Below are positions 1 to 64,000 of a stretch of DNA of 64,000 nucleotides, piece after piece. Numbering within the stretch: the stretch's first letter is position 1; each line of letters opens with the position of its first letter. Both the position numbers and the translations under genes were made by a program. The notes under the pieces were generated by a model. The model made no database searches and had not been told where the DNA came from. It worked only from the letters and a program-made list of their open reading frames with translations. The stretch lies in assembly GCA_965113315.1 (NCBI GenBank), contig OZ220373.1; one strand, written 5' to 3'. The stretch comes from Podarcis vaucheri. Taxonomy: Eukaryota.

Positions 1-274
1 ACTTAAGAGGGGCCTTAGTTGAATATGAGGGTGGAGAGAGGATATGGTAATGTTTTCTTGTTTCTGCTGCATGCCATATAGCAGGAATTGTCCCAAAGTT
101 GTTGGGGTGTGTTCTGAGCCATCATCAGCATCATTATATAAAAAAATAAAACCTGATTGTTCCCAAGGATTTTGCAGGGTGGGGGAATCCATTTCAGAGG
201 CATCGTTATTACCATCACCTTTTTCTCCAGATTGGTCCACAGCACTCTGTTTTTGCGTGTGTGTGTCCAAATTG

Positions 275-874
275 TGTTAGGAGCTGGAGTCAAGCATAGG
301 CCAGCAATAAAAATACAGTGAAGTTAACTCTTTATTCAAAGCAACCAAAACAACTTAGGCCTAGTGATCACAGCAACTCTTCCTAGTACATCTCGCCCCA
401 GTGAGGCAGTTAAAAGGACTGAAGGAAGTTAAAAGGACCTTCCCACAGCTACCTAAGTCCCCTCCTCTCCAAGCAGCAGTAGACTGTATCTGTGCACAGC
501 CAACCTCTCCTCTGCCCTTTTCATTTCTCTGTGTTCTATGAGACAAGGATGGAAGGAAGTTGGTTGCGGCAGGAAGGGGAGACTCCCTGGATTCTTCAGC
601 AGCCAATCTCATCACTGCCTCTTGGCCCCCTCTTCTCCAGTCTTCTCTTCTGCCCCTGAGTCTGGACTGCTCTTTGCCCCCAGCCTCTTTCTACTCACTA
701 AACCCTCCAGTCCCTTCAGCTTCCAACACCTCCTCCTCCCAGACTTCTCCCTCTTCACTATCTGACTGATCATCATCATTCCACCACCAATTCCCGGGCT
801 CTGAGCCTTCTTCCCTTGGGGGTTTCCCAGCTGATGCTTCTCACTACTCCTCTTCATCCAGCCAGTCCTTGACA
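275..874 (-). mobile_element. Solo Gypsy-type LTR (~600 bp), decayed
   Basis: TG...CA termini with an imperfect inverted repeat (TGTTAGGA / TCCTTGACA). Purine-rich U3 on the minus strand and AATAAA on the minus strand near 331-336. Flanks ATTG/GTTG match only imperfectly. Confidence 0.65.
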
Positions 875-3800
875 GTTGTTTGGGGAGGGACAGCACAGTA
901 CAAAAGCAGAAACATTAATAACACCATGCCTTCATACACCTCTAATTTTGACATAGTCACATTTGTTAAGTTAAATGAATAGCCTCCTCTCCAAAAAGGC
1001 CTGTACAAAGGAGCCTGCAGATCATAAATTCACCACTGCTTGCAAGAAATGATAATGAGATAATTTGCTTTGATCCAGCAGCTGCTGATAATTCAACACT
1101 GCCTACCTTTTAATACAGTGTGTTTAAGTTTCAAAAGCTCCCCCTTCCCAGGCAGGTTAATTACTCTAATGTGTTTATCTAGTTCTCTTAACCATAATAC
1201 CCTGGTGTCACGTGGCTGGTATCGCTTTAAAATAGAACAGATTAAACAAATCCCTTTACTCGCCCTATAAAAATAGTGGTTGTGTGCTTTTGTAAATGTG
1301 TGTTTAATGGGTTACCTATTGAAATCCAAAGGCCTGTGTTTGCATGCTTCTTGATGAAGTGCAAGATAATTTAAAATGAAAAATTTAAAAAGTGCCTTAA
1401 CCAACTTGCAATGGTAAATGCACGTTTTTAAACAACAACAACAACAACAACGCACAAATTACATGTTCAGGTGATACCTTTATTAAAGAGCAAGCAAAAT
1501 GCCACAAAATAATGAGCAAGCTTTCAGTTCCTCCAGAATTCTGCATCAGTCCAGACGTTAAACAAAGCAGGAGTGGGGTTGGAGAGGGAAAGGGTGGCTG
1601 GAGGCTGAAACTGCAGAGTCTGCAGTTAGTCTCTTAAAATAGAGTGTGGGCAAAGAGTGCAGGCTTAACTAGATTAGGCTTTTGCATGGTGTGTTATGCA
1701 GGTTTCAAGTTGCACCTAGAGCTGCCCCTAGGATTGTTGATGATCCCTCATTTTGAAAATATAAAATCCGTATGTTACCCAGTAACTTAGCAGCACTGGA
1801 TCAGATCAATTGCCCTCTAGTTCAGCAACCTGTCCTTACAGTGGCCAACCAAGGAAACTCACAAGCAGGACCTAAATGCTTTTTGTTTCCTATAAATTGG
1901 TATTCAAAAGTATACTGCCTTATCCATGTTTGATTGTTACCTATAATAGGCTATGCTCACGCTAGTGGCTTGCAATGCTGTGTGGTCATTTCCTGCATCT
2001 CCACCAGCCTGCTATGTTTCCAAGTTGCTTTCTCCTGCCACCAGGTTCACATCAGAGCACAGGTAAGGATTCCTTCACCCAACTATGTTTTTCCCTGTGC
2101 CAAGTGAAGCTGTCACCTGTGCATGCAGAAAAGCAGCCTGAGCTGTTCGCACAGCAACAGAACCATGGCTTCTGTTTTCCAATCAGATGGAAACTAAGTT
2201 CGAGCAAAAGCACATCAAACAGAGGTACTCCTAAAGCAATGGGATACAGATGGATTGTGGCTAACGTCATGCGTGCTTTGCTTGTGTGGTGACAGCACAC
2301 TGGAGCCATCATAAATGGTAATGCAGCCATGCAACATGGAAGCTATGTTGGTCTACTTAGCCAAAGGAAGCCCCCTCCCCAAATATACCAATTGAATTGA
2401 AATGGGTAAGTTTCCAATGGAAAAGGTGCACATTTTCTGTGTTAAAAGAAAACCTGGAACTCCCAGGGTTCGCGTGACCATTTTCTGAGAGGTTGGGCAT
2501 ACCCAGTGAGACTCCTTCCTTTGAATGCCAAAATAAATAATTGCCTATGCACGTTATCTCAGTTTTAAAAATGGTTTGCTATGGGGCACAGCGGGATTGC
2601 TGTCTTAAGGAATGCAAGCCTCTAACCACACAAAGACATGCAGAATCAATTGTACCCATTTTATTATTTTTAGATTGATATCACACCGTGTCAGCCAACC
2701 GGAATCTCTCAGCTGGTTACATTTCCATTCCATCATTTTAGTTGGTCATTGCAAACAACTGAAAGACTTGCTGGAATGCCAAGACTGGCTGCAATCTTGT
2801 GAGTTGGTTACAATACAAACAAAAAATAAAGTAACCAGCAATAAAATGAAATGCAGTTTCAGCCCCCTGTTAGCATTATTGAAAAGAATGGTGACTAATA
2901 CAAGTGAAAGCCCCCTGGGAAAATCAGTGGCAAGGGGAATAGCTTGATGCTACGTAGGAGACAGAGAGATGAGTGAATATGACAGTTTTTTGTTTTTCCA
3001 AACTTAAGTTCATTTCTCCCCATTACCACATCAGCCTTCTTTTTAAAGCTGTTATGAAAATCCATCGGCATTTTAGTGTGGAATTTTTCTTACACATTCC
3101 TTCTTTTTTTGTATGCAATTTTCCCTAATATTCACATTTTCACAAAGAAATTTTCTCTAATACAATGCATTTCACATGGTTGTTTTATGCACATTTTATC
3201 CTAGTATATGCATATTTGTGTGCATTACTTAGCTGGAGAATTGCATTGCAAAAAAATCAGAGAAGTGTGAATTTCAAACAATGGCTGGGGTTTGGTTGGT
3301 GTACCATTTCAGAAAATACGGATTTGGCAGCTTCACTTTTAAATGTGAATAGAATCACATCTTCCCCACTCCTAAGGAAATACTAGAGAAGAAACAACAG
3401 CAGCCTGGTCCTCCCATTCACTGGAAGAGTCATACATCACAATTCATGAAACTGAATAAGCATCAAGGCAAACCACTTCTCTTATCCCCACTTCCATTAC
3501 AAAGAACTTGATTTGTATTTCAGTGCAAATATCCTGGCCAAAGTTACACATAACAGCCTAACAGTGGAGCTTTGACATGTCGGTTAACAACCCAGAAAAA
3601 TAAGACAGGATTCATTTGGACACAATGAGAAATTCTGGCTTAACACAAGTCAGGATCTTCACACTGAAGCCAGCACACAAAGTGAGAAAGCAAAGCAAGA
3701 GGTTCTTAGCCTCAATGCTCATTTCCAGTTTCATAAACCATGGTTTATGAAGCCTCGGTGATAATTGAAACCAGGCTTATCTCTGGCCCCCATGTTTAAT

Positions 3801-5436
3801 AAGCTATGAAAGCCACATCTACTATTTGCCAGCATACACAATGCTGATGCAGCCGGACTCTGACTGCCAATATTTCAAATGAAGATCTGAAAGGGAAGAG
3901 CATGTAAAATATTCAAGAGGCTGTGTGAGCTAAATTGCATAACTATATCTGGATCCCAAACTTTCACACCAGAATTTCTGCCTATAGCACAGGTTTAATA
4001 TCCTTATACTTAGCAGAGTTGTGGTGTCTAAGTAGCAACATGTCCATCCTAAACAGTGATTTGCCGAAACGAAATGGATGGATGGATGGATGAATATGCC
4101 TATTGCTCAACTTAATTCCAGAAACAATGCCAGGTGAGGTGGCGCAGCAGGAAAAGTGTGTCCTGCATTCATTTTTGAAGAAAGGATTTTCCGTGTCCAG
4201 ACAAATGACCCACTGAGTCTGGTGGTGGTTAGATGTTGGGCTGAGACCCAGGTTCAAATGAGGGGCACTGGAAGCTGGCAGGTCTTTTGTGTGCATGCAT
4301 TTTACAAGCATGGGAACTCAAATCAAGATATAACAGGATTTTTTGAGTGTGCACACACATGTACCAATCTCTTCTCAAGAGGTAAAACAGGGACAAAAGA
4401 CAGAGGGGTCCCCACCCCCAACCAGTTAAAACCAGAAACAGGTTCCAGAAAGGACTGTCCCTGGGGGGAAAGGGGCAGTTGGAAGTAAGATACCAACACA
4501 GACAAATTTTTAACAAGAATACTTTAAAATGAAGAAAAGAAATTTATCCAGGGAAACAGACTGAGAAGGCTACTCAACTAAATCTAATCACTCAACAAGG
4601 CACTTCAGGTAAAAAGATCCAGACAAAACAAAAAAAAAGCCCTAAACGATATCCAACAATGTTCCTGTGCAATCTAATTCCACAAATTCTTTCTTGAAAA
4701 CAGTTATTTCTAGTCATCATCTGAACCTCTTGAGTAATCAGTCTTCACAGTTACAAATGCACAACATTATTTCATGAAGTGTTGAAGCTTCTTTTGAAGA
4801 CAGGATTTTAATGTATTACGGTGCAAAAGCCCCAGATCAGATCAAACAAAAGTGACCCATTAGTCAGTTTGTTCTTATTTTGAATCCCAAAGGTTTTTTG
4901 TTTTGTTTTTTTCATTTTAAATACTCCCACTTTTGTCCTTGGATCTTTTCTTGGTACCTATGACCTAACCTTAGTATACATGCTGGAAGGCAGGGCAGAC
5001 TGGACTGAGAGAACAGCAAAAGGAATAAATAATCTCATCCCCATCTGCGCTGTAATGCTCATCCTAATACTGCTGACCTGGCTGGATGTGTGTTTTGACA
5101 CTGTTCATCCACATCCTAGACCACCTATTCTTAGATGTTCAGATCTACATCTGAACTAATAGTTACTCAAGCCAAGAGCAGGCAGTCTTCAGTCTTCTTG
5201 GGTTTACCTTGTGTGTTGTTGTGTCAACAGAACCCCAGCATCTACCAACCAGAGTCAGGTGCAAAAGATATATTAAAATTAAAGAAAACATTGCTTGTGA
5301 GAACATTCTGACAGTGGTGGCTGGTGCTCATTGGGACTGGCAGGGCAGAAGGCTAGAAAGCCAACAGCAGGTAGATCCAGAACCAGTGATGGAACATATC
5401 CACAGCACTTTATACCAATTTAACAACAGCACATGG

Positions 5437-5747
5437 AAGTCATATGGAAGATGGAGCAAGTTTGTTTTCTCCTGCTGTGGAGGGTAGGACCCGAACCAGT
5501 GGCTTCCAGTTACAAGAAAGGAGAGCCCAAGTAAACATCAGGAAGAGGTTTAAGACAATAAGAGCTGTTTGACAATGGAATGGTCTCCCTCGGAAGGTTG
5601 TGGATGGACTCTCCTTCACTGGAGGGTTTTAAACAAAGGTTGGATGGCCACATTTCATGGGTGCTTTAGTTGAGATTCCTGCATTGCAGGGAGTTGGGTG
5701 AGATGACTCCCAGTCCCTTCCAACTCTACAATTCTATGTTTCTATGA
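5437..5747 (+). mobile_element. Older CR1 LINE 3' fragment
   Basis: Diverged homologue of 18053-18355, ending ccttccaactctacaattctatgtttctatga. Confidence 0.8.
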
Positions 5748-7790
5748 TAACACCTAGCCCTGGTGAGTTCATAGTGAGGTAAGATTCAAACCTGGGCGTT
5801 TCTGGTGCAGGGATCACTGCACTACATCTACACTCATAGTTATTTGATGCAAGGGGTGTGTGTGTGCAAGTAATGGGTAGAAAAAGTTCTATAATGTAAG
5901 GGAATGAAACATCCCACCCTATGCTTTTTGTTGTTCTTAAAAATCTGCTTTACTCTTTTTATTGACGGGGCCAGTCCATCAGATTCTCAAAAGCAGTTTA
6001 CAAAGCATTTAATATGCATAGCTTAAAATCAAAATGTAGTAAGAAAATGTGAAATATGTCACACACCACATCAAAAATCAATACAAAGTCAGAACAACCA
6101 AGATTGAAGCCAACTACATTGAAATCCTAAATGGCTGCACACAGGCCAGACAATAGATGTCAAGATATGGAACAGTAATTACAATCTAAGATATTCTTTT
6201 CATCCCACTCTAAAGCAACTCCCTCCTATTCAGATTCTGTCTTGCATTCATCTAGGTTTCTGCCTTTCTAATTTAGCTGGACATTGACAATTTTCATGCT
6301 GATAGTACAATGAGGAGGAAAATGTCAAGTAATCTGTACAGCATATATACTCAAAGGGCAAATAGCACAGAGAAACAATTGATCTTTCCCTGTTTAATAC
6401 TGGCTTCACCTTCTGCCCAAATGCCAGAGGCTACTTGGTGCCTTTGTTTAATCCTTGTCCTCCTGCAACATTTCACACAAAAATTCCACAGCAACAAGAT
6501 ACAATGGAACTTTGCCTGTGTGCATTACAAAGAGATTTGTTCGCAAAGCAGCAACAGAACAGAACATCTTGTCCTTTGTCTTGCTTCAACCAACCCTCTT
6601 GTATCTACGTGAATGTTTTCCTGTGGCAAGAACGTAAATGTCACTGCTACATGGAGAGGGACATGCAAGGCTGATGAGGTGCTCAGCTGCTTTCTTAGTT
6701 CTGTTATGTCTTCTCATTGATGCATAGCTGCCCTTCTCCTTGCAGGAATATTGCAGGTACTTATCCCATTTTTCTTAATCGGGTTTCTTAAAAAGCCACT
6801 CACCTGGCTGCTTATGGTGAACAAGGGGTACCTCAAGGTGACCCAGCAGGGATGCATTTGTAAGCTGTTAGAGGCTTAGCTTGCTCCTTCCCCCACCCCC
6901 TCCGGTGCCATTAACATGCCACGAAATAACTGAAAGCAGGAGGAATGCATAGGGCAGGAAAGACTTATCGGCAAGGCCACTTAAATTTTTTGTGATTGAT
7001 GAATTTTACAATCTTTCCATAATTTCCTGAACACATCAATAACTCCGGGCAATGCAGTCATTAAAAATACCAATTTAAACAAGCAAAAGCAAATAGATAA
7101 TCACAAAACCTTATCTAAAGCATCTCTCTCTCCTTTTCTAATATTTCTTTAAAGAAACGCAAAACATAACGACAGAAGACAAATTAAGAAAACAAGGTCC
7201 TTTGGGTATTTATTCATAGGCAGCCTTTGCAAAACATCCCTTTCTGCCTTTGGCTTGAATGTTCAACCAGGACTTAACTTTTCCTCCCACTGGATTCTTC
7301 TCCCTCAGATCTGCAGTCCTTGTTAATAACATTTTCCCATCTGCCACTCACAGTTCTGTTTCCACCACCACCACCCAGACACTTTCAGAATCATACTATT
7401 TCCTCTTGTTTTATACAAGAACATTGCTCAAACAGTGGACCTTGGGCCACTTTCGGGTGGCCTCAGCCAGGTAGACCTCAGTCTATCCAGTGTCTTCTCA
7501 CTTCTGCCCTGCTCCCAAGCCATGGGATAGCCTTTTGACTGGACCAATGCCAGAATCAGCAATTACTTGTTTTCCGAGGAAAGACAAAGGAGTTGGAACG
7601 GGGTGGAAGGCCAAAGGCCAAAGGAGTTGTTGAAGGAAACTAGAAAGTGATATAAAAGCTTAATATGTTCCTGAATTATTATTTTTTAAAGTGTTTTATC
7701 ATTTGTGTGTTTGCTGCACTAGAATCCTCTGGCAGGACGAGTGGGGTATATGTTTAATAATAAAATAAAACAATTATTACTACTATTATA

Positions 7791-8035
7791 AAAAGGTAAA
7801 GGGACCCCTGACCATTAGGTCCAGTCATGACCGACTCTGGGTTATGGCGCTCATCTCTCTTTATTGGCCGAGGGAGCCAGCGTACAGCTTCCGGGTCATG
7901 TGGCCAGCATGACTAAGCCGCTTCTGGCGAACCAGAGCAGCGCACAGAAACGCCGTTTACCTTCCCGCCGCAGCGGTACCTATTTATCTACTTGCACTTT
8001 GACGTGCTTTCGAACTGCTAGGTTGGTAGGAGACA
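7791..8035 (-). mobile_element. Sauria (POM-type) SINE, 5'-truncated
   Basis: (ACCTTT)n tail on the minus strand; body nearly identical to 39023-39378; 9-bp TSD ACTATTATA (7782-7790 and 8036-8044). Confidence 0.88.
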
Positions 8036-8657
8036 ACTATTATATAAAAATGCAAAATCAAGCATAGAACAAAATCATCACAGAAAATAGGCATCAAATA
8101 CAGAAGAAGAGATAAAAGGGAGGCCAGAGATATTAGTAATACATTCCAGACTTTTGTTATAATGGAAATTATAACAAGTCTATAAAAATAAAAGCACCAT
8201 TAGCATGGATGTCCCTCATTTCCCAGGGGGTGGGCCAGCAAGTTTCTGAAGCTCTGTAGGTATTCCTGTTTTATTATATTATCCACAACCATTTATAGGA
8301 TGAAGGAGTGGGGGAGAGATTGGTTATGTTTGTAACGTGTCCAATAAAATCATATCAAACAAAAATACTGTAAATTTGTTCTTTTTTTATTCCTCTAGAG
8401 GTTCTCAGCTTATATGCTTTAAAAGAAAGAAAAAAGCAGGACTGATTCCCATATATTTGTGTACCAGTAAGAAATATTTGGTCCTTTATCACTATCTTCA
8501 AATACTTTTAGAAGAGCTAGTTGTGGGCTGGATGTTATGTTACAATTTGTAATTGTGTTATTCTCTTAAAACACAGAAAGCCAGAGCTTTTGTACTTTTC
8601 CACCATTACACAAGAACCCACCTGGTGGCATCCTGCTGGCAGGGATATAAATTTAAT

Positions 8658-8712
8658 CATACATACATACATACATACATACATACATACATTTAACAAC
8701 AACAACAACAAA
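8658..8712. repeat. (CATA)n plus (AAC)n microsatellite
   Basis: Read directly from the sequence. Confidence 0.9.
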
Positions 8713-10384
8713 CAGGAAATAGAAAGGGAAGGGAGTAAAAGGACCAGGAAGGAAGGACGAAAGAAACTGATGGAGTGGGAATAAAGTACAAACTCAGTGT
8801 GAAAGGAGAATAGGAGGAGAAATTACTTTTTATAAGGTATCTTCGAAGGAAAAGGAATCATGGACAGAGGATTCCAGGATACATCATGGCTTATTTTTGT
8901 ACTGGGGTGTTTATATTGCTGTATAAAACAAATAACCACTCAAAAGTTAAGCACACAAACTGATCTTGGTTTCACTGACAGTAGGAGTCCACATGCATAT
9001 TTAAACAAATCTAAACTATGTATCTGTAATTAAATTTTATTTTTAAAATGAGTCAATAATTCCTCACTAAAGTTCTTTTTTGTTTATTTAGTATTCAGCT
9101 ACGCTCAGTTCTCTGTTAAGTTGGTACGCTAATCCTAAACTGCAGTAAACTAAAGATTGATATTTTTAATTAGCAAATGCCAGCTGTTCATAGTGATAGC
9201 AACATTAAAGTTATGGAGAAAGAAATGCAGTGTATTGAGATTATACAGTAAACAAATTGGGAATATTAGACAAAACCAAACAAAATTGCAAGGATAAGCC
9301 TAATTGGTGCTCAAACTATACTCTATATTATTGTTATTATTTTCTGATCAACAGAATAAAATATATGACGTTCTGAACATGAATGTCAACTGTACATGAA
9401 TGGGTTGAAAAGGCTCAGGGATAGTTTTTAATAGGATGGCCGATTAACAAAGAATGACCACTCATAAGCAGTAAATTGCTTAAGTGGAAGGGAGAAGTCA
9501 GAGAAGGGAAGGGTATTATTTGGAGATTTAATTTTACAGCTGTGTTGAACCAAAGGTGAAATGCTCCTAAAGGTCTGCAAATGCCATCTTGGTAGTCCAG
9601 ATAACCCCAAACTAACTGGCAGTTGTTGCAAGAATGATTCACTTGCTTTAATACATGCTAATTGGCTTGGTTTGATGCTATGCTTATCTGTGGGCTTGGG
9701 GTGCTGGGCTCTGAGCCCAGAAAGGGGAACTATCTATAAGATTTGGGCGTTTGCCACCTATGCCCTCATCTGGTCAGGTGAAGCAATGGAAAGTCCTGGC
9801 CTAAGTGACATATGCTGCTTTATGTATAAAGAAGGTATGAATGTTTGCATGGCAGTGGACCTCTCACTGTTGCAGTGTCCATTTGTAAAAGCTGTGTGTC
9901 TCTACAGGCCGTGCAGTAAATCTACATTTCCTTCTTCTAATAAAGCACTAGAACTGATCACTCTCTCGTTTGTTCACATCCTTCTTACATATACCTGCCC
10001 CAAACCACTCCCACGAGCCCTGCTTTAGGCTGGTGGATCAGGGCAACATTTTCCAGGGACAGTTCCAGATTTACAGAAGGATCCTGGTTTTTAATTTGAT
10101 CCCATAATGTCCGCTTTTCCATAAAACATTCCCATGTTCATCAGAGAAATGTTGGACGGAGTTATGTGACCCTCAAGCCAAGGAGATATAAGGAGCAGAT
10201 ACAACCTTTAGAAGACATCTGAAGGCAGTCCTGTATAGGGCAGTTTTTTAACGTTTAATGTTTCATTATGTTTTTATTTATGTTAGAAGCTGCCCAGAGT
10301 GGCTGGGACAACTCAGTCAGATGGCTGTGGTACAGGTAATAAAAATTGTTATTGCTGTTTTGTTGTTGTTGTAATCATTATATA

Positions 10385-10740
10385 GTGCTGGAGGAGAGAC
10401 TTGAGAGTCCCATGGACTACAAGAAGATCAAACCTATCCATTCTTAAGGAAATCAGCCCTGAATGCTCACTGGAAGGACAGATCCTGAAGCTGAGGCTCC
10501 AATACTTTGGCCACCACACGAGAAGAGAAGACTCCCTGGGAAAGACCCTGATGTTGGGGAAGATTGAGGGCACAAGGAGAAGGGGACGACAGAGGACGAG
10601 ATGGTTGGACAGTGTTCTCGAAGCTACTAACATGAGTTTGACCAACCTGTGGGAGGCAATGGAAGGCAGGAGTGCCTGGCGTGCTCTGGTCCATGGGGTC
10701 ACGAAGAGTCGGACACGACTAAATGACTAAACAACAACAA
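10385..10740 (+). mobile_element. BovB (RTE) LINE 3' fragment
   Basis: Encodes RVPWTTRRSNLSILKEISPECSLEGQILKLRLQYFGH...HGVTKSRTRLND and ends in a (CAA)n tail. Confidence 0.92.
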
Positions 10741-12063
10741 TCATTATTAAATAGGACATCCCTATTTTTATCAGAAATATGTTGGAGAGTATGCAATAAA
10801 CTTTGAGAAGTTATGTGGCATAAACCAGTTGCACTACTTACTTGTCTAGCAATGTAATTAATCCAAATCCTGACAAGTGATCAGAAATGGGTCTCGTCTA
10901 CAATTCCTGCATACAGTAACTGATTATCCATTTGTTTATGATCACTTGGATCCATATCAGTATCTCTACATCAAAACGAAAGCCAACAGGATATGATGTG
11001 AAGCAACAGAGGAAGCAACAGAGGAAGTCAGAACACTGGTCCATCTGACGCAGTTTTATCTGAGTATAGCAGTGGCTTTCCAGGGTTTCAGCCAGAGGTG
11101 TTTCCCAACCCTTCCAGAAGATGCCAAGGATTGAAACTGGGTCTTCTGCATGCAAAAGCAGGTGTTCTACCACTAAGCTAAAGCCCTTCTCTAAATAGAG
11201 TGCTGGGCTTGGACTAGGTTAACTTGAGTTCAGCCATGGGCAAGTCATAGTTCTCAGCAGCACCAACCCTGAAGGATTGTTTTGAGAACAAGAAAGGGGA
11301 TATCTCCACGTACAAGTTACATTTGTGATAAAGGATATTCATTTATATTCCACTTACTCAGCCAGCAGAAAGCTCAGTGGTCAATAAAACATAATCACCA
11401 GAGTATTTTGCTACCAAAAGTTATGGCCGTGGCACACTATTATTCAACTAGATCCTGTTGAAGCCATTAGGATAAGTCCAAGTCTTGCCCAAAATGTTCT
11501 ACTATAAATTGAACAGATTAAAGTGCAAGTGTTAGGCAGCTTTGACGAAATATCCAACTGCATTAGCGCACTTTGCATTTCTCTTCAAAATGTTCAAATT
11601 ATCTTAGCTTTATCCCAGCTCTTTCTTGTAAGCTATAGCCAAGCCACATCATTTGAATGCCTAATAATCATCTCCAGCTCCTCCTGAACATATTCTAAGG
11701 ATAACAGAAAAAGACCTTGAGGAGATTAGCATAAGAGATACATGGATAAATTTCCAAAGAAACAACGAAGTCCTGTTCCTTCAAAGATTATCCATCTCTA
11801 TTATGCTGATCACCTCGAGGCCTTTTTCCATTTGCAAGTTCTCCTTAAAATACCTTCTTGAAGAGATGGTTGTTAGACATTCAAATGATGTGGCTGAAGC
11901 AGCACAGAGTTTCTGTAGCAATGACTTTTACAATTGGCAACACTGATTTGGTAAAGATACTGGCAGTGGTAATTTTTTCTTAACATATACTTTTTGCTAT
12001 TTTCCTCACAGAAGATTCCCTCCACTTTCTGCAATGATACACACCAGATTTTCTTTGCATGGA

Positions 12064-12150
12064 TGAGAGAGAGAGAGAGAGAGAGAGAAGGAAGGAGAGA
12101 GAGAAAAGAAGAGAGAGAGAGAAGAAAGAAAGGAAGAAAGGAAGAAAGAG
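12064..12150. repeat. (GA)n / purine-rich repeat
   Basis: Read directly from the sequence. Confidence 0.9.
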
Positions 12151-14167
12151 ACTCTTCTTCCATACTCAGTAGCAGTAAGAACGAGAAAGTGAAGGCACGA
12201 AATGAAGATTTGCCTATCCTAAGAAACTCAAAATAACCCCCTCTGTCTGTTACAGAACCATATGTACATTGTACATGCTTATTCCCCCTGCCATGCCTGA
12301 ATCACCAATGTCAAGAGGCTCTGAATCAGCAAACCGAGTGGGGTGGGGAAATTGGCAGCAGGTTCTCTTTTAATGTAATATTTTGAAGAGTTTCCCTGTG
12401 TGCTATATTCCGAGCAAAGACCAGTGGTAATATCTGGCTATCCAAATGAGAACACCATTAAGCAGCAGAAGTAGTGATTGAAATGTGGAAAGCTCTAACA
12501 GCATCATAATTGTTCCAGGCACTGTAATGCTTTTAGCTGTTCCTGAAATGGCCTATTATAGAGAATCCATGCTCACCAAATTTAGCGTGGACAGAAAAGC
12601 TGCTGTCACTTGGAGCATTTCGGGCCTTTTCTCCATTCCAAACACAGACAGAAATCTGAGATGAGGCAATGAGTTGCTTTAACTGTCGCAGGCACTTCCA
12701 GAAAATCAGTTATTAAAGTTGTTCTATGTCCACTTAAATCAATTTATGAAGGGCAGTTCAAAAACCTATACAGATATACATTTAACGGAAGATACATCAT
12801 TCAAAGACTGCAAATATATATATATGTACAGTATATGATTTTCCATTCTCGGGCACATAGAACGATAGAATTTGTAGGGGGCATGTTGACCATTAAGTCC
12901 AACTCCCTGCTCAAAACAGGAAATCCAAAGATAGAGCAACAGCCGGCCACTGATGCATCGCCAAAATGACAGAGTGCATCATCATCATCACACGCAAAAG
13001 ACTCACACACAAAACACACAATTACACATAAAATTTGCATATGATAATGTTAGTGTGCCTATGAGTAGGGAAGAGAGAAGCAAAATTAGAAATGATTACT
13101 ATAATTTAAACAGAAATGCATCTCACCACAGCAGGGAAGACTGTGACCAGCTGACAATCTCCTCAGTCTACAGTCTGGGTGCTGACTGTTGATGGGCAAC
13201 TTCAAGAGCCCTCTAGCTCTCCCTTCTTCTTCATTTTTACCTTTAAACCAAGGTAAAAATGAAGAACAGACAGTCCTTCAAATAGACGACTGTCCTCTGC
13301 AAAGTAAAACCTATAACCACCCAACAAATGGCTGTCTATCTTCTTTGATGACCAATAGTGAGGGAGAGCCCACCTCCCCACTAAGTAATTGGTTCCATTG
13401 GCCAACTGCTCTTACTTGCCATCAAGTTATTTTTCACAAAGTTCAGCTGAGCAATACCTTCCTATAACTGCAGCCCATTAACTCTAGACTGGCTGGGGGA
13501 GCCCAGCTAGCCGATGCAGCTCTTGGTAGTCAGAGAGGAGCACTGGGCCAGGCCACACTGGGAGCACCTGCATGGGGGTGCCTGGTTTGCGCCCCCTCAA
13601 AAATTGTGCACCCGGGACCATGGCCCCCTTGGCACTCCCCATACTACACCCCTGGTTGGACTACTACTGTTATCAGCCCTGACCATTGCCCATGGTGGTT
13701 GAGGCTGATGAGAGCTGGGAGTCAAACAACATCTGGAAGGACCATGTTGCCAAAAATCTGGGCTACATCATGCTGCTCTCATAGTTGTGACTTCTATGTT
13801 GCTTGAGAGACTGCTGAAGTGGCCTGAATAGCTGCTTTCCATGTTTTCACTGTAATATTTGTGGAGGCTCTCAGGGAGTTAGAAACTAGCAAGGTCAAAC
13901 TCCCTTTGACTTGGTTCAGTTCACTTTTTGAAACCCTCATAAGTTGAACTTCACCCTCGTCGTGAAGAGGGAATGAGTCAATGAAGTGAGAGCAAGCTTT
14001 CCATCATCAGATCCCTTCTTGTCTTGTTTCCCCATGTGGTCCTGCAGCCAGTTCAAGAAAGGGGGCACAGTGATTGAGGAAGGGAGGTTTCAGTTCATAC
14101 AATCCTTGCATACAATTAAATAGTCTTTTGCATGTAAAGCACATGCCACTGCTCTCTTTTCATGCTG

Positions 14168-14418
14168 ACGGAAGCAACATGTGTGGTGTAGTGGTTAAGA
14201 GCGGTAGTCTTGTGATCTGGGGAACCGCGTTTGCGTCTCCGGTCCTCCACATGCAGCTGCTGGGTGACCTTGGGCTAGTCACACTTCTCTGAAGTCTCTC
14301 AGCCCCACTCACCTCACAGAGCGTTTGTTGTGAGGGAGGAAGGGAAAGGAGAATGTTAGCCGCTTTGAGACTCCTTCGGGTAGTGATAAAGTGGGATATC
14401 AAATCCAAACTCTTCTTC
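14168..14418 (+). mobile_element. tRNA-derived CORE-type SINE (Squam3-like)
   Basis: A-box tggtgtagtggttaagagc, CORE-like gggtgaccttgggctagtcac, L2-like tail and a (CTT)n end. Confidence 0.75.
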
Positions 14419-14616
14419 AGATTTCATCCATGCTTCAATTCTGCACCTCCAAATGGCCGCTACACATCTCCCACATATGCAGAACAGTCTCAACAAGACT
14501 CTCAAAGCAAATACAACAAAGGCCAAAAGACAAGAGTACAATAAGAACCAAATCAATCAATCAAAACAATGTTACCACTGAAACAGTTGCTGGCATCCAT
14601 CTGTCTCAAGAGACAA

Positions 14617-15505
14617 TAGCGTGCGCCTTTAGGGGTGAAGTCAAACCGCTGTGTTAGCAGCACCAAAGTGTTTTCTCCGGGGCACAAGCCTGGGCAGTGT
14701 GTATGGAGGTCCAGGGCTGCCCAGATGACAAGAACCCCTTCTTGGCCTCGATGATGTGGTCCAAAGGAAGGCAGAGAAATACGTTTGGCACCAGCTTGGC
14801 TACAAGAGTTGCTGGAAAGAGGCACACAAGGTGCCGTCCAGCCGTCTTAGGGACTCTACTCCGAGTTTGTGTAGGCTTTACTCCTTGGTCTTTTCTTCTT
14901 CCGAAGATATCCAGCAAGGCAGTGGAGGTTTAGGATCAGAGTTTTCCTCCTCCTAAATAGGCTACCTTCCCAGGTTGATGAGCTTCACCCGCCCTTCACT
15001 TCTCTCTTCAGCACATGCAGAAACTGCCTTCCTGTGAAGGCCTGGGATTCAGACTCGGAGGCTGAACCTGAGGGATCTCAGCCTGCACAGGATTCCCCAC
15101 TTCCAGAACCAGCTGGGGCATGAGCCTGAAGGGTCCTCACCTGTGCTGGGTCCTCAGGCGCAGACATCAGCTGAGTCTGCTCTGGCCCCTGAGGGGATGG
15201 AGGACCCATTGCCTGCAGGTGCTCCACTCGCAGCCCCGTCAGAGGAAGCGGAGGTTGCCTCTGGGTCCGCTTTACTGCCAGAGCTCCTGACCCGCCCTGG
15301 CTCCCTGCTTGCAAGCCTGTTCCTGACTTCACCCGACTCCCTGCCCTGCACCCAGCTCAGCTGCCTCCACATTGCACCTTTGACCACGGACTGGACTTGG
15401 ACCTCGCCTCTCGGGTAACCCATGGGACCAGCACACTTCCTGACCATTGGACCCACTATTGGTCTCATCCACGCAATCCGTTGGAGCCTGTCTTTGCATG
15501 GAGGG
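14617..15505 (-). mobile_element. Probable RTE-clade LINE 5' region, interrupted by the solo LTR
   Basis: The minus strand carries the motif caacctgggaaggtagcctatttaggaggaggaaaactctgatcctaaacc, recalled as typical of RTE 5' regions. The sequence rejoins across the LTR TSD. Confidence 0.5.
15033..15435 (+). mobile_element. Solo LTR (403 bp) nested in an RTE-like LINE fragment
   Basis: TGTG...CACA termini and a perfect 5-bp TSD CTTCC (15028-15032 and 15436-15440). Confidence 0.8.
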
Positions 15506-15587
15506 GGAATCAATAGGATTAATCCCCCCCCCAAATAACCAACTAACAAGAAAAAGAACTTTTCAATAGTTTTCTTATTGTTTAAAT

Positions 15588-15959
15588 CAGAGGTTCCCAA
15601 ATTTATTTGGCCTACTGTCCCCTTTCCCCAAAAAAATAATAATTACTCAGAGCCCGCCTGGAAATCAACCTTCCTAAGATCTATCAGCAGACTTGACCAC
15701 TGGTTGGTTATAACTTGCATTTTGTGTGTTTATTTGGAAAATAAAGTAATCACTACAACTTTAACTCTGTGTTACATCAGTAAGCGTCATTAAACAACAA
15801 TTTCAATATTTTCTCAATCTTCTCTTCTTCTTTTCTGCTTCCACTGACCCCTTATTTTTATTCAATGCCCCCCCATTGCACCCGGGGCTACTACCCCCCC
15901 CTGGATCATTCCAGCACACACACCCAAGAGGGTCATAGAGTCCACTTTGGGAAACACTG
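15588..15959. mobile_element. Non-autonomous hAT (Charlie-like) element
   Basis: TIR CAGAGGTTCCCAAA/TTTGGGAAACACTG; 8-bp TSD GTTTAAAT/GTCTAAAT. Confidence 0.8.
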
Positions 15960-18052
15960 GTCTAAATAATAAAAGTTCATCTATTGGATTTCTTGTTGTT
16001 AAGATTGCTATTGGAGGGGGCAGAGTTCCATCCAGGATTATTTTCCATACCGGTAAATATTTTTTATTGTAACATCTTGAAATTGAATTAATGCCCTGAA
16101 TGGAGGTGAAGCAGTACCAGGCCCTATTCAAGAGTCTAAATGGTATGGATGATTCCATGTAAGTTTGTCTTTCTCATCCTCATTAACTGTGGCAGGCAGA
16201 TTAGAATGCACATTTTCCTCAAAACAGCTCTAGTCCATTGTTCCTAGGATTCAAATCTGACTCAAAATAGAAGTTGCAATAAAGGAAAGATTTTTGACTC
16301 CTACGCATGACATTGCACCTTGTTCCTTTGTGACATTGGGGGAAAGGCTGCAGCTCAGCATCAGAGCTTATGCGGAAAAAAATCACAGTTTAATCTTTAG
16401 CCTATCCAGACAGCTCTGCAAAAGTCTCCCACATGAAACTCAGTTGGAACAAGAAACTGCTTACCTGTTGGCAGTAGGGCAACAAGGATTAATGCTAATT
16501 GCCGTATAACCACCCCACAATTAAATCAGAATGAATACTCAGCAAAGATTGGGCATAGTGTAACCTCTGTGAAAGCAAGTTAGGATGAATGCTCAATAAA
16601 CAGGTCCTGCGAATTTATTCATCTGCCGAAGCCCCTAGTAAGCATCACCCTGCTCATGGTCTCGCAAGTACAACTGAGTAAGTTATGTGTGTGTCGGTTT
16701 GTGTTTGCATATGACAGGCACTCATTTCGTCATTTTCATCAGATATACAGCGCCCAACAATCCTGTATCTTTCAACAAATATTAAACACACATACAGAAA
16801 CGCTTCCTAAATGACTACGGGTCACCTTTCCTCAAAGTCAAAACGAGAAGATGTCTTGTAAGCATATATTTTATTACGCTAGTCAAGAAAGACATTGTCA
16901 CTGAAAACCAATCTTGCTTTGTATTTTCAGCCCTGGAAAAGGGATCAGAAGACCCTGAGCAACAAATTCAGCAGCATGTTCAACATTAGCACTGACATTT
17001 CACAACTCTTGCCTTTAAGCATCGAGAAGAGACTTTCTGTTTTCCAAGATATATCTGACAAATCGAGGAAAGGACGGAAGGTTGGGTGGCAGAAGGATGC
17101 TGCAAAATTAATGTCTGCTGGCATATTTTGCTTCATGCAAACAGCTGACTGGAAAGTACCTAAGCATATCTGCAGTTAGAATGAACCATAGCTTGGACCT
17201 ACATAGCAAATGTCAAAATGTAACAAAAATGTAGTAGTCAATAGATTTAACTGAATTAACCACACATATTTCAGCTTTAGTGTGGAAGCACAGCTCAAGG
17301 TTTCACCACAATTGTGCACTTTTCCCTTAAAGCACCAAATTTACACCATTTATCCATAGTGATGGTTGTCAGATATTGGGGAATTTGGCATTGTCAATGT
17401 GAGTTTGTGCACAGCATGCCAGTCATGTCCCTAATTTAAGAAATGCCAACCACAACCTATAATAGTACACTATAGTTTCTAATGGAATTGGTATGCAGAG
17501 TTCTTTCTAAGGTATGAACTTTCCAAACAACTCTTGCAGGTTTTGCAGAACCCAAAACAGCTAAGCAACGAGGTAAAAGGGGAAATGGAGTAGAACTGAT
17601 GAACAATTCCAGTTCAAAGTATTATCCAATACTGTCATACAATTAAACAATAATGATATCCTAGTGGTTTCTACAGGGAATGCCTATAGAACATTCGGAG
17701 GACCTACAGAGAGCAGAATTCAAGATCTTGTTTTTGTACACTTGTATGACTAGTTTTGAATAATAATGTGACTAATATGGAGATAATTACTATTTGCAAC
17801 TCTATTTTGTTTGGAGATCGACACAAAGGTTTCCTTAATGTAAAAGGTTTGAGCTGATGTGCTCTGTGGTTTCAGAAAAGAAGTTCCATTTGTGAACAGA
17901 AAAATACTCAGTTTATTCATTCAAAGTATTTCAACCTGCCCTTTTCAAAATCAGAGCAGTTTCCAACATTTGAATTAGTGCAGGTTATAGAACACCCAGA
18001 TTAAAATCAAGTTTCAACTAAAGGAAAATGTATTTAGCTGTTTTCTAAAACC

Positions 18053-18355
18053 AAATGAAGAAGGAGGGAGAAAGGTTGTTTTCTGCTGCTCCAGAGAAGC
18101 GGACATGGAACAATGGATCCAAACTACAAGAAAGAAGATTCCACCTAAACATTAGGAAGAACTTCCTGATAGTAAGAGCTGTTCGACAGTGGAATTTGCT
18201 GCCAAGGAGTGTGGTGGAGTCTCCTTTTTTGGAGGTCTTTAAGCAGAGGCTTGACAACCATATGTCAGGAGTGCTCTGATGGTGTTTCCTGCTTGGCAGG
18301 GGGTTGGACTCGATGGCCCTTGTGGTCTATTCCAACTCTATGATTCTATGATTCT
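18053..18355 (+). mobile_element. CR1 LINE 3' fragment
   Basis: ORF2 C-terminus ...RFHLNIRKNFLIVRAVRQWNLLPRSVVESPFLEVFKQRLD, followed by the CR1 3'UTR and an (ATTCTATG)n tail. Confidence 0.92.
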
Positions 18356-21084
18356 AAGAACCTTGGCAAGATTCCCTGCAGAGGAAGTTCAAAAAAACAG
18401 GGTGGAAACATTGCAAATACCTCTGACTATAATCCTATGAATGCTAGGTTACATCCAACTAACATACTCAGAGCAGACTCATTGAAATTAATGGACCCAA
18501 GTTAGTCATGCCCATTAATTTAAATGGGTCCCATTTTGCACAGTGGGGCTTATTTCTAAATGAACTATCACCCTTTATCCACACTATTGTTGCCAATGCC
18601 CATCCCCAAAGACAAGGCCTTTGTGGGTTCAAGGGCTCGTTCGTTGACGCTGGGTGTCCATGTCTCTCTTGGCCATTCAGAATTCGCATCAGCTGCATCA
18701 CCAGTCCAAATCAGTTGCAGTAAAAAGAAAATCCTGTTTTGCTTTCTTGTCCCCTCTGCACTTCACTGCTCTTTCTGCTTATCTGAGTACACAGAGCAGG
18801 TGAAATAATTAACAAAACTACATGTCACGTAATTTTACTGAAGTTTAACCTTAAATGGTATTAGCTAAATAAATCAAGAAACACATTTATTTTGCCTTTC
18901 CCTTCTTGTGTCCTCTGCTTAATGTGAATTAACTCTGTAGAGAAATGCTTCACAGAAATATGGAAAAATGGAATGAGTCAATTATGCAAGCACATCTAAT
19001 CAGTGTGCTAAGTGAGCCACTGCTAAGGTTGGTAGATTTATTCATGTGCAAGAAAAGTTAAGGTTTGAGCCCATAAGGAACTAATCTTTATGAGCTAAAT
19101 TTAACCACCTGATCAATATCTGAATGGCTTGATAGAGCAATGTATTCACAGAGGACTTACAACTCTTGTTTTTAAATAAACACACCAGTGCATTAAGTCA
19201 AACATTGTCCTTCCCCTACCAGAATCACTCATATAAACTCTATATTATAGCCTTGGATGGACTCTCTCCATCTATTTATTGTACTTACATCAAAACAATT
19301 CCAGCACTTCAGATATTTGCATTTCTTTTGTCATTTTATAGTTTCATATCTGAATAAGCAGGTGACTATCCATTCCTAGTATTATCCCTCCCTCCACAGA
19401 ATCAGTATGCTTATATATATATTACAGCCACCCCCTATCCTCCAATATAAAGGACAGAGAGTGCTATTATGCTTGTGTCCTGCTGGTGGACTTCCCATGG
19501 GCATCTCATTGACCGCGGTGAGAACAAAATGCTGGAACACAAAATCCAGCAAGGATTTTCTTATCTTCCTGGGTTCAGAACTGCATAATTCAGTGGGCTG
19601 TATCTGCCTAGGCTTCCTCTATACTGGTGTATATTTGATGGGTATATCTGAGGGAGCAGAGGATCTCTTCCCTCTGACATCTGAACAGTCTGCTGCTCTC
19701 ACCTGTTCTGTGCGGCATTGGTGATTGATGAAGGGCATCAGTGCAAATGATGCAATGATGCAAAACGCCCACTCCCATGTCCTTGGACTATGATATTGTT
19801 TCTATTGTTATCTTTTTGGATAAGGATGACAAGCAGCATACTTATTAGTCAATGCTTCTGTACTCAAAACTGCTGTGAAAATAATACACATCATTTTGGG
19901 CCAGGAAACCAACATGCTTACAGTGAATACTTTGCATTACATACAGTTAGGGCTGGGGGAGAAATATGGATCTGTGGGCCAAAATAAATCAGAATCTAAC
20001 TAATTTGAGCTGGAGCCCAACATGTGAAGTGCCCCACATTGGATATCCCTGGACTACATCAATATTGCACTGGTCCAGAAATGCAGTGCTTGTGTTCTTA
20101 TCTATTTCAAGCCCTATCACTTAATGCTCCATTGTTATTTGCCCTTCATGCTATTTGATGATACTGCCTTTGATATGCAGCCTACTGTTTTGATTGCTAA
20201 GTACATATTTCAGGAGAAAGCAACACTCCTATTTCTGTTTCCATCAGGCCACAGCTTGTCATAGGGGTTAGTGGCTGAGGTGCAATTTTGTATTTTGAAG
20301 TGTTACTTATATTGGGTAAGCCATATTTATTCTGAGAACAGAACAGCAATAAGATACTGTCAAGATTGCGTGTGAAAAGATTTGTGGTTTCAAGATTACA
20401 GGAAACTGCTGAGGATCAGGATGGAAGTCTAGACAGAAATCTGGGGGAGTGACACTCCGTGTCAGATCTCACACCAAATTGTTTGACCTCTCCATATCCT
20501 CAAGCTTAACAAGCTTATATAAACACAGATGCAGCACACACAAATCAGAGCATTCGGTGAACCCCAACTGCTCAATTTAAGTGAATGTGTTAAAAGGGGG
20601 AGAGATTGCAACTGATGCTCATATACAGTGTTTTTTATTTTTATTTTTAAATAAATGTTTTAATCTACACATAGAAAACCTATCAAATATCAACAATACT
20701 GAAGCCAATGTACAAATATACTTGTGGTCTCTTCAATTTATACATATTGATTTATCACAATCATCTTGAAACTTTTGTAATATATTAAATAAATGTTATA
20801 CATCTGTGAACGCAAGTGCTCTAACTTGTGAACCACCATTCTCAGCTGGTAGGCTGAAACCTACAAAAGATTGTAATATGTTTTGGCTCGCATGGCAGCT
20901 AAAATAAAATACAATTTGTGGCAAACTGCAACTCGTGGGACTGCTTCAGCTAACCCGACAGAAACCTACATCCAAACTGAACAAACTTTGCGGGTTCAGT
21001 ATAATCAGGCAGCAGCCATGGGAATCTCCATGCGCTACACTATGTTTCAGGCAAGTTGTCATTATTCCTCAAAGAACTCCCATA

Positions 21085-21300
21085 TCTGGTTAAGGATAAA
21101 GCAGAAGAACTTTTTCCCCTGCTGCTCCCAACTGCAGGACTAGATCTCCTGAGTTACAGGGGGATAAATTTTGATTCACTTCTTGACGGTAAGAGCAGTT
21201 CAACAATAGAATCAATTACCAAGAGGAGTGGTGGTCTCTCCTTCCTGGGAGGTCATCAGGCAGAGGCTGGGTAGCCATCTGTTAAAGATGCTCAGGCTCT
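21085..21300 (+). mobile_element. Degraded CR1 fragment
   Basis: ttcttgacggtaagagcagttcaacaatagaatcaattaccaagaggagtggtggtctctccttcctgggaggtc resembles the CR1 ORF2 3' end. Confidence 0.6.
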
Positions 21301-21763
21301 GCTTTCCCTTCATCAAGCAGGTGGCAAGTGGTGAAGTGCACCTGTCTCTCTCATCATGGACTTCCAGGTGGGATTTAAAAACATTCCAATTCACCCAGGC
21401 ATCTGATGGTTGAAAGATTCTGTACCTAGCAACCTTGATATAATTAGTTGTGAGGGCATGTGGCTTTTTAAAATGTTTGTTAATGTCCTTCACTGTTTTT
21501 ATAGCTTTACAATAGGTTTTATTTTGAACTTTGGTGTTTGTTCTGCTTCGTTGCTAGCTGCCTTCGGCTCCTTTAGGAAGATGGGCGGGATAGAAATTCA
21601 ATAAATAACAACAACAAATGCATGGTCCCCTGAAAATGGATAATTCAATGAAACCACAAGAAATGCTCTAAAACTGAGATCCAAACAGTGCATTTCTATA
21701 TCACAGAGTTAACTTTTCAACTGTGTTGTGCATCTTGAAATCCCTTTACCGAATTCCAAAATG

Positions 21764-21768
21764 GCGCG

Positions 21769-21801
<33 letters not shown>
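21764..21801. repeat. (GC)n-(CA)n alternating purine-pyrimidine repeat
   Basis: gcgcgtgcgcgc followed by (ac)n. Confidence 0.9.
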
Positions 21802-22689
21802 CGGCTTTCTTGAAGTGAATAAACCTCTGGATGTGTTTCAGTAAAAAAAAAAACTGCACTCAAAAAAACAGAAACATCCTATGGGCATCAGCATTGCATA
21901 ACACAGGCCTTCCTCGGCACATCTGCATTTCATTCTGATCAGCAGCCTGGTGATATAAAATAGTGCTCATTTGTTTAAATGTGTTTCTGCACTTTTCTTC
22001 ATGTAAAAACCTATGAGATTTGATAACTTTTATGTTAGCAGAGATAAAAGCCAAGAGCCACAAAGAGACTTAAAGAAGTACTCCACATTTAAAAAACAAC
22101 ACAAGAAGTAGACAAATCAAAGAGTCTTCACTCAACATCAGAAATACATGAATCTCAGTGTCAGGTGAGTCTTCTGCACTGCAGAATGAGACAGCACAAT
22201 GGAAAGGACAGCAATCACCTGACCTGAGTTGGTAGAGCAGCTCAAAGGAGAAGCAACAGAGGCACTAACTGCTGGGGACCCAAACCCTTTGAGCCCCCCA
22301 AATTTTGGGGGGAAATCAGGGCCAAGTACAGAGCCAAGCGCAGCATGACTTTAGTGGCCAGCTCCTTCTCCTCCTCTTCCTGCCTCCGCAACAGCAGGAG
22401 GAGCCACTGGCCACTGAATCTGTGCTACAACTGGATTTGGCTCCACCCCCTGGCTCCTCTGACATCCTGAAGCGATGTCAGGACATTGCACGTGCAACAT
22501 TGCCCCTCCCCATGTTCCTCACAAGTTGGCACCTCTGCTGAGGAGCACCTCAGTAGCTAGACAGGTTTGCGTGGGAGAAGGCAGTCTTGTAGGCAACCCA
22601 GCCCCATCCTATGAGAGGGCTTTATAGGCCAAAACTGGCACCTTGAATGGAGGCTGGAAATGGATTGAGAGTTGAGGGTGGTGAGACAT

Positions 22690-22840
22690 CAGTTGGATAA
22701 CCCAGGTGGTCAGAGGGTGGTGCTGAAAACAGCAAGGTTGCAGGTTTGATCACCATCAGGGACAGCTGCGTATTTCTGCACTGCAGAGGGTTGAACTAAA
22801 TGATCCTTAAGATCCCTTCCAACTCTACGACTCAATGATT
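22690..22840 (+). mobile_element. tRNA-head SINE with CR1-type tail
   Basis: tRNA-like head followed by gggttgaactaaatgatccttaagatcccttccaactctacga. Related copies on the minus strand at ~25220-25345, ~36120-36242 and ~60390-60530. Confidence 0.6.
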
Positions 22841-24513
22841 CAAGATGCCCTGAAGACATGCTTTATTTGAGAGCTGTCCAGTCCAAGATCAGGAAAACTG
22901 AGCAGGCACAAAACACCTTGTGCCTTCCCCACTACCAGTGAGATATATCTTATTTAAATTTCAATTATAGTAATTTAAAATTTGAATTTATATATAAATT
23001 ACCATATGCACACTTTATGCAAATTCAGGCCCTCTTTTGTGGCGATGCATAACTGGTCCCCTTACGGTCAGAGCTGGCACACCAATCTTAGATAGCAGGT
23101 TCTTGAAAATAAAGGCTCCAATAGCACCTCCAGGATTTCATTTCATTTCACAAGATTTGTATACTGCTTGATTGCAATAAAACCCCAACACAATTTGAAA
23201 TTATCAGCAAAAAAAAGAAACTATCCAAAACATCCAAAAACAGTTAATAATAAACTAAAACCAGATTAAAACATGTGGCAACATTCTAAATGTTTGGACT
23301 ATGAACCTGAACCTTCTGGGCACCTGAACCTTCTGGGCAAATGCAACTGCATCCAAAAACAGGCCAAACTCTATTACTCAAGGCACATGAATGGTGGATG
23401 CTCAATCTACTGGCTCTCAACCAGTCTCAAACACGGACTTTCTCAACAGGCCCAAAGAAAAACACTTAGATATTTCGTTGTTGTTGTGGTGGTGGTGGTG
23501 GTGGTGGTTTAATAAACTAACTAAGGTATTCCAAATGATTATTAGCAGAAAACCTGGAGGTAATCAGAAAACCTGGAGGTAATTTGTCCTGATTCAGTAA
23601 ATTAGGAGAAGTTCAAGATAAAATTGCCATCGTTCAATGACAGAGCATCTGGTTTGCATGCAAAAAGGCCCCAGATTCAATCCCCGCTATCTCTAAGTAG
23701 TAATGGAAAATATTGTTGCCAGAAATATTCAAGACTGCTAACAATATCTCAGTGAAAATTCAATAAAACAAAAATACCAACCTTAATGATACAAGCCAAA
23801 ATCAAGTCCTATCTGGCAGAGTGCCATGGCTCAGTCCCCTGTATCTCTAAGCAGCACTGGGGGAGACTCTTGTCTGAAACTGTGGAAAGGCACTGCCAGC
23901 CAGAGTAGACATAACTGAGCGGGATGGACCAAAATTCTGACTTGGTATATGGCAGTGTTTTACGTTTCTTGTGTGAAAGGTCAGCCAGTGCTATTTAGCA
24001 TTTCAGATGGCATTTAAAATGTGTCCTTTTCCCTTTTAAATTGTCAGGCTTTACAACAACATGAGGATTTCTCATGCACCCCCAGAGTTCTTACCCATAT
24101 GGGATTTTAACTGAGGGACTAATTATGTGTATTTTTTCTGAGCAGATTCATCAGCTGCACATTGCCAAATAATGTTGTGTGTTCCATAATGGTAAAATAG
24201 ACATATAGGGCAAAAAAAAAAGAGAAAGTATTTCAGATACATTATATACACTGTGTTCAGGCAGAGCTGTGCTGCTGATTAACAATTGCTGGAGCCAACA
24301 CAGAACACCAAAAGCAACACAACCCACAGGGAGCAAAAGTTCGGCAGAACTTTGCAACTGCACCTTTATCTGTACATTAATTTTCAAGAACTTTTTGCTG
24401 GGTGCATGTGCAGCATCTATTCTGCTGCTAACATAAAAAATAAATAAATCCAGAACTCTTGGCAGAATCAGAAATCAGGAGAACCGAAGGGACACTGGGA
24501 TGTCAGAACAATA

Positions 24514-24754
24514 CAGTGGTACCTCGGGTTACATACGCTTCAGGTTACATACGCTTCAGGTTACAGACACACCTAACCCAGAAATAATACCTTGGGTTAA
24601 GAACTTTGCTTCAGGATGAGAACAGAAATCGTACTCCGGTGGCGTGGCGGTAGCAGGGGGCCCCATTAGCTAAAGTGGTCTTCAGGTTAAGAACAGTTTC
24701 AGGTTAAGAACGGACCTCCGGAACGAATTAAGTACTTAAGCCGAGGTACTACTG
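24514..24754. mobile_element. Tc1/mariner-type MITE, family A, orientation 1
   Basis: TIR CAGTGGTACCTC...GAGGTAC(T)ACTG with TA TSD. Confidence 0.88.
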
Positions 24755-25912
24755 TAATAGGTATGTGGATAAGTAACAGAAATCTAACAAGAAGAACAAA
24801 CAGACAATCAAATCATTGTGATTTGTTTGTTTGTTTTGTTTTTTGGATGGGAAACAAAATGTAAACCCCTTTGTTTTCCTTTTTATTGCTAAAATACAGG
24901 GCATGTGTGACATTTGGTTATTACTAGGGCTTCTTTTTTTCAACCAGAACTCAGTTCTGGCATCTTTCAGGTGAGCACCATTGACATTCTAAGAGAACAA
25001 GGGAAGCGTTCATAGTGAATTCAGCCATAAGCAGACAGTAGAGTAAACAGACACCTTGTGTTAATAGTTTCTCAAACTGAAAGTATGCATCAATTAAATA
25101 ATAAAAAAGATCTCCTCAGAGGAGGGGCAATATACAAAAGGAGCATTGGCCTCAAGAAAATGATGGGGAATATTACTTATTACTGATTTCCCCTCGTATC
25201 AAACCCCCACAGGATTTCAAGAATCGTAGAATTGTATAGTTGGAAGGAACCAAAAGGGTCATCTAGTCCAACCCCGCTGCACTGCAGGCATATTTTGCCC
25301 GAAGTGTGACTTGAACCCATGACCCTGAGATTAAGAGTCTTGTTTATGAGAATGAAAGTTATATCTATCAACAGACAGATCAAGCAATACCCATTTATGT
25401 ATTCCTTAATTCATCATTGTTTGTTATTTTATAGTACATTTAGTCCTTCATAATGTTAATACATAAGGGCATCCTTGTGCAAATTTGTAAAATCAGTACT
25501 TATAAGTCCTGCCAAATTATCCACAGCATCTTATTTTACATGTCTTTTGCTCTCATTTCTTTTGACAACCACTTGCTTGATTGAGCGGCTAACATAGGCT
25601 GGCATTACCTATGCCAGTTCAGATTTATATTCAATATGCTGAGGGCTACAGCTGCATCCTTTTGCTAATGAATAATCTGAGGAGAAAGGCTTCAAGGCTG
25701 CTCGTTTTAATACCTTGGAATTCCTGAATACCCCTGTCAACAGCTTGATATTAAATGAGGCAGAGAAGGAAAATAAACCACATATGTAAGTGTTGTATGG
25801 AAAAGTTAACTTCTCTACTGAGTCGTATCACCAAAGCAAACAGAGTAGATCCACTGAAATCAATAACATCAAATTATTATTATTTTATTACAGCAACTTC
25901 AGGTATGACTTA

Positions 25913-26243
25913 GGCCCCATCTGCACTCTGCATTTGGAGCAGTACCATACCACTTAATAAACAGTCATGGCTTCCCCCTTAAAAGTACCGGGAACTGTAG
26001 TTTATTAAGGATGCTGTGAGTTAGGAAACCCTTATTCTCTTCCAAGACCTACAATTCCCAGAGTAGTTTAACAATCAATCTTTTTTCTCAGGGAACCCTG
26101 ACAATTGCAGCTCTCCGAGGAGAAAAGGAATCTCCTAATTCTCAGCACACTTAACAAACTAGAGTTCCCATCATTCTTTGTGAGAAGCCATGACTCTATA
26201 AAATAGCATGATATTACTTTAAATACATAGTGCAGACGGGGCC
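25913..26243. mobile_element. PIF/Harbinger-type MITE
   Basis: TIR GGCCCCATCTGCACT/AGTGCAGACGGGGCC flanked by TTA on both sides; further internal inverted symmetry. Confidence 0.78.
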
Positions 26244-26742
26244 TTAGTTGGATATCACCTCTTGCGTCTGTATTGGTCAAAAGCATGCATTAACCTTGAA
26301 TCATTTATTCATAGCACCTATAAATTCCCTTCCTCTCCCATAAGATCAAAGTTATGTATTAAAAAAGAAGACATTAAAACCATGTAAGGAATAGGGAAAG
26401 AGGCAGCATGGAATAGCAATAGAGAAATAAACAAAAAACAACAACATACTGAACCTCTCATCCAACTTTCATTCAGAAACATACTTTTCATACGTAGTTA
26501 TTATCTAGGCTGCAGTTATGAGACTCAAGAAGAAAACAAAACTGATCCAAGTTGCTGACTGGGGTTCAGCATGGCAAACTGGTTAATGCCATTTACCTCA
26601 AATTAGTGAATGGACACGAATATTTTTCACTTCTTCAAGATCTTCACCAAATCTTATTTACTGCCATTAGAGTTGCTTGTCAAAATTCAGTTACATTTCA
26701 TGGGACCACATACATTACACAGTTCTTTTCTTTTACTACATA

Positions 26743-26968
26743 CAGTGGTATCTCAGGTTAAGTACTTAATTCGTTCCAGAGGTCCGTACTTAACCTGAAA
26801 CTGTTCTTAACCTGAAGCACCACTTTAGTTAATGGGGCCTCCCGCTGCTGCCGTGCCGCCGGAGCACGATTTCTGTTCTCATCCTGAAGCAAAGTTCTTA
26901 ACCTGAAGCACTATTTCTGGGTTAGCGGAGTCTGTAACCTGAAGCGTATGTAACCTGAGGTACCACTG
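26743..26968. mobile_element. Tc1/mariner-type MITE, family A, orientation 2
   Basis: Same TIRs and TA TSD; body is the reverse complement of 24514-24754. Confidence 0.88.
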
Positions 26969-27976
26969 TATTGATGAAATTATTTTCTGGTCCTGCTCAG
27001 TATCCTCAAGGATACAGTATCCCCATGGGGACAGCGAAGCAACTGCACATGACTCTGCTCCAATGCACACTCACAATTCTATCTGCTTAAGTTAAAATAA
27101 TATGGCTCACCTCAATTCACTACACTCATCACTTTTCTTACTGAAGAGATCGAGGAAGATCCACTGAGGAAATGAGAAAGGACTGTGCTCCCCACTGGCT
27201 TAGGGCTACTACCGCAACACACACACAAACACAAGACCAGTTCAAAGGGATCATGGGAAGATTGCCACTAGCTTATTACTAAAGTGATATTTGAAATGAC
27301 TATTATTATAAATATGAACATAGGAAGAGTCTGCTGGTTCAGAACAGGAGCCCATCTTGTTCAGTCATAGGAGTAAACTCCTAAAGGCCAAAGTCCCTTC
27401 TCCCCCTCCAATGAAACACTTAAGCCGCCCTCTGCCAGTTGATGGGTATTGCCATTCAAATGGTGCATGTATAGGGCTTACCTCTCTCCCTCAATATTTT
27501 ATTCAACTTGACGCCCTTGAGTCCAGCATCCCATTCTCACATTGGCCAACCAGATGAAAGGAGTGCAACAGCATTCTTCCCCCCGCCCCTACATTTTCCA
27601 GCAACTGGTGTTCAAAAGCATACAGCCGCCAACAATGGACAAGCCACTACAGAAAGTAGAATTATTACGTGAAACAAATACCAGTCAGACTAATCAAGCT
27701 CTTGCCTTGAAGAGTGCTGACTGCTCATTTTAGCCTTTCTGGAAAAGTCCCCCCACCCTGCTCTTGTTGCCTTAATACACGTATCCTGAATCTTTATTTA
27801 GTTTTTAATAATACTGCTCAGACATCATTAAAATAGCACAGAGTAAACAATAGTGGACAAGATAAAATGCTACACCGCACCCAACAAGTAACCTTACCAT
27901 TTCCTATGTGTAATCAGAACTATGAAGTCTCAGTTGGCTGCAACATCTCAACGCAAGATCTTTTCTTTCTTTTTTA

Positions 27977-28582
<606 letters not shown>

Positions 28583-28693
28583 CTAGACAGCAGAGCATAT
28601 TGGTAAATATCTACTACATTCATGTTTGTTGAATGAAGTGCCCTTACCTTCAAAAAGGCCGGAGACTTTTCTTGGTCAAATGCACGGACGGTA

Positions 28694-28919
28694 CAGTGGT
28701 ACCTCAGGTTAAGAACTTAATTTGTTCCGGAGGTCCATTCTTAACCTGAAACTGCACTTAACCTGAAGCACCACTTTAGCTAATGGGGCCATCAGCTGCT
28801 GCTGCGCTGCCAGAGCACAATTTCTGTTCTCATCCTGAAGCAAAGTTCTTAACCCGAGGTCCTATTTCTGGGTTAGCGGAGTCTGTAACATGAAGTTTAT
28901 GTAACCCGAGGTACCACTG
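28694..28919. mobile_element. Tc1/mariner-type MITE, family A, orientation 2
   Basis: Same TIRs and TA TSD; ~250 bp from the exon 2 acceptor. Confidence 0.88.
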
Positions 28920-31594
28920 TATAGCCCAATGCGGTCCCCTCCAGATGTTATGGAACTACGACTCCTATAAGATCATATTATTGGCTCTCATTGGAACCAA
29001 TGGGAGTTTTAGTCCAAAACATCTGGATGGCACCAAGTTGGGAAAGGCTAGCATTTAACATTGCCATTTACATCAGATTGTCTGTGTTGGATTGAGGAAA
29101 AAACACAAGCTTTAATCCCATTGACTAAATTTTAAGTGAAGGTAGCTAGCTTCAGTATAAATGTGCATGGGAGCACAAGCCCAGGCCCCACTCAATAGAA
29201 GGAGCAGGAGAATTGCCAAGTGCAGCAGGGCACATGAAGAAAAGACATGTGGTCATCTCAAGAGTCCAGGGGTCCTGTAGAAACATTATGTCCAGAATCT
29301 AAAATTACCTGACTCAGCCACTAGGCTAAACAAAGCAACACTCTCTTAGTACTGCTGCTCTTCTGGAAAACTCTGCTTAGAATACCACTGGTTTTTAGCA
29401 AGTGTGGGGGTTTTTTAAAAAAAAAAATCTCAGAAGACCTTTGAATGACAGGTTGGTGGATTGAATTCTACTGCTATTTCCTGTTCAATGAAATAAGCTT
29501 TAAAGGAACACTGTTGTTTAAAAATATTAAGGATCCCTGACATCCATGTGTGATCTGAACTAATCAGAGGGCATCAGAATACTGAATTCTGCACCCACTG
29601 TAAAACTCTCTCCTTGAATAGCACAATTGCAAAACACACACTCATATGATTAGGAGAGATTAGTCATATGATTAGGAGAGATCTTTTTGATGGGGATTAC
29701 TTGTTAAGACAAAGGGAGAGAATTCCTGCTATTATATCCAGAGAGTATAAGCAAGTTCTGCCATTCCTTCCTACCAGTTGATTGGCATATAGAATAAATG
29801 CAGCATTGTGCTGAAGAATTAGCTTATCATTCCATGGCATATTTGAAAGGATGAGTTGCATTTGGTAGATTTTTTCCCCAGCCTTCCTGTCAAAACCTAT
29901 CAATGTGTTTACATAAAAATGAACTGGTGCCTGCTGTTAATCATGAACACTTTGGCAGCCCAATGAAAGTCTCCCTCCAAATGCAAAGCCAAAATGTACC
30001 AGAATAAGCTTAATGACAAATGGACAATATATAGCCTGCTCCCGTTTTTATGTATCTTCTTCTTCTTCTTGCTTTCCAGCCCATAACACATGAGTAGGTA
30101 ATATATAGCCTGTCCACTGAGAAAATGGAGCACTTATGCTCAGTGGAAGGCTCTTACAGAGAACATAGGCACTGCCTTATACAAATCAGACCAGTGGTCT
30201 GCCTAGATTAGTTTTGCATATTCTCTCCAGCATTTCAAGCAATAATATTTTTCAGCTCTACCTTCAGATGCTGGGACTGAGACATTTCTGCATGCAATTC
30301 ATGCACTCTACCACTGAGCTATGGCCTGTCCTCAGGTGTTGTGGCCATCATCCATGCTGTGAAACACAGCATGTATGACACACTTTTTAGAGTATTATAA
30401 TGTTGCTATGCTATGTTTGCCAATGTGCATGATGTCTAAAAGAGCCACTAACCCCACAGCCACAACAAACAAGGTTCACTCAGTTCTGGGAAGCAGCCTG
30501 CTAGGCAATGTTGCCCATCCTTGCACCAAAACCTAAGGGCCACATTGTTTAATTTCAATTTCAATAATTTCCATCCTATACCCAGATGTACCTCGAGGTG
30601 GTTCACAATAAACAATTGCAAACCATGAAATATAAAGTTGCAAATATAAACAAGCAATTAAGATAATGTTCACTGGAATAAACGTTATCTATGCATGCAA
30701 GCAGTAAATAAAAGATAATATGGAGGGAGGAACCAGATATGCCATATTGATGTCCTTGGTGGGAAATGTGGCGTAATAATGAATTGTGTTCAGAATAACT
30801 GCGTGGAAACAAATTATATTATAATGTTGGGATACATTAGCCATTAAAAAAAAGCATTGCAGGACAAAAGCAATTCCTGAATTGTAGAAACATTTGGGCA
30901 GTTTATGGAAGGCATTTTTAATAGAAACAGGGGTTTAAAAAAGGTTTTGATAACAAACTGCCCCATCCGCAAACAAGATCTGCTGCATCAGTAGTCCATC
31001 ACAAGCTATTTCATTATACCAAAAATTCACGATTCTTCTCATGATCCTGGAGAACAATAATTTCCACAATAAAAGTTGGCATTGGCCGAAACACCTTTCA
31101 AGTGTAATCGATACACTTCATATACATTATTTTAATTAACATGTGAAAACATTTAGGGGCTGAAGTAAAAGCTTGCCCCTTTTCAACCTCTGCAATGTCA
31201 ATAGACCAGGCTTCTGCTTCTCGTGAATTTTTTGTTTTCACTTGAAGGATGCTCTCTCGCAAAAGGGAAATGCACCGACACATGCACAAACTCAGGAATT
31301 TCAACTCATCAGTATTCAAGTGTATCTTTAGCAATGAACACCACTCATAGCTAATGTGAAATCGGGGCCTATCTAAATAACAGTCAAGGGCTTAACAAAC
31401 ACCAAGTAATTAATGCTGTTACGTTCACTATACTGTGAAGTGTTACATAACCCCAAGTGACATTATATTAATACAGAACACATTAGTGAAGGGCACACAC
31501 ACACACACCACAAGCAGGAAGGTTTTCAGATCAATTTCCTATAGTTTACTTCCTTCCTAAAGCCAAATCTTTACACTTGAAGTTCCAATTAGAA

Positions 31595-31730
31595 CAGGCA
31601 CCCCCAGACTCGGTCCTCCAGATGTTTTAGGACTACAGTTCCCATCATCCCTGACCACTGGTCCTGTTAGCTAGGGATGATGGAAGTTGTAGTCCCAAAA
31701 CATCTGGAGGGCCAAGTTTGGGGGTGCCTG
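31595..31730. mobile_element. Palindromic hAT MITE (URR1-like, 136 bp)
   Basis: Whole-length inverted repeat CAGGCACCCCCA...TGGGGGTGCCTG with a perfect 8-bp TSD AATTAGAA. Confidence 0.88.
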
Positions 31731-32999
31731 AATTAGAACAATTGAGCCACTTTCCTATCCCTACCAAATTGTTTTATGCTGGAGAGAACTGTCTTTCACA
31801 CCTTACTTTAATAATAAAAAGTACATTTATATAGCACTTTAAGGTATTCACAGCATTTCACATACATTCTTCCACAAGCAGTAACATTTGTCCCTTTTAC
31901 AATATAATGCTATTATGCATGTCGACCTAGAAGCAATCTCCATTGAGTTCAACGGGACTTACTTCTGCATGAATGTGTATACAATGTGGGGCTGCAGAGT
32001 GAGAGGAATTGCTGGCAATTGCTTTCCACCCTATTCCGCTGACAGAAACCTTGCCATTAGCTGAGCAACATCTATGGATGCAACCCAGTGCTGACAATTT
32101 TAAGTTAATGGGATTATTATTATTATTAATTTAACTTGGCTGCATTCAACACTTCCTGTTCTCAATAAATGCTGCGGAAAGATTGCCAACTCGCACATCT
32201 TATGGTGTGGGCCATGTATCTGCATGCAAAGAAGCTTTGTCAAGCTCCGAGCCAAAGCTTGCCGCTTCATGACTATTGCAGAGTGGGAAAGGAGATGTCT
32301 CATCGCTAAGCAATTTTCTGCTTTTAAAAACGTGCATTTTAAAGGAATGTAGGCTTATTATTTGCAAGGCCATGTATAGAGAAAAAGAACTGGTAAAATG
32401 TCAACTTTGTTCATCGGCACTGACATTCAAATTATTTCTGGGGGTTTGTAGATACTACACTGTCCTTCAATATTGATCAAATTATTTCACATCTCAATGC
32501 AATATGGTATTTCATGGCATGCTGTAGGGGAGTACTTTTAACTCTCAAATCTCTTGTGTTGCATTTTCTCTAGGTTTGGACTTCAGCAGTTCATCTGCGG
32601 TCCCTGCAACAAAATTCAATATGTGCCCAGACGTGTGCAGATACAACCCTGTTACCTGCCGTAGAGTCACACAGGGGGAGGGGGGAACCAGATTTTTGGC
32701 ACATTTTGCCTTTTGGTTGCCCAAATATTCTCTATCTCTCTCACACATATGCACAACCAAATCATCTTAAAGAAAATGTCACCAAATGTCTATCTCCCTT
32801 CTATTTGGTCTAGAGTGAAATTACTCCTTAGCCAACAGGCTGCAGGCAGAAGCACATTAAATGCCTGAATGACTCTGGTATAGAATTCAGCCACCACTTT
32901 TTCATTTCCTGGTCCATTCCCATGGCTCTTGCAGAAGCTGTGATACATAGAAAATAAAGCCAGGCATAGCACATAACATGTGTGTCTTGGACTCTGCAG

Positions 33000-33448
33000 T
33001 AGGGCTGGGCGATGTATTGATACATCGTCCAAAATAAGTTTGAAGTCCACATCGTGATAACGGTTTCATAATATTTGGCATAGTGATATATCGCGAAGCA
33101 CAATGTGTATGTGCTTTGTAAAAAAAAACACAATATGGGGAAAACTCTGAAGCCAGTCATTACTTCTCTCGTGATTCCTGCTGCTCCTGTTGCTCTGTCC
33201 TATAAATTAACAGCTGTGACAATATGTAACAGTAAAATGTATGTACAATATGTAACAACAGTTGTGACAATATGTAACAGTAAAAATGAATCCGTTTTAG
33301 ACCCCTAAGTAGTAGCAGTTGCCAGGATATTATGCTGTTCACCTCTACAGTTACATCCCATGATATAGAGGTTGTGATATACCAGTATATTGACATGTTT
33401 ACCTGGTGATATATCACAATGTTGAAAACCAAATATCACCCAGCCCTA
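33000..33448. mobile_element. Non-autonomous hAT element
   Basis: TIR TAGGGCTGGGCGAT/ATCACCCAGCCCTA; 8-bp flanks CTCTGCAG/CTCTGGAA; internal tandem gtgacaatatgtaacag repeats. Confidence 0.8.
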
Positions 33449-33859
33449 CTCTGGAATCTGAGCCACTACTTGAGTACAAACTGTAGCTGAGAAGCTGCTT
33501 TCAGATATCAAACAAGTTTTCAATGTGCACATTTGCACAGATCATCACCACCCAAGTATACTCTCACTCTTCAAATCTTCATTTCTTCCCTCCTCCTCAA
33601 CTTCAGTGACACTCTTTGTTTCTTAAAGCCTTGTATCCCATAGGCTAAATCACTGGGAAACTGATTTAAAGGCACCATTCAAACAAGGATGTGGAACCAG
33701 AGTATGATTCTGGTCTGTTGCTCTAGTTTGGATGGAGCCTTTAAATCACAGTTTCTCAGTATGAACTTCTGTGGTTTAAGACACTGCATGAGCTGCCCTG
33801 GATCATGGCACAGGGAGGGATGGGCAAGAAGGGTGACCATTCATTGACCATACATTCCC

Positions 33860-35087
33860 TTTATATATATATATAATAATATTTATTAGTTTTCCAACAA
33901 ATTGAACACAACACTACAAAAAACCAAAAAAAGAAAAAACACACAACAATACAATACAATACAATACAATACAATACAATACAAAAAAACCACTGCCAAA
34001 CACTAAGATACAACTAACAAAACAAAACAAAAACCATTTAAAATACAGTCCAATTTCAATATCTTATCTTTCTTTCACTAATTTCCACGACCTCCTCACA
34101 CCTCCACTTCTATTAATTGTTTCAGCAATTCCTTTCCATCTTCCTCTGTTTTCTATCCTATAATTGTCTTAACACGTTCTAACCTTATTTTTCTCTTTAA
34201 TGCTCTATTAATACTTAATTCCTTATAACATTTCTACTAAAACCATATAACTTCATTCCAACATTTTTCTAACATTCATTAATTTTACAATATTCCTGTA
34301 AATAGTCTTTAAACTTTTTCCAGTCTTCTTCCACCGACTCCTCTCCCTGGTCTCGGATTCTGCCAGTCATTTCCACCAATTCCATGTAGTCCATCAACTT
34401 CATCTGCCATTCTTCCCTGGTGGGTAAATCTTGTGTCTTCCAATACTTCGCGATGAGTATTCTTGCTGCTGTTGTTGCATACATAAAAAAAGCTCTATCC
34501 TTCTTTAACACCAATTGACCGACCATGCCCAGGAGAAAGGCCTCTGGTTTCTTCAGAAAGGTATATTTAAATACCTTTTTCATTTCATTATAAATCATCT
34601 CCCAGAATGTCTTAATCCTTGGGCATGTCCACCAAAGGTGAAAGAATGTACCTTCAGTCTCCTTACATTTCCAACATTTATTATCGGGCAAATGGTAGAT
34701 TTTTTCAAGCTTAACTGGTGTCATGTACCACCTATAAATCATTTTCATTAAATTTTCTCTTAGAGCATTACATGCTGTAAATTTCATACCTGTGGTCCAT
34801 AACTGTTCCTAGTCAGCCATCATTATGTTATGTCCAACATCTTGTGCCCATTTAATCATAGCTGATTTCACCGTTTCATCCTGAATGTTCCATCTCAACA
34901 GCAAGTTATACATTCTTGAAAAATTCTTAGTTTTTGGATCTAACAATTCTGTTTCCAATTTTGATTTTTCCACCTGGAAACCAACTTTTTTGTCCAATTT
35001 ATATGCCTCCATTATTTGGTAATAATGGAGCCAATCTCGCACTTTATTTTTCAATTTTTCAAAGCTCTGCAATTTTATTCTGTCTCC
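33860..35087 (-). mobile_element. 5'-truncated L1/Tx1-clade LINE (ORF2 C-terminus plus 3'UTR)
   Basis: ORFs 35090-34809 and 34787-34269 are one frame split by a single TAG. Contains the CCHC motif CWKCKETEGTFFHLWWTCP. 18-bp TSD CATTGACCATACATTCCC (33842-33859 and 35088-35105). AATAAA and an A/TA-rich tail. Confidence 0.9.
33945..33983. repeat. (CAATA)n microsatellite in the L1 3'UTR
   Basis: Read directly from the sequence. Confidence 0.9.
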
Positions 35088-38000
35088 CATTGACCATACA
35101 TTCCCAGGTCAATGAGCCATGCTTTATCAGACTAGGACTGTGACATTGAAACCAGGCACCTGTGTGTAATTTCCACTATGGGCATTTCTATTTAAGGATA
35201 ATCAAAGGATAAAAACAAATCAAAATCACCTGGACGTCTGTCAATTCTTTCCTTCAGTGCACTCCATGAAGTACAGATTATGGCACTCAGCAGTTATCCA
35301 TTTAACCTTGCAAGCTTTAGCATTACAAATACCATTATTGCCAATGCATTTAGCTTCCATTTAAGAATATTTATCCCTAAAGCAAAGTACTAAAGTCTCA
35401 GATATGCAAATGCTTCCATTAATTTTTGTCTTTTAAAAGTGAGCAAGTGGAATCAGAACTGCGGAAGCAGCTCATCGCTAATCATTTATAACATAATTTT
35501 GAGTGCAGAATCAACCTTCACTGGCCGTGTGCCACACTTAAAAAAAATCAAAATCAAAATGTAATTTCTTAGTAGCTACATGCACATTAATATTTTTCCC
35601 CTTCTTCATGAATTTGCTCTTCATTAGCACCATCAAGCATTATTTAATGCCTGAAACTTGCTTGGGCAAAAGGGTACAACTCCGTGTTTGCTTCAGTTCT
35701 GTGAGAAGAGAGTGAAGAAGATGAAGCAAAGTTAAATCAGATCAAGCACAAAATGCATGGGCAAATAATGGATGTTTGCATAAGGAAAGTGACACCAGAA
35801 TTTGATTTGCCAATTTATAAAACACCATTAAGAAGCAGAAAGCACTACGCACTCCATTATTACATCTGATTAGAGTCGCAGTTTGCGACGTGGTAATTTT
35901 TACAGCTCAGAGCTAAATATTTAAGAGCCATGTTATCAGACATTTGAGGGGGAGAACTGACAGACAGATCCAATGCTCATGAACGGTCCCAGAAGAGCCT
36001 GCGGTCACGAGCCACTGCCCCATCGAGTCCAGCATCCTGTTCTCACAGTGGCCATTTGCCTGTGGGAAAGCCAAAGGCAGGATCTGAGCACAATAACATA
36101 TTCCCCTCTGTGGGTTCCAGAGAAGGGACCATGAGGGTCATCTAGTCCAACCCTGTGCAATGCACAAATCTTTCGCCTAACGTGGGGTTCGAACCCACGA
36201 ACCTGAGATTAAGAGTCTCATGCTCTGGGGACTGAGCTATGCCTCAAGCAACTAACTATACAATCACGTTTATAGCCATCTGCCCTACACCCCCTCCCAA
36301 AATTAATCCCCTCTTCAAGCAAAAAGAGGCTTCTAAATATCAATAATTCAAATATGTATATATACACCAGGAACAAAGCGGAATTATTTCACACAATCCT
36401 GTTCCACCAGCACAACCTATACGTATTTTGGAAATGCATTCCGCTCTGCCGTCTGCACTCTCTGAAACCCTTTGAGCAAAAATTCTCTCTGATCCCTGAG
36501 AGTTCAAAGTATACCTAGTTCCTTAATGACTTTGCACAGCACTGCCACAGCTGTTCCTTTGCTTCAGACGCACAAAGAACAGGTTAAAGGTGGCCGTGGA
36601 AAGTGTTTCCCTTAAAGTAAGTTGCCCATAGCTGCCGCTAACTGATAAGCTGCTCTTAAAATAAGCACTTGGCGAACCTTAGGTCACCGGCACTAGTGAC
36701 CCAATACGTCTCTTCCTTTTTATTATGTTGATAAACAACTTTATCCTCAGTAGTTAAAACTTCCCTTTTCTACATCTTGGCATATGAAGTTGCTGCACTT
36801 TAAATCAAATTTGTATTTCAAGTCTCTTGTCTCTGCAGACAGTTTTCTTATCGTTATCATCATCACTGTTAAAAATGCTTCTATCAAAACAGTACGTCAA
36901 GCGCACAGAGAGAAAACAGGGGACGCTAATAAGGACCTTTTTGCAGGTAACAGTGCAAATAACGCTGAAATTAAAACGAAGGGGGAATGGTAGGTTGCAT
37001 TCCATATTTGGCAAACAGTTATCCAATGAGTCAAGGGGAAACTGTGGCCTTCCAGATGTGGTTGGACTCAGCCTCCCATCAGTCCCAGAACGATGTGAGG
37101 GTTGGAGACCAACAACATCTGGAAGGCCGCAGATTCCCCATCCTACACCAGGCATTCAGAAAAAATGCAGCTATTCTGCCAGCTGTCCACCTTCATCGCT
37201 TAGGAAAGGAGCTGCGTCAGGTTTGTTTTGGCAGAGCCAATCTGGTTTAGTGGTTAGAGCATTGGGCCCTTAGGATTCCTGTTCAGCCATGAAGCTCACT
37301 GGGTGATCTTGGTCCAATCGCTGCCCCTCAGCCTCGCCTATTCATAGGGTTGTTGGGGGGGGGAATGAGGAGTGAGGGAACCACAGATGCCATCTTGACC
37401 TCCTTGGAGGAAAGATAGGGTGTAATACAATTAAGTAGAACAAATTAAATGTAGGTGGCAGCCAACATGGTAACCTCCAAGTGGATTTGGGACTCCATCT
37501 CCCATCCTCTGTGACCATTAGCCAAACTGGTCAAGGCTGCTGAGAGCTGAAGTCCAACAACATATGCAGAGAACCATGTGGACTACCCCAACTTCCTCTT
37601 AATATTTAGGAACTTGTCACATACAGAACCTGCAATTCTTGTTCATTTAACTTCTCTCCCCACCGCCGCCGCCCCCCAAGACACTTCTGATAACTATTAT
37701 CAGAAGCTGGGGACAATTACAGTGGCAGCCTCAAACGACACTTGCAAGATATATTGCTTCCCAATCAGGATGTTGCTTCTAATTTGTACTTACGATTTTT
37801 CAAAGGCATTTCAGCTACCTTGCAACATCCACAGATTTTCAGTTAAGTGCTCATATTTAGCGGCTTTCCCCCCAAGTAATAATACCTTTATTGTCAATGT
37901 ACAACCTGTGTACAATGAAATTAACCGAGTACAATATTCTTTTAGCCACTTTGCATATTTCTGGTTTACTGAGCAGAGCTAGTTATCTACATTTATTTAT

Positions 38001-38764
38001 TTGGGGTCCCCCCCCCTTTCTACAGCCTGAGCAGCACACTTGGCACTGAAAACAAAATCTAAAAACAGGTCCGTGGCCAAAAATGGCTCCTATTTTATGT
38101 AAGACAGGGGCAGACAAAAGGAGATGAACGCTGAGAGGGAGAATTAAAGGCATTTTTATAACACGTATCAGAAAGTATCGCCAAAATGAAAGGAATACAA
38201 ATGCATCACATTTATTTCAGCAGCAGTGCCACGTTCGAATCTCAGAATGGTCTAACAGACATAGATTATTTGCTTCGCTGCTACGCTCCTTTTCTTCTGT
38301 ATCAAAACGAGGACAGCACTTTAAGTGTGTGTTTAAAAGATGAGCAACTGGTGCACCTCCGCTACTGAATATGGCTTTAGCAGACTTTAAACCAGAAATA
38401 TCAAACACACTTAAATGTCAGATTTGCAGGACCACTGAACAAAACGGAAGGATAGATTGTATCTTGGAGACATGGAAGGATTTTTCTTTCTTTCTTATAA
38501 ATCATTAAGCCTGAAACAAAGCCCAACAGTCAAGACCGTTAAATAAAATTAATAAGGTTTAAAATTAAGTAGAGTTTTAGCAGAGGGTCCCTCTAGGGAC
38601 TTTTCATCTGACCACATTCCATTTTTCCTCTTTCTGCAGGACTCTCCACTTGAGCAACTCCAACTCATTAGAGCCACAGGCAGAAAAGCCAGAAAACCTG
38701 GGAGACCTGAGTTCAAATGCCTGTTCTGCCATGAAACTCACTGGCAACCCAGTCAGATGGGTGG

Positions 38765-38766
<2 letters not shown>

Positions 38767-38806
<40 letters not shown>
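38767..38806. repeat. (TAA)n microsatellite (tail of a short L2-type insert)
   Basis: Read directly from the sequence. Confidence 0.9.
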
Positions 38807-38807
<1 letters not shown>

Positions 38808-39022
38808 TGATGCTGTTACTGGGTGACCCTGGTCCGGTCAGTGTCTCAGTCTTACCTCCTTCACAGGGTAGTTGTGAGCATAAAATGGAGAAGAGAACTA
38901 TGTATGTCACCTTCAAAGCTTTGGAGGAAAGGTGCTGTATAAATGCACTACGTTGGAGGTATGCGATGTTAGGATTTGTCCCTCAATTCACCTATTCCCA
39001 TCATCTCCTCCTTGCAGCCTTA

Positions 39023-39378
39023 AAGGTAAAGGTAAAGGGACCCCTGACCATTAGGTCCAGTTACGGACAACTCTGGGGTTGCGGCGCTCATCTCGCTTTA
39101 TTGGCCGAGGGAGCCGGCGTACAGCTTCTGGGTCATGTGGCCAGCATGACTAAGCCACTTCTGGTGAACCAGAGCAGCACACAGAAACACTGTTTACCTT
39201 CTCACCAGAGCAGTACCTATTTATCTACTTGCACTTTGATGTGCTTTCGAACTACTAGGTTGGCAGGAGCAGGGACCGAGCTAAGGGAGCTCACCCCGTT
39301 GTGGGGATTCGAACCGCCAACCTTCTGATCAGCAAGTCCAAGGCTATGTGGTTTAACCCACAGCACCACCAGCAGCCC
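39023..39378 (-). mobile_element. Sauria (POM-type) SINE, full length
   Basis: tRNA-like head (B box ggttcgaatccc on the minus strand), (ACCTTT)n tail and a ~13-bp TSD ccttgcagcctta/ccttccagcctta. Confidence 0.88.
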
Positions 39379-39743
39379 TTCCCTTCCAGCCTTATATCCT
39401 ACAAATAAAGGACCAACTGCGCTAGCCTTCACCAAATCGTTTGTATTTGCTCTACTCTATTTGTTCAAGTACTGTACACTATATTTTAAATAACAGCTGA
39501 ACCAAAACAAAGGATGCGAGTTAAATACATAGGCTGAAATAATCACATCACAGCAATCAAAGTCCTAAACATGATGCAGTATTATGCAGAGATATGCATA
39601 ACTTGAATTTTCCAAGTTTGCTTATTAAGACAGAAAAGTCTCTAGAATTCTAACTAACTAATTTAAATTCCCTGATTGGCAGCTAACAAGTCTGTCAGTG
39701 GATTGACAAGCAGGGTGCGTTTCATCACCACAAGAAGGGAAAG

Positions 39744-39993
39744 CATGGGTAGGCAAACTAAGGCCCGGGGGCTGGATTCGGCCAAGTCACCTTCTAAATC
39801 TGGCCTGCGGACAGTCCGGGAATCAGAGTGTTTTTACATGAGTAGAGTGTGTCCTTTTATTTAAAATGCATCTCTGGGTTATTTGTGGGGCATAGGAATT
39901 TTTTTCCTTTCCTTTTCAAAATATAGTCCAGCTCCCCATAACGTCTGAGGGACAGTGGACCGGCCCCCGGCTGAAAAAGTTTGCTGACCCCTG
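39744..39993. mobile_element. hAT/Charlie-like MITE
   Basis: TIR CATGGGTAGGCAAACT/AGTTTGCTGACCCCTG; TSD not recognisable. Confidence 0.7.
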
Positions 39994-40119
39994 GCATAGA
40001 ACATCAGAATACTGCAGATGATAACAACGTGGGACCAGTTTACCTGAGAGATCGCCTTACACCTATATGCCACGTGACCACTTTAATCTGCAGAACTGGC
40101 ACAGTTACAGGTGCCAAAT

Positions 40120-40680
40120 AATACCTGCATTTATAAGAAATCGGCACTTTGGAACTCCCTGGTCACTGATATCAGGCAGGCATCGCTGCTGTACTCTTTT
40201 CAGCACCTGCTAAAAACATTCCTGTTAGGAGAACCCTACCCAGACATGCAGAATGTTGATGTGCATTTCAATCTGCTTTTAGTTTATTTTTGGTTTTATT
40301 TTTTATTTTAAAAATTGTTTTAAATACAGTGGTACCTCGAGTTACAGACATTTCAGGTTACAGACGCTTCAGGTTACAGACTCCGCCAACCCAGAAATTG
40401 TACCTCGGGTTAAGAACTTTGCTTCAGGATGAGAACAGAAATCGTGCAGCGGCAGCGGGAGGCCCCATTAGCTAAAGTGGTGCTTCAGGTTAAGAACAGT
40501 TTCAGGTTAAGAACGGACCTCCAGAACGAATTAAGTTCTTAACCAGAGGTGCCACTGTAGTTGTTTTAAACTGTTTTACTGATAAATTTATTGTTTCTTT
40601 CTCTTTGCGAACCATTTTGAAGTTTTGTTGTTTTACCATCAGTGTATTAATTTTATGAAGTAAACAAGTAAAATAAACAA
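40120..40680 (+). mobile_element. L2 LINE 3' fragment interrupted by a MITE
   Basis: LWNSLVTDIRQASLLYSFQHLLKTFL-type remnant followed by a T-rich 3'UTR. A related copy lies at ~59450-59695. Confidence 0.6.
40327..40557. mobile_element. Tc1/mariner-type MITE, family A, orientation 1
   Basis: Same TIRs and TA TSD; nested in an L2 fragment. Confidence 0.88.
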
Positions 40681-43386
40681 TGCGTAGTTTCAGGCCTTAC
40701 CCTTCGGCAGGAGCACTTAAATTTGCAGCGTGTGCATTTGGTTTTCAAATACTGGTCCATGGCAACATTTAAATTAACAGCTAACCTGCCCAAATGAAGA
40801 CAATATTATCTGCGAGGCTATTGTGCCTGCAGAAAGGTGGAAACTGAATGCAATCCTGCACGGTAATCAGATACTGAAACATTGCACGGGAGAGGAATGC
40901 AGCCAGTAAATTGTGACAGGGGTCTGGTTGGAATCACTAAATCTGTGAATCATCATAAAACTTTTCTTTCTTTCTTTCTTTTTTGTTGATGGGGCGGGGC
41001 AGTCAATCAAGGCAAAAATTACCCTGAAGAAGCTCTGGTGCAGGATGTGATTGCAGCTTCAAGTCAAAGCATGCCAAAATGCATTTATCCCATTTGCCAG
41101 GCAGGCAACCCCTGCGATTCCTACATCAGAGCAATCTATTCCAAGTACCACTTCAACAAAGCACATCTACAGAGTCATGACATTCGAGTTCACAGTTCCA
41201 GAGAGGTGGCTGTGTTGGCTGTTGCAGCAAAATCAACCAAGAGACTTGTGGCAACTTAATGACTTGACAGATATTCTTATGGCACTGGCTTTTGTTGAAC
41301 ATACTTCATCAGATGTCATGATCTTGAGTTTGGGGTATGCATATAAATGGTTGGAGGTGGGAGACTGTAAACTGTGAGGTCAGGAGGAAATCAAATGCCA
41401 GAAGTACAGGTGGCATATTTTTAAATTTTATAATTAATAGTGGACGTTCACTGGTGACCATGGACCTCCAATGTTAATGAGAAGCATGGAAAAAAGCCAC
41501 CATGGAGCAGCTCCCATGGCACTAAAGATGAACAGTCATGGCTATGGAGGGAGAATTGAATCCTTTCCTCCCCTGATGTGGTTTTGAGGAAAATCCCTCA
41601 CCTGAAGAGGGGGGAAATCTCCTATTGGCGAGTGCCTCCTGCATAGGTGGGTGGGAAATGGAAAGAGGCAAGATGTCGTCACCAGCAACATCTGTTTAGA
41701 GCTTCTCCACATATGTCAGAGTCACCTACTGACCTGCCAAGACACTAACAATAGGGATATGGCCACTTCTGCATCCCTAACAAGTGCACAGTTTCTTAAT
41801 GACACCAACATCACTGTGCAATACAGATGCTTGTTGTTGTTATTGTTGTATGAAGGCATTAGGATATTCAGGTCCAGTTACCAGAAGCTTCTCCTTCCAG
41901 TTTCCAAAGCACTTTGTGTTTCTCCTCTGGAAGTTGCCCTATGCCATGGTGAAAATCTACATCACCTCCATCCCATCCCAACTTCTCCACCTTCTGCATA
42001 TAAACCTCAGAAAATGTGGTCCTCCCGGAGGCTATTTAAGACCTGTGTGTCTTGAGGGAAGGTGGAAGGCAAGATGTCCAGGTCACTAAGCTTGTACCTT
42101 CAGCTCCTGAAAAGACCACCAGTCAGCTTGAGAAGACTCTGTTGCTCTACATTTTATATTATTTATATGTTTTAGAAATGGCAGAAAGACAGAACAAACA
42201 AATGAATAAAATGAGGAGTTTCCTGCTGTTGCCTTTGGAAGTGCAATTTTCATCAAAACCACCACAGGGGAGGAAATGGTTGAACTATAATTATAGCTGG
42301 TATTTTTTAGCATAAGCAATGTATATTAATATAATGTTCTGGGCACACCTATGCAATTTTGTCTGAACCTACTCTACTCATTGTATAGATTGTATCAGGG
42401 TTTCATTCAGGATTTCCTGAACCTTTGGGAGCCAGAGGCACATTTGGAATTCTAAGGTTGCGGGCATCACAAAATACCCATTTTACAAGGGTAAAATTCT
42501 GACAAAATTCAGAACCATCACAAAAAACCACACACCTTCAAATCCAAATAAAATATTGCAGGAGGGACAGACAACAGCCCCCCCCCAAAAAAACCCCCAC
42601 TTTAAAAATAAAATTGGGGTGGACAGAGAAGCTGGCAGGTGCCACAGGGGTGTCTAAATTAGAATTCATCTTCTGTTAGCATATACTTCATGAAAACTAT
42701 CTATTGGTAACCTTGGGAATGGCAGAAATGACACTCAATAATTTTTGTCTTTAATTTGCTTTGCTACGTCTAGCACGAGACCTCTAGGAATTAGCACTGA
42801 ACACATGATGAATTTCAAAATTGAGTTCCAGCCTCCAGGGAAAACAGGTCCAGGGAAAAGATGGCTGAAAGGCTTGAGACAATTAACAAGTCGTCTGCTG
42901 TACATTTAATTCACACACACACACAAACACATGCACAAATGAAACTGGGTTGAGCATTTCTCTCAAAAGGTTTGGTGGTGCCAATATGTATCCTTAAACC
43001 TCTAAGTGGATTGGAAAGCAAATACCTGAAGGAGCCCCTGTATTTGGGTTTTTCTCCATGTTCCATTGCCTAGCACAGCCTTTGTCTACTGTGGGTTTTT
43101 AGATGTTCTTTCACTACAACTCCCATCATCCCTAGCCATCCCTAGAGAGATTATGGGAGTTGTAGTTCAAAAACATTGGGGTAGGGGGCAAGCTTGAGAA
43201 AGGCTGGGTCCAGGCCTCTTTGAATGGTGCTTCAAACTCCCTTCTGACCACCCCCTCACTGGTCCTGCTTTGTAGGCTGGAATGTGCCCTTAATTAATCA
43301 AATTTGTCTTAATTGTTTAACCAGTTCTACTGTTGATTGGTTTTAGCTGCCTTACTCTGTTAAAACTGTATGTTTCTCATGGTGTG

Positions 43387-43388
<2 letters not shown>

Positions 43389-43423
<35 letters not shown>
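43389..43423. repeat. (GAT)n microsatellite
   Basis: Read directly from the sequence. Confidence 0.9.
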
Positions 43424-43426
<3 letters not shown>

Positions 43427-43860
43427 CACCCTTTATAAAGAGTTCCTAAGGTGCTGTACAACATTAAGAACATATTTTATGGAACACAATAATAAAAACG
43501 TAATAAAAAGCATAATAACAGACAGTATAATAATAAAATAATCATAGTAACAGTCCCCCACCCCTCTCCCACAGCTTTAACAGGACATAGAATTATTTAA
43601 TGACTGAAGGTCTGGGTACAGAAGAATGTTTTTGCCTGGTGCCTAAAGACATTTAATGATGTCGCCAGGCACATATCTCTGGGGAGAGCATTCCACAGTT
43701 GAGGAGCCACCACAGAAAAGGCCCATTCTTGTGTTGCCACACCCACCCACCCAAACCTCTCAGGGAGTGGGGACATAGAGAAGAGCCTCAGATGACAAGC
43801 ACAAGGTCTGTGTTGGTCTGTGTGGGGGAAGGTGGTCCTTAAGGTATTGAATTGCTGAGC
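43400..43860 (-). mobile_element. L2 LINE 3' fragment
   Basis: Minus-strand translation WAFSVVAPQLWNALPRDM...FRHQAKTFF is typical of the L2 ORF2 end; microsatellite tail. Confidence 0.7.
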
Positions 43861-43926
43861 TCTGTGGGGCTTTATTTGTTGCATCCCGTCCTGCTATCCG
43901 TACGGATGCAAGACTGCTTACAAATA

Positions 43927-44176
43927 CAGTCGTACCTTGGATCCAAAACGCCTTGCAAGTCGAACATTTTGGCTCCTGAACGCCGCAAACCCAGAAGTGA
44001 GTGTTCTGGTTTGTGAACGTTCTTTGGAACCTGAAAGTCCCATGCGGGTTCCGCAGGTTCTGATTGGCTGCAGGAGCTTCCTGCAGCCAATCGGAAGCCG
44101 CACCTTGGTTTCCAAATGTTTTAGAAGTCGAACGGACTTCTGGGATGGATTCTGTTCAACTTCCGAGGCACGACTG
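43927..44176. mobile_element. Tc1/mariner-type MITE, family B
   Basis: TIR CAGTCGTACCT...AGGCACGACTG with TA TSD; internal hairpin gattggctgcagga-gct-tcctgcagccaatc. Confidence 0.8.
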
Positions 44177-44979
44177 TATTTTTATTAAGAATGGGAGAAG
44201 CAGGAGGTGGTGGTGGAAGAGTAAACCCAAGCTGTGAACCTGAGTTTTCAGGGGCAGTGTAACCCCATCCACCATGGGATGGATCCCTATAACCCAATCT
44301 GCCTTTTGACTGACCATGAGCAGCTCTGGCTTGTCTCAGTCGAGCTTCACTCTTATCCAGTCCATTACTGACACTGGTTTAGCACCAAAACACCCTCTGA
44401 TTTAGACAGCCTTCAACTGGAGGTACTATGGGTCAAACCTTCATTATGAAGCATATTTCTCTAAACAGCATGTGGGCCTGTAGGGGTGGGAAGGAACTGG
44501 TTGTTTTCGTCAAATAATCCTTAGCCAGCGATTTTAAAAATAAATAAATCAAGGAGGAGCATATGTATGTTGGTGGTCTGCTAACCGTTACCTCTGAAGG
44601 GACTCGTCACACAGAGCTGCAAAACTGCTTTCCAAGCCCAACCAAGTTTTAATAGTGGAGCTCCAGCAGCAAAAGGGACTAGAAAAAGCCCTGTGTGCAC
44701 AAATTAGCAATAGTAGTATTTTCCACCCACTACTGAAAAGTTGGCAGAGGGGCAGGCTCAGTGGTAACGTATGCAATTGCTGCGTTGCACTTTCTGTGTC
44801 AATGCTTCAATGTGTGTCAGCAAACTAACAGAGAACTGGTGTTTGCAGTGTCAAAACACGATGCATAAGCAACACAGGACCTGTAGAAGAAGACTTTTTT
44901 GTACTTTCAAATGAAACAGGGGTTGCTATGCCTGTTATTCACCATGGATGTGTTCAGAAATGATAACTGAACCCAGGCA

Positions 44980-45434
44980 CAGTGGTTTTCAGCCAGTCAG
45001 CCGTGGCACCCTGGAGTGCCCTGAACGATAGACAGGTGTCCCTCTTTCCTTCATCCCTTTCTTGTGTCTCTTGTGTTGCTACTTCCCAAAGATTTGCACA
45101 GCTGTTTGTTGCAGCAGCCCTGGCTACCAGCTCCCCAGGCAAATGATGCCTCTGGGGCAAGCCAGGGAGTGCTTCCCAGGCCCCAGTGGGGAAATGTGAG
45201 GAGGCACTTCTCTTTGGGGCAGGGGCTTCATCAGCTGCTGCCCAGAGGACTCCCAAGGACGGGGTAGAGGAGAAGAGGCTGAGGGAACATTCCACAAGGG
45301 ACGGTGTTTGAAAAAGGGTGCCAGCCCTACAGGCAAGGAGTGATATAACTGGGCTCCTGAGCCCCACAGGGGTGCTGCAGAAAGAACGCAGTTGGTCAAG
45401 GGAGCCGTGGACTCAAAAAAGTTGAAAACCTCTG
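44980..45434. mobile_element. Non-autonomous hAT-like element
   Basis: TIR CAGTGGTTTTCAGC/GTTGAAAACCTCTG; GC-rich interior; no clear TSD. Confidence 0.6.
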
Positions 45435-48052
45435 CTCTAAAGCATCAAGAAGACCTCTATATCACTGCTGTTGCCAGTAGTATGGAGGAGGAATTTCTTC
45501 GGCATGCTTTTTGCAGTAGTAGACCAACCCGATCTAAAGCTCCCAAACTTGCTTGAAGATGAGGACACAGCTCTCATTGCACATTTAGCCAGATTTGCAA
45601 TACACACACACACAAGCATGGACACACACACACACTTTACTTTTAAATTGCATTCAGAATGCATATATTACAGAACACATATTTTTCGTAAAATATGTGT
45701 ACAGAATCTGTACAATTTAAATGCAGACCTTGTTTATTATTTATTTATGAGAGTCTTTCTAAACCGCCAACTCATTAAAAAAAATCATGTTGGTGTACAA
45801 TAAAAACATTAAAACATCATAATAATCATAAAATATGGAACACATGACCAAAGAGGAATCAGATTAATTCTCTGAAAACTCTTGGCAGCACAGAAATGTT
45901 TTCAGTGGGTTACAAAATATCAAAACCATAGGTTTCTGTCTGATTTGTAGCCAGTGATAAGTAGGAAACGGGCTACAGCTCAGTGGTAGAGCATGGGTTT
46001 TGAGTCCAGAAGGTTAAATCTTAGTGTCTCCAGTTAAAGGTATAGGGGAAGAGGACCTCTCAGTCTGAGGCCCTGCTGGTCAACACAGAAAAGATTAGCT
46101 GAGGTCAGGCTTCTCCATCTTGTTGCCCTCCAAAAAATTTTGACTTCTACTCCTATCAGTCCCAGCCAACTTGCTGGAAGTCCAAAACACCTGGAACACA
46201 ACAGGAAAGCAGGGCTAGATGGACAAATAATCTGCCCAAGCATAAGGTAGCTTCCTATATTGCTAAGTTTCAGGGCTAAAGCAACTGAGAGCTCCTTTTC
46301 AATTTCAGCTTCTGCCTGCCCATTAAATATAAAATCAATATTGATCAGATTGCTTGTTTGTTTGTTTGTTTTTTAGTTTTACAAAACAAAATCTCACATC
46401 ATGGCATTATACGGGCATCCTCAAAATTTGGCTTTAGTTCTCTCTCATACCTTCCTCATCTCTTTCTGAAACAAACTTGGCCTGCCCACAGATACTACGG
46501 CCATCTCTGTTTTCCTCCTCTGTCCTACCCCACAAACATACAATGCTGTCATTTCTCACCAACACCCTCCTGAGCAGATTTGGGACACTATCTCTCTAGC
46601 TTTGATAAGTACCAGTCTGAGCTGCTCCCGTTCTCAGGAATCCCTTCTTCCCCCTTAAGGAGACATGCACAGTCCTCATGAACAGTTATTCTCCCTCTCT
46701 TCCTGTGTTTGCCTGTCTCTGAGGTTAGGATATTGAACTTTCACTGAAATACAAAGTAAGCTCAATGCACAAAAAAGATCCATGTCTGATGGTAGATTCC
46801 TGTCATAGGCAATTTTTGGGTATGAGGAGGAGGTTGCTGTAGATAAGGCATTTCTTTTTTTATTCAGGTTGTTCTTTTTTCACCCAACTTCCAGGATACG
46901 ACATTTGCTGCAAACTCTGAAAGACCTGCCGCAAATCTCAAAAGCAACGTCAACTGCTCATCCGTATGTTCCTGGCAAGGTCATTTACAGTATATAGATT
47001 TATCCAAGTCTAGAAAGCTCAATATTCTGGAAGAAGGAGGAGCTAGAGGTTTGGGGAACATGCATATGAATGTTCCCAAACGCATGCATAATTTAGTTCC
47101 AGATGTGCATGTAGAGAGCCACAAATATTCCCCATCCTCCCTTAGACCGACATACATCAATGCCCCATTCCAGCAAACACAATCTGCATACAGAAAGAGG
47201 GTTCTGCAACTAAATCCGCTGTACTCACTTTTCCAAGGAAACCTACTGTGTCCTTGGAGGACTAAGTCCAGAAACATGTTTCACAAACCACATTTCTGTG
47301 CATAAAAATATAAGAGCCATTCATACAGAATGTGTAATATAGGAAAGGTGCAATTCTCACATTTTACAGTGTCGGGGAAAGATGGCGATCCAGCAGCACT
47401 GATACCTACCCTTTTTATGATCCGCACAGTTATTTTTATGACTAACTATTAGGTTAACCACTTAGGCTGCAGCCCTTTAGATAATTTTCCCTGCTATATT
47501 CCACTGAAATTAATGGGACTTCTGCAGGTGTAAATTGTCTGAAGGTCTCAGACTAATTTATAGCGTCATGGCCATTTTTAGTAGCGCAATATCAATCAAT
47601 ATAAGCTGGAAATGTTAATTGAAGGCAGACCTCACTCCTTGTTCTCTCCTTGGGGAGAAAGCGAGAAGGGCATGAGCAAGAGGGATTTTCTAAGTTAAAA
47701 TTCGTTTTGCAGCACATGCTGTTGTTGTGAGGCACAAGATAATCCCTGTCATTTCTGAAACTGAACAATAGTGCTTTTATGCTTTCTGTGCATACTAATT
47801 GATGTAGTAGGAGACCAGGAATGTATTATTATTTCAGTAAGTAACAGTAATACAGGTGTATCAACATTGCTTTTCCAAAACATTCTGAGTAACTGTGAAG
47901 TCTCTGTGTATGTTGACAGCAGAACAAACTTCCTTGGAAGGTTTGGAAGATTGGAAGGCCTTCTTTAAGGTTTTCAACCTGAGTCTGGGAAACCACCAAT
48001 GAGGGATGCTGTGGCAGCCAGCATTTCCAGCACTATGGTTCTATTAGAAACC

Positions 48053-48527
48053 TACTACCAACAAAGGTCCGTATAGTTAAAGCTATGGCTTTCTCAGTAG
48101 TGCTGTATGGAAGTGAGAGCTGGGCCATAAAGAAGGCTGATCGCCGAAGAATTGATGCTTTTGAATTATGGTGCTGGAGGAGACTCTTGAGAGTCCTATG
48201 GACTGCAAGAAGATCAAACCTATCCATTCTTAAGGAAATCAGCCCTGAGTGCTCACTGGAAGGACAGATCCCGAAGCTGAGGCTCCAATACTTTGGCCAC
48301 CTCATGAGAAGAGAAGACTCCCTGGAAAAGCCCCTGACATTAGGAAAGATGGAGGGCACAAGGAGAAGGGGACGACAGAGGACGAGATGATTGGACAGTG
48401 TTCTCAAAGCTACCAGCATGAGTTTGACCAAACTGCGGGAGGCAGTGGGAGATAGGAGTGCCTGGCGTGCTCTGGTCCATGGGGTCATGAAGAGTCGGAC
48501 ACGACTAAACGACTAAACAACAACAAC
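48053..48527 (+). mobile_element. BovB (RTE) LINE 3' fragment
   Basis: Encodes YGSESWAIKKADRRRIDAFELWCWRRLLRV... and ends in a (CAA)n tail. Highly similar to 10385-10740. Confidence 0.92.
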
Positions 48528-49916
48528 ACTATGAATGAAAAAGTATTTAAGAAGTCAAGGCCCAAATCTAGTTTACGCTCACACAAGTGCATATACTTGC
48601 CCAAAGTAATTATTTAAACTTGAGTTTTCTTTGACCAGCTAGCTCCAATGTCATATCACAATGCAGTTTGGAAACCTAAATCTAAAGAACTCTTGGACAG
48701 ACAACACTTCTTTGGGCCTTGGTTAATAAGAGTTATCGCACCAGGCAGTGTCACATAAGGAATGCAACATTTTGAAATTATTAATGAGGACTGTGCGAGG
48801 ACGAAGGAAAACCATTCTCGCAAAGTGTTTCTAAATTTTATTTATTTACTTATTTAGAAGATGCACAGACTGCTTGATCAAAATAAAACACAGATACAAT
48901 CCACACAGCAATTAAAAAAAGAAAATATCCATCATTAAAAACACAGATAAAATTGGTAAGACTCTTCAAACAAATACCAGTAACTAAGGATAAGCTATTA
49001 ATCAATGTGCATGAGTTTAAGCCAGAAAAGTATTCCTTTTAAGCCATAAATAAACTGATTCTTATAAGGCTTATTGTGATAAAGGAGGAACCATGACTTA
49101 GTGGAAAAGCACATGCCTGAGTAGAATGCGTCCTTAAATTCTGTTAACGCTTCTTGCCTGCCTGGATGGAAGATGGAGGGTGTGTGCAGACAACAGCCTG
49201 CACTACGAAGGTAAAATGCGCCCCTCAGAAGTGCCCAAATGAGAATGTGCAGCTCAAGCTGCAAAAAGGGTCGACATTCCTGGTTTAAGACATGCAAACT
49301 TGTGTGTTGAGTATTTTGCTTTTCAGTCCAGTTGAGAATGGCTGGGGAAACACAGCCAGATGGGCAGGGTATAAATCATAAAACTATTATTATTATTATT
49401 ATTACTATTACTATTATTGTATTAAGGTCTAGTTGCCTAAAGGAATATCCTTTAAACATATGAATGGACCCCACCAATGGTCAGCTTCTGGATACATCTA
49501 CAATTTTCTGGCAGCAACAGAAGCAAAACCAGTTCAAGCACTCATCTGAAACCAAAATACTTGCACAGGTGGAAGTAGAAATAATAATAACGAGATGTCG
49601 GTATTCATAATTTGGTAGTATCATTGTGGTTACCATCACAATGTACCAGTGAGTAGTGTCACACAAGAAAATCACAGGGTTTCTACCAAGGGAGCCTTTG
49701 TGCAAGAGAAAATGGAGACATGCAGCTCCAGCGGCACAACTGGATTGTGAAAAAATACGTGGAACCATTCAGACAAAAGATCTGTCAGGCCGCTTACATA
49801 ATCATTTCTTAATTGGATATTAATTCCCTGTAGAATGGCACGTTCTCTTTGGACTTACTTTGCAAACAAATAAATAGAATCAATTTATTCACTCTGCCAT
49901 AGGGTGTGTGCACATA

Positions 49917-49996
49917 CAGGGTGAGTCTTTTAAAAGAGGCCCCATGGAACATGTGTACTCTGTACCCAGGGGGCCACTTTTAAAGGACTCACCCTG
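49917..49996. mobile_element. 80-bp hairpin mariner-type MITE
   Basis: ~30-bp near-perfect TIRs CAGGGTGAGTCYTTTAAAAGWGGCCCC with TA on both sides. Confidence 0.8.
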
Positions 49997-50740
49997 TATA
50001 TGTATGCATACACATACATGCACGCGGGTGTCTATTTCGGGCATCCGAAACCCACCTAAACTCATGCTACAAACATTGTTAGGCTTTAAGGTGCCCCAGG
50101 AGACTCTTGATATTTCCTTTGAGCAGACTACCAGGGGACAAAGAAACTGGCCTTTGATGGTGCAGCTTATATAACACCTGCAAAATCTTGTTCCATCAGA
50201 ACACAAAGCAGTGATGGAGCACAGGAGCCCTGCAGCAAAATAGGCAAAGCAAAGTTGCTACAAATCAAAGCACAAGAAGAACTACAACACCAACAAGGAA
50301 AAAAACAAACCCATTATGTATACCACCTAAAAGAGCTTATGGATTAAGTGGTTTATAAATCTTTTTAAAAGCCACCAGGATGCCAAAAGAAAAACAGTAA
50401 TCCAGCAGCGGCCACTACGTTAGTCATTGATCTTTGCACAATAAACTGCTTTGAGGGTTTTTTTTTTCCTTTTACAATCAAGAAGTGTATACATTTTATC
50501 AAACAACCAAACAAATATTACTACTACTACACACAGGAAATATAGGACCACAGCCTATATATAACCAAAATGCATATAATTGCAGGTGACTATTTTCTAG
50601 ATATTTTGGACTAGACAACATTTTCCCCCCCCCATTTCAATACCACCAATTCCTATAAAATATGTATGTTATACATACATTTACTGTACTCCTGTAGCCA
50701 AGAAAGCCTGAAATGTTTCCTTAGAGTACACTGTTAAATA

Positions 50741-50964
50741 CAGTGGTACCTCGGGTTAAGTACATAATTCGTTCCGGAGGTCCGTTCTTAACCTGAAACT
50801 GTTCTTAACCTGAAGCACCACTTTAGCTAATGGGGCCTCCTGCTGCTTTTGTACCGCCACTGCACAATTTCTGTTCTCATCCTGAAGGTATTATTAACCT
50901 GAGGTACTATTTCTGGGTTAGCGGTGTCTGTAACCTGAAGTGTATGTAACCTGAGGTACCACTG
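50741..50964. mobile_element. Tc1/mariner-type MITE, family A, orientation 2
   Basis: Same TIRs and TA TSD. Confidence 0.88.
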
Positions 50965-53867
50965 TATATGGTCACTTTGTGCTATGTAAATTATTTTGGT
51001 TTTCTCTTACTATTTTGTGGTTCCACTCTCACCCCAATTGCTAATAATTTAGCAAATGGAAACTTGCTGGAAATGGGGTGGGGTGGGGCAGGGGCTACAG
51101 AAGGAACATTTGTTCCTCTGCTCTACTCCATTCTCACAATACTGCCTCCCTCTCCTGCAAACAGCCCCCTGTGAATTGTCACACATGAAGCCAAACACCC
51201 CGCACTGCACAGGCACACCTCCTACTGTCTCCCACAAAAAGGAACCCTCGCATATAGGTCCTATTTTCTATGTTTCTTCCACATCCTCATCCTACTCATG
51301 GCTCCTTCTTCTTCTTCCTCATCCCATTTGCCAGCCCAGAGAGCGATAGCCAGGAGCAGATGAATTAAATACCAGTTTGCTTGCTCTGTGGTCAGGAGGC
51401 TCAGCCCTAAGATGATGAGTTGATGCTTGGATTGAGCTGGTAAATGAAGTAGCATGAGCTTTCCACCAGCCCCTCGCTTAACCAGCTGCTTCAGGAGCAG
51501 GATCACTTCTAACACATACAGCAGGGGATGTTATGCTGATGGAAACAAATGAAGCAGACCTGCATGCCTGGTCACCAGCTCAACGCAAGCCTCTGCTGCT
51601 CAGGGCTCAGATGGAGGGAGTACTCAGCTGTTTCAGGCTCTGGGGAGAGCAGTGGAACAGAGGAAGCTGCCTTCTACATCTAGCTAGGTATTGTTGACTC
51701 TCACTGCAACAGCTCTCCAGGATTTTTTTTTTTTTTAAAGGAGGGACATTCCCAGCCCTACCTGGAATCTTCTCCATGCAAAACAGATGCTTCCCCAACC
51801 TGATTAAGAAGCCAGCTCTGGAAAGCATTGACCATGGATTAGCACTGGTGAAGGTGTTTAACATTAACCATGGTTCAGCCTGAACCATGAAGTGTTGCAA
51901 GATTTGCATCTGAGAGGGAATAAATGCATGGCACACACCAGGTCTTTCTTAAATTGTCTTGGTTTCAATGGGACTCAGCGCTTCTTATACAGTTATCTTC
52001 CACTGAGATATGTGGCACATAGATTTGCTCCTGTAGGTGCAATTCGTTGGGTTGCGCCCACCAATCAAGAGGACCAGAACAAGTTGGAATGGGTGGTTTC
52101 ACTTAAGAGTTACTAACGGAGTGTCCAGGAGAAATACCCCACAATAGAGCAAATCTGTATTAACAGCAAAATGAGTTGCAAGGTTTTATGAATCAGCATT
52201 CATCAAATTTCAGGGGGGACGGGGACAGAGCTAGTTATTTCAAATATTATATGAAACCAGTGAAGATGCCCAAACACCATTATGGCATCTGTAGTCGCCA
52301 TCATCTGGAGGTACATGCCTGGGGATCACTGGATCTTGACTGTTTTCACACACTAACAACGCATTGTGTAGAATTCTACCTATGATATTTTATCTGTACA
52401 ATCATAACGAAATTCAATAACAAAGTATTGAAAAATATGAATTTTGAGCTGTCTAACCCCATAATGGCAACTATACATTCTGTTTGGCAACTGTAATCCT
52501 GGTTTAGGGAGCCTTTTAGCACCTAGCTCATGTATCTGAGTTTCTAACACTGTGTAATGAAACCAAATGATACGATGGAAGTCTGTGGCTATGGAGGGGA
52601 ACAAAAAGTCTATGCTATATCCACTCCTCCCAGGTAACATCTGAGGTCACAAGTCATGCATCTCTCCCATGAGGATCTGTGCAAGTCCAGGTACACATTT
52701 AGCTTAGGGAAGATATCCATGTTACCACTTCACACCCTTGCATGGAAACATGGAAAGAGGAAGCATGAATTAGCCACACATCCTCCTTTCTGCAAGCCCA
52801 GTTAATGTCCAAAGATATGCGAAGATCACATTCTATTCTTTGCAATATATCCTTTCTCATGTGCATGAATAATACCAGTGCCTATTAGGTATAGGAACGT
52901 CTTTCTTAGGAAGCCACATTCCCAATTTTAAATGCACAAGTAGGCCACTTCAAGAAACCCATGGAAATTTCCACCCTTCGCAGACAGACATATTGTTGCC
53001 CTCATCCAGATACAACCTTGCTCTCTCACCATTCATCTCTCAGACTCAACACTATGCATTTTCTAAGAAACCCTATTAAACCCATACGCAGGTCCCTTCA
53101 ACCTTCTAGTGCGGGCAATGAAATCCCGGCAAGATGGAGCTTCAGGTGGATCAAAACCAGGTTGGCAGGAAAGCTGGAAGATAACAGACAGGGGACGTAG
53201 ATTGATCTGGAACTGATTTTATTCAGCACAGTATGTATCATCAGCACAACTCATTTCATTTCTATCAAAATTCATTTAGTTCATAAACATAGCATCCAGG
53301 TTGATTTACATTCTATAGTAAGTGTAGAAATTTAATCTGGCAATTATGCATGAAGGTAACTTTGCTAGTATGAAGACTAAGGCTATATCCAAACACAGTT
53401 GCTTCGTGCCTATATGAGACACAAGAACTGTCAATGGAACTACATACCAAAAGATTCATTCACAAATACAAAAGTGGTTCTCAAAAAATGCTCCATAGTG
53501 TTGGGTCTGCAAGATGGACCCAGGTTCCTGACAGTGGTCAGTTCTGAAGTGTTAAGCAGGTTAAGCACAATGCCAAACTTGTTGTTTCACTGTGTGTTCC
53601 CATTCATTCATTTTCTTGAATAGTTCATTGTTGCCAGCCCAGAGCAGATCCCAAATAACTGCAAGGGCAGAACTATTCCATACTCCAGTTCCTTTTTGTA
53701 CACATGCAAAATACATGGTGCCACCATCAAGATATACGTGTGGTGACATAAAGTCTATACCCTGGCCTTTGACACCTGACCCACCCTATTCAATTGACTG
53801 TAAATTGTTCAAATTTAATTTAATCTTGTATTTTTATGCTGTTGGAGCTCACTTTGGGACCTTATAA

Positions 53868-53928
53868 GGATGGGATGGGATGGGATGGGATGGGAAGGGA
53901 AGGGAAGGGAAGGGAAGGGAAGGGGGGG
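53868..53928. repeat. (GGGAT)n(GGGAA)n pentanucleotide repeat
   Basis: Read directly from the sequence. Confidence 0.9.
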
Positions 53929-54397
53929 ATCAGCAGCAACCACCACCACACAGATGTGTTGGCTTGATCAGGAAAATGACAGGGTACCGATTCCATTTTC
54001 ATGACAGTAAACGCTGATCATTTTAGCATACACATACATAGCATTCACAACCGACAACACTACACACACACTTTCAAAATAGCATACCAGAATGAAAACC
54101 ATAGTTCAGCCCTAAGAATCTCTTCGCATAATTGCTCACTTCCATTTTTTCAGTGAGACTCCCAGAGGTAAGGCAGCTCATTGGAATAGTATTTTGTGGC
54201 CATTTGTCTCTGTCCACAATCACCAGGACGTACTGATTTCCTTAATTTCTTAAACATGCCAATACACTATGTATCCATTGTTTCTGCAAAGCACAGGCCA
54301 TAAATAAGCTTTCCCCTCAAATTTGCTTCTTTTTCTTTTTCTTTTATTATGTATTTTGTATTCTCATTGTGTATTTTTCTGTTGTGAAGCACCCTGG

Positions 54398-54420
54398 GAT
54401 GATGATGATGATAATAATAA

Positions 54421-54451
<31 letters not shown>

Positions 54452-54469
54452 AAGAAGAAGAAGAAGAAG
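54398..54469. repeat. Compound (GAT)5(AAT)3(AAG)16 microsatellite
   Basis: Read directly from the sequence. Confidence 0.9.
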
Positions 54470-54609
54470 AAAGGACAGCTGAACTGACTAGTATATATTA
54501 AAATGCCAGCACTATCATAGATTAATAAAGACAGGCACTGAATTACCACCAACTGGTAAAGCTCAAGGACTGTTTACTAGACACCACTTTCTCACATCAC
54601 CTCCACAAA

Positions 54610-54612
<3 letters not shown>

Positions 54613-54656
<44 letters not shown>
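54613..54656. repeat. (TA)n microsatellite
   Basis: Read directly from the sequence. Confidence 0.92.
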
Positions 54657-54661
<5 letters not shown>

Positions 54662-55760
54662 ACGAGATGCTTGGTCCTATACAGGAGCATTTTTTCACAG
54701 CATCTGTAAGCAACTCAATATTTATTACAAATACATTTTACATGAAAGGATTCCAAAGCAAACAATCCCTTAGTACGTTAAGATGCCTTGGTGCTCTGAG
54801 TATACACAATGTTTGCATGGAAATTCATGACCTAAACATATGACACCTTGCAATTAGTAAACAATATGCAAAGGTTAATTGTATTAGCATCTTGTGCAAA
54901 ACTATACACATTTGAATAAAGCGATACAACAATCTTCGGAGATGCATTTTTCTATTATATTGTGTGTAGCTATCCTTTTTCAGATTTAAATGGCCTTCAT
55001 GCCCATCTCATTCTATGCTTCCTGCAATCTATCTCACGCAAGGCACAACTGATTCTTTTTCATCTACCTGACAGATCTCATGAATATGAAGACTGTTCCA
55101 AGCCAACTATGAATGGTCTGTCTCAGAAGGTCAATGAAACTTAACACTGCTTTCTCCCTTATGACATCCTCTTTTACACACATGAGAAGGGAAAACTACA
55201 TCTGCTACAGGATATATTGGAGCAGACATGATGTATACTCTGGAAATGACAAGGACACAGATTCCAAGGTTAAAGCTGGGATTTCCAGATGCATTATTAG
55301 TCAATACCCTGGATAGCTCCCAGTTAAGGATGGTGCATAAATTCTACTAGTTAATGCTATTTCTCCCCACATGCATCCCTCCAGCACATAACAGTATAGC
55401 TCAAGGAGATACCGCGTTCTGGATGACTTTCAAGCACCAGGTAAATTAATAAGGACAAACCCCACTCTGGCCAAAAATCATTAAGCAAAATCCCAGTTGC
55501 CCTCAATCCATGTAATCCTTTTTTTTCAGGTTCCTGCTTTTTTTATCAAGCTAATAGCACAGCCTTTCCAAAAGTATTTGGGAAGAGAGCTAAAAATGTG
55601 CAGTCGTCAGACAAAAAAGCTTTCACACGCATATCAGACTGAGCGACAATAACAAGCAGTGCAAATTTTAACTAAGAGCCCGAATCTTACATGTTTGTGT
55701 TTTTAAACTTCCCATGGATATACCATGACTCAAGACATAAAAGCTTTCATTTTAAGGGCA

Positions 55761-55767
55761 ACACACA

Positions 55768-55810
<43 letters not shown>
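55761..55810. repeat. (CA)n(GA)n microsatellite
   Basis: Read directly from the sequence. Confidence 0.92.
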
Positions 55811-55816
<6 letters not shown>

Positions 55817-57499
55817 TCCTATTTCTCTCTGTCTTCTGTCTTTCTGATTTGCTCGTTTTCTTGTCCTTTTCTGACATACAGCACTAAGACAGACTGAGGC
55901 ATGAAGGAACCAAAGTTTTAATAAAAGAACCTAAAGCCTTGTGGATGCATTTTTTCCTGAATATAGAAGGGGTAGATGGAGATTGTGCCAGATGACCCTA
56001 CCCCCTTGACACAACTCTAGTCCACACAATGGACAGAATAGCCACATAGAGACTTAAACATATAGGCCCCATTCGCAAAAATCATGCATACACCGTTCAG
56101 AGACAATAAATGCAACACGTTGGGTGTGCCAAAGAGGCAGAGCCAGTTGGCAAGATTACAATCTTCTCCCCTGCCCCAACGATGTATAGAGAAGAACATC
56201 TGCACAGGACATTAGTCAAGGTCAGTTGCACTGTTCCCGTAGCCAGCACCATACAAGGATTTTTTAAATGAAGCAAAGGGTGTTTATTCTCCTGGGACAG
56301 CTTGATAGGGAATAAGTCACCATGACTTTGGATATTTAAAATAGGAAGGTACGTATTTTAGATGTTTGCAGTTTCTGGGTTTGAGTGAAAACGGTATTCC
56401 TCAATTTTAGTTTATCCTGCCCCAGTTTCCACGCAGTTCTTCCAAGATAGCCAAAACGATTACCTTTTCCTTTGAAGATGCAAAAATTATACTCCCTAAA
56501 TTAGGGCCCGGGGGAGAGAATCAAGCCACATTTCACACGCTTGGCTTGCCAAAGATATATTTTTTTTTCCTGTGCAAAGCTCCATTTTACTGGAATGCCA
56601 AAAAGTGCCCCATGAAACTTGCAGCATCCTGGGAGGGGAGGGCTCCCTTATATCTTCCACCTGGAAAAGGGATGTGAGAGTTGTCTTTAAGTGCAAATGG
56701 AAAATAATCTAACCTCCATCTCTGAAGGTCAGTGACATGTCACCTGGGCAAGACTGGAAGTTGGGCAGTAAGTAGCATTTGTGTTTCTTCTATATAGACG
56801 AGAGTTCAGTGGAAACAAGTTGGGGGTGAGTTATTTCATGGTGTTCAGTACAGCCGATGGAAAGAAAGTCTAGTCTAGGAGTGAGGGACCTCCAGTCCTC
56901 CAGCCAGTGTTGGACTCCAGTGCCAATCAGCCACACCCAGGATGGCCGATAGTCGCCCAACAACTTCTGGAAGGCCACTGGCTCACTGTCCTTCCAAAAA
57001 TGGAGGGTTGTGGGACCCTGAGGTTCCAAGAACTTGGGGGAAGTCTAAGGTTACAATCTTGTGCACAGCGCACCTGAGTGGAGTGGAACTTACTTCTGAG
57101 CAATGTTACCAATGAAACAAGAAGCCAACCTGGGCTTCTACGCATATGTGTGAGCACTTTCAAAGCTCTGTGGGCAGAGCCTCTTCAATGCTCCCCATTC
57201 TAGCACTTGGCATGTTTTTTTCCTGAACACCAACGAAGACTTTGCAAAGGGGGCGGGCAGAGGAAATAGGTTGGAGGGCATCAAGCTCAGGAAAATTGTC
57301 ATTCTTCAGAACTCTGAGCTTCTGTTGAAGTAGGTTGAGTGGAGACAGACAGAGGAGATAGGAATATTTATTTCTTCCAGAGGGTTCAACTTCGGCTACC
57401 CACTTCAGGGACTGGCATCAAAATTGGGCACCAGAGCATCACAGACACTCAAAATGCCCAAGCAGCACAAGCTGATCTTTGGGGAGGCAGAGCTGACAC

Positions 57500-58810
57500 A
57501 TGCCCCGGTTTTTGCGCGCGCGCGCACCGTGACCAACAGAAAAATCGATTCCCCGACCCACCCCAGAAAATAACCCCAGACGACCCCGCTCGCCCCTCAC
57601 CTGAAATCGCTGTAGGGGTGGATGATCCAGAAGCCTGCAGTTTTAACCCTTTCCTGCTCCTTCTCCACCGCCTTCTGGCTGCCGAACATGCGGAGGGAGA
57701 ATTTGTTGACCCCGGGCTGCAGCATGGAGGTGAACTGGCGCTGCATGAAGCCGTATTGGCGCCCGGCAGCGTCGGCATCGTCGAAGCCCACCGCCGGCTC
57801 CTCTCCGCCGCCGCCGCCGCTTCCGCCGTCCACTTTGAAACACACCGAGTTGCCATGGTCCTTGAGGCTGCCGCCGCCGCCGCCGGCTCCCGGGCTGCCC
57901 AGCGCCTTGTCCGCCGCCGCCTTGCCCTGGAAGCAGGCGTTGGCGCTGGGGCTGCCGTCGTCGCGGCTGCCGGGCGACGAGCCGGGCTTGCTGCCCTCCA
58001 TGCCTCTGCCCAGCGAGCGGCCGGGAGGCGGAGGAAGGGAGGTGGCGCGGGAGAGCGAGCGAGGGAGGCAGCGCCGGCCAGGCGAGCCGGCTCCGTCTTG
58101 CAGCGGCGGCGGCGGCTGCTGCGACTGCTGCCCGCCCTTCAGCGGCTCCTCAGCCCCTTCTGGCGCGCCTCGCGTGGCAAGGGGACCGACGGGAGAGGGG
58201 AGGAGGGCTGAGCCAGAGGCAGCGGGCGGGCGGGCGGCAGGCTCCCTTCGAGCGCCCTCTGCCGACCGCAGCGGCGCGCTTGGGCCCGCTTCCCTTCGCT
58301 TGACATTGAGCGACCCGGACGAGCCCGGGAGGAGGGAAGGAGGGAGGGAGGATGGAGCGCGCCGTTAGGCAGCTGGCCTGAGCCAGCGTTTCCTCCTCAC
58401 ATCGCCGCTACCCAAAGAAAGGGACCGGGGCTCCCAAGCTGGCTTCGCTTGCACAGATTTGTCTTCCAAGATCGCTCCTCGGTCCCGGTGCCTTTAGCAC
58501 GAAGGACGGCTTCCGAGGTTGCACAGGCATGGAGATGATACCCAGCTGGGGGTTTCGCCTCGCAGACGGGGCGTCCTCCCGGTGGCGTTTGTAGCAACCG
58601 GGCGCCCTCCCCCCGGAACGAGCTGTTCATTGAGCATTTCACTCCCCCGGTTTGTCCGCAGCGAGGGACGTTAGACGACGTTGGCGCGCTGATGAGCACT
58701 CGCCTGCTTGGGATGAGGTTAGATGAGGTCGCATCAAGCGTCGCGCGCACACAGCCAGTTCCCAGCAAGTGTTCCTGTCCCCTATCGCAAAAGCCGGATC
58801 TTTCCGGGGA
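57500..58810. promoter_or_regulatory. CpG island covering the HCN1 promoter, 5'UTR and exon 1; GC boxes
   Basis: Very high GC and CpG density against an AT-rich, CpG-poor background. GGGCGG repeats at ~58224-58237 and a short CGG run at ~58103-58115. Confidence 0.9.
57601..58001 (-). CDS. HCN1: HCN1 coding exon 1 (N-terminus, HCN domain up to ...HPYSDF-R)
   Basis: Translation MEGSKPGSS...[13 protein letters not shown]...[54 protein letters not shown] matches the vertebrate HCN1 N-terminus. Strong Kozak context GGC-ATG-G. Donor AG|GTGAG at 57601/57600, phase 2 (401 coding nt). Confidence 0.97.
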
Positions 58811-59139
58811 AGGGGGTTCATTTATGAGTTTATTTACAACAAGTGCTTAAGTATCGCCCCTCTCATAAAATGACAGCGCACATGCACACAAAACACATTC
58901 AGTGCAGGATATAGGAACAACATGGGAAGTTGTCTTATACTGAGTTAGACCTCAGGTCTATTTTAGCACATCCCTGCACTCCCAATCTGTTCTGCTGTTT
59001 CATGTACAGTACATACATAGAGAAGCTGCAGTTGCCCATATCTTCCCAGCACATGAGGCACATTCAACCAGCCATCACTGCAGCATCTCACACTGGCCTC
59101 TTGTTGTGTGAAAGAGCCATCACAGATATATGGAGAGGT

Positions 59140-59265
59140 GTCACCCAAAAGATGAAGACTTCTCTGTTTCTCCAAAGGCAGAAGGGTAGAAATTGCAAGG
59201 AAATGGAATCCAGCTGAGTATTAGGAGAAGGATCCTAACAGTAGGGTCTGTTTGACAGTAGAACA
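59140..59265 (+). mobile_element. Degraded CR1 fragment
   Basis: ttaggagaaggatcctaacagtagggtctgtttgacagtagaac resembles the other CR1 copies. Confidence 0.5.
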
Positions 59266-60608
59266 GTTTGCAAACTTGTAACCCACCAAGGTAAACACAG
59301 CCCATCAGCTATATTTTGTCAGCTGCCAGATGTTTGGCAAAATGCTGCCTCTGTTTCCCACATGTGCCCACTTGACTGCTTCAATTGGTGGAATTGTCAC
59401 AACTACAGGTGCCACATAATACCTGTTCCACATTTGTAAGGACTTGGTCACTTAATGTGGCTGCACCTACACTTCGGAACTCCTTGCCAATCAAGATGAA
59501 GCAGGGACCTTCACTCTAACCTTTTTTGGCGCCTGCTAAAACATTCCTTTTTGGACAAACCTATCCTGAAGCTTAGAATGTTAATCTGTTTTAGCATTTT
59601 AACTTCTCTGTGTTTTAAAGTACGGCTATAAATCTTTCTTTATTTTTTACAATCAAGCGCTGTGTAACTTTTATGAAATAAATAAATAAAATAAGAAAAT
59701 GGTCAACGAGAATCAGCGCTAACCCTAGTAGCTATCAATATTCAGCCCAGTAAGAACAATAAAACCACATAGGCTATTAAAATCCAGACAGCAACATGTC
59801 ATATAAAGGATCCAACACAGGTATTGAATTATAAATCTCCAAATTCTTTCCAAGCCAGCCTGGATTTATCCTACATTTCCTATATATCCTGGAAAGCCAG
59901 GTAAACTTTATTATCAGCCATCCTGGCCCGTTAACTGGAGTGGTCCCAGCAGGAGATTCACTTTGATTGCACCTTCCTATTTCCTGTGAAATACTTGCAG
60001 AAGAGTTGAAGTATGGATGAGTAAAATTTATAATAATTCTAAGAGTAGAGTAAGTTAAGACAGCTAAGCTGCCTGGCTCAGTCACAGGAGAAATCACCGA
60101 GGTTTGTGTTTTATTGATGTGATAATTGGTTATGGCAGTGGGAAGTAGCAGCAGACTTTAGGTACTGGACTACAGGAATCATTGGTGCAGCAGAGATGAT
60201 CGTAGAGTAAATTTGCTCTTTGGAAATAGCAGCCCCACTGCCTGGGAGCTGACTCAGTACTTAGAAGGTTCACCATCCAGAACATCTCTGAGGGCATAGC
60301 TATGTGGAGGAAATAGCATCTGGCCTGTCATATCCAGATGCAAAAAAGAAAGAAAAATATGTCTATCCCCTTTCTGCAAGCGGACACTACAAAGCCATAG
60401 AACTGTAGAGTTGGTGCACGAAGGGTCGGCTAGTCCAACCCACTGCAATGTAGGAACCTTGCTCACAGCCGTCCCTGGTGGGGCTTGAACCACCAGTCTT
60501 CTGGTTAACAACCAGATGCACTGACCCAGTGTACTTTGTCCATACCACTGTGCCCAGTGGTGCTGCTCTGTGTGGAGGATTTTCCTTCATCTGAACCACC
60601 TCAGTGTC

Positions 60609-60861
60609 TGTTATGTACTGAGCTGAATCCTAGAACAACAGGATCCAGAATGCAGCAGTCTGATTGGCCCGCAGGAGCCACCCAATCCAGCTCCAGGTGG
60701 AAATGAATCCACAACCTGATTGGCTCACAGGAGAAGCCCAGAATTAGCCCATTGTGTACATAATGTATATATAGCTAGACATTTTGGGGAAAGTTTCATT
60801 CATTGCTACTATGAGCTGAATAAAGAGCATGAAATTCACACTCAACTCCGAGTATATTTTG
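60609..60861 (+). mobile_element. Solo LTR (253 bp) with CCAAT, TATA and polyA signals
   Basis: Starts TGTTATG. 5-bp TSD GTGTC (60604-60608 and 60862-60866). CTGATTGG/CCAAT boxes, TATATA and AATAAA occur in LTR order. The 3' end reads TG instead of CA. Confidence 0.75.
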
Positions 60862-61990
60862 GTGTCATTACTTAGTGCAAAGAATGGCTTAAAGTACTGG
60901 GATGAGCTGCATTTCTAAGCCACAGTGGTCCACTGGATAAGGCTGGAGGTCCATATCATAATCTTAGCCTACTTACTACAAGTCTGGCCATGTTAACTGG
61001 CTGTAACTGAGGACCTGCTCATCACTCCTTATCTCTAAAATGGAAAGAAAGGGGTTGCAGGATACTAAGAGCAGTGCACTTCACAAAGGCTCATTACTGG
61101 TCTATTTATTTATTTATTGACTGATTTACTTCACAATATATACCTGCCCTTCAGTAGAAAGATTTCCAGGTCTAGTGTGATTGATTAATGAGATGGGTTT
61201 AAAAAATAATAAATAATAAAGCAAGACCATTTGGGTCCCTTAGAATTAAATGACACCCAAACACTTAATCTAGGTCATATTTACATTACAAATGTGGCAG
61301 TGCTGTTTTGCTATATTCCCAGTGAGTGCATTGCAATTGCCATTAGTTGTTGGTCAATTGGCTGGCTATTCAGATGATTTATGTCATCCACACAGTCCCT
61401 GTAGATATATATTTTAAAAGCTCAATCTTCCAGTTTGAAAGCCAGAAATAAAGTTCTAACAAGCTGCAGAGCGTGACCAAGGCAACAGTCCAAAGCTATG
61501 TGGAATTATGAACAACAACTTTTGACTTTCTTGTTAAGTATTGTCTTGGGAAGATGCTCTCCTTACCATAGAACATGGGAACCTGAGAAGCGTCTTGCTG
61601 AATCAAGCCAAAGGCATCTTCTTGTCACACTGGCCAACCAGATGCCTATGGGAAGCCCTAAAGCAGGATGCAAGCACAGAGGCGCAAGGATACTTTAGAC
61701 AGAAATGCATGTACGAAAGAGGAAGGAATTTTATGGATTGCTCATTTCCCAGCAGAGCATTTCCAAGGTCATCCAGATCTTCTCTCCCGACTTCTAATTT
61801 TCAGAATAAAGTTGGTGATGTACAATAACACTAGACAGAGAAATCGGGTGAAAAGAGTTTACTTTTTCTGCCAACCACCCTTGTCTCTTCTTCACACCAA
61901 CACTCACAGATTCCCTGCCTTGTCAAGAGCTGAAGCCAGTGTCAGATGCAAGGGATGTGAACAAGTTGTCACAACTTTTTCTTTGCTTAA

Positions 61991-62443
61991 TGTCAGGGAA
62001 CTGACATCGGAGGAAAGGGAAGTGGTAGGGCTCCCAGAGACTGGGAGAGAGTCAACAGCTAAAGCAGGGACCAGTAGGGGGAGCGCGGGGTCTCTGGAGG
62101 AGGATCTCAGTAATGCTGAGAGAGACGCAGCAGCCCAGGCAGGAAGCAGAGGGGGAGAGAAAGGGGTGAGAGACACTTCGAGCGAAAATAGCGGGGAGGT
62201 GTCAGAAGCAACTGCAGGGAGACCTATGCTTCGCCGGAAGCTGTCACGTCGTGAGTCCAGGAGACGCGTTTCCGTTAAGGAACTTCTTTGCTGGAAGCGC
62301 TTCCGCAGACAGCCACTGTCGGACTCTACAAGTGACTAGAGCAGACATGTCTGAGGAGCTCTGTCACACACAGAGGTTTGTGGGGTCGCACAAACTCTGA
62401 AGGGGCACTATTTTAAGCACAAGCAGCTAATCATCCCCTGACA
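61991..62443 (+). mobile_element. 5' LTR (453 bp) of the Gypsy element
   Basis: TG...CA ends with an 8-bp terminal inverted repeat TGTCAGGG...CCCTGACA. The primer-binding site begins 2 nt downstream and the gag ATG 45 nt downstream. Confidence 0.85.
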
Positions 62444-62445
62444 GC

Positions 62446-62456
62446 AGTCCGACAGT
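62446..62456 (+). promoter_or_regulatory. Self-priming primer-binding site
   Basis: AGTCCGACAGT is the exact reverse complement of ACTGTCGGACT at 62315-62325 inside the LTR. No TGG-type tRNA PBS is present. Confidence 0.8.
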
Positions 62457-62488
62457 CTCTGTACGCTGCCTGTGCAGGAGAAGGCATC

Positions 62489-63499
62489 ATGAGCGACCCA
62501 GCAGGAGCCGGAGCCGCAGGGGGTGGAGCTGGTCCAAGCTTGGAAGACAGATACCGAGCATTGGAGGTCCAACTTGCACGGCAGACGGCGAGGCTCGAGG
62601 AGAGGAGGGCTCAAGATGCAGACAAGAAGGGGAGAACCACTCAGTTCCCCAGAAAGGTACCAGGATTAGTGCAGAAGTTTGGGGGGGACCCCAAGGATTA
62701 CCATGCCTTTAGGACTGAAATGCAATATGCCCTGAATGTGCAGTTTGATGAGTTCCCTGATGAGGAATCCCGAGTTGCTTTCGTAATTGGGCATCTTGAG
62801 AAGGGGGCGCGGGACTGGGTTCGACCCCTGATGGCAACGCACAACGATATCCTGAAGGACGCTATGAAATTCTTTCGTGCAATGGATATCATGTTCTCCA
62901 GCGATATTGAGGAGGGGGGAGTGCGCAGACAGCTAATGGCTTGCAAGCAGGGAAGCAGATCTGTCCGTGAGTACTGGACTGAATTTACCATGCTGATTCA
63001 CAGATTGGGGTGGGATTTATCGGCAGCACCCATTCAGATGCTATTTGAAGAAGGTCTTTCTTCAGCTGTGAAAGACGAGCTGGCCAGGAGCCCCAGGGCG
63101 GTGTCTATGGATCAGCTGACCAAATCTGCGCTGACCATTGGAACGCGCCAGGAGGCTAGAGCCTTGGAGAGGCGGGAAGGGAGAGGGGAACGTTGGAAGG
63201 AGTTACGCATTCCAGACATTCCTGAGCCAGCTTTCCCGCCGGCAGAGCCGATGGAAATCGGAACAGCCCGCGCGCGCGCAGTTTCAAAGCCCAGTGAGGG
63301 GGCGAAGAAGGAGGGAAAGGGACCCCGGAAATGCTATCTCTGCCAACAGCCAGGCCACTTTGCCAGAGTCTGCCCCCAGAGGAAGGAATGGCAAGGGATG
63401 GTGGGAACTGTTGAGGGGGAAGAGCAGGGAGAAACGGAGCAGGTAAAAGCCAACGCCTGGTTGCCAGCAGGGCACTGCAGCCAGGCCAAAGAGCAGTGA
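62489..63499 (+). CDS. gag: Gypsy Gag (336 aa; capsid/retrotransposon-gag domain, zinc knuckle)
   Basis: N-terminal coiled coil; FGGDP...RVAFVIGHLEKGARDW; KQGSRSVREYWTEF (MHR-like); EPMEIG; CYLCQQPGHFARVC (CX2CX4HX4C). No internal stops. Confidence 0.93.
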   Translation: MSDPAGAGAAGGGAGPSLEDRYRALEVQLARQTARLEERRAQDADKKGRTTQFPRKVPGLVQKFGGDPKDYHAFRTEMQYALNVQFDEFPDEESRVAFVIGHLEKGARDWVRPLMATHNDILKDAMKFFRAMDIMFSSDIEEGGVRRQLMACKQGSRSVREYWTEFTMLIHRLGWDLSAAPIQMLFEEGLSSAVKDELARSPRAVSMDQLTKSALTIGTRQEARALERREGRGERWKELRIPDIPEPAFPPAEPMEIGTARARAVSKPSEGAKKEGKGPRKCYLCQQPGHFARVCPQRKEWQGMVGTVEGEEQGETEQVKANAWLPAGHCSQAKEQ

Positions 63500-64000
63500 A
63501 AGTGCCCCTTTCCCAAGTGCCAGTGCCAGAAGCTCCTCGACCTGCTCTAGTGATTGAAGTGTCGCTAGAGTTGCAAAATGGACACCCCCTAAAAATAAAG
63601 GCGCTGTTGGACTCAGGCAGCTCCTGCAATTTCATGAGCAAGGAGTTTGCGGCTGAACACCAGATACAGACTATCCCCTTAAGCAACCCCCTGCAGGTGA
63701 CCACGATCGATGGCAGAGAACTGTTGGGAGGAGGCGTCAGCTTGCAGACCATCCCAATGATAATGAGGGTGGCAAGGCACACAGAACTGATAGCGTTTAA
63801 TGTGGCCACCTTGGGAGGCGCTCCCATTATTTTGGGAATGAGCTGGCTAGCCCTACATGATCCGCTGGTGGGCTGGCATCAAAGAGTGGTTTCCTTCGGT
63901 TCCGCACATTGCTTAGAACACTGCAGGGGGGAAAAGGGGTCAGCAGGGGCCCAAGCCACCCTAGCAGGGACGGAAGTGATGGAGAAGGGGAAGGTGCCAT
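63415..64000 (+). CDS. pol: Gypsy Pol N-terminus (aspartic protease), -1 frame relative to gag, runs off the window
   Basis: Frame open from 63415 (after TGA at 63412-63414) to the window end. Contains KALLDSGSSCNFMS (D-S-G active site, ~63598-63639) and PIILGMSWLALHDP. Confidence 0.9.
63442..63507 (+). promoter_or_regulatory. Candidate -1 ribosomal frameshift signal (slippery heptamer plus H-type pseudoknot)
   Basis: G_GTA_AAA in the gag frame, a 6-nt spacer, stem 1 at 63455-63464/63477-63486 and stem 2 at 63470-63476/63501-63507, located at the gag/pol overlap. Confidence 0.75.

Follow-up and report, generated by a model that had tools for sequence, protein, structure and literature searches.

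Pol of a young Podarcis chromovirus runs past the polypurine tract and closes with a selected, LTR-encoded tail

The window analysed here, a stretch of 64,000 nucleotides from Podarcis vaucheri, includes the 5' LTR and the first genes of a retrotransposon, and this LTR holds a frame of 115 codons (61992..62339, plus strand). We found that the same frame, when it lies in the 3' LTR, is the C-terminus of Pol (residues 1233-1347). Pol reads through the polypurine tract (PPT) into the LTR, the LTR-encoded part is under selection, and the succession of parts is a chromodomain, then the acidic-FxGF repeats, the PPT, an acidic linker and, last, the basic end. The copy in the 5' LTR is silent, as it would not be translated. 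We propose, with a probability of roughly 55%, that these last 115 residues of Pol are selected as the likely flexible end of an integrase tail, whose basic tip would tether the integration complex to chromatin and perhaps also serve as an import signal.

Results

Pol continues through the polypurine tract into the 3' LTR

The 5' LTR of the element (61991..62443, plus strand) is 453 nt long, is bounded by TG and CA, and is 100% identical to the 3' LTR, which lies in the neighbouring 10 kb (contig C31 21457110-21457562, equal to L031 5610-6062). The two LTRs are separated by 5119 nt, and the 5-bp target-site duplication CTTAA is found on both sides of the element, at 61986..61990 and, beyond the window, after the 3' LTR. 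Profile matches to Retrotrans_gag and zf-CCHC, both above cut-off, identified gag (62489..63499, plus strand; 336 aa). The pol frame starts with the protease, in the -1 frame relative to gag, and runs to the end of the window (63415..64000, plus strand) and beyond it. Outside the window come RT, RNase H, integrase and SH3, then a chromodomain (residues 1099-1148; Pfam Chromo, E 2.4e-11), and last a tail of 199 aa, which finishes inside the 3' LTR.

The LTR frame is open from base 2 (61992) for 115 codons, to a TAG at 62337-62339; when LTRs were shuffled, 87 of 20,000 were open for 115 codons from base 2. Codons 1-74 specify 16 D/E, 9 K/R and 11 S, and codons 75-115 specify 14 K/R and 4 D/E. 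The first in-frame ATG is codon 79 (62226). The initial annotation had described this frame and its translation, its division into an acidic, Ser-rich part followed by a basic part, and the lack of an early start codon in the LTR, all of which we reproduced. It had also supposed that pol enters the LTR in frame, and had named termination of pol before the PPT as the case against this. Pol does not end there: it is a single stop-to-stop frame of 1347 aa, which crosses a Gly-rich stretch and the PPT, enters the LTR at base 2 without a stop and ends in the 3' LTR. All 30 young copies of the family (family A) that were fetched are open from the chromodomain to the tail stop, over 249 aa; 29 of them fit the end motif, and the remaining one differs from it by a substitution. 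Family A is very young, as the 40 scored matches of 2717 candidates are 99-100% identical; the named proteins nearest to it come from Podarcis.

A site of 11 nt within the LTR (62315..62325, plus strand; LTR nt 325-335) is complementary, by sequence match, to a self-priming primer-binding site (PBS) located 2 nt past the 5' LTR (62446..62456, plus strand). The two sites covary, a compensatory change being found between older subfamilies. Self-priming is given as a signature of the Tf1/sushi group in the available parts of two papers (PMC4600332, PMC6317226), and from its mechanism the RNA 5' end is predicted to lie near LTR nt 325. With such a start, U3 would be coding over its whole length, and R would contain the stop codon. 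Neither an AATAAA nor a TATA consensus, nor a polyadenylation signal, was found in the 453-nt LTR of the window element. One base change in the self-primer site, shared by three loci (L201, L203 and L211), is also a D/E swap in the tail, so that the same base serves RNA pairing and coding.

The LTR frame is under purifying selection

Ratios of pN/pS were determined for 28 distinct copies of family A that had been chosen for open frames (32 of 51 loci were kept, and 4 duplicates removed). The ratio was 0.10 for the integrase core, 0.12 for the chromodomain, 0.24 for the tail preceding the LTR, 0.39 for the acidic LTR part (0.30 with singleton codons masked) and 0.15 for the basic end (0.09 with singleton codons masked). 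Values of pS were about 0.21-0.29 across all regions, and the silent sites of the LTR are thus as variable as those of pol.

Since this first set had been picked for open frames, a second test used LTRs chosen by DNA pattern alone. Of these 30 LTRs, 29 had an open base-2 frame; the counts for the other frames were 1 and 0. Computed, as in the first set, pairwise among related copies without tree correction, pN/pS was 0.27-0.32 for the base-2 frame, whereas the remaining sense frames gave 1.19-1.39. Shared variants in 25 distinct in-register copies fell at codon positions 1, 2 and 3 in the numbers 19, 18 and 49 (chi-square p 2e-5, with columns treated as independent). Among the first 100 of 689 matches, 95 had a U3 length in register and the other five were spread over four lengths, each represented by one or two copies; the recurrent length classes amount to only about three independent events. 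In addition, invariant Arg residues are encoded by up to four synonymous codons. An antisense frame of 143 codons (61904-62335) was treated as a shadow of the sense frame, the best antisense pN/pS being 0.46-0.49. We conclude that the 115-codon frame is under purifying selection at the level of the protein. Frame preservation and dN/dS across U3, which the initial annotation had proposed to measure, with a ratio near 1 as the neutral outcome, therefore speak for a coding function.

An acidic, variable part precedes a nearly invariant basic end

Codons 1-74 (61992..62213, plus strand) form an acidic, Ser/Gly-rich part, predicted to be disordered, that changes in length by in-frame steps between subfamilies. 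Codons 75-115 (62214..62336, plus strand) form the basic end, with an Arg-rich stretch and a CW dipeptide that are nearly invariant in the 28 copies. The invariant residues (28 of 28 copies) include, besides the basic ones, E, S, V, S, K, E, L, L and W. The basic tip outlasts the linker, as it is kept in the Podarcis proteins P0001-2 and in P0354, the latter at 49% tail identity, and CW with its basic flanks is also kept in family D (see below). In a search among 8000 candidates, tails of the A/D type were found only in Podarcis proteins and in one further record.

A fold model (mean pLDDT 55.6) gave a confident chromodomain, a helix just after it and a long region of low confidence. One of two short tail helices is weakly predicted at LTR codons 95-105 and holds the CW. 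Of the three aromatic residues of an HP1-type cage, the family A chromodomain keeps two, the third being changed from Y to E; the third cage residue of the family B chromodomain is Y. The HMGN-type core RRSxR[LI] is absent from the family A tail. Searches of Pfam, PDB sequences and the Atlas with the LTR peptide or the tail returned no family and no relative, and an alignment search with the tail (A1) matched chromodomains only. An apparent likeness between the basic end and the CENP-C motif was set aside, as the PDB search was empty and the copies are dispersed. Prediction of a complex between the basic end (codons 75-115) and host H2A/H2B gave a score of 0.03 and a mark of 0.34, and was weighed neither for nor against the tether. 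Contigs of four presumed-RNA runs from relatives cover parts of the tail, and they carry no reading of ends, strand or expression.

Tandem FxGF motifs lie between the chromodomain and the PPT

The segment that separates the chromodomain from the PPT, just outside the window (L031 5359-5610; Pol residues 1149-1232), contains a tandem pair of acidic-[FL]xGF motifs in families A and D, upstream of the LTR and hence not part of the 115-codon frame. Each is preceded by a hydrophobic stretch, the first of which is a predicted helix; the x positions vary, and F, G and F are mostly kept. The motif that binds the IBD of LEDGF/p75 and HRP2 is given as D/E-x-E-x-F-x-G-F in the portions available of PMC8022399, PMC7337902 and bioRxiv 10.1101/624023, and as ELM entry LIG_LEDGF_IBM_1 in PMC10767929. 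This strict form was present in 11 of the 13 family D loci (L284-L299) and in P0354-P0356, and a background of other stored proteins gave 1 match in 304,146 residues. Each motif of family A is one residue off the strict consensus; a relaxed pattern, set after seeing the data, fits 28 of 28 family A copies. The motifs are absent from the tails of family B and of Anolis elements. The host genome has matches to the LEDGF-domain exon at two places. The described partners of LEDGF/HRP2 are host proteins, whereas the candidate motifs recognised here by their sequence are part of Pol.

Related families in the same genome

The initial annotation had pointed to two solo LTRs of the window with decayed acidic frames from base 2. 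One of them (15033..15435, plus strand), decayed and internally deleted, belongs to family B, and for this family read-through was borne out: in full-length elements pol runs 109-117 codons into the 3' LTR and ends RRSARL. Read-through was seen in 13 of 20 full-length copies. Phase is lost in the remaining 7, in 6 cases at a run of G ahead of the PPT, and these out-of-phase copies are dispersed over the tree. An in-frame ATG occupies LTR nt 5-7 in most LTRs of this family: 26 of 30 similarity-picked copies begin TGTGATG (V-M). One family B element (L263) has a single fused gag-pol frame of 1558 aa, and its LTR has the tail stop at nt 329-331, then, at nt 343, the TATA-like sequence GATAAAA, and then, at nt 374, the self-primer site. 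The frame of families A and D, unlike that of family B, reaches or crosses the predicted RNA start.

The other solo LTR (275..874) lies on the minus strand, a correction to the initial annotation, and belongs to the old family C. It has an acidic frame from base 2, yet here the proposal was not borne out: stops in frames 1, 2 and 3 numbered 51, 26 and 16 (first 120 nt of 34 decayed copies), so that the base-2 frame is not the one with the fewest stops, and no copy linked to pol was found. Pol was absent within 1.5 kb of 30 similarity-picked and 27 pattern-picked loci, and among 150 scored matches, which yielded only solo or pol-less copies, no open frame exceeded 285 aa. Remnants resembling RRSLRL were seen in 6 of 52 copies, and 7 of the 13 copies with a readable start (of 30) begin TGTCATG. 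Three loci (L196, L197 and L199) have family C-like LTRs after a shared non-coding internal stretch that has no similarity to pol and is possibly a non-autonomous derivative. The gag and pol in L122 were first taken to be those of family C; on closer analysis they belong to a separate family, D.

Family D is an older sister of family A, with a Pol identity of about 65-70% and an LTR that can hardly be aligned to that of A. Read-through was in phase at 9 of the 12 readable junctions in 13 loci. A shared V-[KR] start had also been noted for the two solo LTRs; both window copies do begin V-K, but this is specific to the copies, and most family B copies begin V-M.

Chromosomal distribution and flanks of the copies

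The older subfamilies of family A and family D concentrate on contig C41 (22 of 30 loci in one older-subfamily set, and most rows of a second listing), and none of the 40 youngest family A matches lies there. Such a pile-up might be expected of a W-like chromosome that does not recombine. Just upstream of one family D element lies a family A LTR with 97% identity to that of the window element (L293 142-592). In the 5' flanks of 30 young insertions, A or T was present at -8 in 29 and at -7 in 24; the GC and CpG content of these flanks gave no clear target class. The window element itself lies about 3.6 kb upstream of a GC-rich first exon on the minus strand (approximately 57600-58400), whose translation we take to be the N-terminus of an HCN1-type channel.

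Similar tails occur in other squamates

In a tree built from the RT-RH-IN part of Pol, families A and B group with the Anolis elements in a single clade (100/100), whose sisters are elements of frogs and fish; the tree is midpoint-rooted, keeps 27 of 31 rows (four were dropped for short alignments) and has no named V-clade reference. The solo LTRs had been regarded as unrelated to the window element, a view that the place of the 15033 family's Pol in this clade contradicts. Tails that are acidic and then basic, after a Gly-rich, PPT-like stretch, were found in the Anolis proteins P0020 and P0021 (94 and 366 members), in P0143 of the amphisbaenian Rhineura and in P0154 of Vipera. These species are represented by proteins alone, and the overlap of their tails with an LTR is one that we infer. 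Both Anolis tails end RRSARI; those of P0143 and P0154 have neither RRSAR[LI] nor the basic-CW motif, and the Anolis protein P0023 stops short. Shuffle rates for RRSAR[LI] ends were 56 and 8 per 100,000. Together with the read-through in families B and D, the tails of Anolis, amphisbaenian and viper proteins uphold the suggestion that the trait is common to other squamate families.

In fish relatives only about 15-25 residues follow the Gly-rich stretch, and the basic patch precedes it. In cyprinid and catfish Pol (for example P0051, P0060, P0069 and P0092) this patch reads RPRGRPRR, presumably an AT-hook-like element, and the short end reads R-x-P-S-P-E-[FY]. One protein, P0167, ends RRSARIAAR about eight residues past the Gly stretch, a minimal version of the tail, and a frog protein (P0028) ends RRSPRLQA.

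Discussion

By every feature that we examined, the window element is a chromovirus of the Tf1/sushi type. It shares with this group (V-clade, with sushi-ichi and Amn-ichi, -ni and -san; names as they appear in the part available of PMC6317226) gag, the order PR-RT-RH-IN-SH3-chromodomain, a self-priming PBS, TG..CA LTRs and a 5-bp target-site duplication. It differs in the tail of 199 aa after the chromodomain, 115 aa of which lie in the 3' LTR and are under selection, whereas the ends of the fish relatives, judged from proteins alone, are about 15-25 aa long. As these relatives have short ends, not every lineage needs a long tail encoded in the LTR.

A similar layout has been described in plants. 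In CRM elements of group A, pol runs on within the 3' LTR, and the CR motif encoded there putatively serves as a domain for targeting, according to the sections available of PMC3059260 and PMC3605345. The polyprotein of Beetle and Bingo of Beta vulgaris runs on into the 3' LTR, where the integrase C-terminus is encoded, and the layout is the same here. The CR motif of CRM replaces the chromodomain, however, whereas the window element has a true chromodomain before the PPT; CRM is primed by tRNA-Met, whereas the PBS here matches the element's own LTR; and CRM is centromeric, whereas copies of the window family are found at many positions on many contigs, in an assembly whose centromeres are unannotated. 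The CRM-like layout of squamates occurs in a different clade and is likely convergent, as judged with a tree that has no plant rows. We found no description of pol reading through into the LTR in vertebrate chromoviruses in the literature searched; older key papers and Repbase, Dfam and GyDB lay outside this search, and the trait may be annotated there.

The basic tip invites comparison with host proteins. HMGN, Dsup and Dot5 have a motif that binds the acidic patch of the nucleosome, with the core RRSxR[LI] (PMC12487698 and PMC13347269, in the parts available). This core recurs, in a disordered context, as a candidate motif at the ends of the tails of family B (RRSARL) and Anolis (RRSARI), whereas the window family has an Arg-rich, CW-containing end instead. 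The parallel with HMGN therefore rests on the sister families. An arginine anchor in foamy virus Gag affects integration sites (PMC9040877). No report of HMGN-type or FxGF motifs in retrotransposon integrases was found in the literature searched.

We suggest the following mechanism. The full-length RNA would start near LTR nt 325 and end beyond nt 349, and would thus carry the 3' U3 and the stop codon; that the stop codon is on the mRNA is an assumption, because no polyadenylation signal was found in the LTR. Pol would be made by a -1 shift from gag, and the tail would stay on the integrase after cleavage by the protease. The acidic part may act as a spacer that tolerates changes in length, and the Arg-rich tip may grip nucleosomes, through either the acidic patch or the nucleosomal DNA, and may double as a signal for nuclear import. 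As the family A chromodomain does not have the third cage aromatic, the tail would supply a tether that the chromodomain may have lost. The CW codons of families A and D lie 20-30 nt before the predicted RNA start, and a promoter element could also be constraining them.

The most serious competitor, which we nonetheless consider unlikely, is that the basic end is only an NLS, an importin-alpha cargo carried on a spacer, with no tethering to chromatin. A classical bipartite NLS has two basic residues, 10 further residues and then 4 basic residues of 5; codons 90-106 fit this pattern, Ty1 integrase reportedly has a C-terminal NLS, and family A is without the HMGN motif. An import signal fails to explain, however, the invariance of residues such as V, L and W in all 28 copies, the retention of CW in family D or the precise RRSAR[LI] ends found in family B and Anolis.

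Less probable still is a role in the particle or on the cDNA rather than on host chromatin, such as RNA or cDNA binding, intasome assembly or the balance of charge in Gag-Pol. Arg-rich disordered ends do bind nucleic acid non-specifically, and the acidic part tolerates length changes, as this role would allow. Binding of this unspecific kind would leave Trp, Leu and Ser free to change, though, and the sequence-specific motifs resemble those by which host proteins bind chromatin.

We give very little credence to the idea of an independent accessory protein encoded in U3 and translated from an RNA that is spliced or initiated internally. The initial annotation had likened the layout to that of nef and sag, which are separate genes, expressed from their own mRNAs, with coding sequence in the U3 of the 3' LTR. 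Coding in U3 is common to both, but the likeness is weak: the frame of the window element extends Pol at its C-terminus as a fusion and has no separate start, and continuity with pol was found in all three families examined (A, B and D). The ATG at LTR nt 5-7 in most family B and most readable family C LTRs could suggest otherwise, yet families A and D do not have it, the first ATG of family A being codon 79, and it falls within the terminal att motif; the 5' terminal motif of Sushi is TGTYANR (PMC3601003). Equally remote is the view that the tail is a by-product, tolerated after pol lost its stop and conserved through promoter, att and self-priming signals in the DNA of U3 and R: the basic end does overlap the predicted core promoter and the self-primer site, and a purine-rich U3 (65% in the window element) would have few stops and many acidic codons, but the pN/pS values largely refute it, as do the excess of third-position variants, the freely varying silent sites, the synonymous codons at invariant Arg and the recurrent in-frame length variants.

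A selected integrase tail with a chromatin-tethering tip is thus the reading that we prefer. A broader version of it, which we put forward tentatively and hold to be possible rather than probable, is that squamate chromoviruses have made the whole of U3 encode the end of a modular tether for the integrase, composed of mimics of host motifs. One branch would have an HMGN-type anchor; the lacertid A/D branch, with its broken methyl-lysine cage, would combine tandem LEDGF/HRP2-type FxGF motifs with an LTR-coded basic-CW anchor. If this mimicry is true, a retrotransposon would recruit the host tether of HIV by copying a cellular motif.

The plant precedent for the layout limits the surprise. The LTRs of an abundant clade of vertebrate retrotransposons are nevertheless dual-coded, as promoter DNA and as a selected protein, and this alters the way in which their annotation and dating should be done. 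A very young family with thousands of candidate matches in one genome, and two classes of short motif (an acidic-patch anchor and a LEDGF-type FxGF), makes the choice of insertion sites by vertebrate chromoviruses a testable question.

Follow-up and report, generated by a model that had tools for sequence, protein, structure and literature searches.

A predicted gag-pol -1 frameshift site with a free first base, N_GUA_AAA, ahead of an H-type pseudoknot in a young LTR retrotransposon of Podarcis vaucheri

At the gag-pol junction of an LTR retrotransposon in Podarcis vaucheri (contig OZ220373.1), an H-type pseudoknot likely drives a minority -1 slip at the sequence N_GUA_AAA, in which the lysine tRNA alone would probably re-pair with the message. 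Pseudoknot-driven -1 frameshifting between gag and pol is ordinary for such elements; the shift site is unusual. On a wider reading, possible but somewhat short of probable, the junction would be a natural and essential case of eukaryotic one-tRNA -1 frameshifting, in a lineage that swapped G_GGA_AAC for N_GUA_AAA before an unchanged pseudoknot and in doing so traded P-site re-pairing for perfect re-pairing by tRNA-Lys, with I:A wobble on Val as a possible aid.

The DNA analysed was a single stretch of 64,000 nt (the window), the last 2 kb of which are the 5' part of the element; the remainder was located in a neighbouring genomic stretch (L031), giving a whole length of 5.57 kb. All features described here lie on the plus strand. 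A 5-bp target-site duplication (CTTAA, 61986-61990; second copy past the 3' LTR, outside the window, at L031 6563-6567) is followed by a 453-nt 5' LTR of the form TG...CA (61991-62443), which is 100% identical to the 3' LTR (L031 6110-6562). Gag (336 codons, 62489-63499) begins at an ATG at 62489 in a frame open from stop to stop at 62417-63499, and carries a Retrotrans_gag/Ty3-capsid-like domain and one CCHC zinc knuckle. The pol frame, -1 relative to gag, opens at 63415 and runs on past the window end (63415-64000 within the window); in the completed element it is a single open frame of 1,347 codons encoding protease, RT, RNase H, integrase, SH3 and chromodomain, with the aspartyl protease at its start and the chromodomain at the integrase C-terminus (PF00385, E 2.4e-11). 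No env was found in the completed element (window plus neighbouring stretch). With its LTRs, target-site duplication, gag, pol in the order PR-RT-RH-IN and integrase C-terminal chromodomain, it is a young chromodomain-bearing Ty3/gypsy LTR retrotransposon of the chromovirus type.

The element resembles the Tf1/sushi chromoviruses in its protease-RT-RNase H-integrase-SH3-chromodomain order, lack of env, TG...CA LTRs, 5-bp target-site duplication and self-complementary priming site, and by its domain content it probably belongs to that group. Elements of the Tf1/sushi group are self-priming. Because 11 nt at the primer-binding-site position (62446-62456) are complementary to LTR positions 62315-62325, and in view of that group biology, priming is likely to be self-priming rather than tRNA priming. 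No tRNA gene was found within the window. The family of the window's element is very young: the best 40 of 979 candidates for a 291-nt junction query were all 100% identical, and 30 fetched copies were 99.0-99.8% identical to the window copy along about 3.1 kb. An HCN-type channel exon near the element indicates a vertebrate host. Comparison with Rfam at family threshold gave nothing in 61900-64000 (single chance match, E 0.59), no relatives of the window's gag were found among viral contigs, and a search for short gag-tail proteins gave no candidate.

Gag and pol overlap at 63415-63499, and within this overlap G_GTA_AAA (63442-63448) is in register with the gag frame. These frames and coordinates, together with a GCCAAC spacer, had been given in a preliminary description of the DNA, and reading them directly from the sequence bore them out. 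The nominal first base of the heptamer (63442) is G in the window copy and A or U in other lineages, and so is a free position; the predicted shift site is the conserved hexamer GUA_AAA (Val-Lys, 63443-63448), which occupies the same place as the G_GGA_AAC of related families. Beyond the 6-nt spacer (63449-63454), the 5' strand of stem 1 (63455-63464) pairs with its 3' strand (63477-63486) over 10 bp, one of them U-G, and the 5' strand of stem 2 (63470-63476) pairs with its 3' strand (63501-63507) in six conserved pairs and a lineage-specific seventh. Loop 1 (63465-63469) is 5 nt in the window copy and 8 nt in most other lineages, a length change of one codon, and loop 3 (63487-63500) contains the gag stop (TGA, 63497-63499), as had been said of it. 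A 10-bp stem 1 and a 7-bp stem 2 were likewise found where they had been described; the seventh pair of stem 2 (63476-63501), however, is not conserved. In 14 of the 19 aligned copies these two positions do not pair, and position 63476 is non-T in 239 copies, which leaves stem 2 with a conserved core of 6 bp.

The pseudoknot is beyond chance. A comparable H-type fold (10 bp or more in stem 1, 6 bp or more in stem 2, no more than one G-U, start 4-9 nt past the heptamer) was obtained from 1 of 20,000 dinucleotide shuffles of 63449-63530, and a fold of that size is unique within the 5.57-kb element. Taken singly, the hairpins scored -17.7 kcal/mol (stem 1) and -10.7 kcal/mol (stem 2); the nested minimum-free-energy fold, from a program unable to draw pseudoknots, was unremarkable (z -0.42).

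Set beside the canonical eukaryotic -1 frameshift signal, the junction has a -1 overlapping downstream frame without its own start, a YYYZ tetramer for A-site re-pairing in A_AAA (63445-63448), which by pairing rules permits full -1 re-pairing of tRNA-Lys, and a 3' structure at 5-9 nt downstream (6-nt spacer, H-type fold of 10+6/7 bp). It departs from that signal at XXX, canonically three identical bases or a listed exception and conserved, because GGU is a listed exception yet the family also has AGU and UGU (299 copies). By the hexamer/tetramer definition, a Z_ZZN tetramer includes the A-site codon and no other, and the base before the hexamer is unconstrained, as is the case here. The signal thus appears to resemble that of PEG10 and of the sister family described below, to fail the conserved XXX, and to fit a definition known mainly from bacteria. 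GTA_AAA is the sole codon pair of the overlap with an A-site codon in a four-base homopolymer and a pseudoknot at 5-9 nt. Two other overlap sites, G_GGG_GAA and G_GGA_GAA, were rejected, being without A-site re-pairing, too far from the pseudoknot and clade-variable. Initiation of pol on its own was also rejected, since the pol frame has no ATG ahead of the protease active site and its first Met comes after it, as was transcriptional slippage, which would need a longer run than four A.

Copies of the family were counted in the genome by pattern. The exact 27-mer with GGTAAAA was present in at least 1,362 copies, and the 27-mer with another base at the T in one (GGC), with no GGA and no GGG; a looser, shorter pattern gave two copies with another base at the T, one of them G_GGA_AAA (L085), in a copy with gag and pol frames both broken. 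The first heptamer base was other than G in 299 copies with GTAAAA, and among the 100 such matches listed it was A in 80, T in 20 and C in none. Under counts that require the neighbouring motif to be intact, the Val codon had another third base, a change silent in gag, in 1 copy and another second base in 2, and no copy had another third base in the Lys codon. The first G is not conserved; the conserved unit is the hexamer GUA_AAA. The remark that GGU is tolerated at XXX in a cardiovirus agrees with what is set out in PMC3542737 and is incomplete for this family, in view of the copies with A or U. Loci picked by protein similarity alone gave a concordant picture: 29 of 30 were parsed, 27 of the 29 had GTA_AAA, and 28 of the 29, the most diverged lineages of the family, carried A as first base. 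Gag homologs from other data sets (n=4, 79-93% identical) all kept V-K-A-N, and the match of a 1,217-nt contig of another organism to the window was limited to 63436-63507.

The G, A and U versions formed interleaved clades in a tree of 74 of the 95 extracted segments, which was midpoint-rooted, without support values, and was not used for the order of events. Variable positions among six clades numbered 5 of 60 in the hexamer, spacer, stems and loop 3 versus 42 of 63 in flanking sequence, a contrast inflated by double coding in the overlap and by the retrieval of four clades through motif-anchored patterns, so that part of the invariance of those four is by construction. In 19 aligned copies, 95% of stem cells were paired, and pair 7 of stem 1 was always paired, as U-G (10), C-G (8) or U-A (1). 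Formal covariation in these 19 copies did not exceed the shuffle control (its level was reached in 286 of 500 shuffles), and none of their pairs changed on both sides relative to the commonest pair. A W-to-C plus S-to-R change in P0004 would suit a swapped G-C pair in stem 1; no DNA carrying a change of this type was found among the 29 parsed loci.

Related families of the same genome show what stands at this position elsewhere. In the nearest outgroup gags of the protein library (P0006, P0007, P0010, P0092; 36-46% identical), Q-G-N replaces Q-V-K and is followed in 3 of the 4 by A-W-L, as in the window family. The genome was searched with two outgroup gags, and 30 loci were taken from each search. 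From the first, 28 of 30 loci could be parsed (26 G_GGA_AAC, 1 A_GGA_AAC, 1 G_GGG_AAC), with the first G of the heptamer kept across CAG, CCG and TCG codons; most of them belong to a sister family, the gag of which is about 60-64% identical to the window's and which shares the 6-nt spacer and both stems of the window family. The second search brought in a third family (gag about 31-37% identical) with G_GGA_AAC in 30 of 30 loci, the same stem 1 and a mostly different, 8-bp stem 2. Seven G_GGA_AAC loci were without a perfect fold. G_GGA_AAC stands at the junction of a fourth family as well, one more distantly related. The three-family alignment left stem 2 out of register, and the stems were located locus by locus instead. 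In these canonical families the codon that follows the shift site is variable, and 57 of 58 parsed loci begin the heptamer with G, a constancy that the window family does not share. Positional homology with the relatives' G_GGA_AAC would fix the shift site at GUA_AAA, and together with the frames and the pseudoknot it supports the candidate -1 frameshift element that the preliminary description had placed here.

As judged from their sequences, the A and U lineages look functional. In ten whole copies (5 U and 5 A1), gag was always open, pol was open at full length in 4 of each five, and the LTR pairs were 100% identical in 8 of the 10. The pol of A2 copies was broken in 5 of 5 fetched, although their LTR pairs were 99.5-99.8% identical. 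Selection was assessed over protease and early RT, from the single-base codon changes specific to each clade. The synonymous and non-synonymous counts of the four A clades were 13/4, 21/3, 11/0 and 27/4 (pooled, 72 versus 11; neutral ratio 1:2.5; P < 1e-4 for each clade); the G lineage gave a weak signal (4/2) and the U lineage none over the same region (1/2). The synonymous excess in pol suggests that Pol has been made in cis on lineages with A_GUA_AAA. Because the U lineage is without a selection signal, U copies could be mobilised in trans.

Pairing rules indicate what each tRNA could do at such a site. Set back by one base, tRNA-Val keeps a single Watson-Crick pair when the triplet is GGU and loses all of them when it is AGU or UGU, and a tRNA-Val with the IAC anticodon makes one additional wobble pair; on the A-site side, -1 re-pairing gives tRNA-Lys three pairs on AAA and tRNA-Asn two on A_AAC. 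By these rules the paired changes GGA to GUA and AAC to AAA would have weakened P-site re-pairing and perfected A-site re-pairing together. In the proposed mechanism, the pseudoknot 6 nt downstream would stall the ribosome while Val occupies the P site and Lys the A site, the -1 shift would occur during translocation, and the pol frame would be read on after Val-Lys. The lysine tRNA alone would carry the shift, AAA onto A_AAA, and the valine tRNA would re-pair poorly if at all. Perfect re-pairing of tRNA-Lys on A_AAA would let the site dispense with P-site re-pairing, and the canonical G_GGA_AAC would be the older state. P-site re-pairing is probably dispensable, because lineages with open genes carry different first bases; G, carried by the largest lineage, allows one P-site pair, and the first base may matter quantitatively. 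More speculatively, GUA may have been kept because an inosine-34 tRNA-Val, reading it by I:A wobble, would free its third A, as has been proposed at bacterial CGA_AAG. Such an I:A wobble on GUA is possible with tRNA-Val(IAC) by pairing rules alone, and a protein-level constraint on Val may be an alternative cause of the fixed GU.

Parts of this mechanism have bacterial parallels, as summarised in a review (Atkins 2016, PMC5009743). In that summary, the minimal -1 site is Z_ZZN, IS1222 uses an NNA_AAG hexamer, and wobble-prone upstream tRNAs, I:A included, raise shifting; the precedent for a single slip is a bacterial tRNA-Lys, that of E. coli, which slipped on wheat-germ ribosomes where tRNA-Asn did not. 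The bacterial NNA_AAG sites it cites (IS1222 G_CGA_AAG, Bacillus cdd A_CGA_AAG) are like the present one in that re-pairing is open to tRNA-Lys alone, the codon upstream has a final A and is readable by an inosine-34 tRNA, and the base before the hexamer differs between cases. Here, in contrast, the ribosomes are eukaryotic, the A-site codon is AAA rather than AAG and the stimulator is an H-type pseudoknot; the resemblance is of proposed mechanism alone, without homology. PEG10/Edr shares a gag-pol junction after the CCHC knuckle, a pol frame at -1 and a compact H-type pseudoknot downstream, and it too originates from a Ty3/gypsy element, although it is a domesticated gene and the element here is mobile and multi-copy. 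The PEG10 heptamer is given as GGGAAAC in PMC13622457, in agreement with the G_GGA_AAC cited for it beforehand. The window family differs from it in having GUA instead of GGA in the P site, AAA instead of AAC in the A site, and a free first base (G/A/U).

The foremost alternative to a slip by tRNA-Lys alone is ordinary tandem -1 slippage with a tolerated mismatch, which is unlikely but carries some weight. Both tRNAs would slip, the first G would give tRNA-Val a foothold, and the A and U versions would be weaker alleles that persist on low Pol output or on Pol supplied in trans. GGU is among the XXX exceptions listed in PMC3542737 and PMC6735917, and viruses provide sites of a similar kind: cardiovirus G_GUU_UUU has G_GU at the P-site positions in common with the window copy (PMC3542737), although in cardiovirus a viral protein stimulates the shift; Circulifer tenellus virus 1, with G_GUA_AAC as its predicted site, has the same G_GUA (PMC3832450); and equine arteritis virus, with G_UUA, has another imperfect XXX site. 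The G lineage is moreover by far the largest (at least 1,362 versus 299 copies), and an inosine-34 tRNA-Val on GGU would have two of three pairs. AGU and UGU, on the other hand, are outside the exceptions that PMC6735917 lists (GGU, GUU, GUC, GAA, GGA, UCC) and allow one wobble pair at most; the listed viral exceptions have at least one P-site Watson-Crick pair, whereas A_GUA and U_GUA have none with either tRNA-Val anticodon. Tandem slippage is also opposed by the occurrence of A in the most diverged lineages (28 of 29) with strong purifying selection on pol, by the interleaving of the G, A and U clades on the midpoint-rooted, unsupported tree, and by the canonical families, which, by contrast, keep the first G in 57 of 58 parsed loci.

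A later slip, in which tRNA-Lys alone in the P site would shift on A_AAA with an empty A site over GCC, would give the same product and is improbable. The A_AAA tetramer is equally open to a P-site tRNA, and a slip at this stage would explain the indifference to the first base; but stem 1 would then begin only 3 nt past the A-site codon, outside the usual 5-9 nt given in PMC3542737, the spacer, at 6 nt, is exactly as long as in the canonical families, and the codon 3' of the shift site varies in those families.

Still harder to credit is the production of pol by splicing, with CAG/GTAAAA (63440-63448) as 5' donor and the pseudoknot serving another use, such as packaging. The donor-like appearance of CAG/GTAAAA lies in its resemblance to the donor consensus, and GT is fixed in the family, but the base ahead of GT is A or T in 299 copies, and relatives have GG for GT at the same place with the pseudoknot unchanged. 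Pol-frame AG acceptors before the protease active site are limited to 63480, 63570 and 63600, none with a pyrimidine tract, and the first of these lies inside stem 1 and would define a 38-nt intron; the pyrimidine-rich acceptors at 63517 and 63550 stay in the gag frame. No joint at 63443 was found in the aligned assembled contigs, a class of contig uninformative on splicing. Next to no credence is given to a further reading, by which the window copy holds a degraded or one-base variant of G_GGA_AAA with little or no frameshifting; the preliminary description had offered a one-base variant that lowers Pol output. The site is one base from that canonical heptamer, of which a single copy occurs in the genome, but a copy-specific variant is refuted by the copy counts (for the 27-mer, at least 1,362 exact copies, a single GGC, and neither GGA nor GGG). 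The frames are broken in the one copy with GGA, and the window element has identical LTRs and an open pol.

No description of G_GUA_AAA as a frameshift site, and no precedent for A_GUA_AAA or U_GUA_AAA, was found in the literature searched, most of it outside subscription journals; an earlier account in such journals or in repeat databases is possible. Papers naming the codon pair included some on +1 frameshifting, and among the matches listed none concerned a retrotransposon shift site, as far as titles and the beginnings of abstracts go. Eukaryotic -1 sites are defined and searched as X_XXY_YYZ plus a few exceptions. If the slip by tRNA-Lys alone is the true reading, the site would be a eukaryotic counterpart of the bacterial NNA_AAG sites, missed by X_XXY_YYZ scanners, and frameshift predictors would undercount eukaryotic sites made of NNA_AAA and a pseudoknot. 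The genome of P. vaucheri holds a natural controlled comparison, with the same pseudoknot behind G_GGA_AAC, G_GUA_AAA, A_GUA_AAA and U_GUA_AAA, and these natural sequences make testable how much re-pairing of the P-site tRNA is needed and whether Lys versus Asn in the A site is decisive.

The gag tail of P0004, a homolog from another data set that is 79% identical, carries two residue changes, W to C and S to R, which map to the two partners of pair 6 in stem 1, the first stem of the pseudoknot behind the predicted gag-pol shift site. At the nucleotide level, this pair of changes would fit a swapped G-C pair in stem 1. No DNA carrying a swapped pair of this type was found among 29 parsed loci.

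Directly after the 5' LTR of the element, a putative priming site (window 62446-62456) comprises 11 nt complementary to an LTR-internal segment (62315-62325). Self-primed reverse transcription is the mechanism of the Tf1/sushi type, and judged by base complementarity the 11-nt match fits such priming. At the other end of the element, in the neighbouring stretch L031, the pol frame extends ~115 codons into the 3' LTR (L031 6110-6458, beyond the window) and stops there, downstream of an acidic stretch that follows the chromodomain. Pol lengths in the U and A1 lineages, which have U or A before the predicted shift hexamer, are similar. The element's LTR was searched for AATAAA and ATTAAA, and both were absent. 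In all five fetched copies of the A2 lineage (L216-L220) pol is broken, at differing codons (492-979), despite LTR pairs that are 99.5-99.8% identical.

An HCN-type channel gene has its first coding exon at 57597-58364 (- strand; Ion_trans_N domain match), within a G+C-rich stretch. The young element lies ~3.6 kb upstream of this exon and has the opposite orientation.

Thirty loci of a distant gypsy family were fetched, and 13 of them (L087-L091, L100-L104 and L113-L115) share an extra A just 3' of the G_GGA_AAC heptamer, which places gag and pol in one frame, with open frames of 910-1,564 codons. All 13 are on contig G000:C41 and are possibly local duplicates of one copy. Several gypsy families have their older copies heavily concentrated on this contig, a distribution that would be in keeping with a chromosome lacking recombination and possibly confined to one sex.
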